Assembly: GCA_963422265.1 (NCBI GenBank)
Contig: OY729416.1
Location: 151,540 to 215,539 of the forward strand
Direction of reading: 5' to 3'
Length of the DNA: 64,000 bases
Source of the DNA: Thermodesulfobacteriota bacterium
GTDB lineage: Bacteria > Desulfobacterota_D > UBA1144 > Nemesobacterales > UBA2774
Part shown: one piece after another, positions 1 to 64,000 of the stretch
Position numbering within the stretch: position 1 is the first letter of the stretch
Layout: every line of letters begins with the position of its first letter
Made by a program: the position numbers and the translations under genes
The notes under the pieces: generated by a model
Told to the model about the DNA's origin: nothing
Databases searched by the model: none
What the model saw: the letters and a program-made list of their open reading frames with translations, nothing else

Positions 1-182
1 TCAACAAAAGACTGTCGGTTTTTAGCCGATTCGTATTCAGCATTTTCAGAAAGATCTCCGAGCGATCTAGCGTATTCAATAGATTTTATCACCTCTGGTC
101 TTTCTACAGTTTTAAGCCTGTTGAGTTCACCCCGCATTTTCTTGAATCCATTAGGAGTTATTGGAACTCTTTCAGTAGTCAC
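1..182 (-). CDS. greA: Transcription elongation factor GreA, N-terminal part (gene runs off the left edge)
   Basis: Reverse-strand translation from GTG at 182..180 reads VTTERVPITPNGFKKMRGELNRLKTVERPEVIKSIEYARSLGDLSENAEYESAKNRQSF, the GreA N-terminal coiled-coil signature. A GGAGGG Shine-Dalgarno (ccctcc at 190-195 on the + strand) lies 7 nt upstream. It is absent from the ORF track because the window edge truncates it. Confidence 0.85.
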   Translation of the reverse strand, partial: MTTERVPITPNGFKKMRGELNRLKTVERPEVIKSIEYARSLGDLSENAEYESAKNRQSFV

Positions 183-203
183 GTTATTTCCCTCCTTAAA
201 TTA

Positions 204-3200
204 CTAATAATAATCTTGAAGGGCTTTGACTTCCAGTCCTTCTTTAAGCAAAACTTCGATTGCCCCTACTGCCGCGATCCCACCCTCCATTGTAGTAAAA
301 TAGGGAACTCCGTGCAGGAGGGCACTCCTTCTTATTGAATACGATTGAGCCACTTCCGTCTCGCCAAAAGTCGTGTTAAGAATAAGTTGCACCCCGCCAC
401 TTTTTATATGGTCCACAATATGAGGGTGCCCATCTTTTACTTTTTTTACGTATTCACATTCAATATCTCTATCTCTGAAATACTTAGCCGTGCCTTGTGT
501 AGCCAAAACTTCAAAGCCGAGGCGCAACAGATCCTTCGCTATCTTGGAAGCCTTGAGCTTATCATCGTCCTTAATGCTTATAAACGCAGTCCCTCCTAGC
601 GGCAGCTCAGTGCCAGAGGCAATCTGGGATTTTGCAAATGCCTTTCTTATATCCGTGTCAATACCCATTACTTCTCCTGTTGATTTCATTTCCGGACCCA
701 AAATCGTGTCAACACCCGGAAACTTAAGGAATGGGAATACTGACTCCTTTACGCATATATGTTTAGGAATAATTTCCTTGGTAAAGCCGAGTTCATCCAG
801 TGTTTTTCCTATCATTATTTTAGTAGCTAGCTTAGCAAGCGGTACCCCTGTAGCCTTACTGACAAATGGCACTGTGCGGCTTGCCCTAGGATTAACCTCA
901 ATTATGTAAACCTCCCAGTCTTTGACTGCAAACTGTAAATTTATGAGCCCTTTTGCCTTAATAGCTAAAGCAAGCTCTCTTGTCTGGTGCTTTATCTCGT
1001 CGATGATTGAATCCTCAATAGAAAAGGGGGGAAGCACCATTGCGCTGTCTCCAGAATGCACCCCAGCCTCTTCTATATGCTCTAAGATGCCTGCAACTAC
1101 TACTTTCTTGCCATCAGAGAGTGCATCTACATCAAGCTCTTTTGCGTTGTTAAGAAACTTATCAATTAGAATAGGCTGATTTGGAGAGATTCTAACAGCT
1201 TCTTCGATATAGCGCTCTAAAGATTGCTCGGTATAAACGATCTCCATCGCCCTGCCTCCTAAAACGTAGGAAGGTCGGACGACGACCGGGTAGTCAATTT
1301 CCTTCGCTATCTGAATAGCCTCTTTTTTACCTCTCGCAATGCCGCTTTCAGGCTGCTTAAAACCCAGTTTATGAATTAAATTTCTGAACCTTTCTCTATC
1401 CTCGGCTAGATCAATGCTATCGGGAGGCGTTCCAATTATCTTTACGCCTCTCTGCTCAAGCGGAATGGCGAGCTTAAGAGGGGTCTGCCCCCCTAGGTGC
1501 ACTATTACTCCATCGGGTTTCTCTCTTTGGATGACCGACAATGTGTCTTCCAAGGTAAGAGGTTCGAAATAAAGCCTGCCCGACGTGTCATAATCCGTGC
1601 TTACTGTCTCAGGGTTGCAATTAACCATGATTGATTCAATGCCTTCCTCTCTAAGTGAAAACGAGGCGTGGACGCAACAATAATCAAATTCAATTCCCTG
1701 TCCAATTCTATTTGGTCCACCACCCAAAATCATAACTTTCCGACTATCCATAGGAGCAGTCTCATCTTCTTGTTCAAAAGTGGAGTAAAAGTAAGGAGTA
1801 TGCGCTTCAAATTCGGCAGCGCATGTGTCAACCATTTTGTAAACCGGTTTTATATTATCTCTTTCCCTTGAATGCCTTACACCATCCTCAGAGTTTGAGG
1901 TAAGGTTAGCAATTCTTTCATCAGAAAATCCGTAAGCCTTTGCTTTTCTAATCATATTCTCGTTCAATTTTCCGTTCCCGGAGCTAATTTCACGTTCCAT
2001 TTCAATTATCTGCTTTACGTTTATGAGAAACCATGGATCAATAAACGTTAGCTCATATACCTCATCAACGTCCATCCCACATCTAAAGGCATCCGCCAGA
2101 TACCAGAGTCTTTCTGAATTTGGGGTTTTTAGCCTTTCCTTTATTAATTCAACGTCCTTAGTTTTTGGCGTAAATCCTGACGAATCAACTTCAAGCGAGC
2201 GTATGGCTTTTTGCAGAGATTCCTTAAAAGTCCTCCCGATCGCCATAGCCTCGCCTACTGACTTCATTTGCGTTGTCAGGGACGATTCAGCCTTGGGAAA
2301 CTTATCAAAATTGAACCTTGGGATCTTTACTACTACATAGTCAATTGTTGGCTCAAAAGACGCGGGAGTATATTGAGTTATATCATTAGGGATTTCATCA
2401 AGCGTATAGCCTACAGCAAGTTTCGCTGCTATCTTGGCAATAGGAAACCCGGTCGCTTTAGAAGCCAAGGCGGAGCTTCTTGAGACCCGCGGGTTCATTT
2501 CAATTACAAACATCCTCCCGTCCTTTGGGTTTATGGCAAATTGGACGTTTGATCCTCCTGTGTCAACGCCTATTTCTCTAATTATTCTCATGGAAGCGTC
2601 GCGCATTCTTTGGTATTCTTTATCCGTGAGGGTTTGAGAAGGCGCTACGGTAATGCTATCGCCCGTATGAACTCCCATGGGATCAAAGTTCTCTATTGAG
2701 CATATAATTACTACGTTATCGTTACTATCTCGCATCACTTCAAGCTCATACTCCTTCCAACCGAGCACGGATTCTTCTATAAGAACCTCTGTAGAAGGGC
2801 TCAAATCCAGACCGCATCTTACGTACTCCTCAAATTCCTCACTGCTGTAAGCGACGTTGCCTCCTACCCCGCCAAGGGTAAATGAGGGTCTTATTATCAA
2901 AGGGAAGCCTATTTTGTCCATTACTCGCGTAGCTTCCTCCATAGTCCGTGCTATGCCGCTTTTGGGAACCTCAAGTCCGATCTTTATCATGGCATTCTTA
3001 AAAAGCTCTCGGTTCTCTGCTTTCTTTATAGCGGGGAGTTTAGCCCCTATGAGTTCCACGCCATGTCTTTCAAGTGCTCCTGATTCAGCTAGAGCAACCG
3101 CTACGTTAAGCGCCGTCTGACCGCCGAGGGTAGGAAGCAAGGCGTCTGGCGTCTCTTTTTCAATTATCTTTTCAACTATCTCAGGCACTATGGGTTCTAT

Positions 3201-3395
3201 ATAAGTTCTGTCGGCAAACGTTGGGTCAGTCATAATAGTGGCGGGATTACTATTTACGAGAATAATCCTGTAGCCCTCTTCCTCAAGAGCTTTACACGCT
3301 TGGGTGCCTGAGTAGTCAAACTCGCACGCCTGCCCTATAACTATAGGACCCGAACCAATTATCAAAATTGTTTTAATATCAGCGCGTTTTGGCAT
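204..3395 (-). CDS. carB: Carbamoyl-phosphate synthase large subunit
   Basis: 1063-aa ORF. The N-terminus is [30 protein letters not shown], and a duplicated second ATP-grasp half starts at [23 protein letters not shown]. Length and MGS-like C-terminus are typical of CarB. Confidence 0.97.
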
Positions 3396-3521
3396 AGTAG
3401 GAGCTTATCCACACTATTGTCATACAGCTATGCTTTGTTTATAGAGACTCGCTTGAATGTGCCCTTTTAACGGCTAGCATGGTCCTATTTCTCGTGAGAT
3501 CAGTATCAGAATTCCTATCTT

Positions 3522-4232
3522 TCAAGTCTCGGTGTCTTTTAGCGTCTTTCTCTTTGCCAATTCGCCCATCACGTGGGTCATTCTCTGAATTGCTGTATAT
3601 AGAGAAAAGACCAACAGAATAACCAAAGCGAGCTTGAGCAGGTAGTTGTCCCCTTGGAATCCTAAAGCTCTAGCTGCCAAATTGCCGAGGAAATCAAATA
3701 CGGAGAGAACGCCTAGATACACGACCCTTTCTGTTCTCTGCATTATTCCCACTTCGCACTTAACCCCAAGCCCCTCTGCCCTTGCCCTAGTGTAGCTAAC
3801 CATCGTAGTGGAGACTAGAATAAGATACATTACGTATATGAATACTGACTCCCGGAAAAAACTAAGTAGTCCCATGTAAATTAAGGCTTCTGCAAACCTA
3901 TCGAGGCATGAGTCGAAAAACGCTCCGTGCTCGCTGTTTACGCCAAGTGCTCTAGCGACGCGCCCATCAAAAATATCGAAGGTGGATCCAGCCAAGACCA
4001 ATACGCCTGCTACGAAGATGAATCCGAGGTGATAACATAACCCCGCTATACCTCCAACGACTAGCGTAGATAGGGTTAATACGTTAGGGTGAATTTTAAT
4101 CTTTAGAAGATAATCCTCAATAGGTAGAACAAGTAATAACCACCAAGCCTTGACGCCACTTCCCAACAGTTTGGAAGACTCGGGCTCTTTATTGTTTTTG
4201 GCTCTCTGCACAATTTCCTTGGGGCGGGTCAT
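3522..4232 (-). CDS. CDP-alcohol phosphatidyltransferase family protein (PgsA/PssA-like phospholipid synthase)
   Basis: Multi-TM 236-aa ORF carrying the DG(x2)AR(x8)G(x3)D(x3)D motif as DIFDGRVARALGVNSEHGAFFDSCLD. Confidence 0.8.
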   Translation of the reverse strand: MTRPKEIVQRAKNNKEPESSKLLGSGVKAWWLLLVLPIEDYLLKIKIHPNVLTLSTLVVGGIAGLCYHLGFIFVAGVLVLAGSTFDIFDGRVARALGVNSEHGAFFDSCLDRFAEALIYMGLLSFFRESVFIYVMYLILVSTTMVSYTRARAEGLGVKCEVGIMQRTERVVYLGVLSVFDFLGNLAARALGFQGDNYLLKLALVILLVFSLYTAIQRMTHVMGELAKRKTLKDTET

Positions 4233-4350
4233 AACAATCCTAAACTACTATGGTTTTTACTTTAGTAAAAGTATCAGTTTTAAGCAAGGGTGGCAAGAGA
4301 TAAAACTTTACTAATCCAACTTATAGAGCGTATTACTAAACACCGAGAGT

Positions 4351-5037
4351 CTAATCATTAACAGTTGTATATAAAAACGTCACGTCCGGTTCCAGTTCCT
4401 TGAGCCTCTCGCCGTATATATTGGCTTTTTCTTTGCTATCAAAAGTTCCTATTCTTAACCTATGCAGAATTTTACCGTCAGAAAATTTTACGGACTTGAT
4501 AAAAACAGGATAGCCCTTTGATTTCATTATCCTAACAAATCTATCAGCCTTATCCTTATTTCTGAAAGATGCTATTTGCACCGTCCAACGACCACCATGA
4601 GCAATGGACGGCAGTTCTAGGCTTTCTTTTGCAGTTCGCTCTTTTTCAGTTGAAGCGCTCTTTTCAATCTCAATACCAATATGAGAAGAAGGTTGCTTCT
4701 GCACGGATGCGTCTTGTTCCAGGGACTGCTTTTGACTAACCTCTAAAGGATACTCTTCTGCTACGTCAGATACCCTCGTTGGGCTAAGCCTGCGAGACGT
4801 GGATTTAATCCCTTCCTCTCTAGCTTCTAGCTTATTGTCCACAAGAGCTTCTCTAGGACTTTCTGAACCGTCAATCCCTTGATCCCCTCTCTTGCTTGTC
4901 ATCTTAGTGCCAGCTTCTATATTGGTTACTCCCTTACCCACTATAACTCCTAAGCTAAATACGAGTATAAAGAGTATAGAGAAAGCGAAACAGAGCACTA
5001 ATATCTGAGTTTTACTTGGTTTAGCTTTATCACTCAT
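4351..5037 (-). CDS. SPOR domain-containing membrane-anchored protein
   Basis: N-terminal TM helix (ILVLCFAFSILFILVFSLGVIV), a low-complexity acidic/Ser linker, and a C-terminal SPOR-like segment WTVQIASFRNKDKADRFVRIMKSKGYPVFI...HRLRIGTFDSKEKA. Confidence 0.7.
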   Translation of the reverse strand: MSDKAKPSKTQILVLCFAFSILFILVFSLGVIVGKGVTNIEAGTKMTSKRGDQGIDGSESPREALVDNKLEAREEGIKSTSRRLSPTRVSDVAEEYPLEVSQKQSLEQDASVQKQPSSHIGIEIEKSASTEKERTAKESLELPSIAHGGRWTVQIASFRNKDKADRFVRIMKSKGYPVFIKSVKFSDGKILHRLRIGTFDSKEKANIYGERLKELEPDVTFLYTTVND

Positions 5038-5041
5038 AAGA

Positions 5042-6724
5042 TCACATCTCTTCTGGCGTGGATATGCCTAACAATCTGAGTCCGTTGCTCAAAACGATCC
5101 GAACGCACTTAACTAGGTGAAGCCTAGCACTACTTAGTGCCTGATTTTCATTAACAATTCTACACTTATTATAATAAACGTGGAAATCCGCTGCAATTTC
5201 CTGAAGGTAATACGCCACTTTATGAGGTGCTAGGCGTAAAGCCCCTTCTTCAACCGCTTTGGGGAAGAGCAGAAGTTTTTTAATAAGCTCAATCTCTTGA
5301 GAGTCTCTAAGGAGATTCAACGAGCTAGCTAATGGATGTAAGTCCACCTCTTTTGCTTTCCTAAATATGCTATTAATTCTTACGTACGCATACTGTATAT
5401 AGTAAACCGGGTTCTCGCTAGATTCTTTCCTAGCTAAACCCAGATCGAAATCCAAGTGGCTCTCAGAACTTCGCATGAGAAGAAAATAACGAGTTACGTC
5501 AGCACCTACTTCATTTATAACGTCGCGCATTGTGACGTAGCTCCCTGCTCGTTTAGACATAGGGACCTCTTTGCCGTTTTCCATAAGCCTTACAAATTGG
5601 ATCAGCACGACGTTTAATTTTGAATCATCATACCCCAATGCCCTTAGCGCAGCCTTAAGGCGGGATACGTGACCGTGATGATCCGCTCCCCATACGTTAA
5701 TTAGATTTTGATAACCCCTTTCTAATTTATCGCAATGGTAAGCTATATCGGCAAGAAAATAGGTAGGCGATCCATCGCTTTTAACCATTACCCAATCCTG
5801 AGAGTCTCCATATTCAGAAGCCTTAAACCAAAGGGCTCCGTCCTTGTTCTCTAAGGCGCCCTTCCGCTCTAACTGATCTTTGGTTCTGTCGAGTCTTGTT
5901 TTATCTTCAGCATTGAGGTAAGGGCTATGAATCTTGTCGAGTTCGCTATACCACTCATCAAAATAAACCCCGATTCTTTTCAAATCAATGTTAATACCCT
6001 CTAAAAGGGTTGAAGAGGCATAGTTCCTTGAGTAGGATAGGGCGTCTTCCTCAGTCATATCCTTTAGCAAGCCGTTACCCTTTTCATCATTGATTGCTTT
6101 TGCTATTTTTCTTATATAATCACCTTTGTAGCCATCTTCCGGGATTTGAGATTCCTCGCCGACAAACTCTTTGTATCTAGCGTAAACCGATTGTCCTAGA
6201 AGGCGTATCTGCCTTCCTGCGTCATTTATGTAGAACTCTCTTGTAATTTGATGACCGGTAGCTTTCAGCAAACTTGATATTGTGTCTCCAACGACGGCGT
6301 TTCGGGCGTGACCCATGTGGAGATAGCCAGTAGGATTCGCACTTACGAACTCGACCAAGACTTTCTTATTCTTCCCGATGTCAATATAACCAAACTCTTC
6401 TCCCAAGCTATCAATTTCATTGAGCTTATTTACTATAGCCTGCTCTTTGACAAAAAAGTTTATAAATCCAGCCCCCGCTATTTCAATTTTCTTAAATAGG
6501 GAGTTTTTCTCCTCGGGTAGATTTTCAATTATAAGCTCCGCCGTACGACGGGAGTTTTCTCCCATTCTCTTTGCGAGAATCATAGCTGTATTTACCGAGA
6601 AATCACCGAACTCCTTCCTCTTCGGCACGTCAACGTCAACCATTAGGTTTAGATCGTCTAAACCAACCTTAACCCTTATATTCTCAACGGATTCAGCTAC
6701 AATTCTTTCTATATCTTCTTTCAT
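5042..6724 (-). CDS. argS: Arginine--tRNA ligase
   Basis: Class I signature HMGH (SANPTGYLHMGHARN), MSKR (KMSKS variant), and the ArgS C-terminal anticodon-binding region ending PEEM. The tracked ORF extends to 6808 but begins with TTG. The first ATG (MKEDIERIV) is at 6724, which I prefer. Confidence 0.93.
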   Translation of the reverse strand: MKEDIERIVAESVENIRVKVGLDDLNLMVDVDVPKRKEFGDFSVNTAMILAKRMGENSRRTAELIIENLPEEKNSLFKKIEIAGAGFINFFVKEQAIVNKLNEIDSLGEEFGYIDIGKNKKVLVEFVSANPTGYLHMGHARNAVVGDTISSLLKATGHQITREFYINDAGRQIRLLGQSVYARYKEFVGEESQIPEDGYKGDYIRKIAKAINDEKGNGLLKDMTEEDALSYSRNYASSTLLEGINIDLKRIGVYFDEWYSELDKIHSPYLNAEDKTRLDRTKDQLERKGALENKDGALWFKASEYGDSQDWVMVKSDGSPTYFLADIAYHCDKLERGYQNLINVWGADHHGHVSRLKAALRALGYDDSKLNVVLIQFVRLMENGKEVPMSKRAGSYVTMRDVINEVGADVTRYFLLMRSSESHLDFDLGLARKESSENPVYYIQYAYVRINSIFRKAKEVDLHPLASSLNLLRDSQEIELIKKLLLFPKAVEEGALRLAPHKVAYYLQEIAADFHVYYNKCRIVNENQALSSARLHLVKCVRIVLSNGLRLLGISTPEEM

Positions 6725-6815
6725 TTCAGATCGGAAGATTACACCATATATTGATTCAAGCCGCAAGAAGCCGAAGCGTTTAGGTCTCGCAATATTCTTG
6801 CTGCGCAATTAAAAC

Positions 6816-7436
6816 TCAGGGGATGGTCGCCATAGGGGTAAGGTGCGATAAGTTGTTCAGTTCTTTTATTTTAATTTCTCCTCTTTCGCAAACGATTAAG
6901 TTCTTACAGGAAGCCTGCAGATCGAAATGGCGGAAACTCTTGAGTCCCAAACCCGTGATTTTGCACAATAAAGTTACAATTGCTAGATTGTGACTAACTA
7001 TAACTATGGTTTCTCCCTCGTGCTTTTTAAGGACTTTTTCAAAATATTCCCATACTCTCTCCTGCACTTGACTTAGTGATTCTCCCTTAGGTAGTACTAA
7101 TTTTTCCGGATCCTCACGCCACTTTTTGAGAATATGAGCGTACCTTTCCTTTATCTCCTCGAATTCAAGTCCTTCGAACTCCCCCTGGTTCATTTCTCTC
7201 AAGTCGGCATCAACTTTTACAGGCAAACGGTGATGACTCGCAATTTGCCGCGCGGTTTCATAGGCTCTTTTAAGATCACTGGAATAAATGGCGGAGATCT
7301 TTTCGTTTCTAAGTGAATTTGCTAGTTCTCTAACCTGTTTCCTTCCGTTTTGGTTTAATACTATATCAGAAACTCCTTGGCATCTGCCAGTGCGGTTCCA
7401 ATCCGTTTCTCCATGTCGTATCAGTATCAGATTCAT
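6816..7436 (-). CDS. Histidine phosphatase family protein (PGAM/CobC-like)
   Basis: MNLILIRHGETDWN with the RHG catalytic motif, and a size of 206 aa. The substrate cannot be assigned from sequence alone. Confidence 0.8.
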   Translation of the reverse strand: MNLILIRHGETDWNRTGRCQGVSDIVLNQNGRKQVRELANSLRNEKISAIYSSDLKRAYETARQIASHHRLPVKVDADLREMNQGEFEGLEFEEIKERYAHILKKWREDPEKLVLPKGESLSQVQERVWEYFEKVLKKHEGETIVIVSHNLAIVTLLCKITGLGLKSFRHFDLQASCKNLIVCERGEIKIKELNNLSHLTPMATIP

Positions 7437-7493
7437 TTTCAGTCTCTACCGAGTTGTAAGGCGACAAAAGAGGCTATACGTCCGCTCGCCAGA

Positions 7494-8405
7494 TTAGAAT
7501 GGCTCGTTTCTAAACGGGACAACTATACCCTCGGTTCTAGCCTCCTTCGCAAGTTTAGGAGGTGGAGCGGGTAGCGGCGCGGACTTATAAATTGCATTTA
7601 AGCAATAATGATCAAACGCGACGTTTCCTGAAGATTCTTCTACCCTTACTTTATAGACTCTGCCCATCTGATCAATCTTAAAAAATATAAGTGCAACGAG
7701 GCTTCCGTCTGTAGGCACGCCAGGTGGGATATTCCAACTAAGGCGTATCCTCTGATGCACCTGAGCGGTAAACAATTGGCTTATTAATGGGTTTACCAAC
7801 GAACCCGCGGGTGATTCTCGAGAATCTTTACCCTCTACTCCTTCGATTTTTTTATCAGACTTCGCCAATTGTATCTTCCTTTCCCCTCCTTCTTTACTTT
7901 TTCTGTTTAAGTCTTCCAGCACCTTTTCTCTTTGAATGTTCTTAATTATTCTTTCTCGCTCTTTCTCAAAATCTCTTTTTTTAGTCGGTTTGGGCTTAGG
8001 CTTAGGCTTTTCGGATACCTTTTTTTTCTCGGGCTTTTGTTTGATTTTGCTTTTCTTCTCTTCCTTTTTTTTCTTTTTGGTCTCTAAAGGAACTACCTCT
8101 TTTTTCTCAGGTTGTGAAGAATGAGAATTAACCTCTTCCCGTTCCTTTTTAATCTTTCTGGGATCAGGCGCGGATTTCTCCGCGTTGGCGGGAGGCTTTG
8201 ATTTATCAACGCTAACTTTATCAAGTTCGGAGAGTGACACTTGAATAGGAGCTTCCTTACTAACAACGTAATTGGTAACCGTTCTAAATCCCCAGAAAAA
8301 AACCAGTGCTAACACAACCGCGTGTAAAGCTATTGAAAGGAAGGCTCCACCAAATGACGAGCCTTTCGAAGAATCGCTGTTTGATGATTTCATGTCCCCG
8401 TTCAT
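7494..8405 (-). CDS. TolA/TonB-family energy-transducer protein
   Basis: N-terminal TM helix, a Lys/Glu/Pro-rich spacer including KPKPKPKP, and a C-terminal TonB/TolA-type domain (VRVEESSGNVAFDHYCLNAIYKSAPLPAPP). It lies immediately downstream of the Q/R-type genes. Confidence 0.75.
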   Translation of the reverse strand: MNGDMKSSNSDSSKGSSFGGAFLSIALHAVVLALVFFWGFRTVTNYVVSKEAPIQVSLSELDKVSVDKSKPPANAEKSAPDPRKIKKEREEVNSHSSQPEKKEVVPLETKKKKKEEKKSKIKQKPEKKKVSEKPKPKPKPTKKRDFEKERERIIKNIQREKVLEDLNRKSKEGGERKIQLAKSDKKIEGVEGKDSRESPAGSLVNPLISQLFTAQVHQRIRLSWNIPPGVPTDGSLVALIFFKIDQMGRVYKVRVEESSGNVAFDHYCLNAIYKSAPLPAPPPKLAKEARTEGIVVPFRNEPF

Positions 8406-8411
8406 CTTCAG

Positions 8412-8846
8412 TTATCTCTTGGGATTAGGTTCCGTTATAAGCCCTAGATTGGATACTCCCGCGTTTCGTATCTCCGACATAACTTCTACCACCGTGCCGT
8501 AGGGGACATTTGAATCGGCTCTTAGGAAAACCTCTTCTTCCGTTACATCTTGCGGGCTTGCTGTAATAAGTCGTTGAATCGCTGACCTCAGCTCGGGCAG
8601 CGTATGCCTGTTTTTCTCTATGAATATTTCGCCTGCTCGATTTAGCGTAACTACCACCCTTTTCGTGCGTTCTATCGAGGGCATAGGTTTTGACTCGGTC
8701 TTAGGCAGATTAACGTCCACTCCCTGATATAGAATAGGCGTTGTCACCATAAATATAACAAGCAGGACAAGCATCACATCAACAAACGGCGTTACGTTTA
8801 TTTCAGATAGCACCGTCCGTCCATTGTTATTGTTCCGCATTCCCAT
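8412..8846 (-). CDS. ExbD/TolR family biopolymer transport protein
   Basis: 144 aa with a single N-terminal TM (INVTPFVDVMLVLLVIFMV) followed by a periplasmic domain, the typical ExbD/TolR architecture. Confidence 0.85.
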   Translation of the reverse strand: MGMRNNNNGRTVLSEINVTPFVDVMLVLLVIFMVTTPILYQGVDVNLPKTESKPMPSIERTKRVVVTLNRAGEIFIEKNRHTLPELRSAIQRLITASPQDVTEEEVFLRADSNVPYGTVVEVMSEIRNAGVSNLGLITEPNPKR

Positions 8847-8852
8847 AGGTAT

Positions 8853-9611
8853 CTAAACCTTTTTGACGTACCACTCGACTATATTAAGAAATTCAGCTGA
8901 AAAATTTTCCATTTCCACGTCTATTCTTTTTACCCTATTGAGAAAATAGTTATAAGCGACGACTGCTGGAATAGCGGCAGCCAGTCCTATCGCCGTAGCG
9001 ATCAAAGCCTCTGCGATACCGGGAGCTACAGCTTGAAGCGTAGGTATCCCGTCGCTTCCTGCTAGTCCTATGAACGAAGTCATGATACCCCAGACAGTCC
9101 CAAAAAGACCTATAAAGGGAGCCGAGCTTCCCGTCGTAGCTAGAAAGGTCAGCGAGTTCTCAAGCTTAGAAATCTCGGAAGACATTGTTTTTTTTAGCGC
9201 TCTTTCAACAAACTCAGTGACGCCTATGTCCTCAGTAATTGTCTCAGGTGCGGATTTGACTTCAGGATTTTGCGAAGACCTTGATGACCTGCTTACTTTG
9301 AGCATTTCGGAATATCCCGCTCTGAATATCTCCGCGAACGGTCCCCCAATATGCTTTGTCGAAGAGAAGAGTTTGCCTAAGTTGTCACTCGCATTGTAGA
9401 GATCAAGGAACTTTGCCGATTTCTTAGTTACGCTTTTAAGCGCAAAATACTTTGAGAATATAATAGTCCACGAGACTAAGGACATCAGAAGCAGTATTAG
9501 AAGAACCGCTTTAACTACTGGTCCCGCCTGAGCAACTAGCCCAAGCACCTCTATGTTACCACCTATGGCAACCCCTTGTGCTTCAAGCATGAAGTGTGTC
9601 AAATTTGCCAC
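8853..9611 (-). CDS. MotA/TolQ/ExbB proton-channel family protein
   Basis: 252 aa and 3 TM segments. The conserved C-terminal block is APFIGLFGTVWGIM...AEALIATAIGLAAAIPAVVAYN. Confidence 0.88.
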   Translation of the reverse strand: MANLTHFMLEAQGVAIGGNIEVLGLVAQAGPVVKAVLLILLLMSLVSWTIIFSKYFALKSVTKKSAKFLDLYNASDNLGKLFSSTKHIGGPFAEIFRAGYSEMLKVSRSSRSSQNPEVKSAPETITEDIGVTEFVERALKKTMSSEISKLENSLTFLATTGSSAPFIGLFGTVWGIMTSFIGLAGSDGIPTLQAVAPGIAEALIATAIGLAAAIPAVVAYNYFLNRVKRIDVEMENFSAEFLNIVEWYVKKV

Positions 9612-9668
9612 TTTATTAACCTACTTATAAGCAAGATTTAGGATTAGAGTTTCCCACAATTAGCCACT

Positions 9669-9737
9669 AAAATCAAATGAGCCCTGGTGTAAAAATCAAA
9701 TGAGCCCTGGCGTAAAAATCAAATGAGCCCTGGCGTA
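9669..9737. repeat. Three perfect-phase tandem copies of a 23-bp unit AAAATCAAATGAGCCCTGG(T/C)GTA
   Basis: Read directly: copies at 9669-9691, 9692-9714 and 9715-9737, differing at one position only. They sit in the intergenic region 58 nt upstream of the TolQ-like start and 177 nt upstream of the 9914 ORF. Confidence 0.95.
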
Positions 9738-9913
9738 AAACTGGTCAAGGATTTTCGTTTCTCTGTCTCTACTGGATACCGCTTCTCGCATGAAAGATAC
9801 TTCTTAACGTAGCATCAGTTATAATAATCCGTTAGAATCTGGTTTTTCTATCAAAGTTTCCCTTTAATGTATAATTGTCTTTTTTCAAATCTAGTTAATG
9901 AAGGAGGAGTCAA

Positions 9914-10366
9914 ATGACGCGTCTTACAAAAACATCTCTTGCGCTAACGGCTATTGCTTTAGTTGGGTTAATTCCCATATCGGTATTTGCTCAAGAAAAT
10001 AGATACCAAAGGGTGATAGAAGAGAGCTTTTACGTAGTAAAACCTGAGAATGTCGAGAAGTTCTTGCAAGTGTATAGAGACAAGCTATATCCTTTCTGGA
10101 GCGAAATGAGAAAAAGAGGTGTTATTGTTAGCGACTACAAGATGTATTCACAAAGACTCCATACGCTCTCGCCTCTGTGGACCTATAAAACGGTGGTTGA
10201 ATTCAAGAACTACGAGGCGGTCGATAAATGGCTCAAGATAAGGGATGAAGTATATGACGGATTATTCCCTGGCAAGGGTGGATATAAAGCCCCGCGCAAG
10301 GAAATTGACGCAATAACGGAATCCCACTGGGACGAGTTTATAAGAGAGATTCCATTAGCTAAGTGA
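9914..10366 (+). CDS. Hypothetical secreted protein
   Basis: A GGAGGAG Shine-Dalgarno precedes the ATG, and there is a signal peptide (LALTAIALVGLIPISVFAQE). No motif recognised. Confidence 0.6.
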   Translation: MTRLTKTSLALTAIALVGLIPISVFAQENRYQRVIEESFYVVKPENVEKFLQVYRDKLYPFWSEMRKRGVIVSDYKMYSQRLHTLSPLWTYKTVVEFKNYEAVDKWLKIRDEVYDGLFPGKGGYKAPRKEIDAITESHWDEFIREIPLAK

Positions 10367-10446
10367 AGAATATGAAGAATATAACGTAGTATTGTAAGGC
10401 GTTGTCAGTTTTTGAGTTATATGAGTAAGTAAAGGAGCGAGGGAGT

Positions 10447-11001
10447 ATGTCAATCAGACCTGATCACTGGATTAGAAAAATGGCGAGGGAGCACGGGATG
10501 ATAAACCCCTTTGTGGATAAGCAGGTGAGGGACGGTGCAATTTCTTATGGGCTTTCCGCTTATGGTTACGATATAAGGGTGAGTGACGAATTTAAAGTGT
10601 TTACCAACGTCTATAATTCCGTGGTGGACCCTAAGAGTTTTGATGATAAGTCTTTTGTTGAAATAAAGGCTGACGCCTGTATGATCCCCCCTAACTCTTT
10701 CGCATTAGCGAGGACGGTAGAGTATTTTAGAATACCGAGAAGCACAATCACTCTGTGCGTGGGTAAATCCACCTACGCACGCTGCGGGATTATAGTGAAC
10801 GTGACTCCCTTCGAGCCTGAATGGGAGGGGTTTGTGACGCTTGAGATCTCAAATACCACGCCGCTTCCAGCCAAGATATACGCTAACGAGGGCATAGCCC
10901 AGGTTCTCTTTCTTGAGTCGGATGAACCGTGTGAAGTATCTTACGCTGATAAAAAAGGCAGATACCAGAGACAAATTGGTATTACGCCGCCAAAAGTTTA
11001 G
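10447..11001 (+). CDS. dcd: dCTP deaminase
   Basis: 184 aa. [22 protein letters not shown]...[14 protein letters not shown] and the later [14 protein letters not shown] block are typical Dcd. Confidence 0.9.
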
Positions 11002-11079
11002 AGAAAAAAGGAAGTTAGAGACATACGTTCCACTTAAATAGCCTTGATTTTATCGTGCTTTTCTTGGCTAATATGATAA

Positions 11080-13596
<2,517 letters not shown>

Positions 13597-13602
13597 CTGT
13601 GA

Positions 13603-14088
13603 TTATTTAGGACTAGACAGGAAATTTTCTGCCCTATGAACCTGTTGCACAATATCCGTTAGCAATTCTCCAATAATGACGTCTTCATGAGAATAACCAT
13701 ATACTCCGGAGTGTGATGGATCGCCATAAGTATGGTCAGGTTTCAATTCGGGTTTGTATAGAATCTGTATTTTCCTCCTATCATCAGTCTCCGCTTTTAC
13801 ATATTCAATTGCTCTTTGCACGTTTATTATTGGCAGCCGGTCATTCTTTTTAACTTTTAATTTATCTTTGTAGATATTTATTATATTTTGTACACAAACT
13901 TCTAGGTCTGTATTACCATCGTATTCAAGCCAATTCACCGACATATAATCTTCTTTAGGTCGCGGTAGTAACGCCTTTCCGTCTATTTTACCTCCGTTGT
14001 GAACAAGAGATTTCTTGACTAGTTTGGTTATATGTGACGTTGGTGGAAGTGGGTCGTTATCTTTCTCATTACCGACAAATCCATTCAT
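13603..14088 (-). CDS. Hypothetical protein (third gene of the AT-rich cassette)
   Basis: The ORF is open to 14133 (TTG); the first ATG is at 14088 (MNGFVGNEKD). No family recognised. It contains DPSHSGVYGY near the C-terminus. Very low GC. Confidence 0.55.
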   Translation of the reverse strand: MNGFVGNEKDNDPLPPTSHITKLVKKSLVHNGGKIDGKALLPRPKEDYMSVNWLEYDGNTDLEVCVQNIINIYKDKLKVKKNDRLPIINVQRAIEYVKAETDDRRKIQILYKPELKPDHTYGDPSHSGVYGYSHEDVIIGELLTDIVQQVHRAENFLSSPK

Positions 14089-14704
14089 CAGCTCCCATGG
14101 AAACCACAACTTGGTAAAGGCGCTCTTTATCAATTGTCCCGGTAGAACGCATAACTTTTCCTGTGTTGTTAGGATTAGGTGTGAAAATTACGTAAGTGTT
14201 AGTATCGTCAGGGTTAAACTCTACTGCTAAATGCTGTATTCTTGACTTACGCCACAACGCTCTAATATTACCTTCGTAAGTAACAATAAAAGAAGGTATG
14301 ATTAAATTATCGTTCTTTGTCAAGAAATCAGTAAAATTATTAAAGGATTCGAAACTTATTATTTTTTGCTCCGTATCTTGATCATCTTCAATATCTTCAA
14401 TTAATTCATAAGTTCTAGGGGTAATGTAATCATCAAAGTCAGGTCTTTCTCGATAAAGACTAAGCACCAAAGTTTTAATTCTTTTATGGCTATCTAGGTT
14501 GTCTTCCTCGATGTCTTTGTAATAGCCTAAACTTCTAAAAAGAGTAGAGTTCTCTTCTTCGTATACCTTGTAATAATTTGTTTTTAAATTTGTTTGGGGA
14601 GAGGCAGGTAATGTATCCAAATGAGTTGATACTCCAATACTAGGGGGAATGTTATTGTAGGATATAGATCGGTTCTCCTTAGGCTCCACATCAGTTAAAT
14701 TCAT
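14069..14704 (-). CDS. Hypothetical protein (second gene of the AT-rich cassette)
   Basis: The first ATG at 14704 overlaps the upstream stop as ATGA (14701-14704). The tracked ORF opens at 14725 with TTG. No motif recognised. Confidence 0.55.
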   Translation of the reverse strand: MNLTDVEPKENRSISYNNIPPSIGVSTHLDTLPASPQTNLKTNYYKVYEEENSTLFRSLGYYKDIEEDNLDSHKRIKTLVLSLYRERPDFDDYITPRTYELIEDIEDDQDTEQKIISFESFNNFTDFLTKNDNLIIPSFIVTYEGNIRALWRKSRIQHLAVEFNPDDTNTYVIFTPNPNNTGKVMRSTGTIDKERLYQVVVSMGADEWICR

Positions 14705-15471
14705 GAGACTTCCTTTTTCTCCCAATTAGTTTTTGTTGTATCACTATCAGTGAGTTTTTCAAAATTCTGCGTAAGCTGTTCGTGTACGTAATCAAACCAG
14801 TCGTTCATATTGTGGTTTGAGGAGTCAAACCCGCTCGCTCCATTTTCAAATACTATTATTTTTTGTTTCGTGTTCTTAAGTGTAGTTGTAAAGAGATTTA
14901 ATTTGAATATTCCTTTCTTAGCATCCGGCAAATCATAGATATAATTTAAGTTAAAGTCTTTAACTTCTTGACCGCTTAAAGTTTCAGGGAAGTCAAGGCG
15001 TTTAATTATATCTGAAAGTTCCTTGGCTTCTCTAAAGTCAAAGTTTTCTTTTAAGTGGTTTACATAATTGAATTCATATTTGAGCGGAGCAGGTTCATTA
15101 AAGCCTTTTTCTTTGAGGAATTCCAAGAATGATGAATAATTGTTGTTAAAGAGCCTGTTCATTTCACTATATTCAGGATATTGGTCTTCTCCTTCCACCT
15201 TGCGCCAATTGCATAGGAAGCAGTTGTTTTGTATCTGAACTAGTTTATTTAGTGATTCTGTGATGAACCAAAACCTGGGCGCGGGGTATATTTCGCTATT
15301 GCTTTGAATAGGCTTGCCATAGTTGGTGGCTTGTTCGGATTTTGGATATTTATCAATGATCTTTTCCCAAAACAAACCGATGTGTTCAGAGCGCAGACCA
15401 TAAATTGGGAGAAACTCTACGCCCATTACAACTTCAATTACCGGTGGTTTACTATATTTAGCAGTGTTCAT
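14701..15471 (-). CDS. TIGR04255-like family protein (function unknown)
   Basis: 256 aa. The N-terminus YSKPPVIEVVMGVEF matches my memory of the TIGR04255 N-terminal signature (Y..aP..Evv.e..F). The assignment is from memory only. Confidence 0.5.
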   Translation of the reverse strand: MNTAKYSKPPVIEVVMGVEFLPIYGLRSEHIGLFWEKIIDKYPKSEQATNYGKPIQSNSEIYPAPRFWFITESLNKLVQIQNNCFLCNWRKVEGEDQYPEYSEMNRLFNNNYSSFLEFLKEKGFNEPAPLKYEFNYVNHLKENFDFREAKELSDIIKRLDFPETLSGQEVKDFNLNYIYDLPDAKKGIFKLNLFTTTLKNTKQKIIVFENGASGFDSSNHNMNDWFDYVHEQLTQNFEKLTDSDTTKTNWEKKEVS

Positions 15472-15620
15472 TATATCATTAAATACAAAGTAACTACGAC
15501 TGTAGAATTATATCTATTGCTTAGTACAAGGCAAGTTAGGGCTAGCAATATATGGCATTTGAACACATAATACTTGTCAGAGGAATGATGTAAAATCCAT
15601 GATAACAAAGCTATCAGAGA

Positions 15621-16685
15621 TCAACTAAGATAACCATAGTTCTGTAATACTAGCATGGCAGCACTTATGATTATGACGTTCAGTATTGCAAGTGGAAAGA
15701 GCACCTTCCAGCCTAGATTCATAACCTGATCATAGCGAAATCTAGGCAGAGTAAACCTAACCCAGATGAAGAAGAAGAGAAAAGTAAGCACCTTTCCTAT
15801 GAAGACGAGCGGGGGTAGGTACCAGTGTTTGTCTATATCCACTCCAAACCATCCGCCGAAGGGGAGCGGGTACCATCCGCCGAAGAATAATGCTACCACA
15901 AGGCAGGAAACTACTATCATGTGCGTGTACTCTGCCATAAAAAACATTGCAAACTTCATGCTGCTGTATTCAGTGTGGTATCCAGCAACTATCTCGGTCT
16001 CAGCCTCTGGCATGTCAAAAGGAAGCCTATTTGTCTCTGCGAACGCCGCCGCAATAAACACTATGGCGCCTAGTATCTGTGGAAAAACGAACCAGTAGTT
16101 AGATTGCGCCTCAATTATATCTTCAAGCCTCAAAGAGCCGCTCCAGGCTATGACTCCCAAAATAGACATTCCCATAGCTAGCTCGTAGCTTATCATCTGG
16201 GCTGCCCCTCTCAGCCCGCCTAGAAAAGAGTACTTGCTGTTGGATGCCCATCCGCCTAGCACGACCCCATAAACACTAAGGGAGCCTATAGCCAGCACAT
16301 AAAGGACGCCAACGTTTATGTCCGCTATCTGAAATTGGATAAATACAGGTTCGGCAAACAGCCCGAACAATGTCGTCTCAAAGCCCTTTCCTACGGGTAT
16401 GACTGCAAGGGCGATTAATGCAGTAATCAAAGCAAATGCGGGCGCAATTATAAAGAAAGGCTTATTAGCGTCCCTTGGTATAATGTCTTCTTTGAATATG
16501 AATTTTGCGCCGTCAGCCAGAGGTTGGAGAAATCCGAACGGTCCAACGCGGTTCGGTCCGAGCCTATCTTGAATAAAAGCGCTTACTCTCCTTTCCGCAA
16601 GCGTGAGGTAGGCGACGAGCGTAAGAACTGCGAATAAAACGAGCGCTATTTTTGCGAGGGAAATCCCTAATTCAACCCAAAGCAT
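15621..16685 (-). CDS. nuoH: NADH-quinone oxidoreductase subunit H
   Basis: 354-aa polytopic protein. AERRVSAFIQDRLGPNRVGPFGFLQPLADG and FAETNRLPFDMPEAETEIVAGYHTEYS are hallmark NuoH/ND1 blocks. Confidence 0.95.
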   Translation of the reverse strand: MLWVELGISLAKIALVLFAVLTLVAYLTLAERRVSAFIQDRLGPNRVGPFGFLQPLADGAKFIFKEDIIPRDANKPFFIIAPAFALITALIALAVIPVGKGFETTLFGLFAEPVFIQFQIADINVGVLYVLAIGSLSVYGVVLGGWASNSKYSFLGGLRGAAQMISYELAMGMSILGVIAWSGSLRLEDIIEAQSNYWFVFPQILGAIVFIAAAFAETNRLPFDMPEAETEIVAGYHTEYSSMKFAMFFMAEYTHMIVVSCLVVALFFGGWYPLPFGGWFGVDIDKHWYLPPLVFIGKVLTFLFFFIWVRFTLPRFRYDQVMNLGWKVLFPLAILNVIIISAAMLVLQNYGYLS

Positions 16686-16720
16686 ATTCTATCTATTATC
16701 CATATTGTTCGTAAATCTAA

Positions 16721-18319
16721 TTAATTAGCGGTATTCGCTCCAAGCGCTTCAATTCTATCGTATGTAAAACCTTCAAACGCGGGAAACCTCTCTGCTATTT
16801 CTAACAAGATGCTTGGGGGATTTTTAAAGCCGAAAGACTCCTTCTGAAACCTGCTTCCTACAAGAGCTAGTATTTCCCAGTCAGGCTTAGCCGTTCCAGG
16901 CGCAGTTATTACTTTTCTTATTCTCTGCACCTTTCCCCTATCGTTTGTGAAGGTGCCTTCTTTCTCATAAGCGGTCGCTCCTGGAAGGATTACGTTCGCT
17001 GACCTAACAGTTTCGGTGAGCTTAAAATCTTGCACCACCAACAATGATAGTCGTAACAAGCATTCTTTTAACTTTGGATGGTCGCTTTTAGGGATAAATT
17101 CGAATAGGTCTAGTCCAGCTACGTAGAGGGCACTTAGTTTGCCTTCGAGAATGGAGTCAATAATTTCCAGAAGCTTATTAGTCCCATGGGGGAGTTCGAG
17201 TTCCTTGACGCCGTAGCTGTTGGGATAGGGGTCAGTGCTTATTAAGCCGAATTTCTTGGGTTCGCTTGTTACGCCTACGTTAGATACAATCTTACTTATA
17301 TTAAGCGTTTCTCCGATTTTTTTAAGAAGATAAAGCTCTTCATTAGTAAGCACAGCAGAACCTAAAAGCGCGATTGATTCAGGGGATTCTTCCTTTGCTA
17401 GGGCTAATTTTCTTGCCGAGAAATCTAAGGCTTCATCCCAGCCGATGATTTCAAACTCCTCTCCCTTCCTGATTATAGGGTGTTTCAATCTTATTGCATC
17501 TTCCTGAACCTGCTTGAAGTCATATCTTCCTCTATCGCATATCCAGTACTCATTAACGTCCATATTTATCCTAGGTCTTACCCTTGAGATCTTACCCTTT
17601 CTCGGATCGACCCCAACGGTTATGTTGCAACCGTTGCTGCACAACGGGCAGACGGTATCCGTGAATTTCCAGTACCACACCCTTTCCTCGTGTAGGGTGT
17701 CTTTGTTAAGTAGTGCCCCTACTGGGCACAGATCGGTAACGTTTCCTGAGAGCTCCGAGTCCAAGCTCTTATAGGGGAACACGACGATTTTTTTTCTAAA
17801 ACCTCTACCCTCATAACCGAGTTCCCCCGTTTGGGTAATCTCATCTGTAAACCTGACGCACCTTGTACACATGATGCAGCGATTCGGGTCGTAAAGAATC
17901 TTATCGCTCAAGTAATACTTCTTTCTGACTTTTTTTTCTTCAGGACCTTCAAATCTGCTGTATCCTGGACCATGTTTTACGGTTGTAAGTTGAAGGGGGC
18001 ACTCACCCCCCTTATCACATATAGGGCAATCGAGCGGATGATTGATAAGCGTAAACTCAACTGTCGCTTTTCTTGCCTTTATGGCTCTTTCAGAGTTTGT
18101 CTTAACAATTAAGCCCTCTCTCACGTAAGTATTACAAGCAGGCATTACCTTAGGAATACCCTCAATCTCCACTAGGCATTGCCTGCATTGAGCGACAACG
18201 CTTAAGGCAGGGTGGTAACAAAAGTGAGGTACTTCTATACCGACGCGATTAGCGGCTTGTATAAGGTTTAGACCTTCCTCCGTTTCTAGTTCTTTACCGT
18301 CTATGGTGAGCTTTGGCAT
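16721..18319 (-). CDS. nuoG: NADH-quinone oxidoreductase subunit G (short form, 532 aa)
   Basis: An N-terminal 2Fe-2S ferredoxin-like segment (CYHPALSVVAQCRQCLVEI), then HPLDCPICDKGGECPLQ and further Cys clusters, followed by a truncated molybdopterin-type domain. Confidence 0.85.
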   Translation of the reverse strand: MPKLTIDGKELETEEGLNLIQAANRVGIEVPHFCYHPALSVVAQCRQCLVEIEGIPKVMPACNTYVREGLIVKTNSERAIKARKATVEFTLINHPLDCPICDKGGECPLQLTTVKHGPGYSRFEGPEEKKVRKKYYLSDKILYDPNRCIMCTRCVRFTDEITQTGELGYEGRGFRKKIVVFPYKSLDSELSGNVTDLCPVGALLNKDTLHEERVWYWKFTDTVCPLCSNGCNITVGVDPRKGKISRVRPRINMDVNEYWICDRGRYDFKQVQEDAIRLKHPIIRKGEEFEIIGWDEALDFSARKLALAKEESPESIALLGSAVLTNEELYLLKKIGETLNISKIVSNVGVTSEPKKFGLISTDPYPNSYGVKELELPHGTNKLLEIIDSILEGKLSALYVAGLDLFEFIPKSDHPKLKECLLRLSLLVVQDFKLTETVRSANVILPGATAYEKEGTFTNDRGKVQRIRKVITAPGTAKPDWEILALVGSRFQKESFGFKNPPSILLEIAERFPAFEGFTYDRIEALGANTAN

Positions 18320-18538
18320 GGAAAGACATTTAAGCCTACAGGAATGACGGAAATACTATCTGACCTTGATTGTCTTAGCAAGTTATGAATTTTAGTATTT
18401 CTGGTCTCGCAAGATTTAGCGTCTATGCTAGTAGCTTAGACGGCGTGATCCCTTCTTCTGGAGAAACAGTTAATGTCTGATTCACTATTAAAGTTCTGGT
18501 TATTCTGCGCGGTGGTGATTATGTTATAATCCAAAGCA

Positions 18539-21500
18539 ATGAGAATGCGTCCCAAAATATTCAAGCCTATTGCCGTCCTCCTCTTAGTTTTAGCGTTACT
18601 TGTAGCAACTTTTTATATAGTAATACAGACACATTTCTTTAATCAGATTACAAGAAACGTCCTAAACTCCTTCGTAACTGAGCTAACGGATCAGGGCTTT
18701 GCTATTGGTAGTATTGATGGGAATCTTCTTCATGGATTCACGCTCAGAGACGTCTCTTTCCGTATTGAAGGTCGGGAGTTTATAGAATGCAAGGGAATAT
18801 CTATTGGTTACTCGCTACCTTTAATGCTAGACCGCTCAACGTTGTTTAGACGAGTTTTTTCCGTGGACGAAGTTTCATTAACTGGCGTGCGAGTTAACCT
18901 AATTCGTTACTCTGACGGTGCGTGGAATTTCGAGAAAATCAAATCGTTTGGACGGAAAGAGCAAGCCCCACTAGGTTGGAGTATCTTTCTCAATAGCACC
19001 AATATAAATGATTTAATAATAACGGTTAGCGATCCGCTAAAAGAAAAGTCCAATAAATATGAGTTCCGCAACGTAGATGCGTCGGTAAAGATCCATAGAG
19101 CGATTGAGAGGGTTGACCTTAAATTGAAGGATGGAGAGGTAGTTTTTACATCTCAAATTTCCGGCTCCGACACTAATGAATTACGCCTTGATGGCGTCTC
19201 CGCAAACGCTTCTTATAGTGCATTGGAGTATGTGGATACTCTCGACGTGAAGTCGTTGAACTTCAATTTTCGCGGTTTTCAAATTTCTGCAGAGAGTAAA
19301 ATTAAGGATCTGAAAAGTCCGAAGTTCGAGTTTAGAGCTACTGCAGGGGGGATTAGGTTGGGCAATATAGTTAATGCAAATATAGAGTTAAGCGGCGTTG
19401 GCGAGCACTCAAAGCATAACCCCCTTAGAGTTCAGAGCAAGGCGAGGCTTTTGGACTCCTTACTGATAGGTCAAGAGGTTCTAGGGGACATTAATTCCAT
19501 TGATATAGACGGAGGGGAAATTGAATTTAGAGGTGGCAAGATCAATACGGATTTTGGTAGCGCTTCGTTTAATGGCACGCTGTTTCTAACGGAGCTTATG
19601 GGTGTCAAACAGAGCAATAATTTTGCATTTGACGTTTCTATTGATTCTCTTGAAATGAAAGAGATACTTGATTTCATCAAGGAAACCAAAGGTGTAAACT
19701 CCAACTCTCCAATCGGAGCTGTAAACACTGATATCTACAAAGGTTCTGACGCTGAACTGAATGCTTATCTAAACGTGCTGGGTAACTGGGGCGAGTCAGA
19801 TTCCCTTGAGGCGAGCGTTGTGGTATCGAATCTTGATCTGAGAAGCGGTGACAGTGGGGAAGTTAATCTAAAAGGACCAATTACGATAACAAATTCCGGG
19901 GTCCAATATGAATTGGATGCAGGTTTCCTAAACGTAAATCTAGCTACTGTATTTAAGAATGAAGGCTATATAAGCAATATCAATTCTAAATTTCGCCTAA
20001 GGGGGTTTTTACCGTATGGCAAGGATTTATTAAGCAGGCTTGAGGGTAGTGTAAAAGGAGAGGTTTTTCAATCCGAAATCCTTGGAATAGGCTTAAAGCG
20101 TGGGATTATTGACGCTTTCTACGGGGCAAACTTCCTTAATGTAGAATCCTTACTAATTGAATCTGACAAATTAAATCTAGAAGCCAACGGTGCTATAGGG
20201 GATTCTCAGAACGTCGGCATTAGCTACGATCTGGACGTTGCTGATTTAAGGTTGCTGTCCATATTTTTAGATAATACTGATTACGAAGGAAGACTTCAGG
20301 TTAGTGGCGACCTTAAAGGAGCCATGAGAAGCCTAGAAACTTCCCTTTTTGCTAAAATCTCCGATTTTAAGTCTGAGAAATATAGATTTGTGGCGAAGAA
20401 AATTGAAATAACTGGAAGCAGCAATTTTGATTTAGCTGATTTGAGACTAAATGCGAGCGGCAAGCTAGGGGAAATAAGTATTAGAGGTAGAGATTTCTCA
20501 ACCATTGATATTGATGCAAAGGGTAAGTCAAGCGTTTTAGGGGGAGAAATAAGGGTCTCGGAAACCGTGAACAGGAATTATTCTGCTAGCTTTACGTTAA
20601 GAGACCTTCAAGATGAAGAAGTTAGTTTAGAGCTAAGTAAAGTTGTCCTAAACGTTCAGGATGTCCTCTTGAAGAATCGTAAACCTATAATTTTGACCTT
20701 TATCAAAAACAAACTAAGCGTAAGCTCTCTTAATCTATATCAAGGGGATAATTTTATAATCGGAGATATTGAGTTAGGTGATAAGGTTGTAGCAAATATG
20801 CGCTCGAGAAAAATGAGACTCTCAAGTCTGTTAGATGTTCTTAACGCCCCTTTTTCTCTCAAAGGTTTAGTATCAGGCAAGATAGCGTTCGGGGGTTCCT
20901 TAGAGGGAATTGACGTAAGTGCTGATCTTGTTGCGGAAAACCTTGAATACATGGCTTTTAAGAGCGATGCCCTCCGGCTCAGCCTTCTTTTTGTTGATGA
21001 TGATCTTAACGTGAGCCTAAGCATGAATAATGATTCTGAGCGTGTTCTCTCCGCAACTGCTAAGGCGCACGTTGATCCCAAATGGAAGAATTTTGAGGAG
21101 ATAATTGAAAACGCGCCTTTTGACGCCCGCGTTCAATCTAAAGGGATTGATATTAGCCTACTCTCTTTACTCCATCCTAAACTAACGTCCATCAAAGGAA
21201 GGCTCTTTGCTGACGTGAGTGCCAGGGGTGATGGGCAAAATCCTGATATTGCCGGCAGCTTTGAGTTGAAGGATGTTTCATTAAAAACTGTGTATATGAG
21301 GAATAAGATCAATATAGAGAGCGTGGTGTTAGACGTCCGAGGGATGCGCGGCGTTTTACGCCCGTTTCATATTGATACGGGTGGTGGCAAGGGGTTGTTT
21401 GAGGGGGAAATAGACTTTCGAGATATGTCTTACGTCGCGAAAGGGCGAATGTTCGAGCTATTCTTCAAGCCCAATCCTTATGACGTTACAGCAAGGTTAG

Positions 21501-22435
21501 ACGGCGAACTAGATATTAAGGGAAAGCGGTTAAAAACTCATATCAATGGTGACCTTAAGGCTAAGGGTTTGAGAGTGGTTATATCCGGGAAACCACAAAG
21601 GTATATTGAGGATGTCAAATTTGTCCAAGAGGACGACGGTGATCAGGAAGGTTTTATATTCGCCGGTGAGAAGTCTGATAGTCGCTACAGAAGATTAGTC
21701 TCTGTGGATTTAAGGTTGGATATTGCTGAGGATTCTTGGATCAAGAGCAGCAGGGCGGATATTGAGATAGAGGGGCAGCTTAACGTAAGCAAACGTTACG
21801 GGGGGGGCAACGTAGTGACTGGTAACGTTGAGGCGGTCAAGGGTAGCTATCTGTTTATGGGCAAGCTCTTCAGTATTATTCAAGGAGGCATCATGAATTT
21901 TAGCGGAAAAGAGGTAATTGATCCACTTCTTGGCGTGAGAGCGATTTATGACGTGTCGAATGTTGAAGTCTATGTAAACGTTACTGGCACCATGCGAGAC
22001 CCAGAGATTAGCTTGTCTAGCGATCCTTCTATGGAAAAGAATGAAATAATGTCATATTTAATCTTTGGCACTTCGTCCGACGAGCTTTCTACCAATGAGC
22101 GTATATCTTTTCAGCAACGGGCGGGGGAGTTCTTGAGCTCAATGGCGGTTGATGAGATAAGGGACGTATTTGGTGATCAGTTTGCACTTGACGTCATAAC
22201 AATCAAGGGCTGGCAGCCCGGTTTCAGAGACACTTATTTTGAGTTAGGAAAGTATATTACAAAGGATTTATACGTTGGATACGAGCGTTATTTTTTTAGT
22301 CCCGGAGCTTCCCTTCCCGACGTGGCTGCGAACAGGGCTATTGTTGAATATAGGATGCTTGATTACCTGACTCTTGAGACTGAGATAGGGGGTGCTGAGT
22401 CGGGCGCGGACTTATTTTTTAATTTTGATTACTGA
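18539..22435 (+). CDS. tamB: Translocation and assembly module protein TamB-like (AsmA-like/DUF490 family)
   Basis: 1298 aa with an N-terminal signal-anchor, a long beta-rich repetitive body, and a C-terminal DUF490-type block (LSSDPSMEKNEIMSYLIFG...LGKYITKDLYVGYE). Confidence 0.8.
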   Translation: MRMRPKIFKPIAVLLLVLALLVATFYIVIQTHFFNQITRNVLNSFVTELTDQGFAIGSIDGNLLHGFTLRDVSFRIEGREFIECKGISIGYSLPLMLDRSTLFRRVFSVDEVSLTGVRVNLIRYSDGAWNFEKIKSFGRKEQAPLGWSIFLNSTNINDLIITVSDPLKEKSNKYEFRNVDASVKIHRAIERVDLKLKDGEVVFTSQISGSDTNELRLDGVSANASYSALEYVDTLDVKSLNFNFRGFQISAESKIKDLKSPKFEFRATAGGIRLGNIVNANIELSGVGEHSKHNPLRVQSKARLLDSLLIGQEVLGDINSIDIDGGEIEFRGGKINTDFGSASFNGTLFLTELMGVKQSNNFAFDVSIDSLEMKEILDFIKETKGVNSNSPIGAVNTDIYKGSDAELNAYLNVLGNWGESDSLEASVVVSNLDLRSGDSGEVNLKGPITITNSGVQYELDAGFLNVNLATVFKNEGYISNINSKFRLRGFLPYGKDLLSRLEGSVKGEVFQSEILGIGLKRGIIDAFYGANFLNVESLLIESDKLNLEANGAIGDSQNVGISYDLDVADLRLLSIFLDNTDYEGRLQVSGDLKGAMRSLETSLFAKISDFKSEKYRFVAKKIEITGSSNFDLADLRLNASGKLGEISIRGRDFSTIDIDAKGKSSVLGGEIRVSETVNRNYSASFTLRDLQDEEVSLELSKVVLNVQDVLLKNRKPIILTFIKNKLSVSSLNLYQGDNFIIGDIELGDKVVANMRSRKMRLSSLLDVLNAPFSLKGLVSGKIAFGGSLEGIDVSADLVAENLEYMAFKSDALRLSLLFVDDDLNVSLSMNNDSERVLSATAKAHVDPKWKNFEEIIENAPFDARVQSKGIDISLLSLLHPKLTSIKGRLFADVSARGDGQNPDIAGSFELKDVSLKTVYMRNKINIESVVLDVRGMRGVLRPFHIDTGGGKGLFEGEIDFRDMSYVAKGRMFELFFKPNPYDVTARLDGELDIKGKRLKTHINGDLKAKGLRVVISGKPQRYIEDVKFVQEDDGDQEGFIFAGEKSDSRYRRLVSVDLRLDIAEDSWIKSSRADIEIEGQLNVSKRYGGGNVVTGNVEAVKGSYLFMGKLFSIIQGGIMNFSGKEVIDPLLGVRAIYDVSNVEVYVNVTGTMRDPEISLSSDPSMEKNEIMSYLIFGTSSDELSTNERISFQQRAGEFLSSMAVDEIRDVFGDQFALDVITIKGWQPGFRDTYFELGKYITKDLYVGYERYFFSPGASLPDVAANRAIVEYRMLDYLTLETEIGGAESGADLFFNFDY

Positions 22436-22454
22436 GATGCCATTGACTTGAAAT

Positions 22455-23642
22455 TCAGCTGGTTTTCAGCAATCTCCTTATCCCTCGAACGGCTTGTGTA
22501 ATTCTTTGCTCGTTTTCAACTAAAGCGAGTCTGATAAATCCTTCCCCGTAATTTCCAAAGCCAACGCCGGGTGAAACGGCTACTTTGGCTTTCTCTATTA
22601 ACAATTTTGAGAACTCTAGCGAGCCCATTTTTCTGAAGTTCTCTGGTATTTCTGCCCAAACAAACATAGTTCCTCTCGGTCTTGGAATATGCCAGCCTGC
22701 TTTTCTAAGTCCGTCTATAAGCCTGTTTCTCCTCTGCCTGTAGGTTTCTCTAATATGGTCTATACAGTCTTGTGGTCCATTTAAGGAGGCTATTCCCGCT
22801 ACTTGAATGGGAGTAAATATACCGTAATCCATGTAGCTCTTTATACGCTTGAGCGCAGATACTATCCCCGCGTTTCCTAACATGAAACCCACGCGCCAGC
22901 CAGGCATGCTATAACTTTTTGAGAGCGAGTAAAATTCGACTCCTACTTCTTTAGCCCCTGGAATTTGAAGAAAGCTAGGGGCTTTGTAACCGTCATAGCA
23001 AAGCTCAGCGTATGCGAAATCGTGGACTACGATGAGCCCTGCTTCCCTTGCGAGCTCATAAATATCTTTGAAGAAATCTAAGTCCACTACACCGGTCGTC
23101 GGATTGTTAGGAAATGACAATGTAAGTGCTTTAGGCTTGGGCCAAGTCTCGTTAACAACCTTTTCGATTGATTTGATCAGTTCAGTTCCTTGTCCGAGCG
23201 GGATGCTATGCACGTCGCCTCTGGCTATAATGACCGAATACGTATGAATTGGATAAGCCGGGTTTGGAACAATGACGATGTCTCCTGGGGAAAGGATGGA
23301 CATCATCAGATGAGTTATGCCCTCCTTAGAGCCTATTGTTACGACCGATTCGGTTTCTGGATCAAGTTCCACGTCATAATTTCTTTTGTACCAGTCGCAT
23401 ATAGCGAGTCTTAGTTTTGGAATCCCCGCCGACGCTGAGTATCTATGAGCTCTAGGGTCTTGCGAAGTTTCTATAAGTTTATTCACTATGTGCCCTGGTG
23501 TTTGAAGGTCAGGGTTGCCCATTCCGAGATCTATTATGTCTTTTCCCCTTGACCTAGCTTTATGCTTAAGCTCATTTACTATATTGAATACGTAAGGTGG
23601 AAGCCTTCTAATAAGTGAGAACTCTTCTGGAGAAAAATTCAT
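22455..23642 (-). CDS. Class I/II PLP-dependent aminotransferase (AlaC/AspC-like)
   Basis: GMGNPDLQTP, SFPNNPTG, and the PLP-lysine motif SLSKSYSMPGWRVGF. Confidence 0.88.
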   Translation of the reverse strand: MNFSPEEFSLIRRLPPYVFNIVNELKHKARSRGKDIIDLGMGNPDLQTPGHIVNKLIETSQDPRAHRYSASAGIPKLRLAICDWYKRNYDVELDPETESVVTIGSKEGITHLMMSILSPGDIVIVPNPAYPIHTYSVIIARGDVHSIPLGQGTELIKSIEKVVNETWPKPKALTLSFPNNPTTGVVDLDFFKDIYELAREAGLIVVHDFAYAELCYDGYKAPSFLQIPGAKEVGVEFYSLSKSYSMPGWRVGFMLGNAGIVSALKRIKSYMDYGIFTPIQVAGIASLNGPQDCIDHIRETYRQRRNRLIDGLRKAGWHIPRPRGTMFVWAEIPENFRKMGSLEFSKLLIEKAKVAVSPGVGFGNYGEGFIRLALVENEQRITQAVRGIRRLLKTS

Positions 23643-23837
23643 TTGCGTTCCTAGTGTGTTTAGGGGATATTGTATTCTAACTACTTTATAATCTCAACTA
23701 TGGTTTTTGTTATTAAAAGTGGACTATCTAAAGAAGTTTATGTAGAGAAGTCAATGTTTCCACAGGTTTACCTGTATTGCTCCTGTATTGCTAAGGTCTA
23801 TACGCTTTCCACAATCTTTATGCTAAAGTTCTAAGAG

Positions 23838-24512
23838 ATGGGTATCAGGTTAACTTTATTTGCGCTGGCTCTTCCGATTCTTTTCTCTTGTGGGGTGAGG
23901 AAGCCTGTTTATCCTATGCCCGATACTTATAAAAAACCCCCTGTGGAAGGCTATGTAAAGGGACTTACCCAGATAGGTATAGCCTCTTGGTATGGAATAG
24001 AAGAGCATAATAGAAAGGCGGCGAGCGGCGAGCGTTTTAGCAAACACGCCTATACCGCTGCTCATAAAACTCTTCCTATGGATACCGTAGTGAGGGTCAC
24101 AAACCTAGAGAATGGAAGGGACGTGATTGTAAAGATAAATGATAGGGGACCCTTTATTCCTAGACGTATTATTGATCTATCCTACGCGGCTGCTAAGTCT
24201 ATTGATATGATTCAAGCGGGGACAGTAAAGGTAAAAGTTGAAATTATATCAACCCCGTCTGGCAGGAGCGGTAGCTACTTTGATCCCCAATATACGGTTC
24301 AGGCGGGTTCTTATAGAGATAGTCAAAACGCTCGCGCCATAAAGGAAAAGCTGGATCGCAATTATGAGAAGGTGAGGGTTGAGTCAACGGATATTAAAGG
24401 AGATAAGTATTATCGCGTTAGGGTAGGCTGGTTTTCTAATAAGCGAGACGCGGATAGAGTCGCTTCACAGTTAAGGAGAGGGGGTTATCGCGCGAGGGTA
24501 ATACTGGAATAA
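23838..24512 (+). CDS. rlpA: Septal ring lytic transglycosylase RlpA family lipoprotein (DPBB + SPOR)
   Basis: Lipobox-like LFSC, a DPBB block (GIASWYG...ASGERF...AAHKTLPMDTVVRVTNLENGR), and a C-terminal SPOR block (YTVQAGSYRDSQNA...YRVRVGWF). Confidence 0.88.
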   Translation: MGIRLTLFALALPILFSCGVRKPVYPMPDTYKKPPVEGYVKGLTQIGIASWYGIEEHNRKAASGERFSKHAYTAAHKTLPMDTVVRVTNLENGRDVIVKINDRGPFIPRRIIDLSYAAAKSIDMIQAGTVKVKVEIISTPSGRSGSYFDPQYTVQAGSYRDSQNARAIKEKLDRNYEKVRVESTDIKGDKYYRVRVGWFSNKRDADRVASQLRRGGYRARVILE

Positions 24513-24532
24513 CGCGTGGATGGTTTTTCACT

Positions 24533-25396
24533 GTGGATAGTTTTGTAAAATCGCACGGGCTTGGCAATGACTACCTAGTATTAGATCAAGCGGATATATC
24601 GTTTGATCTGACGCTAGAGGTGATAAAACTGCTATGTCATAGAAATTATGGGATAGGCTCGGATGGAATACTGCTTCTCGTCTCTTCAGACTCAGCCGAT
24701 TTTGGACTTAGGATACTTAATCCTGACGGCAGCGAGGCGGAAAAGAGTGGGAATGGGCTTAGGATTTTCGCTAAATACTTATACGAACACGGTCATACTG
24801 CAGAGGAGACGTTTCAGATAGAAACCCTGGGCGGTATTGTTACTGCGGATTTAGAAATAATGAACGGAGGCGCTCCCTTCATTACCGTCGAGATGGGTGA
24901 AGCCACGTTCGATAGCTTCTCTATACCCGTTCAGGGTAAAGAAAGGGAGGTCGTAAACGAAGAGATATGCGTAAATGGGCAGATATTGAAATTCACTGCA
25001 GTTTCTGTTGGCAATCCACATTGCGTCATTTTTGTAGATAATCTTGATGAGAATTATATGAAGAAGGTTGGACCCCTAATTGAAAACCATCAGGCGTTTC
25101 CAAACCGGATAAACGTTCAATTTGCAAAACTGCTCTCAAGGAATAGGGTTGAGATACTGATATGGGAGCGAGGCGCCGGGTACACCCTGGCGTCAGGTAG
25201 CAGCTCCTGCGCCGTAGCCTCCGCTTGCGTTAAGAACGGTTTTACTGATAATAGCGTGAGCGTTTCGATGCCGGGCGGAGGGCTTGATATTGAGATAAGG
25301 AAAGACTGGTCTATAAAGATGCGCGGTCCCGCGGAAGAGATCGCTCACGGCGTGCTGAGCCAGAATATACTTGATAAGATAAGGGCTTTGCCCTAA
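24533..25396 (+). CDS. dapF: Diaminopimelate epimerase
   Basis: GTG start. GLGNDYLVLD, the first catalytic Cys in GNPHCVIF, and the second in ASGSSSCA. Confidence 0.88.
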   Translation: MDSFVKSHGLGNDYLVLDQADISFDLTLEVIKLLCHRNYGIGSDGILLLVSSDSADFGLRILNPDGSEAEKSGNGLRIFAKYLYEHGHTAEETFQIETLGGIVTADLEIMNGGAPFITVEMGEATFDSFSIPVQGKEREVVNEEICVNGQILKFTAVSVGNPHCVIFVDNLDENYMKKVGPLIENHQAFPNRINVQFAKLLSRNRVEILIWERGAGYTLASGSSSCAVASACVKNGFTDNSVSVSMPGGGLDIEIRKDWSIKMRGPAEEIAHGVLSQNILDKIRALP

Positions 25397-25428
25397 TTAT
25401 TTTTATATGCTTTTCAAACAGCGTATCC

Positions 25429-26709
25429 ATGAAAAAGATATTATTGGTAGCTGATACGATACTTCCTATTTCATCGCCTCCCCTAAAGAATTCAGCAGTT
25501 CTCGTAGTCAACGGAAAGATAAGGGGTATTGGGGTGACTACGAAAATGAAGAAGGAAAATAAAGGCGTTCAGTTATTGGAGCTTGGGCGCGGAATACTTA
25601 TGCCGGGTTTTATAAATGCCCATACTCACCTTGAACTAGGGTGGGTTCAGAGGAAGATTAAGAGCTTTAGTGGATTTACGTCTTGGCTACGCCAAATAAT
25701 AAGCGCAAAAAGAGGAGGCATTTCAAATGAGGAGATACAAGATTCGGTAAGAGATGGAATTAGAGCGCTTATTAGAAGTGGAGTTACTACGGTTGGAGAG
25801 GTTTCATCCTACGGCGGTATAGACGCCCCTATATTAAAAGAATACGGTATTAGAACAGTTCTTTTCAAAGAGGTTCTTGATAGTAGGCAAGCCGCTGCCG
25901 ATTTTGATAATTTTGAGAGAACGGAGATTTTTGAAGAGAGGCTCTTTCCTCATGCTCCCTATTCATGCACGCCCGAGCTTTTAGAGAAGAGCTTAATCTC
26001 TCATAAGAAAAGCCTGACGCCCCTTGGGATTCATCTGGCTGAGAGCCCAGATGAGATTGAATTCGTAAGGAGAAAATCGAACGGTTTTGAGAGAGAAATT
26101 TTTCCACTAATAGACAAAAAATCTGTTATGCGCGTTGAGGCTGATACGCCTTTTTTGTATTTGAAGGGACTAGGATTTTTTGATTCGACTAAGATCACCA
26201 CTGTTCACATGGTTCACGTGAATTCTGATGAAGTTAAGGAAATAAAAGAAAATGACGTGGGGGTTGTTCTATGTCCCAGGAGTAACATGTTTCTTCAAGT
26301 GGGAATTCCTCCTGTAGGTGAGTACTCAGAACTGCAAAGGGTAGGTTTGGGGACGGATAGTTTGTCAAGCAATTACAACCTAGACTTTTTTGAAGAAGTG
26401 AGAGCTCTTCATATGCTTACATCTAACGCCATAGGACGCGAATCTGCTTTCAAGACGGTTTATACCGCAACTTTGGGTGGTGCCAAGGCTTTGTTTCTTG
26501 AGAATAAAATCGGCAGTATTGAGGAAGGGAAGGATGCTGATCTCATTTTTCTTAATTCCCAAACTGGCTCAGGCATTGATCCCTATCTCTCGGTAATCTG
26601 CTCAACCTGTGATAATCTTGAGTTTCTTATGGTTAGGGGAAAAACTATATTCGAGAATAAATCCGCGAAGGTATTAAGCGGAGGGTATGCGGAGATGCGT
26701 CTGAGTTAA
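25429..26709 (+). CDS. Amidohydrolase family protein (chlorohydrolase / aminofutalosine- or MTA-deaminase-like)
   Basis: Metal-binding HxH in FINAHTHLELG, later HLAES and GTDS blocks, 426 aa. The specific substrate is inferred only from proximity to the mqn genes. Confidence 0.75.
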   Translation: MKKILLVADTILPISSPPLKNSAVLVVNGKIRGIGVTTKMKKENKGVQLLELGRGILMPGFINAHTHLELGWVQRKIKSFSGFTSWLRQIISAKRGGISNEEIQDSVRDGIRALIRSGVTTVGEVSSYGGIDAPILKEYGIRTVLFKEVLDSRQAAADFDNFERTEIFEERLFPHAPYSCTPELLEKSLISHKKSLTPLGIHLAESPDEIEFVRRKSNGFEREIFPLIDKKSVMRVEADTPFLYLKGLGFFDSTKITTVHMVHVNSDEVKEIKENDVGVVLCPRSNMFLQVGIPPVGEYSELQRVGLGTDSLSSNYNLDFFEEVRALHMLTSNAIGRESAFKTVYTATLGGAKALFLENKIGSIEEGKDADLIFLNSQTGSGIDPYLSVICSTCDNLEFLMVRGKTIFENKSAKVLSGGYAEMRLS

Positions 26710-26742
26710 TCTGCGTCCAAACATGGAAAACAAGAATCCAAA

Positions 26743-27441
26743 ATGAAAGTCGTAATGGTCCCGGTAAAGGATTTATCCAAAGCCAAAGAGAGGCTTTCTT
26801 CTCTCTTGTCGCAGGAGCAAAGAACTAAGCTTGCTTATGCAATGCTAGAGGACGTGCTTAACGCACTTAAGGGATCAAAGCAGGCTGACCGCCTATTTGT
26901 CGTAACAATGGACGGGCGAGCCATAAATATGGCGGAAGATATGGGCATAGAGACAATACTGGAAACTGAGCAGAAGGGAGAAAGCGAGTCGGTGGATTAC
27001 GCCTCTAGCTTGTGTAACGATATGGGTGCTGAGTCGGTTTTGGTGGTGCCGGGAGACGCTCCACTTATCACTTCTGAGGATATAGACTCAATTTTTGAGA
27101 AGGAGGAGGATTCTCCGTCGGTAATCTTAATACCGGCGAGAGACGAGATGGGCACGAACGCCATATTGCGGAAACCGCCCGATGCAATCCCGTCGCGTTT
27201 TGGAAGTGATAGCTTCAGAAAACATAAGAGAGAGGCAGAGAGAAAAAATATACCGTGCAAAACATATGAAAATGCCAGAATAGCGCTTGATATTGACAAC
27301 CCCGAAGATCTAAAAGAGTTTATATCTCGCGAAAGCGATACAAGGGCTTATAAAGAGTTTTGCGGAATGGCTAGGTTATTCGCTATACATCCGGACGTGC
27401 AGTCTTGCCTGAGCGCATTAAGTGAGCAGAATGATTCGTAG
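26743..27441 (+). CDS. cofC: 2-phospho-L-lactate/phosphoenolpyruvate guanylyltransferase-like protein (CofC/FbiD family)
   Basis: The N-terminus VPVKDLSKAKERLSSLLSQEQRTKLAYAMLEDVLNAL and the later VVPGDAPL match the CofC pattern as I remember it (PVK..AKsRL...L....R..L..aml.Dvl). Confidence 0.6.
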   Translation: MKVVMVPVKDLSKAKERLSSLLSQEQRTKLAYAMLEDVLNALKGSKQADRLFVVTMDGRAINMAEDMGIETILETEQKGESESVDYASSLCNDMGAESVLVVPGDAPLITSEDIDSIFEKEEDSPSVILIPARDEMGTNAILRKPPDAIPSRFGSDSFRKHKREAERKNIPCKTYENARIALDIDNPEDLKEFISRESDTRAYKEFCGMARLFAIHPDVQSCLSALSEQNDS

Positions 27442-27512
27442 ATGAAGCTCTTGTCATTTCTCTTTACGCTTTTTCAGCTTATAAGCATTCGTCTAATTTC
27501 TTATAAACGAAA

Positions 27513-28946
27513 TCAATAATTCAGGTTGGTGACCATAAGTTTTAATTCGGTCATTTCCTCAATAGCGTGTTTTATACCTTCTTTTCCAATTCCTGAGTCT
27601 TTTACTCCGCCGTAGGGCATATTCTCAACCCTGAAGCTCGGATAATCGTTCACTACTACCCCGCCTACTTCTAGGGTTTCATAAGCCTTAAAAGCCTTCT
27701 TGAAGTCTTTTGTGAATACGCCTGCCTGAAGCCCATAGCGAGAGTTGTTGACATAATTTAGCGCGTCGTCAAAATTTTTATATTTCTCTACGTGCACAAC
27801 GGGTCCAAAAATTTCGTTGCAGCTAAGGTTGGCGTTCGGGCAAACATCCGTTAATACGGTGGGATCAATTAACCTGCCATCCCTTTCGCCGCCTGCTAGC
27901 AACGTTGCTCCATCGTTTAGGGCTTGTTCAATCCAATTGGTTATCCTGTTTGCCGATTCGTCGTCTATTACGGGGCCGACGTCCGTGTCTTCAAACATAG
28001 GGTCGCCTAGCTTGAGCTTCTTAGTCTCACCTATGAATCTATCTATAAACTTATCGAAGATTCTTTCCTGAACGTAAATTCTCTGCACCGATATGCAGCT
28101 CTGGCCAGCTTGATAAAAGGCTCCCCAAGCGTTTCTACTTGCAGCGAAGTCTAGGTCAGGCGGGTCATCTATAATGCTCGCGGCGTTGCCACCAAGTTCA
28201 AGCGTAACCCTTTTCTTTGGATACTTGGCTTTAAGCGTCCAGCCGATCTCATCACTTCCAGTAAAGGAAACCTTCCTTATTCTGTAATCATCCATTATGG
28301 GTTCTATCTGGGCTCCCGGAAGGGTCAGTATATTGAGCAGTCCCTCTGGCAAGCCTGCTTCAATTGCTATCTCTCCCAGCATTAAGGCGGAGATCGGGGT
28401 TTGAGACGCAGGTTTAAGGATCATTGCATTTCCTGATGCAATGGAAGGTGCTACTTTATGAGCTACTAGATTAAGGGGAAAATTAAAAGGGGATATACCA
28501 ACTACTACGCCGAGTGGGAATCTTCTTGTAATACCGAACATGCCCTCGTTACCAGGGACAATGTCAATGGGAATAAGCTCCCCCTCGCAGAAGCGGTTAG
28601 CTTCTTCGGCTGCCATGGAGAAAGTAGTCATAGCCCTTTCAACTTCAACCCTGGCGGTTTTTATAGGCTTTCCCGCCTCCATAACCAAGACTTTCTCAAA
28701 TTCTTCTTTCTTATCCGCTATGCCATCTACGATACGTTTAAGTATTTTATTTTTTGCGTAAGAGGGGCTTTTTTTGAATTTATCAAACGCCCTCTCGGCG
28801 TGACTTATTGAGTCCTTAGCCTTCTCCAAATCAGGAATGCTTACTACGCCCGCCGCCTCGCCGTTGTAAGGGCTTCTTATCTCTCTTTTTTTATCGCCTT
28901 CTATCCACTCACCGTTAATTAAATAACCATACTCTTTATGAGACAT
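27513..28946 (-). CDS. NAD(P)+-dependent aldehyde dehydrogenase family protein
   Basis: 477 aa. The catalytic Glu block is LELGGNA, the Cys block is GQSCISVQR, and there is a FTGS cofactor motif. Confidence 0.9.
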   Translation of the reverse strand: MSHKEYGYLINGEWIEGDKKREIRSPYNGEAAGVVSIPDLEKAKDSISHAERAFDKFKKSPSYAKNKILKRIVDGIADKKEEFEKVLVMEAGKPIKTARVEVERAMTTFSMAAEEANRFCEGELIPIDIVPGNEGMFGITRRFPLGVVVGISPFNFPLNLVAHKVAPSIASGNAMILKPASQTPISALMLGEIAIEAGLPEGLLNILTLPGAQIEPIMDDYRIRKVSFTGSDEIGWTLKAKYPKKRVTLELGGNAASIIDDPPDLDFAASRNAWGAFYQAGQSCISVQRIYVQERIFDKFIDRFIGETKKLKLGDPMFEDTDVGPVIDDESANRITNWIEQALNDGATLLAGGERDGRLIDPTVLTDVCPNANLSCNEIFGPVVHVEKYKNFDDALNYVNNSRYGLQAGVFTKDFKKAFKAYETLEVGGVVVNDYPSFRVENMPYGGVKDSGIGKEGIKHAIEEMTELKLMVTNLNY

Positions 28947-28966
28947 CCCTATTTCCCTTGCGCCGG

Positions 28967-29800
28967 CTAAGCGTTTAGCACGTCAAGCTTAGCCTTTTCT
29001 TTGATTATTTCTTTCTCATACGCCCTCTGAAATAGATATTCCAGAGCACCTTTACCTTTTTCCCCCAAATCTCTGGTGTATTCGTTTACGTACATCAGCA
29101 CAAATTGCTCTCCTACTTCTTCCTGCATTCCCCTTCCGTAAAACATAGCATATTCGAGGGCTTCTTTTACGTGAGAAAGGGCGTATTCTATGCTTTCTTT
29201 ATGCACCCGTAGGATTTGTTTCTGCAAATCCTTGTCAATGTCTCTCCTTACTACGTTTAATCCCAAAGGAATGGGTAGAGACGTTTCTTTTGCCCAGAGC
29301 TTCCCTAAATCGCAAATCAAATTCAACCCAAAATCCTTATACGTGAGTTGTCCTTCATGTATAAGCAGCCCAGTTTCGATTTCTCCCTTGCTTACGGCAG
29401 GCATTACCTCGTCAAAGGGCATTTCAACGGGAATAAATCCCTCTGCGTAAATGCTCAACAAGAGGAAAGCGGAGGTGAGCTTGCCCGGAACGCCTATTTC
29501 TCTACCTTCTAGATTGTCGATGGGAGTTTTAGATACGACTATGGGTCCATATCCCTCTCCCATACTCGCCCCACAGGCTAGAATTCTGTAGCTATCTTGC
29601 ACTTTTAGGTATCCATGGGCAGATATCGCCGTCACTTCAAGCTCTTTGTTTAAGGCACGTTGGTTAAGGGATTGTATATCTTCTATAACGTGAATAAAGT
29701 TTATTTTATCGCATCGCACTTTCTCTTTCGCAATTGCATAAAACATAAAGGCGTCATCTGCGTCGGGGCTATGCCCGAGTCGCATAGTGATTTTGCTCAA
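28967..29800 (-). CDS. mqnD: MqnA/MqnD family menaquinone (futalosine pathway) protein, MqnD-like
   Basis: The N-terminus MRLGHSPDADDAFMFYA resembles the MqnD pattern (lGfSPCPNDtFiFyAl), and the size is 277 aa. It is adjacent to mqnA. Confidence 0.65.
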   Translation of the reverse strand: MSKITMRLGHSPDADDAFMFYAIAKEKVRCDKINFIHVIEDIQSLNQRALNKELEVTAISAHGYLKVQDSYRILACGASMGEGYGPIVVSKTPIDNLEGREIGVPGKLTSAFLLLSIYAEGFIPVEMPFDEVMPAVSKGEIETGLLIHEGQLTYKDFGLNLICDLGKLWAKETSLPIPLGLNVVRRDIDKDLQKQILRVHKESIEYALSHVKEALEYAMFYGRGMQEEVGEQFVLMYVNEYTRDLGEKGKGALEYLFQRAYEKEIIKEKAKLDVLNA

Positions 29801-29818
29801 AGTTTATATCTCCTTTAT

Positions 29819-30616
29819 TTATGGATAGGTTTTCACTTGGTCTATGCTCTCGCAAGTCCCTAGTTGCTCAAGATACTTACTATACGTAATCATACCTTGC
29901 TTTTCCTTTTCCCCAAGATCGTATCTTATTCTATCGTTTAAGTAATTAAAACAAGTCTCTTCGTCCATACCGATTTTCACTGACTCGAGCTTCGCAATCT
30001 CTCTTATCCTATCAATTCCATACTCTTTGGCTTCTTGGAGTGCCTTTAGATTTTTTCCCAGCTCCACTCCTTCATTTACGGCGAATGCCGCATATACGAA
30101 TGGGAGTCCTGTGTTGCTTGTCCATGCTTGTCCAAGGTCTATTACTTTGTATCCACATGGACTATCGTATCTTTTCTTAAGCCCTTCGTTCCCAATTATC
30201 ATCCCGCCGTCAACGCCGTCTAAAAACCCTTTAGTAACGTCTCTTGCAAGATATTTTGGGGAAGAAAGCTCATAGAATAACTCAAGCACTATTCTAAGCA
30301 GAGCTGTTGAACTTTGAGACCTTCTATCCACCGCCACGGTTTTTATATCTCTCATATCCTTATTCAAAAGAAGGATAACGCTGTCAACCTCTCCATAAGA
30401 AGAGATGGATATGTTTGGCACTAAGGAGTAATTCTTCCTTTGTAGCAGTTCTGCTACTGGAATAAGACCGAGGTCAATCTCTTTTCTAAGAGCCATTTCC
30501 GACAGTAAAGACGGAGGCGTAGCTACAATTTCAAAATCGTTTTCTATCAGATTGTTCTCGAGCGCAAATGTAAGCGGCTTTGCATTTAAGAAGGATACCG
30601 AGCCTAGCTTTATCAA
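29819..30616 (-). CDS. mqnA: Chorismate dehydratase (futalosine pathway)
   Basis: MIKLGSVSFLNAKPLTFALE matches the MqnA N-terminal pattern (i..ylN..Pl). 265 aa. Confidence 0.7.
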   Translation of the reverse strand: MIKLGSVSFLNAKPLTFALENNLIENDFEIVATPPSLLSEMALRKEIDLGLIPVAELLQRKNYSLVPNISISSYGEVDSVILLLNKDMRDIKTVAVDRRSQSSTALLRIVLELFYELSSPKYLARDVTKGFLDGVDGGMIIGNEGLKKRYDSPCGYKVIDLGQAWTSNTGLPFVYAAFAVNEGVELGKNLKALQEAKEYGIDRIREIAKLESVKIGMDEETCFNYLNDRIRYDLGEKEKQGMITYSKYLEQLGTCESIDQVKTYP

Positions 30617-30722
30617 AGTATCTCCTGATTCAGCGCTTTATTGGGTGACAATTAGACGTAGCGCCTTAATGCTTCGTGAAAGTATTGCAATTAAAGCCAT
30701 AAGTTGCCAGAGTCTTATATTC

Positions 30723-31763
30723 TTAAAACGTGCTTATGTCTCCCTCACATCTTTTTGGACGGAATATGGCGTCATGGGTTGCAAGCGCGTAGGAGTCTGT
30801 CATAGAGGCTATAAAGTCACAGGCCGAGCGCTCTACAGACTCTCCTTCTAAGGACTCTCTATCGTATAGCTTCCATAACTCGTTCTGATTCTTGCAAAAA
30901 TACTCGTATAGTTCCCTTATTACCTTCTTTGCTTTATCAAAATTCTTCTTTATCTTTTCATTCATATAAACTGTGCAAAAGAGGTAACGCCTTAATTCTA
31001 GCATAGCTTCCTCTATCTCCGCGCTAACTACTATCTTCTTTTCCTCGAGTTTTTTCGTCTCAAATATTATGTCCGTAACCATCCTGCCAATTCTTTGTGA
31101 GTTAGTAATGCCTAGTCTCTCGGTGCAGTTCTTAGGCACGTCCCCTGTAGTGATGATTCCCGCTCTTATAGCGTCATCTAGGTCATGGTTAGCATAGGCT
31201 ACCAAATCTGCAATTCTGACGACTTGCCCTTCCATGGTTTCGGGTCGGTATTTAGGGTTATCGATGCTTCCCATTCCCTTGGAGTGCTTGGCTATACCGT
31301 CTCTTACTTCGTGCGTAAGGTTCAGTCCTTTTTCTAACGTCTCAACTACTCTAAGGCTTTGTTCCACGTGCTTAAACCCTCCTGGAACTATGTCATTAAG
31401 CGTGGCTTCTCCGGCGTGTCCAAAGGGCGTATGTCCAAGGTCGTGCCCTAGTGCTATAGCTTCCGTAAGGTCTTCGTTTAATCTTAGGGCTTTGGAAATC
31501 GTTCTCGCTATTTGCGCAACTTCAATTACGTGCGTGAGTCTGGTTCTGTAGTGATCATTAGTGGGTGAAAGAAACACTTGGGTTTTATGCTTCATTCTTC
31601 TAAAGGCTTTAGAGTGTATGATTCTGTCCCTATCTCTCTGAAAATCTGTGCGGATGTTACAAGGCTCTTCGGGCTTTAATCTACCTTTGCTCTCAGCGCT
31701 CAAAGCCGCAAAAGCCGAGAGGGTATTTCTTTCAACTTCTTCAAGTTGCTTCCTTATGTTCAA
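30723..31763 (-). CDS. dGTP triphosphohydrolase-like HD-domain protein
   Basis: [24 protein letters not shown] and the HD motif region [10 protein letters not shown]...[11 protein letters not shown]. Confidence 0.88.
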
Positions 31764-31782
31764 TTTATTGCTCCCTTATATG

Positions 31783-32541
31783 CTATAACCTTATTGTTAC
31801 TCCGTTTTCCGCTAAGACCTTTTTTGCCTGCATTATCGTATATTCCCCGTAGTGAAAAATGGAAGCGGCTAGCACTGCGTCAGCCTCTCCTTCCTTAACC
31901 CCTTCGCAGAGGTGCTGGAGGTTTCCCACTCCCCCCGAGGCGATAACTGGTATGGAGACTGAGCGTGAGACGCTTTTTGTAAGTTCAAGGTCGTATCCTA
32001 ATTTAGTCCCGTCCCTGTCCATGCTGGTAAGCAGTATTTCCCCAGCGCCGTTTTTCTCCATCCTCTGCGCCCATTCTACGGCGTCAATGCCAGTTAGGTT
32101 CCTGCCCCCGTGTGTATATACCTCCCATTTGTCATTAGAGGAGCATCTTGCGTCAATTGCGACTACTATGCACTGGCTACCGAATTTGTCTCCTGCCTCT
32201 TTGATAAATTCAGGTTCTTTAACCGCAGCCGTGTTGATAGATACCTTATCCGCTCCTGCTAAGAGAAGCTTCCTAACGTCGTTTATACTTCTGATCCCTC
32301 CGCCTACGGTAAGGGGAACAAACACCTCGCTAGCAGTCTTTTCCACGACCCCGATCATTGTTTTCCTCTCTTCGTGAGAAGCTGTAATGTCAAGAAAGCA
32401 GACTTCATCAGCCCCCTGCTGGCTATATTGTTTGGCGATCTCGACCGGATCCCCGGCGTCTCTAAGGTTCACGAAGTTGACCCCCTTAACTACCCTCCCG
32501 TCTTTAACGTCTAGGCATGGAATTATTCTTTTTGATAGCAT
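31783..32541 (-). CDS. hisF: Imidazole glycerol phosphate synthase cyclase subunit
   Basis: [23 protein letters not shown]... and the [12 protein letters not shown] and ASGGVG blocks. Confidence 0.96.
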
Positions 32542-33264
32542 TTATCCATACCATTTTACCGCTTTTTTGAGGTCAATTGATCCAGTGTATATCGATTTGC
32601 CTAGAATCACCCCGTATAGGCTGAGGGTTTCAATGGTCGATAGTTTATCAAGGTCGTCCATCGTAGCTATACCGCCAGATGCTATTACTGGAATTGGGGA
32701 TAGTCTTATAAAATTTTTTACTGATTCAAGATTTACCCCTTCCATTGTACCGTCTCTATCTACGTTAGTATGTAGGATGACTGAAACCCCGGCGTTTTTT
32801 AGGTCTTTGAGCACTTCAGACTTATCTACGTCTAATGTTTCTCTCCATCCCTTTACCGCTATTTTTCCGTTCTTAGTATCTATGCCTACAGCGACCTTGC
32901 TGGGAAATTCGTCACAAGCCCGCTTTAGAAAATCTTGATCGCTGAATGCGGCGGTGCCTATAATAACTCTTCCCACTCCCTTATTTATATACGTTCTTAC
33001 GGTTTCAACGTTTCTTATTCCTCCCCCGACCTGAACCGAGCAAGAAACGGAGTTTATAATTTCTGTTACTAAGTCTAAGTTCTTAGGTTCTCCTGTGAAT
33101 GCGCCATCAAGGTCAACTACGTGTATCCAACTAGCACCGCAAGATTCCCATTTTTTGGCAGTTTCTATCAGGTCTTCTGAAAATACGATTTCGGTTCCCT
33201 CTTCGCCTCTTAACAACCTTACGCATTTCCCATTTTTTATATCTATTGCCGGGATTATTAGCAT
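32542..33264 (-). CDS. hisA: ProFAR isomerase (1-(5-phosphoribosyl)-5-[(5-phosphoribosylamino)methylideneamino]imidazole-4-carboxamide isomerase)
   Basis: [17 protein letters not shown]..., VQVGGGIR, and ASGGIA. It abuts hisF with no gap. Confidence 0.95.
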
Positions 33265-33542
33265 CTAGTTTTCCAATAAAGAATTCGTTAAACCACTTCG
33301 GATGACTGAAACGGTCAACAGAACCTTTACTTAAGAACCTTTACTTATGATTAAAATTATGTGTTTCTAACAAATTAGGAAAGTTAGTTTTGTATAGCTG
33401 GTTTTTGATTGTAAAAGATATTCTAACACGTAATTGTTTACGAGTCTATCTATTTATGTAGCTTAGCTAGACACTTTCCTATCTATAACCGCTCACTTCA
33501 CGATTTGAATTTTCAATTGTTTTAATTCAACATAGTGAGTAT

Positions 33543-33950
33543 ATGAACTTTTGGCTCGTTAAATCAGAACCATTTAAGTACTCATGGGACGACCTAGTTA
33601 AAGATGGTTGGACGTATTGGGACGGGGTCAGAAACTATCAGGCGAGAAATAATCTTAAAGCTATGAAAAAAGGAGACTTTGTTCTCTATTATCACAGCAA
33701 TAAAGGCTTAGAGATTGTCGGCGTTGCTAAGGTAGCAAGAGAGTCTTACCAAGATCCCACGACTGAGGATGACAGATGGGTAGTAGTTGATTTAGAGCCA
33801 GTTCATGCCCTTGATCATCCTGTATCGTTATCACAAATAAAAAGCAATAGGCATCTTAAAGACGTTGCTCTTATAAAGCAAAGCCGCCTCTCTGTGATGC
33901 CCATCACTAAGAAGGAATATGACGTCATAATGAAAGAAGGAATGAAATGA
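33543..33950 (+). CDS. EVE (PUA-like) domain protein
   Basis: MNFWLVKSEPFKYSWDDLVKDGWTYWDGVRNYQARNNLKAMKKGDFVLYYHS is the stand-alone EVE/thymocyte-nuclear-protein-like signature. Confidence 0.85.
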   Translation: MNFWLVKSEPFKYSWDDLVKDGWTYWDGVRNYQARNNLKAMKKGDFVLYYHSNKGLEIVGVAKVARESYQDPTTEDDRWVVVDLEPVHALDHPVSLSQIKSNRHLKDVALIKQSRLSVMPITKKEYDVIMKEGMK

Positions 33951-33999
33951 AACTAGGTCACTTTGCAAAGCAAAGCCTTCAAACCGTCGTGCTTTAGAT

Positions 34000-34956
34000 A
34001 TGTCGCTATCATCCGAGGAAAACAGTCTGATAGATAGAATGCTTAGGGGGGACCGTGCGGCGCTTGCGCGTCTTATAACGTTTGCGGAGACCCGCCGTGA
34101 TTCTCTTCCCCATATTTTGAAGCTCTTAAAGGTTAAGCGGGGTGCTCGTGCCTATGTAGTTGGTCTAACTGGTCCCCCAGGAGCTGGTAAGAGCACCTTG
34201 ACTAATAGGATGATAGAGTGCTACAGGAAGTCAGGCAAGAGGATCGGCGTTATAGCGATTGATCCCTCAAGCCCATTCAGCGGCGGGGCGATTTTAGGCG
34301 ATAGGGTCCGTATGCAGGATCATTCAATGGATGATAGGGTGTTTATAAGAAGCATAAGCAGCGGTGGAGCGCACGGGGGGATTTCAAGGGCTACAAAGGA
34401 GATAATAAAGCTTTACGACGCGTTTGGCATGGATTACGTCATTATTGAAACCGTAGGCGTAGGGCAGACTGAGCTTGACGTCGTAGAGCTAGCTGATACG
34501 GTAGTAGTAGTGCTAGTTCCAGAGGCTGGGGATTCTATTCAAACAATGAAGGCGGGGCTTATGGAGATAGCCGATATCTTCGTCGTAAATAAAGCGGATA
34601 GGGATGGGGCTAAGGTTCTGTTGGCTGAGTTGATTGATACGATTTCAACAAGAGCGATCGATTCTGATTGGAAAACTCCAGTTATGCTTACGAGCGCGGC
34701 GCAGGATCAAGGCGTTGAGGTTTTAATGCGTAGCGTTGAAGCGCATCTCGAATACCAGGAAGAACGTGGCTCTCTTGAGCGAAAAAGAGAGAAAAGAAGA
34801 GAAGAAGAATTTTCACAGATAGTCCATGAGTTGCTGGAGCGAGAAATTTCTGAGAAGCTGAAGAGTGAAGAGTTCAAGAAGATTTATAATTCGGTTAAGA
34901 TGGGTGAGCGTGATCCTTATGAAGCAGCCCGCAAGTTAGTCTCAAAGATTATTTAG
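34000..34956 (+). CDS. meaB: Methylmalonyl-CoA mutase-associated G3E GTPase MeaB/ArgK
   Basis: P-loop GLTGPPGAGKST, IAIDPSSPFSGGAILGDRVRM, ETVGVGQ, and NKAD. Confidence 0.92.
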   Translation: MSLSSEENSLIDRMLRGDRAALARLITFAETRRDSLPHILKLLKVKRGARAYVVGLTGPPGAGKSTLTNRMIECYRKSGKRIGVIAIDPSSPFSGGAILGDRVRMQDHSMDDRVFIRSISSGGAHGGISRATKEIIKLYDAFGMDYVIIETVGVGQTELDVVELADTVVVVLVPEAGDSIQTMKAGLMEIADIFVVNKADRDGAKVLLAELIDTISTRAIDSDWKTPVMLTSAAQDQGVEVLMRSVEAHLEYQEERGSLERKREKRREEEFSQIVHELLEREISEKLKSEEFKKIYNSVKMGERDPYEAARKLVSKII

Positions 34957-34992
34957 GTAACAATAAGTAGGTATGTTAGTCGGTTATTTTCT

Positions 34993-35664
34993 ATGAAGGC
35001 TCTTATCGATTCTGATTCTAAGGCGGATGATAGCGAAAGATATGAGGCAATGCGCCGGAAAATGGTAGAAGATCAGATAATACGTCGGGGAATACGGAAC
35101 AATAGGGTTATTCAGGCAATGTTACAGGTTCCTAGGCACGCCTTCGCTCCACTGGAATTAAAGGAATCTTCATATAACGATAACCCTATACCTATAGATT
35201 CTGGGCAAACGATTTCACAGCCCTACATAGTAGCGCTTATGACGGAGTTGCTAAATCCGGAGCCGAGGGCGAAGATTCTCGAAATAGGAACAGGTTCTGG
35301 ATACCAGACGGCGGTTCTTAGAGAAACTGGGTGTGAATTGTGGACAATCGAGATTCTTAAGGAGTTGGCGCTCAAGGCGCAAAGTTTACTGCAGAAACTG
35401 GGTTGTGATCATATTGAGTATAAAATCGGGGACGGGTATATGGGGTGGGGTGAATATGCTCCCTACGATGGAATAATAGTAACAGCGGCTCCTAAACGTA
35501 TTCCTCACAAACTTGTGGAACAACTGAAAGAGGGCTGCAAAATGGTTATTCCTGTGGGCTACGTTAATCAGGAGCTTGTTCTGTTAGAAAAGTTGAGGGA
35601 TGAGGTAATAACCAAAAGGGTTACTTCGGTTAAGTTTGTTCCTATGACTGATGATAGAGCATAG
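34993..35664 (+). CDS. pcm: Protein-L-isoaspartate O-methyltransferase
   Basis: VPRHAF..., GQTISQPYIVALM, and the SAM motif LEIGTGSGYQTAVL. Confidence 0.93.
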   Translation: MKALIDSDSKADDSERYEAMRRKMVEDQIIRRGIRNNRVIQAMLQVPRHAFAPLELKESSYNDNPIPIDSGQTISQPYIVALMTELLNPEPRAKILEIGTGSGYQTAVLRETGCELWTIEILKELALKAQSLLQKLGCDHIEYKIGDGYMGWGEYAPYDGIIVTAAPKRIPHKLVEQLKEGCKMVIPVGYVNQELVLLEKLRDEVITKRVTSVKFVPMTDDRA

Positions 35665-35741
35665 TCCACCTATAAATCCGTCAGGCTTTTATAAGGGCGA
35701 CTTATAGTCTATATTAAACTGCAACGTCAATTCACGCTTAA

Positions 35742-37259
35742 ATGAGTTTTATGCCTAACCTAATACTGATAAACGTAACTTATAATGAGACCAGAGTCGC
35801 CGTGATGGAGAATGGGTCAGTCGCAGAGCTTTATATTGAGAGAAAATCTACGCCAAGGATGGTCGGGAACGTTTATCAAGGGGTAGTAACTAAGGTTATG
35901 CCGGGAATGCAGGCTGCTTTCGTTGATATAGGACGTGGAAAATCCGGGTTTATATCTGTGGAAGACGTGCGGGAAGAATCTATTTATGAGTTCTTCTTTG
36001 ATGAAGAAGGGACGACGTTGCCGAGTCCCATCGGGGAACGGAATGGTGGAAAGGATCACAGCCTAATTCAGGACGTGTTAAAGGAGGGGCGTCGCGTCAT
36101 TGTTCAGGCGCTAAAAGAACCCGTTGGAGGGAAGGGGTCAAAGCTCTCATCCTATATAGCCATTCCGGGCAAATATCTAGTGTTGCTTGGAAACGTGGAT
36201 ATGGTGGGCGTATCGAGGAAGATCGAGGAAGTTGAAGAAAGAGAACGTCTCAAAACGTCTATAAAAGGGGTCAAGCCTAAAGGCATGGGGCTCATCGCTA
36301 GAACGGTTAGCGTGGGAGTATCTGAAGAAGAGCTTAACAAGGATATGAGCATGCTTATTCAAATCTGGAATGATATCAAAAAGAAGAGTAATGGACAAAG
36401 GGGGACGGCGTTACTTTACAAAGAGCCTAAGCTTTATATAAAGGCGGTGAGGGACTTTGTCTCAAAGGATACAAGCGCCGTTCTGGTGGACTCAGAGGTC
36501 GTCTATGGGGAGATTACGGATTATTTGAGTCATGCTTCTCCCAATTCCAGTGGCGTAAATGTCGAACTGTATAAGAAAACCAAACCTATTTTTTCTGAGT
36601 TCGGCGTTGAGGACGAGATAAAAAGGGTTTTTCAAAAGAAAGTATGGTTAAAATCGGGCGGTTATATAATTATAGAAGAGGCGGAGGGGTTAACGGTAGT
36701 GGACGTTAATACGGGCAGGTATGATAGCGGCAAGAATCAGGAGGAGACTATTTATCATATTAACGTTGAGGCTGCTTCAGAGATTGTCAGGCAAATAAGG
36801 CTTAGGAACCTTGTAGGCATTGTGGTGATAGATTTTATTGACGTAAGGAGCAAGGAGCTCAGGGATAGTATTTACGAGGCGTTTGTCGAAGCCTTGAAAA
36901 AGGACAGGGCTAAGTCAGTAGTGCTTGAGATGTCGCCTTATGGAGTCATTCAGTTGACGCGTCAGCGGTTGAGAGAAAGCCTTTTATCGGAACTCGCTGA
37001 ACCTTGCTATCTTTGCAAAGGGGCTGGGTATCTGAAATCTAGGCACACGGTAGCTTATGAGATTATTAGAGACGTTAAAGCGCATTTGGCGGATTCTTCC
37101 GTCCAAAAGCTAACTATACACGCAACCCCAACCGTGCTTAAAGCTATAAGAGAGCCTGAGCAAGATAACGTGGAGAGGCTTGAGCAGGAGCACAAAATTC
37201 AGATTGCCTATAAAGAAATGGATTCAAGGATTGAAAAATATCAGATAGTTACGGAGTAG
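35742..37259 (+). CDS. rng: Ribonuclease G/E family endoribonuclease (Rng/CafA-like)
   Basis: An S1 domain (GNVYQGVVTKVMPGMQAAFVDIG), then the RNase E/G catalytic core (IIEEAEGLTVVDVNTG, VIDFIDV). At 505 aa it has no long RNase E tail. Confidence 0.9.
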   Translation: MSFMPNLILINVTYNETRVAVMENGSVAELYIERKSTPRMVGNVYQGVVTKVMPGMQAAFVDIGRGKSGFISVEDVREESIYEFFFDEEGTTLPSPIGERNGGKDHSLIQDVLKEGRRVIVQALKEPVGGKGSKLSSYIAIPGKYLVLLGNVDMVGVSRKIEEVEERERLKTSIKGVKPKGMGLIARTVSVGVSEEELNKDMSMLIQIWNDIKKKSNGQRGTALLYKEPKLYIKAVRDFVSKDTSAVLVDSEVVYGEITDYLSHASPNSSGVNVELYKKTKPIFSEFGVEDEIKRVFQKKVWLKSGGYIIIEEAEGLTVVDVNTGRYDSGKNQEETIYHINVEAASEIVRQIRLRNLVGIVVIDFIDVRSKELRDSIYEAFVEALKKDRAKSVVLEMSPYGVIQLTRQRLRESLLSELAEPCYLCKGAGYLKSRHTVAYEIIRDVKAHLADSSVQKLTIHATPTVLKAIREPEQDNVERLEQEHKIQIAYKEMDSRIEKYQIVTE

Positions 37260-37315
37260 CTTACGCAAGGGAGGGCTATATCCCCCCCCTAATTCGTCAA
37301 GCGAGATAATTCATA

Positions 37316-37756
37316 ATGAGTCGGGAGTCCCTAGAAGTTTTATATCACGTCGCAATTGCGGTTAACAACATAGAAGAAGTTGAAAAAACCTATGAGGCTG
37401 CGCTTGGATTAGAGGTTCAACATCGAGAAACTATAGAGGATCAGGGCGTTAAAACGTCTATGCTATTGCCCAAGAAAGGCGGGACCGCAATTGAGCTTCT
37501 TGAACCTCTAAATGAGAATTCGCCTATATCAAAATTTTTGCGTAAGCGGGGTGAAGGCATACACCATATTTGTTTTCTTGTAACCGACGTCAAAGCTGCG
37601 CTTGAAAGACTCAAGAATAAAGGGGTTAGGTTAATAGATGAGGAGCCTCGTAAGGGAGCTTATAGTTCCAAGGTCGCCTTTATTCATCCGAAAGATACAA
37701 ACGGCGTTCTGATAGAACTTGCCGAGCGGAACTCTGAAGCGCTCCCTGGCAGCTAA
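37316..37756 (+). CDS. mce: Methylmalonyl-CoA epimerase (VOC/glyoxalase fold)
   Basis: HVAIAVNNIEE...GEGIHHICFLVTD...IHPKDTNGVLIEL. 146 aa. Confidence 0.85.
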   Translation: MSRESLEVLYHVAIAVNNIEEVEKTYEAALGLEVQHRETIEDQGVKTSMLLPKKGGTAIELLEPLNENSPISKFLRKRGEGIHHICFLVTDVKAALERLKNKGVRLIDEEPRKGAYSSKVAFIHPKDTNGVLIELAERNSEALPGS

Positions 37757-37789
37757 ACGCTTAGGGGGGCAACCCTTTTCTGCTTAAAT

Positions 37790-38260
37790 TTGTCCCCGCC
37801 TTCGATCGAAATGACGGTGGAAATAGTCATTTACTCCTCATTCTCGACTTGATTAGAGGCCTAGCCTTGTAGGCGCGTGGGGAGTGAATTCCATTCTCCG
37901 TCATTCCTGTCCTCGAGTGAGAATCCGAAAGGTGAAACAGGGAACGAGGATATTCCTTACATGTATTTCCCCTTTAGGAAAGGGGGGTATGGGGGGATTT
38001 GTTCTTTAATCCTTTATATTCACAGCCCATCATTTCATCCCAAAAATCTATGTTCCTGCCTCCTAGCAGGGAACAGTTCAGGCTTTCTTTTCCCCTCTCC
38101 TAGAGGGAGAGGGATGCAGGGTGAGGGTGCTTTTGTCATTCCCGCCCCCGAGTGGGAATCCAGAAAGGGGATCGGGGGACGAGTATCCCTTCCTTATTTC
38201 CCATCCCATTCCTTACTAGATTCCTGCTTCAGTAGGAATGACGAAAGGGAAACGCGGAGT
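37790..38260. repeat. Hairpin-rich intergenic mosaic containing three GTCATTCC..GGAAT-type palindromic units plus other short palindromes
   Basis: Units at 37900-37926, 38135-38161 and 38219-38242 (inverted). Other hairpins are CCCCTTT-AGG-AAAGGGG (37969-37985), GTTCCTGC..GCAGGGAAC (38052-38074), and CCCTCTCC-TAGAG-GGAGAGGG (38093-38113). Related copies occur at 57.8 and 61.2 kb. Confidence 0.85.
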
Positions 38261-38634
38261 TTTTCTAAAACCCAAATCTTTCTCTTTGTCCATCTTCCCC
38301 AAGATGGATTGAGCAAAATATAGTTCCCGTTGAATTTATTACCCTCAGCTCTGAGCAGAATCTTTATCTTATTTTTAGTTTCTAACTGAAACTGCCCTTC
38401 ATCCCAGATTGTATAGTCGCCTTCATTGTTGATGCTATTACTTATAATATCTGTTTCTTTATCCCGGCAGGCATTACTTTGTTGAACGGCAAGCCTTCTT
38501 TGACCCGTTAGCTCTGGAATCCCATTGTATATATTCCATGACCTTGTTTGATTCTCAGGGTAGTGGAGCATTAGGCTATAGTAAAAACAGGGTGTGTTAT
38601 GCTTTCGCACCTCAAACCTAAAGGTTTCTCTCAT
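38194..38634 (-). CDS. LigD 3'-phosphoesterase (PE) domain-like protein, apparently degenerate
   Basis: FRFEVRKH..YYSLMLH...RSWNIYNGIPELTGQRRLAVQ...GDYTIWDEGQF...ILLRAEGNKFNGNYILL aligns by eye to the LigD PE pattern (F.iqKH.a..lHYDfRLE...kSWAvPkGPs.dp..kRLAv.vEDH...G.v.vWD.G.w...l.f.l.G.kl.G.w.L). The 3' third of the ORF runs into the repeat mosaic, and the start overlaps the coaX stop by 17 nt. Confidence 0.4.
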   Translation of the reverse strand: MRETFRFEVRKHNTPCFYYSLMLHYPENQTRSWNIYNGIPELTGQRRLAVQQSNACRDKETDIISNSINNEGDYTIWDEGQFQLETKNKIKILLRAEGNKFNGNYILLNPSWGRWTKRKIWVLEKLRVSLSSFLLKQESSKEWDGK

Positions 38635-39391
38635 GTATAAGCCTTAATCCTCTTAGGGTCAAAAACTCGTCCGCGCATTCAATCGTCTTACTTTCGGATG
38701 CAATGAATTTTGCAATACCCCCAGTGGAGATGACGCCAGCGACTGAACCCATTTCAGTTTTGATTTTCTCTACTATGCTATCGACCAAGCCTGCGTATCC
38801 GTGCACTAATCCAGATTGAATGCTTTCAACTGTGCTCTTTCCTATTACGTTTGGCGGTTTGCGAATTTCCACTCTTGGCAAATTAGACGCTTCCTGATAT
38901 AAGGCTTCTGCTGAAATTATGAGCCCGGGTGTGATTACGCCCCCTAGGTATTCCCCTTTCTCTGATATACAGTCAAACGTTGTGGCGGTGCCAAAATCTA
39001 CTACTATTACTCCCCCCCCTTTTCCTCTTTGTCTCTCAAATGCAGCGACGCCGTTTACGATCCTGTCAGCTCCTACTTCCTTGGGATTGTGGTATAGAAC
39101 GGGCATGCCCGTTTTAACGCCGGGAGCAATGATTAGGGGACGGGCATAGAAATAATTTTCTATTGCCTCTGAAATAGTGGCGAGCATTGTAGGAACCACG
39201 CATGAAACGGCTGCTCCTTCTACGGATTTAACGTCAATCTCTTTGTTATTGAGTAAGTGCCTAAACAAAATGCCAAATTCATCAGAAGTCTTGGATTTAT
39301 CCGTCCCTATTCTCCAGTGAGACTTAATATCTTCGCCTTCAAACAAGCCGAAAACAATGTTAGTATTTCCGATATCTACGGCTAACAGCAT
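38618..39391 (-). CDS. coaX: Type III pantothenate kinase
   Basis: MLLAVDIGNTNIVFGLF..., DFGTATTFD, and GGIA. The ATG at 39391 is directly preceded by GGGGAGGGAG. The tracked ORF extends to 39445, which I think is too long. Confidence 0.92.
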   Translation of the reverse strand: MLLAVDIGNTNIVFGLFEGEDIKSHWRIGTDKSKTSDEFGILFRHLLNNKEIDVKSVEGAAVSCVVPTMLATISEAIENYFYARPLIIAPGVKTGMPVLYHNPKEVGADRIVNGVAAFERQRGKGGGVIVVDFGTATTFDCISEKGEYLGGVITPGLIISAEALYQEASNLPRVEIRKPPNVIGKSTVESIQSGLVHGYAGLVDSIVEKIKTEMGSVAGVISTGGIAKFIASESKTIECADEFLTLRGLRLIHERNL

Positions 39392-39572
39392 GCTCCCTCC
39401 CCTTTTTGTATTATGCGCTTTAATTAGATAAGATGAGTTCCACAAGCCCTTCAGCCTTAATGCTTAGTGACCTTGATAAACTGACGCGAAGTTAGCTGAT
39501 CTTACCTAAATATCTCTCCCTTCTCAATGTTCGTTCACTTGGCTGTGAGTATGAGAAAAGGATGGAATAATA

Positions 39573-42500
39573 ATGGGAAACTTCATAACGAACAACGCAA
39601 CCAAGAGCCTCAAAAGGCGTTTGGTTGAGCTTATTGAAAAAAGTGAAGAGTTAAAGTTTCTAGTAGGTTTTTTCTACTTTTCAGGTATTGAGGAACTTCA
39701 CAATGGAATAAAATCAAAACCTGAAGCCGTAATGAAGGTTCTTGTCGGCTTAAACGTTGACCATTCAAACTTTGGGTTGATTGAGTTTGCAGAGGATGGA
39801 AAAACATCGGATCAAGAGAAGATTGATAAGTTTTGTGAATCCGTTAAAAAATCCCTGGATACGGACGATTTTGACGTTAGGGAATTTTACGAGCAGGTCA
39901 GATTTTTTATTGATCTGATTCGTGAAGACAGGTTAATAATTCGTAAAACCTTTAAGCCCAACCATGCCAAACTATACATATTCAAGCTTGATCAAAGTCA
40001 GGTCGGCAGGCGTAGCCTCTTTGTAACCGGTAGCAGTAATCTGACAAGATCCGGACTTTCTATGCAGGATGAATTCAACGTAGAAATTGGCGACTACGGC
40101 TTTGAAGACGCCGAGAGCTATTTCGATGATCTATGGGACAGGGCTGTCAAAATAACGGAATACGAAGATACTAAAAAGAAACTGATTAAAATTGTTGAAC
40201 AAGAGACACTGGTTAAGGAGGTTACCCCATTTGAGGCGTTTTGTCTTGTGTTAAAGACCTATTTAGATTCATTCAAACAAAAAGATATTGGCGGATTACT
40301 CATAGAGATATTAGAGAAAAATGGATATAAGGAGTATAGATATCAGCTTGACGCCGTAGAGCAAGCGCTAGCTATAATTGAAAGCAATAACGGCGTAATA
40401 GTAGCCGACGTCGTTGGTCTTGGTAAAAGCGTTGTTGCCTGCGCAATTGCTAAGCATCTGAAGAAACGCGGCGTAATTATATGTCCTCCCGGACTTATTG
40501 GGGATGCAAGCAGAGATAGTGGTTGGAAGAAATACGTTGAAGACTTTCGTCTTTACGAGTGGGAAGTTCGCTCGCTTGGCGATCTGGAAAACACTTTAGA
40601 ATTTGTTAAAAAAGCCAAAGATATTGAAGTTGTCATCGTTGATGAGGCGCACCGTTTTAGAAATCAGGATACGAAGGGATATGAGCTTCTCAAAAATATC
40701 TGTCGTGAGAAGCAGGTTATATTACTAACGGCTACTCCATTTAACAATAGGCCAGGAGACATTCTTTCACTTCTAAAACTTTTTATAAATCCTAAAAAAT
40801 CTTCTATTACTTTAGACGGCAATCTGGTTAATCAATTTAGAGTATTTAAGGAGATTTTTGATAGGATTGCCTACATAAAAAAACACTGCAATTCCCCTGA
40901 CTCTTCTAAAAGAAAGAAAGCGGAAAACTACTATAAGTCTTTATTTGAAGAAGAAGCGGTGAATCTAAATAAAGTAGCGCGGCGCGCTCGTTATTTGTCA
41001 AAGCAAATTAGGGATGTAATTGAGCCTGTTACCATAAGGCGCAACCGCTTAGATTTGCGGAATAACCCTCTTTATAAAAATGAAGTAGAAAAATTCTCGA
41101 AGGTGGCTGACCCTATAGAATGGTTTTTTGAACTGAGTAGTGAGCAGTCGGAGTTTTACTCAAGAATAATTGAACATTATTTTGGGGATCCGGAGGGTGG
41201 CAGGCGATTCAAAGGGGCGATTTATCGACCATTTGAATATGAGATAGACGTTGAAAAAGATATAGGCGAAGGTAATAACCGGCAATTACAGCAACAGCGC
41301 AACTTATTTGATTTTATGCGACGGTTGCTTGTAAAGCGTTTTGAGAGTTCCTTTGGTTCGTTTAAGCAGAGTATCAAAAACTTTAAGAAAATTACAGAGA
41401 GCTGTAAGAAATTCATTGATAAAACAGGTGAGTATATTCTTGACCGCGCCCTTTTGGAAAAAATCTATGAATTAGACCTTGAGGAGATTGAAGAACGCCT
41501 GCTTGATTATGAAGAAAAAATAAACAGGGACGAATATCCGAAAAATCATAAACGCTATAAGTTAAAGAATTTTAAGCGTAGGGATGAGTTTATATCTGAT
41601 TTAGAGTCCGATCTTGACTTATTTGATGAAATTCTAAAAATGCTCTCAACGCTGGATTTAGTCCAAAGCGACCCCAAGATGTCTTGCCTAATACAGAATA
41701 TAAAAAGAGAGCTAAAGAAAAAGCCGAAGGCAGGAGAACCAAAGCGGAAAATTATCATTTTCTCTGAATACGTTGATACGGTGCGTTATTTGAGTAAGGC
41801 GATTAAGGAGGAATTTGGAAGCAGGACGCTAGTAGTAGATGGACCCTTGTTTAATTCAGGGATCAAGCAAATAAATGAAAACTTCGACGCGTCTTATCCT
41901 AAGCAAAAGGAAGATTATGATATCCTACTTAGCTCCGATAAAATTTCTGAGGGCTTTAATCTCAACCGTGCTGGTATGGTGATTAACTACGATATTCCAT
42001 GGAATCCCGTCCGGGTCATCCAGAGATTGGGAAGAATTAATCGTATCAGCAAAAGAGTGTTTGATGAGCTTTTCATCATCAACTTTTTCCCAACCGAAAG
42101 AGGGGCTAAGCACGTGCGATCTCGTGAAATAGCTACCGATAAGATGCTTCTAATTCATGCCGCGCTTGGAGAAGATTCCAAGATTTTTGATATTGACGAG
42201 GAGCCTTCCCCATCTGGCTTGTTTAACAGAATTCAGCAAAATCCAGATAGTAGGGAAGAGGAAAGTTTCTATACTAAAGCTCTCAGAAGGTTTTTGAAGA
42301 TTAAGGACAATCATCCAGAATTGATTAAAAATCTAGATGGCTATCCGCCACGAATTAAGGTAGCCAAAAAACATAGTGAAAATGAGCTTTTGGTTTTCTT
42401 TAAGAAGGTCCGCTTATACGTAACGGCTGCTAGTACCGACGTAGAAAACCTTAAACCGTATTATATGGATTTTGAAGATGCGTTTGACAAGATTGTCTGC

Positions 42501-42893
42501 ACGAACGATGAAGAAGGGATAGACTGGAATACGGATCAATTCTGGAGGGCTTATCAAAGGATCAAGGAGTTTAAGGATTACTCTTCGAGATCAAATAGCG
42601 AGCAGAGTTTGGAGCAAAAAGCTCTAAACAATCTCGACTTTCTTGCCAGAAGTGATAAAGAAGAACTGATGCCTCTTAAAGACTTCCTACGCACTCTAAG
42701 GGATGATATTGCTTATTACGGCACGCTTTCAGATTATACTATGCGCCGAATAGCCAATTTCAAAGAGAATTCTAGTGAAGACGTTAAGAAGCTGATGGAT
42801 GAGTTAGGCAAAGATTATTTGCTCAGAGAAAAAAGCCGTGAAAAAGCCCAGAAAAGAGAAGTCATTATAGCTATTGAGAATAAAAAAGCATGA
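39573..42893 (+). CDS. PLD(HKD)-family nuclease domain fused to an SNF2/SF2 helicase-translocase
   Basis: The N-terminal PLD module has H131-x-K133 (NHAKLYIF, codon CAT at 39963) plus GSSNLT. The SNF2 motor has motif I GLGKS (40416-40430), motif II DEAH (40641-40652), TATPFNN, and C-terminal DKISEGFNLNRAGMVINYDIPWNPVRVIQRLGRINR. The remaining ~300 aa of C-terminus has no recognisable motif. Confidence 0.88.
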   Translation: MGNFITNNATKSLKRRLVELIEKSEELKFLVGFFYFSGIEELHNGIKSKPEAVMKVLVGLNVDHSNFGLIEFAEDGKTSDQEKIDKFCESVKKSLDTDDFDVREFYEQVRFFIDLIREDRLIIRKTFKPNHAKLYIFKLDQSQVGRRSLFVTGSSNLTRSGLSMQDEFNVEIGDYGFEDAESYFDDLWDRAVKITEYEDTKKKLIKIVEQETLVKEVTPFEAFCLVLKTYLDSFKQKDIGGLLIEILEKNGYKEYRYQLDAVEQALAIIESNNGVIVADVVGLGKSVVACAIAKHLKKRGVIICPPGLIGDASRDSGWKKYVEDFRLYEWEVRSLGDLENTLEFVKKAKDIEVVIVDEAHRFRNQDTKGYELLKNICREKQVILLTATPFNNRPGDILSLLKLFINPKKSSITLDGNLVNQFRVFKEIFDRIAYIKKHCNSPDSSKRKKAENYYKSLFEEEAVNLNKVARRARYLSKQIRDVIEPVTIRRNRLDLRNNPLYKNEVEKFSKVADPIEWFFELSSEQSEFYSRIIEHYFGDPEGGRRFKGAIYRPFEYEIDVEKDIGEGNNRQLQQQRNLFDFMRRLLVKRFESSFGSFKQSIKNFKKITESCKKFIDKTGEYILDRALLEKIYELDLEEIEERLLDYEEKINRDEYPKNHKRYKLKNFKRRDEFISDLESDLDLFDEILKMLSTLDLVQSDPKMSCLIQNIKRELKKKPKAGEPKRKIIIFSEYVDTVRYLSKAIKEEFGSRTLVVDGPLFNSGIKQINENFDASYPKQKEDYDILLSSDKISEGFNLNRAGMVINYDIPWNPVRVIQRLGRINRISKRVFDELFIINFFPTERGAKHVRSREIATDKMLLIHAALGEDSKIFDIDEEPSPSGLFNRIQQNPDSREEESFYTKALRRFLKIKDNHPELIKNLDGYPPRIKVAKKHSENELLVFFKKVRLYVTAASTDVENLKPYYMDFEDAFDKIVCTNDEEGIDWNTDQFWRAYQRIKEFKDYSSRSNSEQSLEQKALNNLDFLARSDKEELMPLKDFLRTLRDDIAYYGTLSDYTMRRIANFKENSSEDVKKLMDELGKDYLLREKSREKAQKREVIIAIENKKA

Positions 42894-45800
42894 GCGAAGC
42901 CTTACGACGTTTAGAGTCAATAATTCATGGTGATAGCTTCTCGGTCGAGGACTTCAATCTCTTTTTTCGGGAGAAAAGCAGGGACTACATACAACTAGAT
43001 CAGCGTTGCTCTAACTATGAAGATGAGGAGTTCAAAGACATTGTTAAACTCGGCAAGATTAAATTTCCTGATGGAGATAGCCGCCTTATCTGCTTCTCTA
43101 TAAAAGTCCTAAACAATCTCACCGAGCGCGCGGGCAAGAAGAAACAATATGAGAAAGCCAAAAGGATATTGAAATCAGATGAAGGTGGAATGAACTCAAC
43201 TGGTATATTCATTTTTTACGATTCAGGCGGTAGCTTCCGATTTTCCCTTATTTATTCAGAATCGTTTGGAACAAGAAATAAGTGGAGCAATTTTCGCCGA
43301 TTTACGTATTTCGTTGACAAAAGCCTAACTAACAAAACCTTTAAGCATCAAATCGGTGAAGGCGATTTCTCAACTCTAGAGGCAATCAAAGACGCCTTCT
43401 CAGTTGAGAAGGTTACCAAGGAATTCTATCAAGCAATTGCTAACTGGTATTTCTGGGTGGTTGGACTATCTCAATTTCCCAAGGATGCGGAGGCGGAAGA
43501 GGGCGGGCGCAATATCTCTATTATTAGGCTTATAACGCGGATAATTTTCATCTGGTTTATGCGCGAGCGGGGATTGGTGTCCAAAGACTTATTTGATAAG
43601 ACATCTATAAAACAGATTCTAAAACACTTTGATCCACTTGATTCAGAAGACTCTAATTACTATAAAGCTATTCTACAGAATCTGTTTTTCGCTACGCTTA
43701 GTGCTAAAAAAGAAGAACGCAAGTTCAGAACAGAGCAACGAGGGTATAAAGGCTATAATCGTCACTTTGGCTATAAATACGTCTTCCGTTATCACGCGCT
43801 CTTCAAAAATCCTGATAAGATAAAAGACATATTTGATGATACTCCTTTCCTAAACGGCGGGCTTTTTGAGTGCTTGGATGATAGAAAGAAAGACGTTTTC
43901 ATTGATGGTTTTACAGACGTTAAAAAACATCAGCCTACCGTGCCAAACCTGCTTTTCTTTAGTGATGAGAAGGCGGTAGATCTAAATAAGTTTTATGGCA
44001 CGAAAAACAAAACTCACAAAGTGCGAGGGCTTCTTAATACCCTTTCCTCGTTTAATTTTACTATAGATGAGAACACGCCGGATGATCAAGACGTTGCACT
44101 TGATCCAGAGCTACTAGGACGAGTCTTTGAAAATCTACTCGCCAGTTTTAACCCGCAGACCTCCACGACTGCCCGCAAAGCTACGGGAAGCTATTATACG
44201 CCTAGAAAAATTGTGGATTACATGGTTACCGAATCACTCAAGGCTTACTTAAAAACTAGTCTCGAGAATGAGGGTATAGAAGACGTAGATGGCAAACTTA
44301 AGAGTTTATTCATTGTGGACAACGAGGAAAATCCTTTTGACGAACGGCAATCAAGGAAGCTAGTTGATTTGATTGAAAGCGTCAGAATCGTTGATCCTGC
44401 CGTTGGTTCAGGCGCGTTTCCAATGGGAGTGCTTAATAAGCTGGTGTTTATTCTCAATAAGGTTGATCCGGATAACAAGTTATGGAAGTCGGCTCAACTC
44501 AAGGTGGTGGATGCTATATCTGATCCTAGCGCGAGGCGGAAAGCTAGGGAGAGCATAGAGAAGTTTTTTGAAGGGAAGAACGCCGATTATGGTAGAAAGT
44601 TGTATTTGATCCAACGGTGTATTTACGGTGTTGATATTCAGCAAATTGCGGTTGAGATTGCCAAACTCCGATTTTTTATATCTCTTCTGGTTGATGAAAG
44701 GATTGATAAGGATTCTTATAACCATGGCATAGAACCCTTGCCAAACCTAGATTTCAAGATTATGCAGGGGAATAGCCTGATTGAACTTATTTCCTATACC
44801 ATTACAAAAGACAGGGAAAGAGATGAAATAGTTAGAGAACTGAAAAAGCTGAAAGATGAATTGTTTAGCATTGCCTTACCAGAAGCGAAGCGTAACAAGC
44901 GAGATGAAATAGAAAGATTGACTGAAAAACTCTTTGAACGGGATAGGAGTAAAAAGATAGAAGAATATGAACTAGAAATAAAGGCAATAGAGGCACAGGA
45001 TGGGCTATTTGAGGATAGTGGAGCTAGAAGGAGACAGAAAGAGAATGAGAAAAAGATAAATGAATACAAATTGAAAATTGAAAGGATTAGAAATCTACAA
45101 GTTCTGGGACCTGCAGATCACTTTGAATGGCATATCTACTTTTCTGAGGTCTTTCAAGAAAACGAGGGGTTTGACATAGTAATAGGCAACCCGCCTTATG
45201 GCGTCAAAATCAGCCAGGCTAATCTGAAAGCTATCAAAGCAAATATTCGCGATACGAAAAATACCAACAGCGCGGCACTGTTTGCTGACTATGCAAAAAA
45301 CCGTTTCATTAACAAAGATGGAGTGGTGTCCCTGATTGTTCCCAAGTCTTTGTTGTTTTCAGAAAGATGGCTGGATTTGGCGTTTGGATTACTGCCTAAA
45401 ACAGTAGTGCTGGTGGATGTTGAAAAGGCATTTGAGAGGGTCAAGCTGGAGCAGGTGGTACTCATTTGGTCAGCCAAGTGTAATGACAACTTTTATATCG
45501 GGCGTAAGTTTCTCAACAATACTTTTATGCAAACGACCCAAATCAATAGAAAATATCCGAAAAAGTTTCAGGCGTGGATATGTTCTGTGTCAGAAGTGGA
45601 AATTGCTCTGGGCAGTAAGATCTCCAGCATTGGGACATTCCTCCGCAAGGTTTCAAAGACCAGCAGAGGTTTGGCAATACAGAAAGACCTTGCGCCGACC
45701 GGTGATATACCCGTGCTTGGAGGCAAAGAGATTAGGCGCTACGCCATCCGTGGCATAAAAGGCTATATCAGCCGTGAACATCTAGACATGAACAGCCGCA

Positions 45801-46267
45801 AGGTTCAGTTCTTGCTTCAGCCGAAAGTGATTTCTCAGAGACTTGTGGCTCATATTCAGAATCCTCAGCTTCATGTCAAAATAATTTCTACGGTTGATAA
45901 AGTTGGCGATATATTGAGTGTTGATACGGTGGAAAACACGGTTATTACAGATGAAATTTTTAGTCCGGTTTTTATCTCGTCTCTTTTTAATTCAGTGCTC
46001 ATAAACTGGTACGCTTACAGATTTATTTTTTGTTCCGCAATTAGAACTATGGATTTCGATAATTACTATGTAGGCAAGATTCCTGTTCCCATTGTTATGA
46101 CTGAACAGCAAGCACCGATCATCGCCCTGGCAACGGATATTCTCGCTGCCAAAGCCGCCGACCCGAATGCGGACACTACCGCTTTGGAAGGGGAAGTTGA
46201 TCGGCTGATCTATGGGTTATACGGACTGACGGAGGAGGAAATAGCGGTGGTAGAGAAACGCGAATGA
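42890..46267 (+). CDS. N6-adenine DNA methyltransferase, gamma class, Eco57I/PglX/DrmMI-like large single-chain enzyme
   Basis: TGSYYTPRKIVDYMV, motif I DPAVGSGAFP (from 44393), YGVDIQQIAVEIAKLRF, QGNSLIE, motif IV FDIVIGNPPYG (NPPY at 45188-45199), and a C-terminal recognition region ending RLIYGLYGLTEEEIAVVE. The ATG overlaps the upstream stop (ATGA at 42890-42893). Confidence 0.9.
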   Translation: MSEALRRLESIIHGDSFSVEDFNLFFREKSRDYIQLDQRCSNYEDEEFKDIVKLGKIKFPDGDSRLICFSIKVLNNLTERAGKKKQYEKAKRILKSDEGGMNSTGIFIFYDSGGSFRFSLIYSESFGTRNKWSNFRRFTYFVDKSLTNKTFKHQIGEGDFSTLEAIKDAFSVEKVTKEFYQAIANWYFWVVGLSQFPKDAEAEEGGRNISIIRLITRIIFIWFMRERGLVSKDLFDKTSIKQILKHFDPLDSEDSNYYKAILQNLFFATLSAKKEERKFRTEQRGYKGYNRHFGYKYVFRYHALFKNPDKIKDIFDDTPFLNGGLFECLDDRKKDVFIDGFTDVKKHQPTVPNLLFFSDEKAVDLNKFYGTKNKTHKVRGLLNTLSSFNFTIDENTPDDQDVALDPELLGRVFENLLASFNPQTSTTARKATGSYYTPRKIVDYMVTESLKAYLKTSLENEGIEDVDGKLKSLFIVDNEENPFDERQSRKLVDLIESVRIVDPAVGSGAFPMGVLNKLVFILNKVDPDNKLWKSAQLKVVDAISDPSARRKARESIEKFFEGKNADYGRKLYLIQRCIYGVDIQQIAVEIAKLRFFISLLVDERIDKDSYNHGIEPLPNLDFKIMQGNSLIELISYTITKDRERDEIVRELKKLKDELFSIALPEAKRNKRDEIERLTEKLFERDRSKKIEEYELEIKAIEAQDGLFEDSGARRRQKENEKKINEYKLKIERIRNLQVLGPADHFEWHIYFSEVFQENEGFDIVIGNPPYGVKISQANLKAIKANIRDTKNTNSAALFADYAKNRFINKDGVVSLIVPKSLLFSERWLDLAFGLLPKTVVLVDVEKAFERVKLEQVVLIWSAKCNDNFYIGRKFLNNTFMQTTQINRKYPKKFQAWICSVSEVEIALGSKISSIGTFLRKVSKTSRGLAIQKDLAPTGDIPVLGGKEIRRYAIRGIKGYISREHLDMNSRKVQFLLQPKVISQRLVAHIQNPQLHVKIISTVDKVGDILSVDTVENTVITDEIFSPVFISSLFNSVLINWYAYRFIFCSAIRTMDFDNYYVGKIPVPIVMTEQQAPIIALATDILAAKAADPNADTTALEGEVDRLIYGLYGLTEEEIAVVEKRE

Positions 46268-47247
46268 AATCCCCTTGTAAAGAACTACTTGACCGGGCGA
46301 TAGCCACAACCGTTGCTGCCATCGATATTTACAATAAGCCGGACTTTCTTTATCGGGCGGAAACCTTTTCCATTCTGGCAATCAATGGTTGGGAACTGCT
46401 TCTGAAAGCGAAGTGGCTCAGTGAGCATGACGACAAAATTCGCTCTATTTATATGACGGAACCCGCGAAGAAAGACGGGACAAAAAGCGAGCACAATCAA
46501 TCGGAAATCAAACGCACTCGTTCGGGGAATCCGATTACGCACAGCTTATACTACCTCGCGAAAAAGCTTGTTGAACAGAAGCATTTGAGCCAAACGGCAA
46601 TGGGTAATATAGAAGCATTGCTTGAATTGCGTAATTCTTCCGTTCATTTTTACAATCAATCCGACACAGCATTAGCGTCCCGACTTCAAGGAATAGGTGC
46701 CGCTAGTCTCAAAAACTTCGTTTTAGCCGTGAGAGGGTGGTTTGATCGTGACTTGAGCGAATTTAATTTTTACCTGATGCCCCTGTCGTTCGTGTGTCTG
46801 CCTCAACAGATGGACGCCATTGTCTTCAAAGAAGAAGAGCAGAATTTCCTGAGATATCTGAAACAGCTTGAGGAGATGACAGATGAGGAAGATTCTGGAT
46901 ACGCTGTCACGCTCAACATTGACGTGAGGTTTACGCGTTCCAAGTCAAAGGACGTTCCCGAGGTTCGTCCTACGAAAAATCCTGATGCGCCCGAGGTTCG
47001 CCTGACGGAAGAACAGATTCGGGAACAATACCCTTGGGACTACGACAAACTGATAAAAGAGTGTGTTGAGCGATATGCAAATTTCAAGTGCAACCCCGAA
47101 TTCCACGACATCAAAAGGAGGCTACTTGAAGAGGATAGGTTTTGCCATGTCCGCTACCTTAACCCCTACAATAAAAAGAGTTCAAATAAGAAGTTCTATA
47201 AAGCCAACATCCTGCAGGAGTTAGATAAGCATTACTCGCGGAAATAA
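46264..47247 (+). CDS. HEPN-like (R-x4-H) protein, DUF3644-like N-terminus; function unknown
   Basis: The ATG overlaps the methyltransferase stop (ATGA at 46264-46267). The N-terminal AAIDIYNKPDFLYRAETFSILAINGWELLLKAKWL resembles DUF3644 as I remember it. LLELRNSSVHF (R123..H128, about 46630-46647) fits the HEPN Rx4-6H motif. Confidence 0.7.
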   Translation: MKSPCKELLDRAIATTVAAIDIYNKPDFLYRAETFSILAINGWELLLKAKWLSEHDDKIRSIYMTEPAKKDGTKSEHNQSEIKRTRSGNPITHSLYYLAKKLVEQKHLSQTAMGNIEALLELRNSSVHFYNQSDTALASRLQGIGAASLKNFVLAVRGWFDRDLSEFNFYLMPLSFVCLPQQMDAIVFKEEEQNFLRYLKQLEEMTDEEDSGYAVTLNIDVRFTRSKSKDVPEVRPTKNPDAPEVRLTEEQIREQYPWDYDKLIKECVERYANFKCNPEFHDIKRRLLEEDRFCHVRYLNPYNKKSSNKKFYKANILQELDKHYSRK

Positions 47248-47563
47248 CTTGTCTGTGGGCGTCATATACTGAATGACAGCCAGCAGGTGCTGGCAAGCAA
47301 AAATCTCAGCGATTGAAAGAGCACATTGACGGATGATGAGATTCTGCAATGGACTTATCACTTCCATTCAATTTAACAAGTTGCTCTCTCCTTCGACAAA
47401 CTCAGGACAGCACAACACAACTAGCTCACTGACCAATCAGGACACCGCTTCCTTGTTTTTCATAAGGACATGCTTTTGAGTGGAAGAGGCAATATGTTGA
47501 ACAAGTGTACATTCTCAAATTTCCATAGCGGAGCAAATACCTTTTATCCCTAAACCGTGTATA

Positions 47564-48424
47564 ATGGAAAACCAATCAGAGATGAGCGCTAATAGAAAGA
47601 ATTACTTTAAGATAATTTTGCTGGTTTTTTCCGCCTTAGGCGTTGTATTATCAATTTACTTAACCTATCTCCATTACGCTCAGCTTGCAGCTTTATTTTG
47701 TGAGGAAGGTTCTGGCTGTGACGTCGTTAGGCAGAGTGGCTATTCAATCCTTCTGGGCGTTCCCATTGCGGTTTTAGGAATAGTTGGCTACCTCTCCATT
47801 TTCATATTTACGATTATTTCCTTTCCTAAGGGTAAATCGTGGCTTTCGCTATACCTGGCATCGCTTGCGGGATTTGTTTTTTCTGCGTATCTAACTTACC
47901 TTGAGGTTTTCGTCATAGATGCGATTTGCCTTTACTGTATAATCTCGGCGCTTATAATGACGGTGATTTTCATTGCGGCACTTTTAGCGAAAGCCGAGCT
48001 TTATCCAAAATTGTCAATGCTCAAAACATCCGTTCTAAGTATAGTTGTCACTGTTGTCATAATTACAGGCTCAATGGCTTTCCAGTCGGATCATACGATA
48101 AGAATTGACCCTGCAAGTATTAGCGCTAACAGCTTTCAACTGGGGCTGGCTAGGCATCTCGGCAAACAGCGAGCCGTGATGTATGGGTCGTTTAGGTGTG
48201 CTCATTGTATTCAACAAAAGGATCTTTTTGGGGATGCTTTTGTTTACGTCAAATACGTGGAATGTCATCCAGATGGTCAAGATTCCAACCCATCTCTGTG
48301 TTTAGAAAAGGGAATAAGGAGTTACCCCACTTGGGAGATTAAAGGTAGATACTACAAGGGAATTCAATCTTTAGAGAAGTTATCCGCTATATCTAGGTAT
48401 ATGGGGGAAGGGTATAGTGGCTAA
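47564..48424 (+). CDS. Vitamin K epoxide reductase (VKOR) family protein fused to a thioredoxin-like domain
   Basis: Multi-TM N-terminal part with a loop Cys pair (CEEGSGC) and a membrane CxxC (CLYC). The C-terminal soluble domain has CAHC and a cis-Pro-type SYPTWE. Confidence 0.85.
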   Translation: MENQSEMSANRKNYFKIILLVFSALGVVLSIYLTYLHYAQLAALFCEEGSGCDVVRQSGYSILLGVPIAVLGIVGYLSIFIFTIISFPKGKSWLSLYLASLAGFVFSAYLTYLEVFVIDAICLYCIISALIMTVIFIAALLAKAELYPKLSMLKTSVLSIVVTVVIITGSMAFQSDHTIRIDPASISANSFQLGLARHLGKQRAVMYGSFRCAHCIQQKDLFGDAFVYVKYVECHPDGQDSNPSLCLEKGIRSYPTWEIKGRYYKGIQSLEKLSAISRYMGEGYSG

Positions 48425-48455
48425 TTAACGAAGCCTTTCATTTTGCCTATGCTTG

Positions 48456-49145
48456 TTACTGTCTTCTACCGCATTCCTTGACAAATTCAGAGAATATTAG
48501 CCTAGATACCTCTGTATCTTCAAGTTCAGGGTGCCACTGAACTCCTAATACGAATGCTTTGCCTTCGGACTCAATTCCTTCAACTATACCGTCCTTTGTC
48601 TCCGCGCATAGTTTGAGTCCTTTTCCGATTTGCTTGACGGACTGGTGATGATAGCTTTTGGCTGAGAACCCATCAGCGCCTACGATTGTTGAAAGGAGGG
48701 TGTTTTTTAAGACGTTTATACGATGGGTCGCTCCGTTTTCATGGGGCAGCGCCTCTGGGATATAAGCCTTTATGTCTTGAAATAGGGATCCACCGAAGAA
48801 AACGTTGATTAGTTGCATACCACCGCAGATACCCATTACTGGAATGCTACTTTTTACCGCTAAGTTGAGTGCTGAAAACTCAAACTCCGTCCGCTCTAAG
48901 CTCATGGGTTTTAATCTAGGGTGAGGCTCCTCGTTGTAGAACTTAGGGTCCATATCCCTGGAGCCGGGAAGTAATAATCCGTCAATACTGCCTATGGTAT
49001 CTGTAAGAAAATAAGAGTTTCCCGCCATTGATGGAATAAGGAATGGTATTCCTCCAGATTCCACTAAAGAGCGCGCGTAATTTTCCTCGATTGAGAAGCA
49101 CCCGTCTTTTACATCTGTAGTAATTCCTATTATGGGTTTCTTCAC
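48456..49145 (-). CDS. Gamma-glutamyl-gamma-aminobutyrate hydrolase family protein (class I glutamine amidotransferase, peptidase C26)
   Basis: The nucleophile elbow is GICGGMQ, with later YHHQ and WHPE. 229 aa. Confidence 0.85.
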   Translation of the reverse strand: MKKPIIGITTDVKDGCFSIEENYARSLVESGGIPFLIPSMAGNSYFLTDTIGSIDGLLLPGSRDMDPKFYNEEPHPRLKPMSLERTEFEFSALNLAVKSSIPVMGICGGMQLINVFFGGSLFQDIKAYIPEALPHENGATHRINVLKNTLLSTIVGADGFSAKSYHHQSVKQIGKGLKLCAETKDGIVEGIESEGKAFVLGVQWHPELEDTEVSRLIFSEFVKECGRRQ

Positions 49146-49993
49146 ATAACCATTTCTTCTAATCTTCTGATCCTTTCCTCCATTGGTGGATGGGTGCTGA
49201 ATAGTGAAGCGAGACCTTTTCCAGTAAGGGGGCTAGCTATAAGCATGTGAGACGTGCTATCTGCCACTTGCTCGCTTACCCTTAGGGGGACGCGTCCTGA
49301 ATAAGCACCCAGCTTTCTAAGCGCATTGGCTAGATAAAAGGGGTGTCCGCATATCTCAGCCCCAACTTTATCAGCTCCGTATTCTCTCGTTCTGGAAATA
49401 GCCAGCCTAATCACCGTAGCTGCGATTGGCGCTACTATAGCCATTGCAATTAGCGCAAGTGGGCTTCCGCCCCTGTCTCTTCCTCCACCCCCTCCGAATA
49501 TAGCGGCGAACTGAGCCATATAGGCAAGGTAAGTAATAGCCGTAGCGAGCGTTGCCGCAATAGAACCAATTAGGATGTCTCTGTTTTTAATATGAGCTAG
49601 CTCGTGAGCGAGCACGCCCTTTAGCTCTTCACGGCTTAGGAGACTCAATATGCCCTGCGTGACGGCGACCGCCGCGTGTTGGGGATCCCTTCCCGTAGCA
49701 AAGGCGTTTGGTTGCTCCTGTGGCGTTATATAAACCTTAGGCATTGGGAGTCCCGCCTTTTGCACAAGCTCCTGAACGTCTGAGTATAGCTCGGGAGAAT
49801 CTTTATAAGTGACCTCTTTTCCCTTATATAGTGAGAGCACGATTTTATCGCTCCACCAGTAGCTTGTGAAGTTCATTACGAGTGCTATTACGAGCGCAAT
49901 AGTGGCGCCACCCTGCCCGCCGAAGTACGCCCCAATAGCGAGCAATATCCCTGACATGCTCGCAAGCAAGATAAGGCTTTTAATGGTGTTCAT
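49142..49993 (-). CDS. htpX: Zinc metalloprotease HtpX (M48 family)
   Basis: Two N-terminal TM helices, the zincin motif HELAHIKNRD, two more TM helices, and a C-terminal HPPMEERI. Confidence 0.93.
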   Translation of the reverse strand: MNTIKSLILLASMSGILLAIGAYFGGQGGATIALVIALVMNFTSYWWSDKIVLSLYKGKEVTYKDSPELYSDVQELVQKAGLPMPKVYITPQEQPNAFATGRDPQHAAVAVTQGILSLLSREELKGVLAHELAHIKNRDILIGSIAATLATAITYLAYMAQFAAIFGGGGGRDRGGSPLALIAMAIVAPIAATVIRLAISRTREYGADKVGAEICGHPFYLANALRKLGAYSGRVPLRVSEQVADSTSHMLIASPLTGKGLASLFSTHPPMEERIRRLEEMVM

Positions 49994-50138
49994 CTTTTAT
50001 TTCTCCTCTTAATACAAGTATATATGGAAATCAAATACATAATTGGTAAGCTAGTGTTGTTCACTGAATTATCTGGTGAGAATATAACGCTTTCGAGCCC
50101 AAAATTCAAGAGCCGTTCAGCGGCGCTTAGTGAATTGC

Positions 50139-50182
50139 GAGGGAATTTGAGGGAATTATTGAGGGAATTTGAGGGAATTATG
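50139..50182. repeat. Four direct GAGGGAATT units (two copies of a 22-bp unit GAGGGAATTTGAGGGAATTATT)
   Basis: Read directly: units start at 50139, 50149, 50161 and 50171 (spacing 10, 12, 10 nt). The array ends 2 nt before the ATG at 50185 and begins 146 nt upstream of the divergent htpX start. Confidence 0.95.
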
Positions 50183-50184
50183 GT

Positions 50185-50481
50185 ATGAATAGCCTAATAA
50201 TATGGACGCTAGCAGGAGCTTTTATAAACGTTACGGTGCTTACTAGAGTAGCGCAGTATCTACTAAGAAAGACCAGCCTTCGGGATAAGAAAAGGGCTAT
50301 AGTTGTCTTTATTATAGTCGGAATTATTGATTTGTTGGGACTAACCTTGTTTTTTAAGAGCGTTAGTGTTGGTATTCAATTTATGATTTTCTATTACCTA
50401 CCTTTTTTGTTGATGTGGTTGTTAAAGGATTTTATGGAGGCATCAAGAAAAAAAGCGCCGCGGGACGCACGCCCTCAGTAA
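50185..50481 (+). CDS. Small hypothetical membrane protein
   Basis: 98 aa, three predicted hydrophobic helices, and a basic C-terminus. The last GAGG of the upstream repeat sits at Shine-Dalgarno distance. Confidence 0.5.
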
Positions 50482-50509
50482 AAAGGGCTTTGGTAAAGCG
50501 AGGCATATT

Positions 50510-51400
50510 GTGCAAGACGTCGTGTTGATGAAGACGGATTTTCAAGAAGCTGAGCTTCTGAAAAGGGGCAAGGTGAGAGATATATACGTTGAGAGGGATA
50601 AACTCCTTATCGTTGCCACTGACCGCATATCGGCTTTTGACGTTATCTTGCCCGAGGGTATTCCGGGAAAGGGCAGGGCGCTTAATAGAATCTCAGAATA
50701 CTGGTTTGCTCAGACCGAAGATATAATACAGAACCATTTAATTTCCACGGACGTGGATGCTTATCCTGAGGTTTTTCACAAGTATCGTCCCTTGTTAGAG
50801 GGAAGGAGTATGCTAGTTAGAAAGACTGCCCCCCTTGCCGTTGAGTGCGTTGTTAGGGGATACGTTGCGGGTTCAGGGTGGAGGGAGTATCAGGAATCCT
50901 GCTCTATATGCAGCATTCCGTTGCCCAAAGGGCTTGTCGAATCGGCTAAGCTAGATACCCCTATATTTACCCCGTCAACCAAAGCTCGAGATGGTGAGCA
51001 TGACGAGAACATCAGTTTTGATGAGGTTGTGGAATTAATAGGTCAAGGGCTTGCCTGTAAGGTTAGGGAAGCCAGTATTGCACTTTATCTTAAGGCAAAG
51101 GATATAGCGGGACGAAAAGGTATAATTATAGCTGATACGAAATTTGAGTTTGGCATTGACGTGGAAACCGGAGGGCTTATTCTCATTGACGAAGCTTTAA
51201 CGCCCGATTCCTCTAGGTTCTGGCCTGCCGATGAATATAGCCCCGGAGGTTCGCAGCCAAGTTTTGATAAGCAGTTTGTAAGGGATTATCTGATCACCGT
51301 TGGTTGGGATAAAAATCCGCCCGCTCCGTCTCTGCCTAAAGGGGTAGTAGAGAAATCTTCGGAAAAATACGAGGAGATGCTAAAGCACCTATTGGGATAG
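50510..51400 (+). CDS. purC: Phosphoribosylaminoimidazole-succinocarboxamide (SAICAR) synthase
   Basis: GKVRDIY..., ATDRISAFD, and IADTKFEFG. The tracked start is GTG at 50510, and an ATG at 50528 is an alternative. Confidence 0.93.
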
Positions 51401-51411
51401 TCCTAAGTTAA

Positions 51412-52236
51412 ATGGATACGATAAGCATATTAGGATGTGGTTGGCTAGGGCTCCCCTTAGCTAAGCGCCTGATTGATAGTGGTTACAAGGTTAAGGGTTC
51501 TACCCGTCGTCGTGCCTTGAGTGAGTTTGACTCTTTAGAGGCAGGTGGTATAGAACCTTATTGCCTATCCCTAGATCCGGACGTATCAGGTGAAAAGGTG
51601 GAGGATTTTTTAGATAGCGATATTCTAATCATTAACTTTCCACCTGAGAGAAGAGAGGATATTATAGATTTTCATGTAGCCCAGATAAATTCATTGGTAT
51701 CAAAACTAAAACTCTCTCCCATTAGTAAAATTATTTTTGTCAGTTCTACCTCCGTTTATCCAGACGTGAATAGGGAGGTATATGAGCACGAGCGATTGCC
51801 TCCCTCTAAAATCTCTGGGCAAGCGCTATTGGAGGTGGAGAATATACTTCAGACCTGCGCTCGTTTTAAGACTACCGTGATCCGTTTTGGGGGGCTGATA
51901 GGATATGATCGTCAGCCGGGGAGGTTCTTATCAGGCAAAAAGGAAATAACAAACGGGGAGGCATACGTAAATCTTATTCATAGGGACGATGGTATTTCAA
52001 TTATTCATGCTATAATTGAGCAAAACGTCTGGGGAGAAATTTTTAACGCCTGCGCGGACGGGCATCCCAGGAGAAGGGATTATTACATTGCTAAAGCTAA
52101 AGAGTTGGGACTGCCCCCTCCTTTGTTTAAGGATGACAAAGACGTAAGTTATAAACTCGTTAATAGTGATAAATTGAAAAGGATTGCGGGATATAAATTC
52201 AAGTATCCTAACCCTGCTTGCATTATGGAGAGATGA
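51412..52236 (+). CDS. NAD(P)-binding Rossmann-fold protein (SDR/epimerase-like)
   Basis: The N-terminal ILGCGWLGLPLAKRLIDSGYKVKGSTR is a dinucleotide-binding motif. 274 aa. Confidence 0.7.
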   Translation: MDTISILGCGWLGLPLAKRLIDSGYKVKGSTRRRALSEFDSLEAGGIEPYCLSLDPDVSGEKVEDFLDSDILIINFPPERREDIIDFHVAQINSLVSKLKLSPISKIIFVSSTSVYPDVNREVYEHERLPPSKISGQALLEVENILQTCARFKTTVIRFGGLIGYDRQPGRFLSGKKEITNGEAYVNLIHRDDGISIIHAIIEQNVWGEIFNACADGHPRRRDYYIAKAKELGLPPPLFKDDKDVSYKLVNSDKLKRIAGYKFKYPNPACIMER

Positions 52237-52287
52237 GTTTATAACGTAGTTTCATACTATTGATAAGAGGAGGATAACTTATAGGAT

Positions 52288-53352
52288 ATGCAAGAGACGG
52301 TAACGAATGATAAGGTCCCTTCAACCCTTCAACGTGGCTCGGTAAACTCACCAACTGTTCAGGACAAACCTTCAACAAGCTCAGAATACCACGCAGCTTC
52401 AGGTCGCCACGTTATAAAAGAGCTTCAGTTTGGGGATGCAGCTTACGTTAGGGAGCTTTACGGGCAGCACAATCAAAACTTAAAGGAGGTAGAATCCCTA
52501 TTTGGAGTAAATATCCATTCGAGGGGAAATAAGCTCTGTTGTGAAGGGGAGGCAAGAGGGGTTGAATCGACTTGCGTATTCCTAAAGGGAATATATGCGC
52601 TTCTTGAAAAAGGCTATTCGCTTAATCCTGGCGATCTCGAGCTTGCGTCCAGAATCTTTGACAATGAAGACCTTGGTCTTGAAGATATTTTCCTTGATAC
52701 GATATGCGTATCTACTAGAAAGAAGATAATCGCTCCCAAGAGTCTGACCCAAAAGCTATATATAGAATCTATACGTAAACACGACGTTGTTTTCGGTGTT
52801 GGCCCTGCTGGCACTGGAAAAACCTATTTAGCTATGGCTATGGCTGTATCAGCGTTTTTGAATAAGCAAGCCAATAGAATAATACTGACGAGGCCCGCCG
52901 TTGAAGCGGGTGAAAAGTTGGGTTTTCTTCCAGGAGACCTCTCGCAGAAGGTTGATCCTTATTTGCGTCCTCTTCTTGACGCTTTATATGACATGATGGA
53001 TTACGACAGGGTGTCCAGATTGGTGGATAAGGGAGCGATTGAAATTGCCCCCTTGGCTTTTATGAGGGGTAGGACGCTAAATGATGCCTTTGTAATACTA
53101 GACGAAGCTCAAAACACTACTTCGTTACAAATGAAAATGTTTCTAACGAGGCTCGGATTTGGCTCCAAAGCTGTAATTACCGGGGATACTACTCAGATTG
53201 ATCTCACTTCCGAGCAAAAATCAGGTCTCCTTGAGGTTGAGTCAATCGTTAATCATATTCGCGGCATATCATTTGTATATTTCTCAAAGAATGACGTAGT
53301 CAGGCATCCTTTGGTAAGAAAAATAATAGAGGCTTACGAGAATGTATCATAG
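52288..53352 (+). CDS. phoH: PhoH-like ATPase (PhoH/YbeZ family)
   Basis: Walker A GPAGTGKTYLAMA, ILTRPAVEAGEKLGFLPGDL, and Walker B FVILDEAQN. Confidence 0.92.
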   Translation: MQETVTNDKVPSTLQRGSVNSPTVQDKPSTSSEYHAASGRHVIKELQFGDAAYVRELYGQHNQNLKEVESLFGVNIHSRGNKLCCEGEARGVESTCVFLKGIYALLEKGYSLNPGDLELASRIFDNEDLGLEDIFLDTICVSTRKKIIAPKSLTQKLYIESIRKHDVVFGVGPAGTGKTYLAMAMAVSAFLNKQANRIILTRPAVEAGEKLGFLPGDLSQKVDPYLRPLLDALYDMMDYDRVSRLVDKGAIEIAPLAFMRGRTLNDAFVILDEAQNTTSLQMKMFLTRLGFGSKAVITGDTTQIDLTSEQKSGLLEVESIVNHIRGISFVYFSKNDVVRHPLVRKIIEAYENVS

Positions 53353-53453
53353 CTTCGCGTCATAATCGTATTTGGATTTAGGGGTTAATGTAAGACTGTT
53401 GGCTTGGGTGTTTTGTATAGGAAAGTTCTTGTGGTCGACCTTTCTCATATTGT

Positions 53454-56058
<2,605 letters not shown>

Positions 56059-56059
<1 letters not shown>

Positions 56060-57645
56060 TAAAATTTGACCTGTGTGACGGATACTATGTCTGGAAGGTT
56101 GGATATCTGCTTCATTACGTCATCGGGCACAGGGGAATCTACGTTTGTAAGAACTATGGCGCGACCTCCTATAGCCTCCCTGCCAAGGTGCATAAGACCG
56201 ATATTGACTCCGTTGTCTCCAAGCACGGAGCACATGGCACCTATGAAACCGGGCTTATCATAGTTCTCACTCACTAGCAGACAGCCTTTAGGCACAACGT
56301 CCACGTAAACGCCGTTCACCTTCATGAATCTTGGTTCTTCTTTTCCATATATAGTTCCCGAAACCTGATTTTCACCTTCTTCCGTTTTCACGTTGACCGA
56401 TATTAGGCTGGTAAAGCTTTTAGATTTAGAGGATTTTGATTCTACTACCTTTATCCCTCTTTCCTCTGCAATGACCGGGGCGTTTACATGGCTTACCACG
56501 ACGTCCATGATCGGAGCGAGAAAGCCCATAAGGGCAGCGACGGTTATAGGGGAGGTGTCAAGATTCGAGACTTCGCCGTCATATTCTATGTGTATTTCTT
56601 CTACGGCTCCTTTCAGCAGTTGTCCCTGCAAGCTCCCGATCTTCTCGGCGAGGTTAAGATAGGGTTTCATTACCGTAAGTGAGTCAAGGCTGACCGAGGG
56701 CATATTTACTGCGTTTTTTACAACGCCGTTCAAAAGAAAGTCCACTATCTGCTCGGCTATCGCCAAGCCTACTTTCGTCTGAGCCTCTCCTGTTGACGCG
56801 CCTAGATGGGGCGTGAAAACCACGTTATCGCTAAGGGCAAAAAGAGGATTATCCGCTTGGGGAGGCTCGCTTGTGTAAACGTCAAAGGCGGCTCCAGCGA
56901 CTTTTCCTGACTTAACCGCGTCCGCTGTATCCTTTTCGTTGACAATTCCGCCTCTCGCGCAGTTGATTAAAATCAGATTTTTTTTAGTTCTTTCAAAGAC
57001 GTCCTTATTGATAAGGTCTTTAGTTTCAGGCGTAAAGGGCGTATGTATTGTTATTATATCGGCTCGCGCCAAGAGATCATCAAACGTTACAAGTTCTACG
57101 CCCGATTTCTCTGCGGCCTCCTGGGTCAAAAACGGGTCATAAGCAATTACTTTCATCTTGAGCCCAATCGCTCTCTCGGCGACCAGCTTTCCTATATTGC
57201 CCAACCCAATGCAGCCTAGTATTTTACCGTAAATCTCGATCCCTTTGAATTTGCTTCTTTCCCATTTGCCCGACATAAAAGACGCGTGAGCTTGAGGAAT
57301 TCTTCTGGCTAAAGACATCATAAGGCTTATTGCGTGCTCAGCCGTCGTGATAGCGTTTGCTTCAGGGGTATTCATTACGACGATGCCTTTCTTTGTGGCT
57401 GCTTCTACGTCAACGTTGTCAACTCCTATACCAGCTCTTCCGATAACCTTAAGGTTCTTACCAGCTTCTATTAATTCCGACGTCATAGTAGTAGCACTTC
57501 TTATTATTACCGCGTCATAATCACCGATTATTTCCAGTAGCTCTTCCTTAGAAATTCCCTTCCTGACGTTGACGTCCAGCCCCGCCGCAGACTCAAAAAC
57601 ACTCAGACCTTCCTTAGCCATACCATCAGTTATTAATACTTTCAT
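56059..57645 (-). CDS. serA: D-3-phosphoglycerate dehydrogenase (long form with ACT domain)
   Basis: 528 aa. The NAD motif is GCIGLGNIG, the catalytic region is RGG...FTPHLGAST, and the C-terminus has ASB plus ACT domains. Its stop overlaps the hisZ ATG by 1 nt (TAATG). Confidence 0.94.
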
Positions 57646-57719
57646 TTTGCCTCCAGGAAAGGTTAAGGGATCATATCTAACAGGCTAACAATATATGTGA
57701 GTGATAAACCATTGTCAAT

Positions 57720-57900
57720 ATGATGTGTGGGGGTACCCTTTCCCTAGGGCGAAGCGCGACCAAGGAATCTCGCTTTTTCTCCCCATCCCTCGGTTGGTGA
57801 GCCTGTAGAACCAGGGAGAGTGCAGGGATAAGGATATTTTCGTCATTCCCGCCCCCGTGCGATTTTCTATCCTCTATGATAAAAGCGTTTGGGGACGACA
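57720..57900. repeat. Second locus of the GTCATTCC-type repeat family (truncated unit plus flanking conserved segment)
   Basis: TGCAGGG (57821-57827) and TTTTCGTCATTCCCGCCCCCG (57837-57857) match 38115-38121 and 38131-38150 almost exactly. The palindrome CCCTAGGG is at 57742-57749. Confidence 0.75.
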
Positions 57901-58098
57901 AGCATAGCTGCCTAATCTCTTCCTACTTCCTTGCGAATTGCTTTACTGCCCGAAATTCAACCGTATGTGCTTAATAACTAAGCATCTTATCTTGTTCACA
58001 TTAGAGACACGGCTTCCACGTTAATTCTTAGAATAATGCAACAATTTTAAGGCGTAGGAGGCATGCTCCGCTTCGTAACTCGGTTGGTAATAAGTATC

Positions 58099-58114
58099 TG
58101 GCATATCTCTTGCA
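58099..58114 (+). promoter_or_regulatory. Sigma-54 (-24/-12) type promoter TGGCAT-N5-TTGCA upstream of amt
   Basis: TGGCAT (58099-58104), ATCTC, TTGCA (58110-58114) matches the TGGCAC-N5-TTGCW consensus in spacing and in 10 of 11 specified positions. It lies 103 nt upstream of the amt ATG. Confidence 0.65.
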
Positions 58115-58216
58115 AATAACTTAACAAACAAATCTGTGGGGCAGTCAATAAATTGATATTGAAAAGGTTTTTGAAGTTCTATCTAAAGAAGGTTTTATCC
58201 AAAGGAGGACTAAGTA

Positions 58217-59593
58217 ATGAGAAAGTTTTTGCATAGGTTTAGAGGGAAGGCTACAAACGTCACGTTGTTCACCGTTATTAGCTTGTTGGTTCTAGGGTCT
58301 TTCTCGGCGTTCGCCCAAGAGGAGACAATTGGACCAACGGCGGCGGATGCGATTTTTACTGCAAATAACGTCTGGATGCTTGTCGCTACGTTCCTCGTTT
58401 TTATTATGCACTTAGGATTTGCGACGCTTGAATCGGGGCTTACAAGGGCGAAAAACACGACTAATATTTTGTTTAAGAACGTCTCTATTATATCAATAGG
58501 GCTTCTTACCTACGCTTTGGTAGGTTTCAATCTGATGTATCCGGGGGACTTCAACGGATTTCTTGGCTTCGCCGGGTTTGGCATTTCAGCTCCTGAGGGT
58601 GCTGCCGGGTTAATTGCCTATGCAGACGGGGGTTATACTTACTGGACTGATTTTATATTTCAGGCGATGTTCGCCGCCACCGCTGCTACCATTGTTTCAG
58701 GAGCCGTAGCTGAAAGGATAAAATTGAGCAGCTTCTTGGTATTTTCCGCAATCTTTGTTGCTATTGTATATACCATTGCAGGATCGTGGAAGTGGGGTGG
58801 TGGTTGGCTAGATCAAATGGGATTTTACGATTTCGCCGGATCCACTTTGGTGCACAGCGTGGGTGGCTGGGGCGCTTTGGTAGGTGCGATTATATTGGGT
58901 CCACGACTCGGTAAATATACAAAGTCGGGCATGAAGCCTATACCAGGCCATAGTCTTCCACTGGCGACCGTCGGCGTATTTATGCTCTGGTTCGGATGGT
59001 ACGGATTCAATGGAGGCTCCGTTCTCTCCGCTGATCCTGAACTTATTTCGTTAGTGTTCGTTACTACATCTATGGCGGCGGCCGCGGGGGTCATAGGGGC
59101 TATGTTCCTGTCCTGGTTCATATTCAAAAAGCCTGACCTGTCAATGATTCTGAACGGCTCGCTTGCGGGGCTTGTCGGCATTACTGCGGGGGCGGACGTT
59201 ATGACCCCGTTCAGCGCGGTAATTATCGGTTTGGTCGCTGGATTTATAGTAGTAGCATCCGTCTTATTTTTTGATAAGACGCTTAAAATTGACGATCCGG
59301 TCGGGGCGATTTCAGTTCATCTAATATGTGGCATATGGGGGACGCTCGCCGTAGGTATTTTCGCAGCCGATTTTAGTTTCTTAACCCAGTTGATAGGCGT
59401 GTTAGCTTACGGTGCGTTTACGGTGATATGCTGCCTCGTTCTTTTCCTCTTAGTCAAGGTCGCAATGGGGCTAAGGGTTTCTGAAGAGGAAGAATTAGCC
59501 GGGCTTGATATAGGGGAGCATGGAATGGAGGCTTATCCAGACTTCCAGCGGGTCGCCGAAGGTGGTGGATCAAGCGGGTTAGTTACAAAATAA
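58217..59593 (+). CDS. amt: Ammonium transporter (Amt family) with N-terminal signal peptide
   Basis: AAGGAGG Shine-Dalgarno and a signal peptide ending SAFAQE. The conserved blocks are FATLESGLTRAKN, FQAMFAATAATIVSGAVAER, DFAGSTLVHSVGGW, and WFGWYGFNGGS. Confidence 0.95.
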   Translation: MRKFLHRFRGKATNVTLFTVISLLVLGSFSAFAQEETIGPTAADAIFTANNVWMLVATFLVFIMHLGFATLESGLTRAKNTTNILFKNVSIISIGLLTYALVGFNLMYPGDFNGFLGFAGFGISAPEGAAGLIAYADGGYTYWTDFIFQAMFAATAATIVSGAVAERIKLSSFLVFSAIFVAIVYTIAGSWKWGGGWLDQMGFYDFAGSTLVHSVGGWGALVGAIILGPRLGKYTKSGMKPIPGHSLPLATVGVFMLWFGWYGFNGGSVLSADPELISLVFVTTSMAAAAGVIGAMFLSWFIFKKPDLSMILNGSLAGLVGITAGADVMTPFSAVIIGLVAGFIVVASVLFFDKTLKIDDPVGAISVHLICGIWGTLAVGIFAADFSFLTQLIGVLAYGAFTVICCLVLFLLVKVAMGLRVSEEEELAGLDIGEHGMEAYPDFQRVAEGGGSSGLVTK

Positions 59594-59690
59594 ATTAATC
59601 TTGGACTCAATTGGGTCGCTCCTTGAGATAAAGGAGCTTGGGGAGCGGCTCAAAATTTCATATAAAACAGTCAAAGGAGGATTAGCCAGA

Positions 59691-60869
59691 ATGAGAAGAT
59701 TAACAGTTTTAGCAGTAATGACTTTAAGTTTAGTATTAGCGCCGCTTTTAACTCTTTCATCCGCAAAAGCGGAGCCCTCGGAATTGCTCGACGCCATAGA
59801 TCTCGGTTTTTACGTGGATACTACGTATCAGTATTCTTCAGCGGATACTGACGAGTTGGGTTTCAGAACTCTGTATCCAGATAACAAGGAATTTAATATA
59901 AATGCGTTTACGCTCTCGTTGTCAAAAACTCCGACGATGGAAGGCGGTGCGATGGATTTATTGGGTTTCAGGGCTGACGTGCTTTTCGGAGAGCAAGCTC
60001 CGCTGCTTTCTTCTGCTGGGCTTGAGAGTGACGTTGTGGATCCCTATCAGGCGTATCTTCAATTCATGGTGCCAACTGGAGATGGTCTCAATATTTACGC
60101 AGGTAAGTTTGTAACCCTAGCTGGCTTTGAAGTGATAGAGGCTAAGAACAATCCAAACATTAGCAGATCAATACTGTTCGGTTATGCGATACCGTTTACG
60201 CATACGGGTATCAGGGCGGATTTTACAACGGGACCCCTTACTTTTACCGCAGGTGTTAACAACGGTTGGGATCAGGTTAAGGATGACAACGATAACGTTA
60301 CATTCGAAGGTCAGGTAGCGTTTAGCCATTCCGGTGGTTCTATAAGTGATCTATGGGTTGGAGTTACTGGGTATCTTGGGAAAGAGCCAGGGATAACTCT
60401 CGCTGAAAAGGCAACCAACGGGTCCAGAAAGCTTATAACGGCTGTGGGCTCCCTAACGTTGATGGACCGGATAACTTTCATTGTGGATGCTGATTTTGGA
60501 TGGCAGGAAGAGGGTGTTCTTAAGAGCAATAAACCAGTTGAAGCCTCATGGTGGGGCGTTGCCGGTTACGCCGTATTAGACGTTACACCCTCACTCACCC
60601 TGGCTATGAGGGGTGAATATTTTGAAGACAAAGACGGTTTCAGAACTAATGAAGGTAATGGCACTCAGGAGCTAAAGGAATTCGCAACCACTTTATCCGT
60701 TAAGCCGTTTGCCAGCATAGGTGGAGACGAGGCTCTTGACAACCTTGAGCTAAGAACCGAGCTTAGGTGGGACAGCTCTAATATAAAATCCTTCGTAGAT
60801 GAAGATGGTAAGGCTACAAAGGATCAATTTGGCATCATGGGGCAGTTGCTCTATTGGATTGAGATATAA
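59691..60869 (+). CDS. Outer-membrane beta-barrel porin (BBP2/DUF1597-like)
   Basis: The ATG at 59691 is preceded by AAAGGAGG, and there is a signal peptide MRRLTVLAVMTLSLVLAPLLTLSSAKA. An alternating beta-strand pattern runs throughout, and the early block FNINAFTLSLSK...ADVLFGEQA is typical of this porin family. The tracked ORF opens earlier at a TTG (59601). Confidence 0.7.
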   Translation: MRRLTVLAVMTLSLVLAPLLTLSSAKAEPSELLDAIDLGFYVDTTYQYSSADTDELGFRTLYPDNKEFNINAFTLSLSKTPTMEGGAMDLLGFRADVLFGEQAPLLSSAGLESDVVDPYQAYLQFMVPTGDGLNIYAGKFVTLAGFEVIEAKNNPNISRSILFGYAIPFTHTGIRADFTTGPLTFTAGVNNGWDQVKDDNDNVTFEGQVAFSHSGGSISDLWVGVTGYLGKEPGITLAEKATNGSRKLITAVGSLTLMDRITFIVDADFGWQEEGVLKSNKPVEASWWGVAGYAVLDVTPSLTLAMRGEYFEDKDGFRTNEGNGTQELKEFATTLSVKPFASIGGDEALDNLELRTELRWDSSNIKSFVDEDGKATKDQFGIMGQLLYWIEI

Positions 60870-60951
60870 AAAACGGTGTTTGTTAAAGATTAGAAGATAG
60901 AATTAGCAGCTAGAATTCTCCATCTCTCTATTATCTCCTTTGTGTGAACGG

Positions 60952-60996
60952 AGGGAGATCGGCAATTAACAACGTGTCGATCTCCCTTTGCTTTTA
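60952..60996 (+). terminator. Possible intrinsic terminator of the amt-porin unit
   Basis: A 10-bp stem AGGGAGATCG (60952-60961) / CGATCTCCCT (60978-60987) with a 16-nt loop, followed by TTGCTTTTATT. The loop is larger than ideal. Confidence 0.4.
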
Positions 60997-61039
60997 TTAA
61001 GTAATCAGATGACAGTGCTAGTTGTGCTTTGCCATTAGG

Positions 61040-61260
61040 TGATCCCAGGAGTTAGAAAAGGATATTCCCCTCCTTTTGTAAAGGAGGGTTAGGATGGATT
61101 TTCTTGTTTATCTGTGGGGGCGACCCTTGTGGTCGCCCTAAGGTAAATGCAAGGGTAACCCCTACAATATAATAAGGGGAATGTGCGGCGGTCGTCATTC
61201 CTGCGCAAGCAGGAATCTAGTAAGGGGATGGGAGGGAAAGCCTGAACTATTCTCTGCTTA
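61040..61260. repeat. Third locus of the repeat family: hairpin mosaic with one complete GTCATTCC..GGAAT unit
   Basis: Hairpins are CCCTCCTTT-TGT-AAAGGAGGG (61068-61088), GGGCGACC-CTTGT-GGTCGCCC (61118-61138), and the unit GTCATTCCTGCGCAAGCAGGAATC (61194-61217). The reverse complement of 61191-61242 shares the 17-mer TTACTAGATTCCTGCTT and the 11-mer AGGAATGACGA with 38190-38245. Confidence 0.8.
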
Positions 61261-61420
61261 ATACTACTTGCTTATAAATTTTCAGTTAGGTAAAGTTACC
61301 CCTGAATATCATTACCGTGCAAGCATGTCCCGTGGAGCTTGTGCTCAACTTGATTGGGAAGGGAACTGGATGGTAATCGAGTTCTTAGAGTAGAGATAAC
61401 CCTTGTGATTGCCCTTTTAT

Positions 61421-61493
<73 letters not shown>

Positions 61494-61599
61494 TTTCTAC
61501 AGTTAAAAAAACTTGCTACTACTAACCTTAATAATATAAACTAACAAGTATAAGTGAATTGATATAGTGGCAAGATTTACATAGTTTGCGGAGGTAAGG

Positions 61600-62016
61600 A
61601 TGAAATTTGGAGATTATCTGAAAAGCAAGAGGAAACAGAAGAATATAACCCAGGAGGAACTGGCTCATTCTCTTGAAGTTTCCAGCGTGTTCATACATCA
61701 GCTCGAGACCGGCAAAGTTGACGCTCCGTCTCTTGGGCGGTGTGGGCAAATTTCAATGATATTAGGCGTTGATATTAGCGAGCTATGGAGCGTTGCCAGA
61801 AGAGAGCGTCTTGAAAGGTTTATGCAAAGAGAGGAAATTCCGCAGGATGTCTTTGAGATTTTGACGGACGGCGAAAAAGCACTTGTAAATCTTTATAGAA
61901 GCCTGGATAGTCCGATGAGGAAGGATTTTGAGGGAATGATCTTTATGTTGCTAAGACACGTGAATAGTAAAGGGGTTCGGGAGATACTAGAAGAGTTTAT
62001 GAGAAAATGCGCTTGA
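61600..62016 (+). CDS. XRE-family helix-turn-helix transcriptional regulator
   Basis: GGAGGT Shine-Dalgarno. MKFGDYLKSKRKQKNITQEELAHSLEVSSVFIHQLETGK is the canonical Cro/C1-type HTH. Confidence 0.85.
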   Translation: MKFGDYLKSKRKQKNITQEELAHSLEVSSVFIHQLETGKVDAPSLGRCGQISMILGVDISELWSVARRERLERFMQREEIPQDVFEILTDGEKALVNLYRSLDSPMRKDFEGMIFMLLRHVNSKGVREILEEFMRKCA

Positions 62017-62786
62017 CAAACAGGTTGTCGACAATTCTTAAGACAATAGGCATAGAGATTTGTATTCTTGCTCTTATAGGGCTTGTGTTCCTATTTCAGT
62101 TTGATAAGGCTAAGAACGAGTTCGTATCTAAGACAAGGGCGATCTCCGAGACAATAGGGGATTTGGCGAGTGATTTTTACTCCGAAGAGGGGCATGTGCC
62201 AGCTAGCGGTGGGTTCTACCATTTTCTGGATAAGAGGCTTGGGAGAAAAAAACTGTTTAACACGTTTGAGATAGCGCCTAAATTCTTTAGCGTTGTTTTC
62301 AGAGATGACTTTATGGGAAAGTCGGAGTCTAATAACAATTTATTCTTAAGTGAATTTTACCCTGAGGGTGGTTTTTCTGTGAGAGATACAGATGGGGTAA
62401 TTTCAGTATCCGTGCCTTTCTCAACGCGAATGGAGACGGAACCATTTGGAATTGTGAAGATTGATTCTGATACCAAGTCTATCTTGAAAAGGGTTTTTGC
62501 GGACAATTATTTGTTATACTTAGCAATGCTTATTGTGCTTAACAATCAGGCGTTCATTCTTTATCTCCTGATGAAAAGGAAGAAGGAGGTTGTGTTTGAT
62601 AAGGGGTATTTAAGAGAGCACTCTATAGGGGCTCTTAAAATCATGCACAAGGTGCTTGGCGATATAATTCAGGATCATAAAACTGACGTTGAGTATGTTG
62701 AACATAAAGAAAATGCAGGAAAAATTCACGGATCTAGTAAAAACGTGATTTCCATATCTGATTTGGCGGAGAATAGGAAGAAATGA
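62007..62786 (+). CDS. Hypothetical two-TM membrane protein with an extracytoplasmic loop domain
   Basis: TM1 is IEICILALIGLVFLF and TM2 is LLYLAMLIVLNNQAFILYLL, flanking a ~150-aa loop. The start overlaps the XRE gene by 10 nt. No catalytic motif recognised. Confidence 0.55.
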   Translation: MRLTNRLSTILKTIGIEICILALIGLVFLFQFDKAKNEFVSKTRAISETIGDLASDFYSEEGHVPASGGFYHFLDKRLGRKKLFNTFEIAPKFFSVVFRDDFMGKSESNNNLFLSEFYPEGGFSVRDTDGVISVSVPFSTRMETEPFGIVKIDSDTKSILKRVFADNYLLYLAMLIVLNNQAFILYLLMKRKKEVVFDKGYLREHSIGALKIMHKVLGDIIQDHKTDVEYVEHKENAGKIHGSSKNVISISDLAENRKK

Positions 62787-63178
62787 AGAGATACGCAGTC
62801 CTGTTAAGCGTAATTGTTTCTTTGCTGTTTATCTGGGGTTGTGATAGCGTTGATGGGGACGGTGTTGTAAAGTTGGATGGACCCATACTTGAGAAAACCG
62901 TATATGGAAAGGGAGTTTCAGAGTTTAGCGGCTATGTTGTAAACACAGGTAATACGGCTGTAAATTCAGTTTACGTAGTTGTTGTTCTAAAGGATGATAA
63001 GGGAAATATCATTAGGGAAGCCTCGACGTCTATTTTTAGAGAAGGTTCAAATACGCCGCTCAATCCTTCAGAAAGGCAGCCTTTTGCGCTGTTAGTTGAG
63101 TCGGAGCCCGGCGAGGTGTTTACGAAAGAAGCAGAAGTGTATTATGAGGATATAGCGAACAACTCCCCTGTTCGGTAA
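62783..63178 (+). CDS. Hypothetical lipoprotein
   Basis: ATGA overlap with the upstream gene. The signal peptide has a lipobox (LLFIWGC). Confidence 0.6.
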   Translation: MKRYAVLLSVIVSLLFIWGCDSVDGDGVVKLDGPILEKTVYGKGVSEFSGYVVNTGNTAVNSVYVVVVLKDDKGNIIREASTSIFREGSNTPLNPSERQPFALLVESEPGEVFTKEAEVYYEDIANNSPVR

Positions 63179-63268
63179 GCACTCTTTTAAGCTATCTGAT
63201 TCACGTCTTGCAGAGGGGTTTGGAAAAGTGCAGTATGCGTTTTGTCAATTGCCTCCCCTCTGACTGAA

Positions 63269-63460
63269 TTATTCCTTTCTACTGCCCGGGGGCACAGTAT
63301 TTACGACTGCGGATATAGTAAACGCTATTACCGCAATTAGCGCAAGATACTTAAAATACGCCTGCCAGTTTATTGAAATTCCTAGATAAAGCCCTATTCC
63401 AATAAACAAGAATAGTATTAAGCATACAAGCATTGCGCCGGGAATGTTTTTGCTTAGCAC
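63269..63460 (-). CDS. Small hypothetical two-TM membrane protein
   Basis: 63 aa, two hydrophobic helices. The GTG start is preceded by GGAGGG at 9-nt spacing. Confidence 0.4.
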   Translation of the reverse strand: MLSKNIPGAMLVCLILFLFIGIGLYLGISINWQAYFKYLALIAVIAFTISAVVNTVPPGSRKE

Positions 63461-63682
63461 TTAACTCATCCCTCCGTAACTGAACTTAATCGTATTTAGA
63501 TGAACACTATATACGAATCTAGGGGAATATCAATTGTTCTCATTACCAGAGCCGTTATTTAACATAGCCAATTAAGCGTGTAAACTTAGCACTATAAAGT
63601 ATTCTAAAACAGTTTTAGCTAAGTTAGTTTCTCTTCGTTGCTTTCCAGTAATGATGAACGGACGCTTCGCGGTGGTTTTTAT

Positions 63683-64000
63683 ATGAGAGTTCCTAAGCCC
63701 AATGATCTATTAAGATTGCTAAGAAATTCAGGCAATCGACCTATGAGATTCAAAGAGATTTCGGCGCGTCTAGGCATTTCTGAAGAAGCTAAGCATGTAA
63801 TCAAAAAGATTCTCAAAGAAATGGTAAGCAACGGCAAACTCAGGAAGGTGCAGGGGGGTAAATATGTGACTTCCGAGTATAAAAACAAGAAGAAAAGTGA
63901 TGTCGCGTTTCCCTCAAAACCGATAGTGGGATTGATGAAAGGGGATAGGATTCTTGGCAAGTACATCAAAACGGGCAAGACGGGAAAGCTTGTGCCGAAA
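63683..64000 (+). CDS. rnr: Ribonuclease R, N-terminal part (gene runs off the right edge)
   Basis: My own translation from the ATG at 63683 stays open to the window end: MRVPKPNDLLRLLRNSGNRPMRFKEISARLGISEEAKHVIKKILKEMVSNGKLRKVQGGKY... This matches the RNase R N-terminal winged-helix pattern. It is not in the ORF track because it has no stop within the window. Confidence 0.55.
   Translation, partial: MRVPKPNDLLRLLRNSGNRPMRFKEISARLGISEEAKHVIKKILKEMVSNGKLRKVQGGKYVTSEYKNKKKSDVAFPSKPIVGLMKGDRILGKYIKTGKTGKLVPK

What the first reader, a model, noticed from the sequence alone, without database searches (positions are those of the whole stretch)
39573..47247. Coupled PLD-nuclease/SNF2-helicase + large N6A methyltransferase + HEPN-like gene: a defence cassette that fits no canonical system
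Operon structure: three + strand genes are joined by ATGA stop/start overlaps at 42890-42893 and 46264-46267, so they are almost certainly one expression unit. They sit between the housekeeping gene coaX and a VKOR gene.

Gene content:
- Gene 1 (1106 aa) fuses a PLD/HKD nuclease-like module (NHAKLYIF...GSSNLT) to a complete SNF2 motor (GLGKS, DEAH, TATPFNN, QRLGRINR).
- Gene 2 (1125 aa) is a gamma-class N6-adenine DNA methyltransferase of the Eco57I/PglX/DrmMI kind (GSYYTP, DPAVGSGAFP, GNPPYG, LYGLTEEEI tail). I could not spot a PD-(D/E)xK nuclease in it by eye.
- Gene 3 carries a HEPN-type R-x4-H motif.

Comparison with known systems:
- The parts list recalls class 1 DISARM (SNF2 DrmD, PLD DrmC, methylase DrmMI), but the DISARM core DrmA/DrmB (DUF1998) is absent from the window.
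- It recalls BREX only through the methylase; PglZ, BrxC and BrxL are absent.
- It recalls NgoAVII/CglI-type ATP-dependent restriction (PLD nuclease plus helicase), but here the two are fused and paired with a very different methylase.

Composition: the first ~5.6 kb is clearly more AT-rich than flanking genes (sampled lines 30-42% GC against ~45%), which argues for horizontal acquisition.

Working model (inference): the methylase marks self DNA. The PLD-SNF2 protein translocates on and cuts unmodified DNA. The HEPN protein adds an RNA-targeting or abortive layer.
Basis: partly seen in the sequence, partly recalled or inferred. Interest (0 to 1): 0.8.

Follow-up and report, generated by a model that had tools for sequence, protein, structure and literature searches.

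The report
Two-gene PLD-helicase/methylase restriction system plus HEPN
The cassette is real, but it is two things: a widespread, unnamed two-gene restriction-modification-like system (a nuclease-motor protein plus a large adenine methylase with no nuclease of its own), and a separately mobile HEPN ribonuclease gene of a known candidate defence family that recombined onto its end.

Summary
All three ORFs, both ATGA overlaps, the quoted motifs and the coaX/VKOR flanks are confirmed. The AT-richness is weaker than stated.

- **Gene 1** is a single-HKD PLD nuclease fused to a complete SNF2 ATPase. All catalytic motifs stay invariant in relatives down to ~25% identity.
- **Gene 2** is an Eco57I/Type IIG-like N6-adenine methylase with a hypervariable TRD. 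Its conserved N-terminal 200-aa module has no conserved acidic residue, so it has no nuclease of its own.
- **The pair** is the conserved unit. At least 595 reference species carry a gene 1 relative. A gene 2 relative lies on the same strand within 10 kb in 53 of 62 loci with adequate flank.
- **Gene 3** is a DUF3644 HEPN protein (PADLOC PDC-S19, E 8e-126; Rx4H invariant). It is absent from 0 of 95 gene 1 loci and usually follows Type I R-M genes elsewhere. It appears to have arrived as a "methylase-tail + HEPN" block.

No DUF499, DUF3780, DrmA/B, PglZ or BrxC is present, so membership of MANTIS/Type-2 BR, DISARM and BREX fails. The best reading is a minimal ATP-dependent R-M system (a split Type ISP/MANTIS-like logic) with an auxiliary HEPN effector. 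That makes it a new variant of a known kind, and it is untested experimentally.

The parts
39558..39565 (+). Possible ribosome-binding site (AAGGATGG) about 8-10 nt upstream of the gene 1 ATG, in the 127-bp divergent intergenic region shared with coaX
   Evidence: Read directly from the sequence. The promoter scan found nothing convincing on the + strand here. Inference only.
39573..42893 (+). Gene 1: PLD(HKD) nuclease fused to an SNF2 ATPase, 1106 aa. Predicted motor-nuclease (restriction) subunit.
   Evidence: ORF. Pfam PLDc_2, SNF2-rel_dom, ResIII, Helicase_C. Best PADLOC hit is PDLC01075 'C3a139 HKD+Snf2', E 1.7e-33 over residues 7-875, followed by DrmD models. More than 4800 homologues, the best at 66-74% identity over full length in many phyla.
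39963..40040 (+). The single HKD catalytic motif (H131-x-K133 ... G153-S-S-N156). One motif per chain implies that a dimer forms the active site.
   Evidence: H131, K133, G153, S154, S155 and N156 are invariant in the 21-sequence alignment A3. They are conserved in relatives down to ~25% identity. The dimer inference rests on BfiI/Nuc and on the MtsD structure described.
40335..42092 (+). SNF2 ATPase core: Walker A GLGKS 282-286, DEAH 357-360, TATP 386-389, motif VI QRLGRINR 817-824
   Evidence: G282, G284, K285, D357, E358, H360, T386-P389, Q817, R818, G820, R821 and R824 are invariant. They are conserved in distant relatives. PDB sequence hits are to SNF2/Rad54, DDM1, ISWI and RapA.
42093..42890 (+). 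Gene 1 C-terminal region (~aa 841-1106), conserved within the family, no assignable domain
   Evidence: No Pfam hit even at E = 10. Conserved positions are listed in A3. Function unknown.
42890..46267 (+). Gene 2: gamma-class N6-adenine DNA methyltransferase with TRD, 1125 aa. Predicted modification and specificity subunit.
   Evidence: ORF. Pfam Eco57I 1.6e-23 and TaqI_C. PADLOC REase_MTase_IIG 2e-50, but those profile matches start only at about residue 308-379 and miss the nuclease part of the profiles; DrmMI 2.5e-24.
42890..43489 (+). Gene 2 N-terminal module (aa 1-200): family-specific alpha/beta domain without catalytic acidic residues. Proposed docking or coupling module for gene 1.
   Evidence: No invariant or nearly invariant D or E in residues 1-200 across 44 sequences. 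The invariant residues are Q86, R117, S119, R137, T139 and aromatics. The AF2 model (residues 1-400) has pLDDT 87.9. Foldseek found nothing significant; the weak hits are REase-fold proteins. No Pfam hit. 423 clusters in 1.84 billion representatives, always N-terminal. It stays 48% identical in L003, where the rest of the methylase is 20-27%.
43490..44089 (+). Helical module with the FLNGGLFE motif (aa 320) that precedes the methylase domain
   Evidence: Invariant N322, G323, G324, F326. Sub-threshold DUF7814 match.
44090..45379 (+). Methyltransferase catalytic domain: motif X GSYYTP 433, motif I DPAVGSGAF 502, motif IV NPPY 767
   Evidence: Motifs conserved in A1.
45380..46144 (+). Target-recognition domain (TaqI_C type), hypervariable
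   Evidence: Only 7-22% identity to 12 orthologues, against mostly 30-70% elsewhere in the protein for gene-1-clade partners. tblastn alignments to orthologues usually stop at about residue 770-840.
46126..47247 (+). 'Methylase tail + HEPN gene' block of separate origin (last ~40 codons of gene 2 plus gene 3)
   Evidence: blastn similarity (68-73%) to gene-3-bearing loci L019/L024/L030/L039 begins at window ~46139-46150, i.e. 115-125 nt before the gene 3 ATG. The tail of the L023 methylase matches window 46126-46248. Gene 3 GC3 is z = +1.9 against gene 1 z = -1.2.
46264..47247 (+). Gene 3: DUF3644-type HEPN protein (PADLOC PDC-S19 family), 327 aa. Predicted auxiliary RNase effector.
   Evidence: Pfam DUF3644 3.8e-45. 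PADLOC PDC-S19 7.8e-126 over the full length. 1322 homologues. Foldseek top ~28 hits are almost all HEPN toxins, probability 0.9-0.99. phrog_9605 1.2e-16.
46630..46647 (+). HEPN Rx4H catalytic motif (R123-N-S-S-V-H128)
   Evidence: R123 and H128 are invariant in 40 sequences. The equivalent histidine of HEC-08 (H128) is required for defence.
46774..47244 (+). Gene 3 C-terminal half (aa 171-327): conserved but structurally unresolved
   Evidence: pLDDT below 50 over most of it. No Pfam hit at E = 10. Invariant P257, W258, Y260, C267, K275, H281, R297.

Best explanation
The locus combines two units.

**(1) Genes 1 and 2 form a minimal two-protein, ATP-dependent restriction-modification-like system.**
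- The methylase (gene 2) reads a specific DNA target through its variable TRD and methylates adenine there to mark host DNA. By analogy with single-TRD gamma-class enzymes, the target is probably short and asymmetric.
- The methylase has no nuclease of its own.
- When it sits on an unmethylated site, it recruits or licenses the gene 1 protein, probably through its conserved N-terminal 200-aa module.
- Gene 1 has one HKD motif per chain, so it must dimerise to build one PLD active site. It uses its SNF2 ATPase to translocate on or remodel DNA, and it cuts the foreign DNA.

**(2) Gene 3 is an independent HEPN ribonuclease of the R-M-operon-associated DUF3644/PDC-S19 family.** It was recombined onto the 3' end of the methylase gene and is translationally coupled to it. 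It acts as a second-line or backup effector, not as a core subunit.

**Shown:** domain content, motif conservation, absence of nuclease residues in gene 2, gene 1-gene 2 co-occurrence, TRD hypervariability, and the independent distribution of gene 3.

**Inferred:** physical coupling through the N-terminal module, dimerisation, hemimethylation, DNA cleavage, and RNase activity.
For: - **Coupling and gene order.** ATGA overlaps. A gene 2 relative lies on the same strand within 10 kb of a gene 1 relative in 53 of 62 loci with at least 3.5 kb of downstream flank. Six of the 9 misses have under 2.6 kb of upstream flank (first sample 15 of 18).
- **Reciprocal test.** Methylases carrying the N-terminal module sit beside a PLD-SNF2 gene in 3 of 4 long contigs.
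- **Distant clade.** The same pair occurs in a clade only 24-34% (gene 1) and 32-36% (gene 2) identical, and on plasmids of Parabacteroides distasonis and Allomeiothermus silvanus.
- **Gene 1 competence.** HxK...GSSN, GLGK[ST], DE[AS]H, [TS]ATP and QRxGRxxRI are invariant or conserved.
- **Gene 2 competence.** Motifs I, IV and X are present.
- **No nuclease in gene 2.** No conserved acidic residue in aa 1-200. Type IIG profiles match only from about aa 308. No significant structural match.
- **Specificity diversification.** TRD 7-22% identical, against mostly 30-70% elsewhere.
- **Mobility.** 66-74% identical gene 1 orthologues in Lentisphaerae, Nitrospirae, CPR and other phyla.
- **Defence context.** SIR2+HerA, AbiE, Schlafen/AlbA_2, AAA_15+DUF3226 and TIR genes are embedded in or appended to the pair.
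- **Mechanistic precedent.** MANTIS MtsD is an N-terminal PLD plus SF2 dimer with one active site, acting downstream of a site-reading methylase. HKD-SF2 helicase fusions are recognised restriction components.
- **Gene 3.** PDC-S19 at 8e-126; Rx4H invariant; HEPN fold; 0 of 95 gene 1 loci carry it. The neighbours of its relatives are mostly Type I R-M genes. The tail + gene 3 block is shown. HEPN and Schlafen RNases are described as the commonest auxiliary or backup effectors of BREX/BR loci.
Against: - No experiment exists for this pair. Methylation, cleavage and protection are all inferred.
- The characterised analogue MANTIS needs two extra proteins (MtsA and MtsB) even for methylation. DISARM and BREX also need more parts. 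A two-protein system may therefore be incomplete, or may depend on unlinked factors.
- The role of the gene 2 N-terminal module as a docking domain rests only on conservation pattern and co-occurrence. No complex prediction could be run.
- Some gene 1 loci with full flanks have no gene 2-like methylase (L001 and L169).
- PLDc_2 only just reaches its Pfam cutoff (27.1 against 27.0).
- The gene 3 model is poor over its C-terminal half.
- About 9 of the 80 closest gene 3 loci do carry a distant version of the pair, so a functional link between gene 3 and such pairs is not excluded.
Confidence: 0.6

Rival explanations
1. This is an obligate three-component system. The methylase, the PLD-SNF2 protein and the HEPN protein work together as one machine, with the HEPN protein as an integral RNA-targeting or abortive arm.
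For: All three genes are translationally coupled by ATGA overlaps. The closest gene 3 relatives (60-68% identity) in L019/L024, L021/L023, L027, L030, L036, L039 and L099 also lie downstream of a distant PLD-SNF2 plus Eco57I-type methylase pair.
Against: 0 of 95 loci found with gene 1 as bait contain a gene 3 relative. About 70 of the 80 gene 3 loci lack the pair. The immediate upstream partners elsewhere are HsdS, HsdM, HsdR, GmrSD or Shedu. The slot after the pair holds unrelated defence genes in other genomes. Gene 3 has a different composition and arrived with its own piece of methylase tail.
Confidence: 0.08
2. These are two independent systems that merely sit together. Gene 2 is a self-contained Type IIG restriction-modification enzyme, as PADLOC or DefenseFinder would call it. 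Gene 1 is an autonomous SauUSI-like (Type IV-like) PLD-helicase nuclease.
For: The best PADLOC hits of gene 2 are REase_MTase_IIG models. PLD-helicase fusions do act autonomously in SauUSI. Some gene 1 loci lack a gene 2-like neighbour (L001, L169).
Against: The Type IIG profiles match only the methylase part (from about aa 308), not their nuclease part. The N-terminal 200 aa have no conserved D or E, so a PD-(D/E)xK site is impossible. The module occurs only on these methylases, and these sit next to PLD-SNF2 genes. Gene 1 has no detectable modified-base reader (no DUF3427/SRA) and is not close to SauUSI by sequence. A methylase without a nuclease, next to a nuclease without a specificity domain, is the signature of one system.
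Confidence: 0.1
3. It is a BREX/DISARM-like exclusion module that marks self by methylation but blocks invaders without classical site-directed cleavage, or that needs further host-encoded or unlinked partners (a loader ATPase as in MANTIS/BREX).
For: The SNF2 + PglX-like methylase module is a building block of BREX-3, DISARM-1, ARMADA-II and BR systems, which all use additional proteins. In MANTIS, even methylation needs MtsA and MtsB, and restriction could not be reconstituted in vitro.
Against: The pair recurs alone between housekeeping genes in many phyla. No DUF499-, BrxC-, PglZ- or DrmA/B-sized gene is in the window. The HKD catalytic residues are strictly conserved, which argues for real phosphodiester cleavage.
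Confidence: 0.17
4. It has a non-defence function: an epigenetic regulator (orphan methylase) with an SNF2 remodeller or repair nuclease.
For: SNF2 proteins such as RapA have housekeeping roles. The locus sits between housekeeping genes with no mobile-element hallmarks.
Against: Hypervariable TRD. Patchy distribution with near-identical orthologues across phyla. Presence on plasmids. Constant company of defence genes.
Confidence: 0.03

Closest known systems
MANTIS / Type-2 BREX-related (BR) system (formerly Gao_RL; Hma is the related DUF499-centred group)
   Same: The effector architecture is the same: an N-terminal single-HKD PLD nuclease fused to an SF2-type ATPase. In MtsD this dimerises to make one active site. 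It is paired with an N6-adenine methylase whose TRD reads the target. The logic is restriction of unmethylated DNA.
   Different: There is no DUF499 AAA+ ATPase (MtsA) and no DUF3780 protein (MtsB) in the window. Gene 1 matches PADLOC PLD_Helicase, HmaA and NCBIfam phospholipD_antiphage only partially and far below cutoff (97 bits against a cutoff of 1100). The methylase is a 1125-aa Eco57I/Type IIG-like enzyme with its own N-terminal module.
Class 1 DISARM (DrmA, DrmB, DrmC, DrmD, DrmMI)
   Same: The gene 1 helicase part scores best against DrmD among named families (NCBIfam 1.4e-42; several PADLOC DrmD models). Gene 2 hits DrmMI (2.5e-24). The PLD corresponds functionally to DrmC.
   Different: DrmA and DrmB (DUF1998), the defining core, are absent. 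PLD and SNF2 are fused. The DrmD score of 146 bits is far below the equivalog cutoff of 610. PADLOC requires all five genes.
Type IIG / Type IIL restriction-modification enzymes (Eco57I, MmeI, BpuSI)
   Same: The methylase-TRD half is of the same kind: a gamma-class N6A methylase with Eco57I and MmeI_Mtase Pfam hits, a TaqI_C TRD and the LYGLTEEEI tail.
   Different: There is no PD-(D/E)xK nuclease domain. The N-terminal 200 aa lack any conserved acidic residue, and the nuclease part of the IIG profiles is not matched. Cleavage is delegated to a separate ATP-dependent protein.
Type ISP enzymes (LlaGI, LlaBIII) and Type III R-M (own knowledge of these families)
   Same: The functional set is the same: nuclease + SF2 motor + gamma-type methylase + single TRD, with ATP-dependent restriction from asymmetric, hemimethylated sites.
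   Different: The functions are split over two polypeptides. The nuclease is PLD, not Mrr/PD-(D/E)xK. The motor is SNF2-family. Type III Mod is a beta-class methylase and Res carries a PD-(D/E)xK nuclease.
C3a139 'HKD+Snf2' cluster (Shah et al. 2018, PMC6546367; PADLOC PDLC01075)
   Same: This is the best profile match for gene 1 (E 1.7e-33, residues 7-875 on profile positions 6-776 of 948), with the same two-domain architecture.
   Different: It was described only as a gene seen near Type III CRISPR-cas cassettes in four genomes. No partner methylase and no function were assigned.
PDC-S19 / DUF3644 (EC042_2821-type) HEPN proteins; HEC-08; Ishtar
   Same: Gene 3 matches PDC-S19 over its full length (7.8e-126). 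It has the DUF3644 HEPN domain with an invariant Rx4H motif. The family is reported to occur in R-M operons. DUF3644 HEPN proteins have shown anti-phage (HEC-08) and anti-plasmid (Ishtar) activity.
   Different: PDC-S19 itself is an untested candidate. HEC-08 has C-terminal zinc ribbons, which gene 3 lacks (only one invariant Cys).

Membership tests
Type-2 BR / MANTIS | DUF499 AAA+ ATPase (MtsA) in the locus | tested here: not met
   Outside the cassette only three ORFs of at least 800 aa exist in the 64-kb window, and all are housekeeping (CarB, GyrB, TamB).
Type-2 BR / MANTIS | Small DUF3780 protein (MtsB) in the locus (present in 98% of Type-2 BR) | tested here: not met
   The cassette has exactly three overlapping genes and none is DUF3780. 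The flanks are CoaX, a LigD_N-domain ORF and VKOR.
Type-2 BR / MANTIS | N-terminal HKD nuclease fused to an SF2/SNF2 helicase effector | tested here: met
   The architecture is met. However, the family-level profiles (PADLOC PLD_Helicase 4e-18, HmaA 1.8e-27; NCBIfam phospholipD_antiphage 97 bits against a cutoff of 1100) match only part of the helicase.
Class 1 DISARM | DrmA helicase and DrmB (DUF1998) core | tested here: not met
   No such ORFs in the window. PADLOC requires all five genes.
Class 1 DISARM | DrmD SNF2 helicase at equivalog level | tested here: not met
   NF038317 scores 146 bits against a cutoff of 610.
BREX (types 1-6) | PglZ phosphatase and BrxC ATPase | tested here: not met
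   Absent from the window. PglX models are hit only weakly by gene 2 (24.8 bits against a cutoff of 400).
Type IIG restriction-modification enzyme | Endonuclease domain (PD-(D/E)xK) in the same polypeptide as the methylase | tested here: not met
   No invariant or nearly invariant D or E in aa 1-200 across 44 sequences. IIG profiles align only from about aa 308. Foldseek found nothing significant. No Pfam domain.
Type IIG restriction-modification enzyme | Gamma-class N6A methylase (motifs X-I-IV) followed by a TRD | tested here: met
   GSYYTP 433, DPAVGSGAF 502, NPPY 767. Eco57I and TaqI_C Pfam hits.
NgoAVII/CglI-type ATP-dependent restriction | Separate PLD+B3-domain R protein, separate helicase N protein, C5-cytosine methylase | tested here: not met
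   PLD and helicase are fused. RE_NgoFVII is only a sub-threshold hit (18.5 bits against 23.8). The methylase is N6A.
SauUSI-type Type IV enzyme | PLD + SF2 helicase + C-terminal modified-cytosine reader (DUF3427), acting alone on modified DNA | tested here: not met
   No DUF3427 or other reader detected in gene 1. No sequence hit to SauUSI in the PDB search. Gene 1 is obligately paired with a methylase. Activity on modified DNA is not testable here.
PDC-S19 (PADLOC phage-defence candidate), gene 3 | Full-length match to the family profile | tested here: met
   PDLC04954, E 7.8e-126, residues 2-326 on profile positions 2-327 of 330.
HEPN superfamily (DUF3644 / EC042_2821 family), gene 3 | Helical HEPN fold with a conserved Rx4-6H motif | tested here: met
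   DUF3644 3.8e-45. R123 and H128 invariant. Foldseek top hits are HepT, SO_3166 and sacsin HEPN at probability 0.9-0.99, although E is only ~0.04 and the model is moderate (pLDDT ~80 in this domain).
HEC-08 | DUF3644 HEPN followed by C-terminal zinc-ribbon domains | tested here: not met
   The C-terminal half has a single invariant Cys (C267) and no CxxC pairs. No Zn-ribbon Pfam hit.
Ishtar anti-plasmid proteins | [quoted passage not shown] | not testable with these tools
   The layout is compatible, but no Ishtar sequence was available, and the C-terminal half of the gene 3 model has low confidence.

The most novel reading that the evidence does not exclude
Genes 1+2 define a distinct, widespread class of minimal two-protein ATP-dependent restriction-modification system, found in at least 595 reference species. 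It would be a 'split Type ISP with a PLD-SNF2 motor'. A Type IIG-like methylase has replaced its nuclease domain with a family-specific N-terminal docking module that recruits a dimeric PLD-SNF2 motor-nuclease. It would be the simplest free-standing form of the SNF2 + PglX-like methylase module buried inside BREX-3, DISARM-1, ARMADA and MANTIS. It is currently mis-annotated as Type IIG R-M.
Probability: 0.5. Interest if true: 0.65.

Novelty: new variant of a known kind. Interest (0 to 1): 0.5.

Why it matters
**A simpler model system.** BREX, DISARM, ARMADA and MANTIS share a 'site-reading methylase + SF2/SNF2 motor' module whose coupling is still poorly understood. MANTIS restriction has not been reconstituted in vitro. 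If the two-protein reading holds, this pair is a far simpler, naturally minimal version of that module. It could show how a methylase bound at an unmodified site licenses a motor-nuclease.

**Annotation.** Automatic pipelines would label gene 2 as a complete Type IIG R-M enzyme although it has no nuclease, and would leave gene 1 unassigned.

**Modular accretion.** The 'methylase tail + HEPN' block suggests a concrete recombination route by which auxiliary effectors are appended to R-M operons.

**Tractability.** Cultured carriers make the system experimentally accessible: Parabacteroides distasonis, Fervidobacterium thailandense, Anaerolinea thermolimosa and Thermus/Allomeiothermus plasmids.

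Tried and rejected
- **Type IIG with its own nuclease: rejected.** No conserved acidic residues in the N-terminus, and the profile matches exclude the nuclease part.
- **Sequence search of all three proteins against PDB chains.** Gene 2 gave no hit. Gene 3 gave only a chance hit. Gene 1 gave only generic SNF2 or DEAD hits. A profile of the gene 2 N-terminus found only a marginal HsdM hit in the methylase motif region.
- **Foldseek of the gene 2 N-terminal model.** Nothing significant (best E 0.03). The weak REase-fold hits (CidB/CinB, Cas4-like, tRNA endonuclease) are suggestive only.
- **Lenient Pfam scans** of the gene 1 C-terminus, the gene 2 N-terminus and the gene 3 C-terminus found nothing.
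- **Single-sequence locus scan with gene 3** found nothing. The alignment-based scan worked.
- **Host identification.** The neighbouring RNase E/G gene gave only 31-34% relatives. Lookup of the source contig failed. The host lineage remains unknown.
- **Island borders.** No tRNA, Rfam family, integrase or credible flanking repeats.
- **Phage collection.** No gene 1 relative.
- **Literature.** I found no paper naming the two-gene pair. 'PDC-S19' occurs in no searchable paper.
- **Low-GC patch at 13.6-15.5 kb.** Three ORFs have no credible Pfam, PADLOC or PHROG match; the only hit is a chance-level PADLOC PDC-M32A match at E 0.0077.

Full report
**1. Observation**

Both junctions read ATGA, so each stop overlaps the next start. 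Every quoted motif is present.

The flanks are a type III pantothenate kinase (CoaX, minus strand) and a VKOR-family gene. A small LigD_N-domain ORF lies next to coaX.

Outside the cassette, the only ORFs of at least 800 aa in the 64-kb window are CarB, GyrB and TamB. There is therefore no room for DrmA/B, PglZ, BrxC/DUF499 or BrxL.

The composition argument is weaker than stated. Measured against 40 other genes of the window (mean GC 0.442, sd 0.027):
- gene 1 has GC 0.388 (z = -2.0);
- gene 2 has GC 0.413 (z = -1.1);
- gene 3 deviates the other way (GC3 0.518, z = +1.9).

No tRNA, integrase, Rfam element or convincing flanking repeat marks the borders.

**2. Gene 1**

Pfam finds PLDc_2 (residues 126-188, 27.1 bits, just over its cutoff) plus SNF2-rel_dom, ResIII and Helicase_C.

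The best PADLOC model is PDLC01075 'C3a139, HKD+Snf2' (E 1.7e-33, residues 7-875), followed by DrmD, BrxH, HmaA, DpdE and PLD_Helicase models that cover only the helicase. All NCBIfam hits are far below their cutoffs: DrmD 146 against 610 bits, and phospholipD_antiphage 97 against 1100.

C3a139 turns out to be a cluster noted by Shah et al. 2018 only because it lay near Type III CRISPR cassettes in four genomes.

In an alignment of 21 relatives the following are invariant:
- H131, K133 and G153-S-S-N156 (the HKD motif);
- G282, G284 and K285 (Walker A);
- D357, E358 and H360;
- T386-A-T-P389;
- Q817, R818, G820, R821 and R824.

The same motifs persist in relatives at 25-35% identity. There is one HKD motif per chain. 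PLD nucleases build one site from two motifs, and the cryo-EM structure of the MANTIS effector MtsD is exactly such a dimer. A dimer is therefore inferred.

The C-terminal ~265 aa are conserved but unassignable.

**3. Gene 2**

It is a gamma-class N6-adenine methylase with an Eco57I Pfam hit (1.6e-23), motifs X (GSYYTP 433), I (DPAVGSGAF 502) and IV (NPPY 767), and a TaqI_C-type TRD.

PADLOC's best hits are 'REase_MTase_IIG'. The aligned parts start only at about residue 308-379 of the protein and at about position 330 of the profiles. The nuclease part of the Type IIG models is therefore not matched.

The N-terminal 400 aa have more than 1400 relatives. In a 44-sequence alignment, the first 200 residues contain no invariant or nearly invariant Asp or Glu. 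The conserved positions are Q86, R117, S119, R137, T139, several Lys/Arg and aromatics. A metal-dependent PD-(D/E)xK site is thus excluded.

The AF2 model is confident (pLDDT 87.9) and shows an alpha-beta-beta-beta-alpha-beta-beta arrangement. Foldseek finds nothing significant. The weak top hits are restriction-endonuclease-fold proteins (CidB/CinB, Cas4-like, tRNA-splicing endonuclease). A degenerate REase fold is possible but not shown.

An exhaustive search of 1.84 billion representatives finds this 200-aa module in only 423 clusters. It is always at the N-terminus, and in full-length hits the proteins are ~1000-1250 aa.

Across 12 orthologues the TRD (831-1085) is 7-22% identical, while the other regions are mostly 30-70% identical among gene-1-clade partners. 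In L003 the N-terminal module remains 48% identical although the helical and catalytic parts have dropped to 20-27%. This is the pattern expected if the TRD diversifies specificity and the N-terminal module tracks the conserved partner.

**4. The conserved unit is the pair**

With gene 1 as bait, 15 of the first 18 reference-genome loci had a gene 2 relative immediately adjacent.

In the combined set, 62 loci have at least 3.5 kb of downstream flank. Of these, 53 carry a gene 2 relative on the same strand within 10 kb: downstream in 31 and upstream in 22. Six of the nine misses have truncated upstream flanks.

Reciprocally, methylases with the N-terminal module sit next to a PLD-SNF2 gene in 3 of 4 long contigs. 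The fourth looks like a decayed remnant.

A deeper clade, only 24-34% and 32-36% identical, shows the same pairing.

The pair is also on plasmids of cultured bacteria. In Parabacteroides distasonis it is annotated merely as 'SNF2-related protein' and 'N-6 DNA methylase'.

Gene 1 orthologues at 66-74% identity occur in Lentisphaerae, Nitrospirae, Patescibacteria/CPR, Delongbacteria and other phyla. That is much stronger evidence of horizontal mobility than GC content.

**5. Variable cargo**

The positions between or after the two genes hold different defence genes in different genomes:
- L001: Schlafen/AlbA_2 + HATPase_c_4, AAA_15 + DUF3226, and DUF6577 + AbiEii;
- L015: SIR2 + HerA;
- L004: a PD-(D/E)xK protein;
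- L021: a toxin-antitoxin pair and ThsB-TIR genes;
- L111: AbiE;
- P. distasonis plasmid: Schlafen-like and TIR genes.

This is the 'embedding' phenomenon that Payne et al. described for Hma, BREX, DISARM and Type I R-M.

**6. Gene 3**

It is DUF3644 (E 3.8e-45) and matches PADLOC PDC-S19 over its full length (E 7.8e-126). PDC-S19 is one of the untested 'guilt-by-embedding' candidates.

DUF3644 was defined as a HEPN family (EC042_2821) that 'occurs in R-M system operons'. A DUF3644 protein, HEC-08, protects against phage and needs the Rx4-6H histidine. DUF3644 or DUF4145 HEPN proteins (Ishtar) eliminate the conjugative plasmid RP4.

In gene 3, R123 and H128 are invariant in 40 relatives. The N-terminal domain of the AF2 model (pLDDT ~80) retrieves HEPN toxins almost exclusively (HepT, SO_3166, sacsin HEPN; probability 0.9-0.99). 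The C-terminal half is conserved but unresolved.

Distribution:
- 380 reference species have a relative.
- None of the 95 gene 1 loci has one.
- Of the 80 best gene 3 loci, about 9 carry the distant-clade PLD-SNF2 + methylase pair upstream. These are among the closest gene 3 relatives.
- Ten other loci examined show, as the immediate upstream neighbour, HsdS or an HsdM-HsdS fusion (6), HsdM, HsdR, GmrSD and an Eco57I-type methylase (one each).
- One relative sits beside Shedu on a Tn7-like element.

At the DNA level, similarity between the window and gene-3-bearing loci starts 115-125 nt before the gene 3 ATG, inside the conserved tail of the methylase. In L019/L024 the same 4-nt-overlap junction exists between a 46-aa tail ORF and the HEPN gene.

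Gene 3 therefore looks like a separately mobile auxiliary gene that recombines onto the 3' end of R-M specificity or methylase genes. The ATGA overlap travels with it.

**7. Mechanism**

Shown:
- a methylase with a specificity domain but no nuclease;
- a nuclease-motor with intact catalytic motifs but no recognisable specificity domain;
- their tight, strand-conserved, cross-phylum linkage;
- a hypervariable TRD;
- a defence-gene neighbourhood.

Inferred:
- The methylase marks host DNA at its target. Because it is a single-TRD gamma enzyme, like Type IIG, Type ISP, BREX and MANTIS methylases, the target is probably asymmetric and hemimethylated.
- At unmodified sites, the methylase recruits or licenses a dimer of the PLD-SNF2 protein through its N-terminal module.
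- ATP hydrolysis drives translocation or remodelling, and the single composite PLD site cuts both strands in turn.
- The HEPN protein is a second-line RNase, in line with the 'auxiliary/backup effector' role proposed for HEPN and Schlafen RNases in BREX/BR loci.

I put this at about 0.6.

The main rival (0.17) is that the pair, like MANTIS, BREX or DISARM, needs additional factors or does not act by simple cleavage. In MANTIS even methylation needs MtsA and MtsB, and cleavage has not been reconstituted. 'Two independent systems' (0.10) and 'obligate three-gene system' (0.08) are disfavoured by the data in sections 3-6.

**8. Comparison with known systems**

It works like an ATP-dependent Type I/III/ISP-type R-M system and, most closely, like MANTIS/Type-2 BR. 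It fails the membership tests of every named system:
- MANTIS/BR: no DUF499 and no DUF3780.
- DISARM: no DrmA/B.
- BREX: no PglZ and no BrxC.
- Type IIG: no nuclease in the methylase.
- NgoAVII/CglI: fused rather than separate R and N proteins, and an N6A rather than a C5 methylase.
- SauUSI: no modified-base reader.

[quoted passage not shown] In the searchable literature I found no paper that names or tests this two-gene pair. REBASE could not be consulted.

**9. Verdict**

It is a new variant of a known kind: a widespread, unnamed and uncharacterised minimal methylase + PLD-SNF2 restriction system, decorated here with a known candidate HEPN gene.

Interest is moderate (0.5). A specialist would not be shocked by the parts list. 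However, the system is abundant, mis-annotated, minimal and present in cultured organisms, so it could make the coupling problem of BREX/DISARM/MANTIS-type defences directly testable.

Noticed in passing
window 46126-47247; L019 8864-9978; L023 6786-6908: Nucleotide similarity between the window and gene-3-bearing loci starts inside the last ~40 codons of the methylase. This suggests that a 'methylase tail (LYGLTEEEI) + HEPN gene' block moves by recombination at the conserved tail. In L019 the tail is a separate 46-aa ORF that overlaps the HEPN start by 4 nt.
   Followed up: partly
L109 7001-10724; L110 7001-11035; L111 514-4038; L112 7001-10231: In four long contigs the gene 2-type methylase is split into two or three ORFs. 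The break falls after the N-terminal + helical part (~500-645 aa). This could be frameshift errors in MAGs, decay, or a genuine split variant. L112 (Dissulfurispira thermophila) also lacks the helicase.
   Followed up: no
L113-L189 versus L001-L018: Two gene orders exist, always on the same strand. Helicase-then-methylase (as in the window) occurs mostly in the closer relatives. Methylase-then-helicase, often with 1-3 kb between the aligned parts, occurs in the ~46-50% identity clade.
   Followed up: partly
L001 13333-14802; L108 6433-7977; L019 4750-5073: A Schlafen/AlbA_2 + HATPase_c_4 ('RNA-binding domain-containing') gene recurs directly beside or between the two core genes in unrelated genomes. 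In L019 it is only a fragment.
   Followed up: no
window 38194-38634 (- strand): A 146-aa ORF with a LigD 3'-phosphoesterase domain (PF13298, 5e-11) lies just downstream of coaX and overlaps its end by 17 nt. The + strand ORF at 37877-38323 has no match and is probably spurious.
   Followed up: partly
window 13603-15471 (- strand): This is the lowest-GC patch of the window (0.35-0.39). It holds three consecutive ORFs (175, 217 and 255 aa) with no credible Pfam, PADLOC or PHROG match (only a chance-level PADLOC PDC-M32A hit, E 0.0077), between gyrB and an NADH dehydrogenase subunit gene.
   Followed up: partly
window 46957-47010: A 21-nt imperfect direct repeat (CCCGAGGTTCG...) within gene 3 encodes a duplicated PEVR peptide (..VPEVRPTKNPDAPEVRLTEE..). 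It lies in the low-confidence linker before the C-terminal domain.
   Followed up: no
window 46264-47247: Gene 3 also matches a phage protein family of unknown function (phrog_9605, E 1.2e-16, full length). Relatives of this HEPN protein are therefore carried by phages as well.
   Followed up: no
L001 and L169 (full 10-kb flanks): A minority of gene 1 orthologues have no gene 2-like methylase within 10 kb on either side. In L001 the downstream genes are all other defence genes, followed by a large TPR-like ORF.
   Followed up: partly
whole window: The host lineage could not be identified. The RNase E/G neighbour has only 31-34% identical relatives among the species representatives, and the source contig (1.78 Mb) is not retrievable.
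   Followed up: partly
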